NCBI GenBank assembly: GCA_029762535.1
Contig: JARVGK010000047.1
Span: 1-14,896, forward strand
Length of the DNA stretch: 14,896 nucleotides
From: Thermoplasmatota archaeon
GTDB lineage: Archaea; Thermoplasmatota; Penumbrarchaeia; Penumbrarchaeales; Penumbrarchaeaceae
Reading direction: 5' to 3'
The position numbers and the translations under genes are program-made. Shown here piece by piece: positions 1 through 14,896 of the stretch. The notes under the pieces are model-generated. The model worked only from the letters and a program-made list of their open reading frames with translations, was not told the DNA's origin and searched no databases. Position 1 is the first letter of the stretch. Every line of letters begins with the position of its first letter.

Positions 1-5
1 CGAAG

Positions 6-40
6 GGTTTATAGGGCTCATTACATTCACCCTATAAACC
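6..40. promoter_or_regulatory. Perfect 11-bp inverted repeat containing a TATA box on each strand; + strand copy is the probable tRNA-Pro promoter
   Basis: GGTTTATAGGG (6-16) / 13 nt / CCCTATAAACC (30-40). TTTATA at 8-13 follows purine-rich GAAGGG (BRE-like) and lies about 36 nt before the tRNA. Confidence 0.65.
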
Positions 41-49
41 GAGCATTTT

Positions 50-124
50 GGGCCCGTAGGGTAGCTTGGTCCATCCTTGTGCGTTCGGGACGCATAGACT
101 CCGGTTCAAATCCGGGCGGGCCCA
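50..124 (+). tRNA. tRNA-Pro (anticodon CGG), no intron, CCA not encoded
   Basis: Acceptor stem GGGCCCG (50-56)/CGGGCCC (117-123), discriminator A124; anticodon arm GTGCG-TTCGGGA-CGCAT with CGG at 86-88; T arm with GGTTCAAATCC; 75 nt. Confidence 0.97.
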
Positions 125-526
125 CTCGTAACATTTTTTCCTTACTAAGAAGAGTGAGCCCGCACGTTTCAAGCATATTCTCATTGTTGGTATGGAAAAT
201 TGCGTCAGCAATTTTTCAAGGATCCGGGCGGGCCCACTCGATTATCATTCGTGTGTATTTATTGAGTGGGATCCGCCCGAGTATTTGATTAGAGTACGTT
301 GACTTTGAAAATCCGAAGGATTTTTAATCGGTCCGGGCGGGCCCACTCGTAACATTTTTTCCTTACTAAGAAGAGTGAGCCCGCACGTTTCAAGCATATT
401 CTCATTGTTGGTATGGAAAATTGCGTCAGCAATTTTTCAAGGATCCGGGCGGGCCCACTCGATCATCAACAGTGTATATTTATAGAGTGGGATCCGCCCG
501 ATTCAAGAGTGTTCTCATTTTTTTTT
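111..526 (+). repeat. tRNA-3'-end-linked tandem array: four copies of TCCGGGCGGGCCCACTCG, units A-B-A-B'
   Basis: Identical 18-mer at 111-128, 223-240, 332-349 and 444-461 (periods 112, 109, 112). 111-242 equals 332-463 exactly (132 bp). Each copy is followed 24 nt after CACTC by an imperfect inverted copy (152-163, 264-279, 373-384, 485-500). Confidence 0.95.
518..526 (+). terminator. Oligo-T tract, candidate archaeal terminator for the tRNA-Pro/array transcript
   Basis: T9 run at the end of the last repeat unit; shorter T6 runs also occur at 134-139 and 355-360. Confidence 0.5.
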
Positions 527-575
527 ATGAAAGTTATATTCATTCTATGTTGTGAGCTTGTAGCTCATTAGGGTC

Positions 576-2813
576 TCATTTACGGATCTTTCTCCCATAG
601 AAGACGGAATAGATCGCCGACAGAAGATGATGATCAACGTCAACGAAGGGCATCATCTCCCTGACAAGGTCCCTGTTTGCGCGGGTCAGCTCCATTATCT
701 TCTGAAAATTATCAGTGGCCTTCTGGATCTGCCCCTCCCTAGCGTTCTTCATGGACTCCGAAACCGTCTCTTTGAGCTGAAGTGGGAACTCCTCGTTCGC
801 AAGAACCTCTTCAAGGAACTTCCCGTAGGCATCGGAGGATCCTTTATGGTCCCCAAGCTTGTACATCAAGGATGCCCGATACGTAAGGAAATAATATCTC
901 ATCCTCTGGTCGATATCTCCCGTGAAACCGTCCAGGATCGATAGGGCCTCCGCGGGTCCCTTCACCCTCTCCACGGCCCATGGCATCCAGAAACGCGCAG
1001 CTATCCTGCAGGCGGATGCAAGATCGCCTCGAGGTTCGGATCCCGAGACCATGTTCAGATATCTTATCGACCTCTCGTGCTCTCCTCTGTGTATGTGGTT
1101 GAATGCGTGATAGAAGGACTGCAGGATCGATCTATCGTCCTTCTTTTCCCTTAGAGGAACGTAATACTTTGAGAACTCCGGAAGCAGCTCGCCAGATGGT
1201 ATCTGAAGGATGGCCCTGACAAGCATATCGAGCGCCCTTTCGTGATCCCCGCAGAGTAAAAGATGTGACATCGCCTCGGAGACATACATCGGGGTAGGTC
1301 CAAGCCCTTTCGCGTCCTCCAGCGACAGGGGCGAGGGGGGCACGTCATCGCCGATATCCTGATAGAAACCGCTGGACTGGAGTTTCTCCAAGAAAACCCC
1401 AGCGATGTCCCTGTGCGATCCCGAACGCTCCTTAGCGGCCATATTGGATACGGATTGGTCCCTGATCAGATCGTGAACGATATATCCTGAAGGTGTGTGG
1501 AATATGAGCCTGTTGTCCATGAGATGCGACAGCGTCCCCTCATCGACCCCGGCCACACCGAGTAACTCCTCGTCACCCAACTGAAGCCTGCAAAGGGATA
1601 TCACGCTAAGTGCCTTGAGTTCCATTTCGCTCAATCTAGAGAAGATCTCCTGCCTGAGGAAATCATCGAAGTCGGATATGTCCGCTCCGTCACCCTCCTT
1701 CTCCACCAGAGCAAGGGCCAGAGGGTGCCCTCCGATCTTCTCCACGATGGCATCGACGGAATCCGGAGAAAATCCCCTATTCAGCAGGAAGGTCCTTGAT
1801 ACGTCCGGCTCGAAACCCAAAAGCTCCAGCTCCCCGACCATCCCGGATATCCTCACATCCCGTATGTCGTAGAAACCCGCCCTGGTCCTTGACATGACTA
1901 CAAGATCGACCCCCTTCATCGCCATGAGCCTCTCTTTGAAAGAAGAAAGGAACATAAGGACCTCTCTGGGGGCTCTGTGAAGGTCATCGAATATGATGAG
2001 AAGGGGTATGTCCCTGGGTATATTCTTGAACAGATCGCAGAAGGCCTCGATATCCATGCCGCCTTCCTCGATATAATCCTTCAACTGGGACCAACCGATA
2101 AGGCATAGGAACTCCGAAAGCTCTGTTAGAAGGTAGTTGAGGGAGGTCCATTCCTTGATGTCCAGGTAGAAAACGTTCATCTCCGTCCCAAAATCCTGTG
2201 AGATCTTCCAGGCCAGGGTGGTCTTGCCCACCCCGGCTATCCCGTAGATAACCGTGACCTTCCTCTTTGGGCTGCGAATGGCCGATGAGATCTCCTCCAT
2301 CTCCCTCTCCCTGTCGAGGAACAGGGCCGGAGGATTGAGGGTCTGAGTGTATGAGGGTGCAAGGTCCTCCCGGCGGACCTGCCTGTCCTTTCTGAGGTCC
2401 AACTTTCTGACCAAAAGCGCCTTTGAAAGCTCCGACAGCTTGATCGCCTTCATGGAAAGGAGATCGTGTATGGTCCTTTTCTTCCTGCCCGATTCGTCCT
2501 CGACATCTATCTCTATCGCCCCGATACGTTCGAGCATTTCCCGGGCCTTTAGCACGCCTGTGTCCGTAAGCGCGTATACCTTTCTCCTTCTGCTCAGCCC
2601 CTCTATGTGGGCGAGGTATTCCTCCACCCATCTCTTCTCGATCAATCCCCCGACAGCTCTGGGAATGGCCGATCGGATGATCTCCAGCCTGTCCGCGATC
2701 CCCTCCTGAGTGATATCTGGCGGGGCTTGAAGCTCGCCTCTGTAACGCGTGTAATCGAGAAGAAGTAGCAGGATCTTGTCGCTTACGGTTATCCGGACGT
2801 TCTTCTTATCCAA
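576..2813 (-). CDS. Winged-HTH + STAND (NB-ARC/AP-ATPase-like) P-loop NTPase + helical TPR-like C-terminus, 745 aa; probable signal-transducing transcription regulator
   Basis: N-terminal wHTH-like segment (ITQEGIADRLEIIRSAIPRAVGGL...RRRKVYALTDTG); FLDRERE pre-NTPase motif; Walker A GIAGVGKT; Walker B LIIFDD; sensor-1-like VVMSR; GGHPLAL (GxP) and VHDLIRD (MHD-like) STAND motifs; TTG start with GGAGG about 8 nt upstream. Confidence 0.88.
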   Translation of the reverse strand: MDKKNVRITVSDKILLLLLDYTRYRGELQAPPDITQEGIADRLEIIRSAIPRAVGGLIEKRWVEEYLAHIEGLSRRRKVYALTDTGVLKAREMLERIGAIEIDVEDESGRKKRTIHDLLSMKAIKLSELSKALLVRKLDLRKDRQVRREDLAPSYTQTLNPPALFLDREREMEEISSAIRSPKRKVTVIYGIAGVGKTTLAWKISQDFGTEMNVFYLDIKEWTSLNYLLTELSEFLCLIGWSQLKDYIEEGGMDIEAFCDLFKNIPRDIPLLIIFDDLHRAPREVLMFLSSFKERLMAMKGVDLVVMSRTRAGFYDIRDVRISGMVGELELLGFEPDVSRTFLLNRGFSPDSVDAIVEKIGGHPLALALVEKEGDGADISDFDDFLRQEIFSRLSEMELKALSVISLCRLQLGDEELLGVAGVDEGTLSHLMDNRLIFHTPSGYIVHDLIRDQSVSNMAAKERSGSHRDIAGVFLEKLQSSGFYQDIGDDVPPSPLSLEDAKGLGPTPMYVSEAMSHLLLCGDHERALDMLVRAILQIPSGELLPEFSKYYVPLREKKDDRSILQSFYHAFNHIHRGEHERSIRYLNMVSGSEPRGDLASACRIAARFWMPWAVERVKGPAEALSILDGFTGDIDQRMRYYFLTYRASLMYKLGDHKGSSDAYGKFLEEVLANEEFPLQLKETVSESMKNAREGQIQKATDNFQKIMELTRANRDLVREMMPFVDVDHHLLSAIYSVFYGRKIRK

Positions 2814-2890
2814 GGGGTGGCCCTCCTTTATCCCGCATCGGCCCCCTCATCGTTCATCGGGCCTATGAATGTATGGGAATGTGCGATCCA

Positions 2891-2898
2891 TTTTATAT
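2891..2898 (+). promoter_or_regulatory. TATA box for the radical SAM gene (probably leaderless transcript)
   Basis: TTTTATAT ending about 22 nt before ATG 2920, in the divergent intergenic region 2814-2919. Confidence 0.55.
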
Positions 2899-2919
2899 CC
2901 ATTGTGCAAATGACGGCCC

Positions 2920-4050
2920 ATGCCCGTCAAGTTCACGCATGAATTGATGTACTCGTGCAGGGGAAGACCGCCATTGGGCTGCCGCTACTGCGACAGGGGA
3001 TCGAAGATGGTCCTATACATCACAGGGATATGCGCATGCGACTGCTTCTACTGCCCTCTCTCAGAGGAGAAGAAGGACAACGATGTGATCTACGCGAACG
3101 AGCGGCGCATCGACGGGCCAGGATGGGAGGATAGGATGATCGAGGAGGTTCGCAGGATGTCGGCTCTTGGAACCGGAATTACCGGGGGGGATCCGCTGAT
3201 GTTCCCGGAGAGGACCATATCCGCCATCGATAAGCTCAAAGGTAGGTTCGGGAGAAGACATCACATACATCTCTATACATCGATGCCACCGTCAGAATCC
3301 TTGGCCCGTTCCTTGGCCTCGTCGGGTCTGAACGAGATCAGGTTCCACCCGCCCATGCATCTCTGGAGCAGGTTCGAACACCTGGGACCGGGAGCAACCG
3401 ATGGGGATCCCGGAGATGCCGCTTTATTCCACGATGCCATCACGTATTGCGGGAGGAGCGGCATGGACGTCGGGATCGAGATACCGTCCGTTCCGGACGG
3501 TTCGGACGATCTCAAGGCCATGATATCTTACGCCTTGAGGTCTGGAATGGGATTCATGAACATCAACGAGCTGGAGTCCTCACATACCAACGCCGATGCC
3601 TTCCGAAGAAAAGGGTATGCCCTGGTCGAAGACTCCATGGCGGTGTCCGGGTCCAGGGAGCATGCGCTCCATGCCATCGATGAGAGTTTAAAGCTGCGAC
3701 CCGGAAGCATTACCGTGCTTCATCTTTGCTCATCGACCTACAAGGACTCGGTCCAGCTCAGGAACAGGCTCAAGAGGACGGCGAAGAACGTCCGGAGGCC
3801 ATATGAAATGGTCACTGAGGACGGTACGCTGCTCGTCGGGGTCATAGAGACCATGGACCCGAGCGGGTCGGTCTCGTATCTCTCATCCGATCTGGGGGTG
3901 CCTGGGGACATGATGGAAGCGGATGTGGATTCGGTCAGGATAGCCCCGTGGATACTGTCGGAGATCTCCGCATACCTCAACGAGGACTGCTATATATCGG
4001 AGAGGTATCCAACGTACGACGCCCTCGAGGTCGAGAGGATACCTGTTTGA
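2920..4050 (+). CDS. Archaeal uncharacterised radical SAM protein (COG2108-like), 376 aa
   Basis: CxxxCxxC motif CACDCFYC, upstream GCRYC...G.K.VLYITG, TGGDPL, HIHLYT, LNEIRFHP, NINELE, and C-terminal D..QLRNRL.R.A. Confidence 0.88.
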   Translation: MPVKFTHELMYSCRGRPPLGCRYCDRGSKMVLYITGICACDCFYCPLSEEKKDNDVIYANERRIDGPGWEDRMIEEVRRMSALGTGITGGDPLMFPERTISAIDKLKGRFGRRHHIHLYTSMPPSESLARSLASSGLNEIRFHPPMHLWSRFEHLGPGATDGDPGDAALFHDAITYCGRSGMDVGIEIPSVPDGSDDLKAMISYALRSGMGFMNINELESSHTNADAFRRKGYALVEDSMAVSGSREHALHAIDESLKLRPGSITVLHLCSSTYKDSVQLRNRLKRTAKNVRRPYEMVTEDGTLLVGVIETMDPSGSVSYLSSDLGVPGDMMEADVDSVRIAPWILSEISAYLNEDCYISERYPTYDALEVERIPV

Positions 4051-4068
4051 GTTTTCGCATCCAAGGAT

Positions 4069-4076
4069 TTTATAAA
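4069..4076 (+). promoter_or_regulatory. TATA box for pdxT
   Basis: TTTATAAA overlapping the first ATG of the ORF track and ending about 21 nt before ATG 4097, which supports a leaderless start at 4097. Confidence 0.6.
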
Positions 4077-4096
4077 TGATGGCGCATCAGGGTACG

Positions 4097-4696
4097 ATGC
4101 CGCTCAGGATCGCCGTCGTGGGCTTACAGGGAGACGTTCAGGAGCATATATCCGCCACAAGGTCGGCGTTATCGGCATCGGACATCGACGGTGAGGCGTT
4201 CCAGGCCAGGTCCAGAAGGGACCTCGAGGATGCCGATGCCGCGATCATCCCCGGCGGGGAATCCACAACGATCTCGAAGCTTCTCCACAGATCGGGCATG
4301 GACGGGGATATAGAGAGAATGGCATCGGAGGGCCGGCCGATACTGGGCACCTGTGCCGGGTGCGTCCTGTTGGCAAGTGCCGGGGACGAGCAGGTTCGAA
4401 GGACCGGGACCGAACTCCTCGATCTCATGGACATGGAGGTATCCCGCAACGCCTTCGGATCGCAGAGGGAATCCTTCGAAACCGATCTGCACATCGACGG
4501 TATAGGCATGTTCAGAGGGGTATTCATACGGGCCCCGCTTATAACCCGGGTATGGGGGCGATGCTCTCCAATGGGCCATCTGGGGGACAGCGTGGTCCTC
4601 GCCAGGCAGAACAACCTTCTCGCGGCCTCCTTCCATCCCGAGCTGTCAGGCGACCTTCGACTCCATTCCCTTTTTCTGGGCATGATAAAGGAGTAA
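4097..4696 (+). CDS. pdxT: Pyridoxal 5'-phosphate synthase glutaminase subunit
   Basis: LQGDV.EH, PGGESTT, GTCAG (catalytic Cys), RNAFGSQRESFE, FIRAP, FHPE (His-Glu of the triad). ORF is open from 4076; 4097 is preferred on TATA spacing. Confidence 0.96.
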   Translation: MPLRIAVVGLQGDVQEHISATRSALSASDIDGEAFQARSRRDLEDADAAIIPGGESTTISKLLHRSGMDGDIERMASEGRPILGTCAGCVLLASAGDEQVRRTGTELLDLMDMEVSRNAFGSQRESFETDLHIDGIGMFRGVFIRAPLITRVWGRCSPMGHLGDSVVLARQNNLLAASFHPELSGDLRLHSLFLGMIKE

Positions 4697-4717
4697 AGCG
4701 GCTGAAAGCTCCGCCGA

Positions 4718-5404
4718 TCATCGATCCCCTTTCCTGTTCCGGACCAGGATCCATAATACGGCCGCGAAGAAGATCGATCCCGAGGAACCGAATATCACCC
4801 AGTAGGTGAGTCGGTTCCTGTGCTCATCGATATCCTCCTCCCATCCGCCGGGCGTTCTCGGGTCAAGGTCCCAGAAGATCGCGGAGTACATTCCATCCTC
4901 GTCCGTCACCGTGAGGGTCAGGTTGCTGGTCCCGGGCATGATGTGATACCTCAGATGCGGCCCCGTGGATACGATTACGTCGTCGATCTCCCATCTGTAA
5001 AGGACCTCCTTCCCCTCCGGATCGATACCGGTGGCGACCATATCGATGAAGCCGGTGATCGAATGAGTTGCGGGATCCCCTTCTATGCGTACGATAGGCG
5101 GATCGTTGACCGGCTCCACTATGACCTTGACCTGGGCCGATGTGTTACCGTCATCGATATCCAGCATCGCGGTGCCGTGCCAGTCCCCTGATGCCGTCAC
5201 GACAATCCTTGACCCCTCCGATCTTGCGCTCACGTTATCCTCGCTCGATGCTATGATGACGTCGGGACCTATGCCCAGATCCTCCAGTGTGAATTCTGAG
5301 ACGCCGTTACCGCCTTCCTGCAGGGGTATGATGAATTCCATACCTTTGCCTCCCATTGATAGGAATAGAACAAGTATCAACGGCGGCAGTACCTTTTTGA
5401 ACAT
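4718..5404 (-). CDS. Secreted, C-terminally membrane-anchored protein with cadherin-like/PKD Ig-fold domains, 228 aa
   Basis: Signal peptide MFKKVLPPLILVLFLS; V.VEPVNDPP linker; DPEG...Y.W...LTLTVTDEDG PKD-like pattern; C-terminal hydrophobic helix followed by RNRKGDR. Confidence 0.8.
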   Translation of the reverse strand: MFKKVLPPLILVLFLSMGGKGMEFIIPLQEGGNGVSEFTLEDLGIGPDVIIASSEDNVSARSEGSRIVVTASGDWHGTAMLDIDDGNTSAQVKVIVEPVNDPPIVRIEGDPATHSITGFIDMVATGIDPEGKEVLYRWEIDDVIVSTGPHLRYHIMPGTSNLTLTVTDEDGMYSAIFWDLDPRTPGGWEEDIDEHRNRLTYWVIFGSSGSIFFAAVLWILVRNRKGDR

Positions 5405-5482
5405 CGCTACATGATCGCAAAAGGTCCGTATTAAAGCTTGGTGAAAGAGAAGATTATTGTCGATTGAGGTATATCACCCCTC

Positions 5483-5992
5483 ATGCGAGGCCTTTTCGTA
5501 GGTAGGTTCCAGCCGCTGCACAACGGACACGCCTACATCATCGAGAGGGCATTATCCGAGGTGGACGATCTCATCATCGGCATCGGATCGGCCGAGAGCT
5601 CACACACATCCTCCGATCCGCTGACCTCCGGAGAGAGGATGGATATGATACTGAAGGCCTCCGCCGTCCAAGGCATAAGGGATCGGATCATTCCTGTGCC
5701 GATACGGGATGTTAACAGGTATTCCGTATGGGTGTCCCACGTGACATCGCTGGTTCCCCGTTTCGATGTGGTCTATACCAACAACCCATTAACGGAAGAG
5801 CTCTTCCACGAGGCCGGTTTCGAGGTGAGGGGAACGGCCATGGTCGGAAGGGAGAAGCTCTCGGGCATCCACATCAGGAAGTGTATCCTTAAGGGATCGC
5901 CCTGGAAAGATATGGTGCCCGCGCCCGTGTTCGAATACTTGATGGGGATCGACATCCTCTCGAGGCTGAAGGGGGCGGTCCCGGATGAGTGA
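5483..5992 (+). CDS. nadM: Nicotinamide-nucleotide adenylyltransferase (archaeal NadM family)
   Basis: MRGLFVGRFQPLHNGH (HxGH), IGIGSA, DPLTSGER, WVSHV, LSG..IR motifs; 169 aa. Confidence 0.95.
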   Translation: MRGLFVGRFQPLHNGHAYIIERALSEVDDLIIGIGSAESSHTSSDPLTSGERMDMILKASAVQGIRDRIIPVPIRDVNRYSVWVSHVTSLVPRFDVVYTNNPLTEELFHEAGFEVRGTAMVGREKLSGIHIRKCILKGSPWKDMVPAPVFEYLMGIDILSRLKGAVPDE

Positions 5993-6494
5993 TCCCTGCG
6001 ATGCGAGGACGCTTGTCAGGCTCTGCGGGGAAAAGGGGCTGAAGATATCGACGGCCGAGTCCTGCACAGGAGGATATCTCTCCAGCAGGATAACCGATGT
6101 CCCTGGTTCATCCTCCTGCTATATTGGAGGGGTTGTGACCTACTCCAACGAGTCGAAGGAGAGCCTGCTCGGGGTGAGTAAGGATACCCTGGCACTGCAC
6201 GGGGCCGTAAGCAGGGAGACGGCCATAGAGATGGCGACAGGGTGTATGAGGCTGTTCGATGCTGACCTATCCGTCTCTCTAACAGGCATAGCAGGTCCCA
6301 CCGGAGGGACGAAAGAAAAACCAATGGGCAGGCTGTTCATCGCCGTATCATCCCGATGGGAGGATCCCATCTGCGAGGGGTTCAACCTAGGATCCATAGG
6401 ACGAGGCCGCTTCAAATGCGAGTCATCGAAAAGGGCCCTCGGGATGATGATAGGAAGGGCGAGAGGTTACGGTTCGGCCGACCCGATGCCATGA
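5985..6494 (+). CDS. pncC: CinA C-terminal domain protein / NMN deamidase (PncC family)
   Basis: TAESCTGG, PGSS, TYSNESK, HGAVS, TGIAGPTGG..EKP.G motifs; start overlaps the end of nadM by 8 nt. Confidence 0.9.
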   Translation: MSDPCDARTLVRLCGEKGLKISTAESCTGGYLSSRITDVPGSSSCYIGGVVTYSNESKESLLGVSKDTLALHGAVSRETAIEMATGCMRLFDADLSVSLTGIAGPTGGTKEKPMGRLFIAVSSRWEDPICEGFNLGSIGRGRFKCESSKRALGMMIGRARGYGSADPMP

Positions 6495-6542
6495 AACCAA
6501 TTAATATACATGCGTTGATACCCAAAGAGCGGAGGTTCGCGA

Positions 6543-7889
6543 ATGGAAAGCGTCTGCCCCCTTGATTTCAGATACGGCAGGGAAGAGATGAAGAGGGTCC
6601 TGAGCCACGAGAGCAGGGTAAGGAGATGCCTCGACGTGGAGGCATCCCTCGCCAGGGCTCTCGCGGCCGTCGGCAGGATCCCCCCCGAGGCGGCCAGGGA
6701 GATAACCCTCAAGGCGAAACTGGAATACGTAACCATAGAGAAGGTAAATGAGGTGGAGGCACGGATCAGGCACGACGTGATGGCGATAGTCAAGGTGCTC
6801 TCCGACGCCTGCGAGGGAGATGCGGGAAAGTACGTGCATCTGGGCGCCACGTCGTACGATATCGTCGATACGGCCCTCGCCCTTCAGATGAAGGATGCCC
6901 TTGAGATCATCCGATCGGACCTCAAGGCCCTCGAGCGTGCCCTGATAGAGAAGGCCTCGGAGAACCGGGACCTTGTTATGGTTGGAAGGACACACGGCCA
7001 GTTCGCGATCCCGCTCACGCTCGGGTTCAAGTTCGCCGTATGGCTGGCGGAGGTACACAGGCACATAATGAGGATCGAGGAGTGCAGGAAGCGCGTGTTG
7101 GTCGGAAAGGTCTCCGGAGCCGTGGGGACCGGAGCTGCCCTCGGTGAGGAATCGTTCGAGGTGGAGAGGCTGGTGATGGAGGACCTGGGCCTACTTGCGG
7201 AGGAGGGTGCCACGCAGATAGTGCAGCGGGACCGGCAGATCGAGATACTCTGCCATCTCGCGAACCTCTCGGTCACGGTAGAGAAGATGTCCACGGAGAT
7301 AAGGACCCTGCAGAGGCCGGAGATCGGGGAGCTCATGGAGTCCTTCGACAGCGAGAGGCAGGTCGGGTCATCGACGATGTCGCACAAGAGGAACCCCATC
7401 ACCTGCGAGAACGTCACGGGGTTGGCGAGGGTGCTTCGATCATTCCTCACCGCATCGTTCGAAGGGGGGGTCCAGTGGAACGAGAGGGACCTGTCGAATT
7501 CCTCCGCTGAGAGGTTCATCCTCCCGCATATGCTCGTTCTCGCCGACGAGATACTCGTGAAGATCACTTCGGTCATGGAAAACCTGGTCATAGACCGCGA
7601 GGCCATAGAAAGGAACCTGAATAATGCCGGGTCGGTCATCATGGCCGAGAGCGTCATCATGGCCCTGGTGTCAAAGGGAATGGGCCGCCAGGAGGCTCAC
7701 GAGATCACTAGGCAGGCGGCGATGGAACATTACCGGGGAATGGCCTACAAGGATGCCCTGCTCAAGGACGGGCGTGTGATGTCCCTGTTGAGACCAGAGG
7801 AGCTCGAGAGATCTCTTACTCCCTCGTATTACACTGGAACGGCCCGGGATAGGGTGGATAGGATCATAGCTTCGGTGAGATCACCATAG
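6543..7889 (+). CDS. purB: Adenylosuccinate lyase
   Basis: RHDV, HLGATSYDIVDT, GRTHGQ, SGAVGT, and fumarase-family signature GSSTMSHKRNP; GGAGG at 6531-6535 and TTAATATA at 6501-6508 upstream. Confidence 0.97.
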   Translation: MESVCPLDFRYGREEMKRVLSHESRVRRCLDVEASLARALAAVGRIPPEAAREITLKAKLEYVTIEKVNEVEARIRHDVMAIVKVLSDACEGDAGKYVHLGATSYDIVDTALALQMKDALEIIRSDLKALERALIEKASENRDLVMVGRTHGQFAIPLTLGFKFAVWLAEVHRHIMRIEECRKRVLVGKVSGAVGTGAALGEESFEVERLVMEDLGLLAEEGATQIVQRDRQIEILCHLANLSVTVEKMSTEIRTLQRPEIGELMESFDSERQVGSSTMSHKRNPITCENVTGLARVLRSFLTASFEGGVQWNERDLSNSSAERFILPHMLVLADEILVKITSVMENLVIDREAIERNLNNAGSVIMAESVIMALVSKGMGRQEAHEITRQAAMEHYRGMAYKDALLKDGRVMSLLRPEELERSLTPSYYTGTARDRVDRIIASVRSP

Positions 7890-10724
7890 AGGGCTAGTGG
7901 GTGATACTTCCCTGTTGCGCCACTGGTCCGAAGAGGTATGGGTCCCGTCCTCTCTGGAGAAAGAATGAATGCTCGGCGTCCGGCCCGGGTTCGAGGATAT
8001 CAGGTGCTGATACAGGACGACTTCGCCCTCTCCTGTGAGGCTGGCGGAAGGATACGCTGTCTCCAGGGCAACATCGGATCCCGAAGGCCGATCGCTCCTT
8101 GGTCCCGGGTCCACCCCCCAGATAGTAGATACGGTCATCTGCATCATCCAGGGTTCTCGCGAGAGGCCCGCCAATGCCTCCTTCGGTCCGCTAACCCAGA
8201 GGGTTCGGGTAAGGACACCGCCGCCCTCTCCCTCCCATCTCGAGGTAAGCCCTGTCCAATGGCCTTCTCCGGACAGGGATAGGAGCGTGCTCAGTACTTC
8301 GGAGATCGATAAAGATCCCCCTTCCCCGATCCTCTCCATCATCTTCTCCTCGATCGCGTCCCTTTCCGATACCTTGGACCCTCTTGCAACGAAGGAGATG
8401 TAGGATACGCCTCCTCCCATGGAGGGGTAGCTCTCGAACGGGAAGCCTCCGCTCCCGGCGTGAAGGATCTCCATCGAGGGGGACTCGATCTCCCAGCTGC
8501 CCTTGAGCGCAAGGTCCAGTAGGGCCTCGGTGGGTTGGGCGGGCCTGCCCGATCCCTCCCGGATCTGCTCCGTTCCCGAGTCCCAGGTCACAACAAATGT
8601 CCCGTCTTCGAGGTCCAGATCTATCCTGGACCCGGGATCGGTCATAACGTGGGCCTTGAAGTCTATAGGCGGGGACATCAGACCGTATATGGACAACACC
8701 GAGACGTAGCCTGGCGATGAGGCGGATATATCCAGCCTGTCGTTGAACTGCGTGTATGATAGAGTCAGGACAAGGTTGTCGGTGTGTATCGGCTCGAGCA
8801 GCGGTATCAGCGCCCCTCTCTGCAAGTATATGTTCATCAGATTGATCATGTAGAGTATCTGTTCCGAGGTCAGTGTGGATCTCCATGTCTCGAGCCCGCG
8901 AAGCGTTTGTATGGCGGCTATCTGCACCTCGGCCCTTGTCCATGTATCTTGAGGGTCAGAACCGGCCCGTTGAAGGACTCGTCCCAGAGCGGTGAGTGGG
9001 GCGAACGCGCCCCTGAAGGATTGGAACGCGTACTGCTCGAAGAACTCCGTGGCGTTCGCCTCGGGAGGTATGATGTATCCTGATATCTCCTCCGTGCTGA
9101 GGTTCACGGTCTTGTAGATCATGAACCAAGGGATGTTATCGTTCGCGGGATGGGTATCGAACCAGGAGGTCACTCTCACAGGGAATGTGAAATTTATGAT
9201 ATTTTCGACCCCCTCATGGCCGGGGACGCTGCCGAGGTATCCCTTCGCCGATCCCCTGAGAGGTACGGAGCCCTCGATCATGAGGTTCCACTCCATCCTG
9301 AAATCGTGCGCGGGCGGTTTTTCGGGAGGGACTATCCCCCCGCATCTCGTCTCGGGATCCTCCGCTCGGGTCAAGGGGAAATCGATTGTTGTGTTGACCA
9401 GAGATTCCGGGGTCCGATCCAGGTCCACTTCCGTGTACCATGCCCGAACGCTGTCGATCCCTTCGATCCTGAAGTCCCTGGCGGAGACCATGTAATCGGT
9501 CTTGAGATCGATGTTTGGCTCGAAGGGCAACGTTTTGTTGGCGTTCATCGACGGGACGTTCAATCCTCCGTCCTCGGGAAGAGAGACCACGGTCCTCATC
9601 GATGAGGCGTCGCGTAGGTCCTGATAATGCCTTGCGTTGACGAGCATGGATTCCTCCAATGCTCCCTTTGTGTCGAACATGTCGAACCTGGGAGAGGCCG
9701 GGGTGTTGGCGCCGCTCGTGCTGAAGAGCCTGTCGAGGTACAGGTACCTGGCGAACAGGTCTGCCGGATCCACATGCCCTCTCTGAAGGGCCACATCGAA
9801 TAGTCCTGATGCGCTCCTCCTGCCGGAGGCGGGCCCCGCCAACTGCGAATATAGCTCGTAATTGGTCCGCTCGGATTCGCTCCAGAACCTGAACCCGGTC
9901 GGGTTCATCATGAGCGACGGAGAGGCCCTTGTGAAATATGCATCGATAGAGGACATCAGGCCCTCCGGAACCTGGCCTGTTAACGAGGACAGCCTTATGG
10001 CGAGAGCGATGTTCAGGGCGAGCTCCACATCCCCCTCGTTGAGGACGTTGAAATGGCTCTGTCTGTTCTGCCATCCTAACCTGTTCTCCGTCCGGACACG
10101 CGCCAGCGTGTTGAGCATGTACTCCACGTCCCTGGCGAGGCCGCCTCCTTCTTCCATCTCATCTTCGGCGATCCTCATGAGCGCAAGTACCGCTCTGTTG
10201 GGATCAACTATCTCGCTGGTGAAGGAAATGTTCGTGAATATGCGTTCGCCTCTTCCTACAGGGTCGAGCCGCATCTGTGATATCACCTGAGCGCGCACCA
10301 CAGGGATCACGCCCCTTCCCCCCGATCTGCCGTAGAGCATGCTGTTGGGCCCGTAGCTGCCGTCGGGGAGAAGTATCGCCGGCGGGGGATCGGATACCGA
10401 TGAAGGCATGTCGTAACGCTCAATGGACACCTCAACATCGAAGAGGCTAACGGAGTACCCCTCTACCCCGACGATCGATAGAGTGGCGATGTCCGGCAGC
10501 GAGCGGGAGATCTCCCTCTCGATCTCCGTATCGGGTCGATCCCTCATCTCAAGGAGAAGGCCGGTGGTAAGGGAGCTGAGCTCGCCTGCGAGCTGTACGG
10601 TGTCCGGTTCATTTAACTGGGATTCGCTTGTATCATATGCTGTGTATATCATGATCCCGGAGAGTACGATCGCCAGGACGAGGGAGGCCGCCACCGCTTC
10701 CTTGGACAGGTCCTTGCCGCTCAT
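7881..10724 (-). CDS. Large hypothetical exported/N-terminally anchored protein, about 947 aa
   Basis: Long ORF; start set at 10724 from an ATGA overlap with the upstream stop and a GGAGG site; single N-terminal hydrophobic helix after SKEA (VAASLVLAIVLSGIMIY); no catalytic motif recognised. Confidence 0.8.
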   Translation of the reverse strand: MSGKDLSKEAVAASLVLAIVLSGIMIYTAYDTSESQLNEPDTVQLAGELSSLTTGLLLEMRDRPDTEIEREISRSLPDIATLSIVGVEGYSVSLFDVEVSIERYDMPSSVSDPPPAILLPDGSYGPNSMLYGRSGGRGVIPVVRAQVISQMRLDPVGRGERIFTNISFTSEIVDPNRAVLALMRIAEDEMEEGGGLARDVEYMLNTLARVRTENRLGWQNRQSHFNVLNEGDVELALNIALAIRLSSLTGQVPEGLMSSIDAYFTRASPSLMMNPTGFRFWSESERTNYELYSQLAGPASGRRSASGLFDVALQRGHVDPADLFARYLYLDRLFSTSGANTPASPRFDMFDTKGALEESMLVNARHYQDLRDASSMRTVVSLPEDGGLNVPSMNANKTLPFEPNIDLKTDYMVSARDFRIEGIDSVRAWYTEVDLDRTPESLVNTTIDFPLTRAEDPETRCGGIVPPEKPPAHDFRMEWNLMIEGSVPLRGSAKGYLGSVPGHEGVENIINFTFPVRVTSWFDTHPANDNIPWFMIYKTVNLSTEEISGYIIPPEANATEFFEQYAFQSFRGAFAPLTALGRVLQRAGSDPQDTWTRAEVQIAAIQTLRGLETWRSTLTSEQILYMINLMNIYLQRGALIPLLEPIHTDNLVLTLSYTQFNDRLDISASSPGYVSVLSIYGLMSPPIDFKAHVMTDPGSRIDLDLEDGTFVVTWDSGTEQIREGSGRPAQPTEALLDLALKGSWEIESPSMEILHAGSGGFPFESYPSMGGGVSYISFVARGSKVSERDAIEEKMMERIGEGGSLSISEVLSTLLSLSGEGHWTGLTSRWEGEGGGVLTRTLWVSGPKEALAGLSREPWMMQMTVSTIWGVDPGPRSDRPSGSDVALETAYPSASLTGEGEVVLYQHLISSNPGRTPSIHSFSREDGTHTSSDQWRNREVSPTSPLW

Positions 10725-11227
10725 TCCACATCCTCCCATACCGTTATAGATATCCCGACCATCCCTTCAGGGGTGCTGCGGGAGAGGCGATGCTCCGTCA
10801 TGTACGAGGTCTCGTTGCCTTTGCTCAGGACATCCTTTTCCCCAAGTCCCGGGGAGGATGCGCTCAGCCTGAGATCGCTTCCGTAGAGGAATGTCAGGAC
10901 CGCGTCCATCTCGGAGATAGGGCCATCCTCACTGATCAGTTCGCCCTTCAGAATGAGGTAAAGGCAATCGGCGACCGGAAGGTTCAGATACGTTCCGTTC
11001 TCGGTCTCTGCCGAGCTGATCGTTATCGATAGGAAGACGGCCATGCGATCATCGATCTCCTCCTTTGGAGGCGCCTCGCCCCCCTGGATGATATGAGGTG
11101 AGACCGCGCTTATGATCCCGGCCGATGCCAGAACGATCGATATGATCACAGCGGCCTTGAAGGTGATGGGAATTTGCCTTTTCTTGTCCCCCTTTTCCCT
11201 AAGGTCATCGTATTCCCTATCCCTCAC
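10721..11227 (-). CDS. Hypothetical N-terminally anchored protein, 168 aa (possibly minor-pilin-like)
   Basis: GTG start preceded by a strong SD GGAGGTGA; charged leader ending DKKRQ, then hydrophobic helix; ends in beta-strand-like ISITVWE. Confidence 0.78.
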   Translation of the reverse strand: MRDREYDDLREKGDKKRQIPITFKAAVIISIVLASAGIISAVSPHIIQGGEAPPKEEIDDRMAVFLSITISSAETENGTYLNLPVADCLYLILKGELISEDGPISEMDAVLTFLYGSDLRLSASSPGLGEKDVLSKGNETSYMTEHRLSRSTPEGMVGISITVWEDVE

Positions 11228-11675
11228 GGACGGTCACCTCCAGGATCGCTGCGGAGCGCCTGCCGTCGCCGTGGTCAACGGTGATGTGGTTCGAAGAGGA
11301 GCGCGAGAGCCCTCCGGAAGAATCGAATACGGACCTCGAGGGGTGATAGAGATCGAATCGAACCCCGTTGTGCAGTTCTATCGTGACCTTGATGATGTCA
11401 TCCTCCGATGCGAGCTGTTCCAGATCGGGGTCCGCCATCAGCGAGGGCAGGTACACGGTGTTCTCGCTCGAACCGTATGTTATAAGGAGGTTGTCAGTAT
11501 GGTCCTGTGATCCGGAGCTCAATCTCTGGATCGAGTCCTGCCTGTCGTTGATGTAGATGGAGTAACCGATCCCCGCCAGCAGTATGAATGCTCCGGCCAG
11601 GATCACCAGCGAAGTTCTTAGGGGGCCGCCTGCGGATAGATCAGGCGGGTCCGGATGGCCTTGCCTTACCTCCAT
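11217..11675 (-). CDS. Hypothetical N-terminally anchored protein, about 152 aa (possibly minor-pilin-like)
   Basis: Start reassigned to ATG 11675 (MEVRQG...), because the longer ORF would overlap the divergent gene and promoters; hydrophobic helix LVILAGAFILLAGIGYSIYI; ends AILEVTVREG; 3' end overlaps the next start by 11 nt. Confidence 0.75.
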   Translation of the reverse strand: MEVRQGHPDPPDLSAGGPLRTSLVILAGAFILLAGIGYSIYINDRQDSIQRLSSGSQDHTDNLLITYGSSENTVYLPSLMADPDLEQLASEDDIIKVTIELHNGVRFDLYHPSRSVFDSSGGLSRSSSNHITVDHGDGRRSAAILEVTVREG

Positions 11676-11799
11676 GAGATTTCCATCCTTTATGGTGATA
11701 TCTACTTTTCGGATAAATAATAAATCTTTTGGTTCAGGACAGTATCGTGAGCGGGTGTGGACCAAAAGATTTATACTATTTGAAAGGGCATCTTGCGGT
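11676..11799. promoter_or_regulatory. Divergent promoter region
   Basis: AT-rich gap; + strand AAAAGA-TTTATA (TATA 11770-11775) 25 nt before ATG 11800; - strand TTTATTATTTAT at about 11713-11724, upstream of ATG 11675. Confidence 0.6.
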
Positions 11800-14148
11800 A
11801 TGCGATCGAACCTCGTCTCGGCCTTGATGGTTTTGCTGATTTTATCCGGAACTTCGCTGTTGTCTTCGGAAGCGGCCCCGACCAGGGGTGAGGAGACCGG
11901 TTTCTTCTCCAGCGTCCAGATCTTTCGATCCGCCAGATCGCTATCGGGCGGGATCGGTATCGGGGACGTTGACGACGACGGAAGGAACGAGGTGGTGATA
12001 TGCGACTTCGAGGGGAACGTGGTCATGCTCAAGGAGACAGCTCCCGGGGAGTTCCAGTCCACCAAGATATGGGAGGATCCCAGAAAGGGCGCATCCGTCC
12101 AGGGTTTGCTCGATCTGTATGTGGGGAACGTGCTACTCGACAGGCCAGGGGTCGAGATCCTCGTAGGTGGTTACTCAAGGAACCTCACCGTCATCTATCA
12201 TACCGGGTCCGGTTTCGAATCCAGTGTGATATACGTCAGCCCCTATCAGATATTCAACATCGCCGTCGGCGAGTTCGATCCCGCATCTCCCGGGGAGGAG
12301 ATCTTCCTTGCGTCTTTTGAGATGGGGGCGACGGACGCATCGGCCGACAGGATGCTCAGGATGCTGAGCCGATCCGGCACGGAGTTCGTATCTAGGGAGT
12401 TCGAGCTGCCCGACACCCCCAAAGCGGTGGAGGTGGCGGATATCGATCCGTCCGTTCCCGGGACGGAGGTATGGGTCACGACCTCCGGCCGAAGGGAGAT
12501 CGACGGCGGCCCCGAGTCCGGTCTCTACCAGGTGACCCTCGACGGGAACGTGGTGGAGAGGTACAAGGACCCCGAGAGGCTCATAGCCAACGTCAAGGCC
12601 GGGGACCTCTGGTCCGGAAACCCCGGCAACGAGCTCATAACCGTCGATTTCGGCGGATGGTGCAAGGTCATGTGGATAAAGGACGGCGAGCTCGAGGTCC
12701 AGGAGATATTCAGGGCCACATCAAAGACCGGGGACACCGCGCTTCTGGAGGGGCTGATTGTCGGGGATTTCAACCCGAGGCTTCCCGGGGTGGAGGCCCT
12801 GACCACGGGATATTACAACGACGTGACCCAGATCGCCGAGGTCGGCGGAGAGATGATCGACGATCTGATATGGGCCACCGATGTGGAGGACCCTTTTCTG
12901 GAGCTTGCGGGACTCGCCATCGGGGATTTCTCCGAGATCAGGCCGGGCAGCGAGATAGCCCTGGCCTCCCGCCAGGGCTGGGTGCAGCTCATATATTTCG
13001 AGCTCGACGGGATCGACCTCGACGCGGACGATGAGGTGGTAGAGATGCCCGACGGTTCTACCAAGGAGTTCTACGTGACCGTTGTTCCGAGAGGTTATAT
13101 CCGGGGTTCGGTCTCTTTCAGCGTCGAGGGCGGGGAAGGGCTCGAGTTCACTTTTCCCCCGAACGTCATGATCACATCCCACGATCCGTTCCAGGTTCTG
13201 GTGGAGGTCGAGGCCGATTTCGGTGACGGCGAGGCAAGGTCCGTCCCTTTCAGGCTGCTTGCCACCTCGGGAGCGTACAGCGCTGAAATGGATATGATGG
13301 TGGATATCAAGCTCCCGGGGAGCATCTCTTTGGGAACGTCATACATCGTCATGTATCCGGAACTGGGGATCTCCCGCGAGGTTGAGGTCACGCTTACCGG
13401 ACTGGACGAGGTGGAGCTTTCGATCGAGGCCCCGGAGGGTCTGACCGCGGCATCCTCCCAGGTGTTGAAGAGGGGGGTGCCTGATAAATTGATAGTCGTT
13501 GCGGAAAAGGATGCGCAGCCGGGAACCTACCCCGTGACAGTGAGCGGCGCCGTTTCCGGTGAGGTCCTTGCGCAGAGCGTTCTCCTGGTCAAGGTGACGG
13601 GTCTTTCCGAGGATGTGAGCGTAAAGATCGAGATGGTCTCCCAGGACAGGTACCGGGTCACTTCAGATTACAAGGGCGGGAGGCTCGATGTCCCGGTCGA
13701 TGTGGCGGTGTTCGTCGGCAAGAACATGCAGGATACCAGGTCCGTGCTGCTGGACCCGCTCGTCCCCGTGGTGTTCGAGTTCGATTACCGTGGGAAGACC
13801 GATCAGATGGTGAAGGTGACCTTTTCCGGTCCTTCGGGAGAGGTGGGATATTCAGTTGAGCCGGGGGTGGTATACGCCACCGGCGGCGAAAGGGGGATCC
13901 CGGTGGGGATCCTGATCCTGGTCATAGTTGTGATCATTATCGTCGCGGTGTTGATATTCTACGGATTGTCGAGGATGAAGCCCGCTTCCGGGGAGGATGA
14001 GAGCCTGATCGGGATCGGCAGGCCCACGAGGTATGGAAGCGGCAGGACGGAGCCCGAGCGAAGAGGACCTGCCCGAGATCGGTATGCTGGCCGGTCCGGA
14101 GAGGAAGCGAGAGGGGGGCGGGGGAGGGATCCCTTTAAAAAGGCTTAA
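11800..14148 (+). CDS. Cell-surface protein: signal peptide, seven FG-GAP/VCBS-like repeats (beta-propeller), Ig-like stalk, TM helix, Arg/Gly-rich tail; about 782 aa
   Basis: Start 11800 gives signal peptide MRSNLVSALMVLLILSGTSLLSSEA. Repeats: GDVDDDGRNEVV, GNVLLDRPGVEIL, GEFDPASPGEEIF, ADIDPSVPGTEVW, GDLWSGNPGNELI, GDFNPRLPGVEAL, GDFSEIRPGSEIA. Ig-like motif AQPGTYPVTVSG; TM GILILVIVVIIIVAVLIFYGL. Confidence 0.87.
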   Translation: MRSNLVSALMVLLILSGTSLLSSEAAPTRGEETGFFSSVQIFRSARSLSGGIGIGDVDDDGRNEVVICDFEGNVVMLKETAPGEFQSTKIWEDPRKGASVQGLLDLYVGNVLLDRPGVEILVGGYSRNLTVIYHTGSGFESSVIYVSPYQIFNIAVGEFDPASPGEEIFLASFEMGATDASADRMLRMLSRSGTEFVSREFELPDTPKAVEVADIDPSVPGTEVWVTTSGRREIDGGPESGLYQVTLDGNVVERYKDPERLIANVKAGDLWSGNPGNELITVDFGGWCKVMWIKDGELEVQEIFRATSKTGDTALLEGLIVGDFNPRLPGVEALTTGYYNDVTQIAEVGGEMIDDLIWATDVEDPFLELAGLAIGDFSEIRPGSEIALASRQGWVQLIYFELDGIDLDADDEVVEMPDGSTKEFYVTVVPRGYIRGSVSFSVEGGEGLEFTFPPNVMITSHDPFQVLVEVEADFGDGEARSVPFRLLATSGAYSAEMDMMVDIKLPGSISLGTSYIVMYPELGISREVEVTLTGLDEVELSIEAPEGLTAASSQVLKRGVPDKLIVVAEKDAQPGTYPVTVSGAVSGEVLAQSVLLVKVTGLSEDVSVKIEMVSQDRYRVTSDYKGGRLDVPVDVAVFVGKNMQDTRSVLLDPLVPVVFEFDYRGKTDQMVKVTFSGPSGEVGYSVEPGVVYATGGERGIPVGILILVIVVIIIVAVLIFYGLSRMKPASGEDESLIGIGRPTRYGSGRTEPERRGPARDRYAGRSGEEARGGRGRDPFKKA

Positions 14149-14203
14149 GTAAAGTTAGAATATTGCCGGGAAGCGATCCGGCCGGGGCCAGAAACCTTCT
14201 TTT

Positions 14204-14325
14204 GTCGGGGTGGCTCAGCTTGGTGGAGCGTCGGACTCATAGGGGCCCTAAGGGGCGAAAGTAAGCTCCCATCAGGATCCGGGGATATCCGGAGGTCGCG
14301 GGTTCAAAGCCCGCCCCCGACACCA
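14204..14325 (+). tRNA. Elongator tRNA-Met (anticodon CAT) with 45-nt intron at 37/38; CCA encoded
   Basis: Acceptor GTCGGGG/CCCCGAC, A14322, CCA 14323-14325; D stem GCTC/GAGC; anticodon stem TCGGA/TCCGG with CAT at 14238-14240; T arm GCGGG-TTCAAAG-CCCGC. G1-C72 and absence of three consecutive G-C pairs closing the anticodon loop argue against the initiator. Confidence 0.93.
14242..14286 (+). other. tRNA intron with (relaxed) bulge-helix-bulge motif
   Basis: Removing 14242-14286 restores a 7-nt loop CTCATAA. Helix CTCA (14236-39)/GGGG (14281-84), bulges TA|G and AT|A, intron stems GGGCCCT/AGGATCC and GGGGC/GCTCC. Confidence 0.88.
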
Positions 14326-14378
14326 ATGTAGTTGAAAACAATGTGAATTTGACAACGTTTTAGTTCTCATTGACGAGA

Positions 14379-14391
14379 GGGCTTTGAACCC
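14379..14391 (-). repeat. Inverted 13-bp copy of the tRNA-Met T arm core
   Basis: GGGCTTTGAACCC (14379-14391) is the exact reverse complement of GGGTTCAAAGCCC (14300-14312). Confidence 0.8.
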
Positions 14392-14493
14392 CATTATTTG
14401 CTCTCTCATTCGTCTGGATTTTCGTGAGGGACTTTCGATCTTTTTTGTATTCATCACCCTACGAAATCAGAAAAATTGGCAACTGTTATTTTT

Positions 14494-14896
14494 TCATCCG
14501 TCTCCGGAGTACTTGAACACCATCTCACCGAGATCGGATCCCAGATACTCGGAGACGACATCGCATTTGACGACGAGAAGGAAGAACACTCCCTTGGCAT
14601 CGCTGAGCGATTCGAAATTACCCTGTCCCTTGGAGACGATGATGTCCGCCGTCTTGAAAAGATCGAGATGTTCGGGTTTGATCCACCCGTCCTCCGGAAG
14701 ATCCACGATCTCTATGTAGTCGTCATCGATCCCCGCCTCGAGGGCGTCCTCCCTGGTAACATCGTTCAAAAGCGGGGATCTCTTCACGACGGCCTTGAAA
14801 CTCAATGAAGGATGATATCTGTGTATCGTCCTCATCAGGAGGTTGTCAAAGACCACCTCTCCCGAGTTATCGAGTATCATCACCATCTCCCTGGCG
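14494..14896 (-). CDS. DUF89 / ARMT1-like damage-control metal-dependent phosphatase, C-terminal part (5' end outside the window)
   Basis: LDNSGEVVFD, P.LNDVT.ED, ADIIVSKGQGNFESL, FFLLVVKC motifs; frame stays open to the window edge. Confidence 0.9.
   Translation of the reverse strand, partial: AREMVMILDNSGEVVFDNLLMRTIHRYHPSLSFKAVVKRSPLLNDVTREDALEAGIDDDYIEIVDLPEDGWIKPEHLDLFKTADIIVSKGQGNFESLSDAKGVFFLLVVKCDVVSEYLGSDLGEMVFKYSGDG

Follow-up and report, generated by a model that had tools for sequence, protein, structure and literature searches.

What are the repeated units that follow directly on a proline tRNA gene in the genome of this uncultured Thermoplasmatota archaeon, and how did they come to lie there? 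The window (the whole stretch of 14,896 nucleotides that was analysed) is the start of contig C44 of genome G000, and tRNA-Pro(CGG) was located on its + strand at positions 50-124/125 (ARAGORN; Rfam tRNA, 50.5 bits). The last 14 nt of this gene, together with the following CTCG, form an 18-mer at 111-128, exact + strand repeats of which start at 223, 332 and 444, giving four copies in total at successive spacings of 112, 109 and 112 nt. Under a dinucleotide shuffle 0.03 matches to the 18-mer were expected, and none of 200 shuffles reached four. Positions 111-280 and 332-501, which are offset by 221, share 96% identity, and the units therefore follow the order A-B-A-B'; the two A units (A1 and A2) show no differences in sequence, while B and B' are about 90% alike across their first 58 nt and diverge beyond. 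The exact repeats, the shuffling and the 96% internal identity thus confirmed the original prediction of a four-copy 18-mer array with these periods and in this order. The features of the locus are as follows.

4-40, + strand: promoter-like cassette of tRNA-Pro, with a TATA-like hexamer (8-13) within an 11-nt perfect inverted repeat (6-16 and 30-40)
50-124, + strand: tRNA-Pro(CGG), whose last 14 nt (111-124) are the first tail copy
111-222, + strand: unit A1, with tail copy plus CTCG (111-128), AT-rich loop, imperfect mirror copy (152-166) and terminator-like hairpin (194-217)
223-331, + strand: unit B, with tail copy (223-240), loop, mirror copy (264-279) and hairpin (305-327)
332-443, + strand: unit A2, of the same sequence as A1, with mirror copy (373-387) and hairpin (415-438)
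444-526, + strand: unit B', with tail copy (444-461), mirror copy (485-500) and an A-like tail ending in T9 (518-526)
576-2813, - strand: convergent gene for a STAND/AAA-type ATPase (Pfam ATPase_2/AAA_16)

Each unit is made up, in this order, of a tail copy with a short trailer, an AT-rich loop of about 23 nt, a mirror copy, a spacer of about 30 nt and a terminator-like hairpin, after which the next tail begins. The mirror copies are imperfect and cover both tail and trailer, that of unit B having a 1x2 internal loop at the base before CCCA. Within the sequence read for unit B' (444-526) a terminal tail copy was absent; its B-type fold-back head is followed by a stretch 71% like the A tail and then by T9, and it has derived bases in common with the distal unit of a further array on contig C7 (see below). 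B' and T9 had been taken for the original trailer of the tRNA gene, which does not agree with the fold-back head, the shared derived bases and the A-like tail, and B' is, to judge from its sequence, a truncated unit. The promoter-like cassette at 4-40 is context and lies outside the array; it matches stretches before tRNA genes on contigs C5, C15, C36 and C14, indicating that the 5' sides of tRNA genes carry shared modules too. The units have no ORF, and the genes of the window include no integrase and no cas gene, as had been stated from the outset, and no recombinase. The flank with the ATPase gene (576-2813) served as a marker for finding the syntenic locus in another genus. Two further large ORFs in the window, at 7881-10739 (- strand, 952 aa) and 11584-14148 (+ strand, 854 aa), gave no or only faint Pfam matches.

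An assembly artefact is unlikely, as diverged copies lie in the same order on a second contig (C7:38485-38948) and a third array starts at the end of contig C58. The C7 array, A-B-A-B, is 97% identical to that of the window over 391 nt, and its unit 2 is 100% identical to unit B of the window. At the C58 end, unit A begins behind tRNA-Val(CAC) (98.7% identical over 77 nt), the tail of which is the same as that of tRNA-Pro(CGG) and the body different. The flanks of the C44, C7 and C58 loci are unrelated. One base is common to both A copies on C44 and different in the three A copies of C7 and C58, which points to homogenisation of copies within a locus. Sequence comparison thus demonstrates that the 221-bp A+B pair has been copied as a block and duplicated within arrays.

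The same build recurs throughout G000. Copies of a tRNA's own 13-nt tail were found downstream of 19 of its 39 tRNAs (41 copies with up to two mismatches allowed, nearly all of them exact), and foreign tails were found in no case. The units fall into several families of about 107-190 nt, in all of which the local tail or T-arm is present as a mirror copy. Masked stretches (N runs) cover a tRNA at C7:38950-39030, behind which the C7 array lies, and also occur inside arrays on C21, C33, C47 and C69; the masked tRNA of C7 may, by elimination, be tRNA-Pro(TGG), which ARAGORN finds nowhere else in G000. A lone B-type fold-back head resembling B' follows tRNA-Ile(GAT) (C7:41673-41781, tail end GGCCCA), again with no tail copy downstream of it.

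A unit-specific segment, X, starts directly after the discriminator base, and the mirror copy covers the tail and X, placing the junction of tRNA and unit inside a long hairpin in which tail and X are paired with the mirror copy. Among 43 tail copies there were 35 distinct X hexamers, and X was complementary to its own mirror at a mean of 3.9 of 6 bases, compared with 2.1 for shuffled partners (maximum 2.8 in 1000 shuffles). At three loci where successive trailers differ (L019, L023 and L048), the partner of each mirror copy is the tail and X within that unit rather than the tail that comes next, and the conserved structure is hence a fold-back that spans the junction of tail and unit. The covariation of X and mirror could have its source in conversion between the hairpin arms instead of selection. 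Fold-back stems reach 17-32 bp; just before CCCA there is recurrently either an unpaired base or an insert of up to 25 nt on one side only, and in many genera the mirror copy starts 43-47 nt past the tail. The second hairpin is not peculiar to the units: hairpins of its generic type are common in intergenic clusters of G000. Such clusters, dense and consisting of short hairpins of the form GGAAAAT-loop-ATTTTCC, were observed away from tRNA genes at C25:47700-48900 and at C31:5400-5800 and 15600-16000. A bulge-helix-bulge splicing motif was considered for the fold-back and rejected, the internal loop being of 1x2 nt or a long one-sided insert, and the only matches of the array to tRNA-like or other known RNA families in Rfam were the tRNA itself and a permuted tmRNA at chance level.

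Fold-backs and hairpins can be read as RNA structure, a reading that is compatible with a mobile origin of the units. Transcription from the tRNA promoter would then run on through the units, and tRNA end-processing enzymes would cut the transcript at the tail copies into tRNA-sized small RNAs, as happens with RtT and RrA/B/F of E. coli; we consider this possible, though rather unlikely. The comparison with enterobacterial tRNA-linked repeats, already drawn in the original prediction, is apt. Both the E. coli repeats (the 178-bp RtT of tyrT-tyrV, RF00391, and rrA/rrB/rrF) and the units described here are gene-less tandem units directly behind a tRNA, each ending in an exact copy of the tRNA 3' end (18-19 nt in E. 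coli, 14+4 nt here). By definition, tRNA-linked repeats lie downstream of a tRNA or rRNA gene and end in a copy of its 3' end (PMC8144298), and this is what is found in the window. RtT and the units also have in common that part of the tail recurs inside the unit as a mirror copy, which was read directly in the E. coli sequence and appears as the closing stem in the Rfam model. The array is an archaeal variant of tRNA-linked repeats. It differs from the E. coli repeats in its archaeal host and in the presence of several unrelated unit families at about half of the tRNAs, and from RtT in that the mirror copy also covers the unit-specific trailer and has the upstream tail as its pairing partner. 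Nor is there similarity to RtT in sequence or covariance model: RF00391 gave no match in window positions 1-1000 (E up to 10) or at the C7 locus, with four RtT matches of 133-138 bits in E. coli as positive control.

The E. coli repeats are co-transcribed with their tRNA and processed, the tail copy being the processing signal (PMC8144298), and pairing of mirror copy and tail closes the structure in the RtT model; both points speak for processed RNA here as well. So does the folding of 60 unit interiors, which was on average stronger in the sense (-37.1 kcal/mol) than in the antisense direction (-35.0 kcal/mol), with the sense strand better in 37 and the antisense strand in 23 units (Wilcoxon p = 0.004, on units that are not independent) and with more G-U pairs in sense. 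The C44 array as a whole folds at -161.6 in sense and -142.5 in antisense, and it ends in T9. This bias towards the sense strand is weak evidence, compatible with terminator-like T runs, and may merely mirror a skew of T over A; the 29 first hairpins, moreover, were without strand bias (-31.5 versus -30.8). The register that the data support pairs the mirror copy with the upstream tail, which in the first unit would unfold the real tRNA, and the loops after the tail are often T-rich, so that archaeal RNA polymerase may stop before the mirror copy is reached. Against processed RNA also count the lack of any Rfam match for the units and the finding that unit content is not conserved at syntenic loci.

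As had been proposed together with the original prediction, the tRNA-Pro loci of related genomes were compared; comparable units were present, and their number and content varied. Pairs of tails 130-310 nt apart were found in most genera of the host's family and in the sister family and were absent from the rest of the class (37 genomes examined), and the units behind tRNA-Pro and tRNA-Val of the relatives share the build and mostly not the sequence. In a scan of the genome collection all archaeal matches came from Thermoplasmatota or Methanomassiliicoccales MAGs; many bacterial matches were dismissed as chance matches of a G+C-rich pattern. Three genomes of one genus allowed gain to be followed. 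The locus in G011 consists of the tRNA, one unit, a tail and a trailer; G016 has the same distal unit and trailer with an extra unit adjoining the tRNA, and in G023 the unit of G011 is preceded by a unit of another family, again adjoining the tRNA. These arrangements demonstrate what is, from sequence, polar gain, new units being added next to the tRNA body. The units of G011 and G023 are 98.9% identical over 174 nt, compared with 72% over 917 nt for the syntenic upstream flank, which demonstrates apparently recent spread of units between genomes, as the arrays on C44, C7 and C58 do for spread between tRNA loci with the same tail. At the G023 locus that is syntenic with the window (tRNA-Pro and a homologous ATPase gene, flank 71% identical over 294 nt) a single unrelated unit was found, suggesting turnover of units at this locus. 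Scans with the hairpin pattern in viral contigs, and with the motifs of units A and B in metagenomes from which near-identical records may be missing, returned zero matches, no free, circular, virus- or plasmid-borne copies of units were found, and literature searches found no description of such archaeal units.

The explanation that we prefer, and to which we give an about even chance of being right, is that the array is one locus of gene-less fold-back units bearing tRNA tails, small mobile DNA modules that settle at tRNA 3' ends in the host's archaeal family by att-like entry. The gain and turnover of units in relatives support the proposal that these are minimal non-autonomous insertion modules at the tRNA 3' end. 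The alternative proposal, stacked integration scars or decay, fits poorly with a conserved, covarying fold-back build that recurs intact at other loci and in other genomes. The original prediction had not noted that every unit holds a mirrored tail, nor that such units occur across the genome and the lineage.

Two loci bear on where the exchange would take place. In genome G002, tRNA-Val(TAC) ends in a tail of its own that forms pairs with the 5' end of the same tRNA, while the mirror copy of the first unit behind it and two downstream tails are of the proline type; these units are 88-93% identical to the tRNA-Pro units of the same genome. The foreign, proline-type tails indicate that the downstream tails arrived with the units, and the pattern places the exchange to the right of the differing bases, within the shared end of the tail. 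The G002 case thus favours conservative recombination of an att-like or short-homology kind at the tail end over target-site duplication, as far as the sequences tell. Within this array (L163, G002 C187:13880-14600) one tail copy has lost part of its sequence and is joined to the unit that follows, a sign of internal deletions between units. On contig C18 of G000, behind tRNA-Val(GAC), a unit with a mirror of the Val(TAC) type lies between local Val(GAC) tails and shares its body with the Val(TAC) locus. This counts against simple reciprocal recombination and needs a later conversion of the direct copies, which also fits the 41:0 rule of local tails in G000. We envisage that units would enter through a conservative, att-like exchange inside the final bases of the tail, catalysed by an enzyme encoded outside the units, and that the spare tail borne by the unit would keep the tRNA intact. 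Tail copies would later be homogenised to the local tRNA, the mirror copy more slowly, and unequal recombination from one tail copy to another would lengthen or shorten the arrays. Transcripts started at the tRNA promoter may also extend into the units and be processed like the E. coli repeats.

In a rival mechanism a casposase- or Cas1-like enzyme, or another transposase, would make staggered cuts and at each event copy the 14-18-nt tail by fill-in next to the tRNA as 'leader', in the manner of CRISPR spacer uptake. A precedent exists in the same phylum, where the casposon of Aciduliprofundum boonei is inserted at the end of tRNA-Pro, with the T-loop as leader and a 15-bp duplication that allows tandem leader-proximal insertions (PMC5137440); new units are here likewise added next to the tRNA, and each of the 41 tail copies in G000 corresponds to its local tRNA. 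With this casposon the units share the phylum, the tRNA species, the T-loop region beside the duplicated segment and the predicted tandem leader-proximal insertion, but neither a casposase or polymerase B context nor terminal inverted repeats are present, the repeat is in another register, and only 5 bp of the casposon duplication lie within the tRNA (PMC5137440). The foreign proline-type tails behind tRNA-Val(TAC) in G002 contradict insertion by cut and fill, the sole Cas1 gene sits in an ordinary CRISPR locus, and the sequence left of the repeat still resembles the tRNA imperfectly, with T-loop-like bases that differ from the local tRNA (L020). We regard this mechanism as very improbable. 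The Cas1 gene, the only one in G000, lies beside a CRISPR array with a 37-nt repeat (C5:60000-67000, L037), which together with the foreign tails of G002 led us to reject insertion by a casposon or Cas1; it is contained in a 555-aa ORF that is possibly a fusion. The array of the window was itself rejected as a CRISPR array, since its 'spacers' are repeated units (A occurs twice, and units recur at other loci) and its repeat is a tRNA tail. A MITE or transposon with target-site duplication was discarded as well, the unit ends not being inverted repeats and the tails in G002 being of foreign type.

No recombinase was found in or beside the arrays examined. G000, which is 93% complete, encodes only a XerA-like tyrosine recombinase on contig C25, an integrase fragment, a serine recombinase and one IS110 transposase, the only full tyrosine recombinase having 266 aa with SAM_4 and Phage_integrase domains. 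Single-strand transposition of the IS200/IS605 kind was rejected because this 93% complete genome has no Y1 transposase, and no link to the units was found for the IS110 transposase and an idea of bridge RNA. The integrase fragment and the serine recombinase sit in ordinary islands without fold-backs. At C53:7237-8098, tRNA-Arg(TCT) is followed 200 nt downstream by an intron-bearing tRNA-like gene, probably tRNA-Trp with C/D-box-like motifs in the intron, and then by the integrase fragment, which is cut off where the contig ends; the whole resembles an ordinary integrated element. Behind tRNA-Cys (C58:77500-78732, L178) lies what is probably a small island, with a very AT-rich stretch, a small ORF, a 287-aa serine recombinase (Resolvase and Recombinase) and a 755-aa ORF without a Pfam match. 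The tRNA-Trp and tRNA-Cys islands were rejected as parents of the units, having recombinases and lacking fold-backs.

tRNA 3' ends are classical integration sites, and with ordinary recombinase-bearing islands behind tRNA-Trp and tRNA-Cys in this very genome the units could be debris, that is, left-over att sites and the degraded relics of larger viruses or plasmids once integrated at the tRNA, with no function or mobility of their own. The near-constant geometry of the units, down to the mirror start 43-47 nt past the tail in many genera, makes this highly doubtful, as do the covarying fold-backs, the units that are identical at several loci and near-identical across genomes, and the absence of gene remnants from the units and of fold-backs from the ordinary islands.

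Mobile fold-back units also have a parallel in integrative elements that target tRNA genes and in the non-autonomous derivatives of such elements. As with tyrosine-integrase elements at the T-loop and 3' end, direct repeats of the tRNA 3' end flank the insert and the tRNA is intact; the downstream copy can be borne by the element, as in G002, and arrays arise through repeated use of the tRNA-proximal site. Unlike those elements, the units measure 107-190 bp and have no gene and no integrase inside or nearby, and their repeat is of only 13-20 nt. A double-stranded circle of 110 bp is physically implausible as an intermediate, and a mirror copy of the site at a distance of 30-60 nt, which a classical attP does not have, is a part whose role a classical integrase site does not account for. 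Imperfect inverted repeats whose structure is kept while the sequence covaries are found in integron attC sites and the attP(+) of CTX phage, which also have in common with the units a conserved unpaired position (here the G before CCCA), a variable loop length, polar growth of arrays and a hairpin that mimics a double-stranded target. The likeness is one of analogy only: there is no integron integrase and no cargo gene, long direct repeats lie between the units, and the strand bias is weak. In a more specific reading, improbable in our judgement, the mirror copy would be a built-in guide, units homing to tRNA tails by base pairing and a host recombinase inserting them, as at attC and CTX-phage sites. 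Either a single-stranded unit would fold so that the duplex of mirror and tail imitates the end of a tRNA gene, or the mirror copy would pair with the exposed tail of a transcribed tRNA gene. If this were true, the units and the RtT-type repeats of E. coli would form a widespread class of elements without cargo and without recombinase.

E. coli has been known to carry tRNA-linked repeats since 1978, and to our knowledge their origin and most of their roles have been without an explanation. In the archaeal lineage described here there are many such units, of several families, behind about half of the tRNA genes. For annotation this means that arrays of this kind interrupt assemblies at tRNA genes and can be misread as CRISPR-like features or att scars. 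With young copies, sister loci that are filled to different degrees and the foreign tails of G002, this lineage makes the origin and mechanism of such repeats testable by comparative genomics and simple biochemistry.
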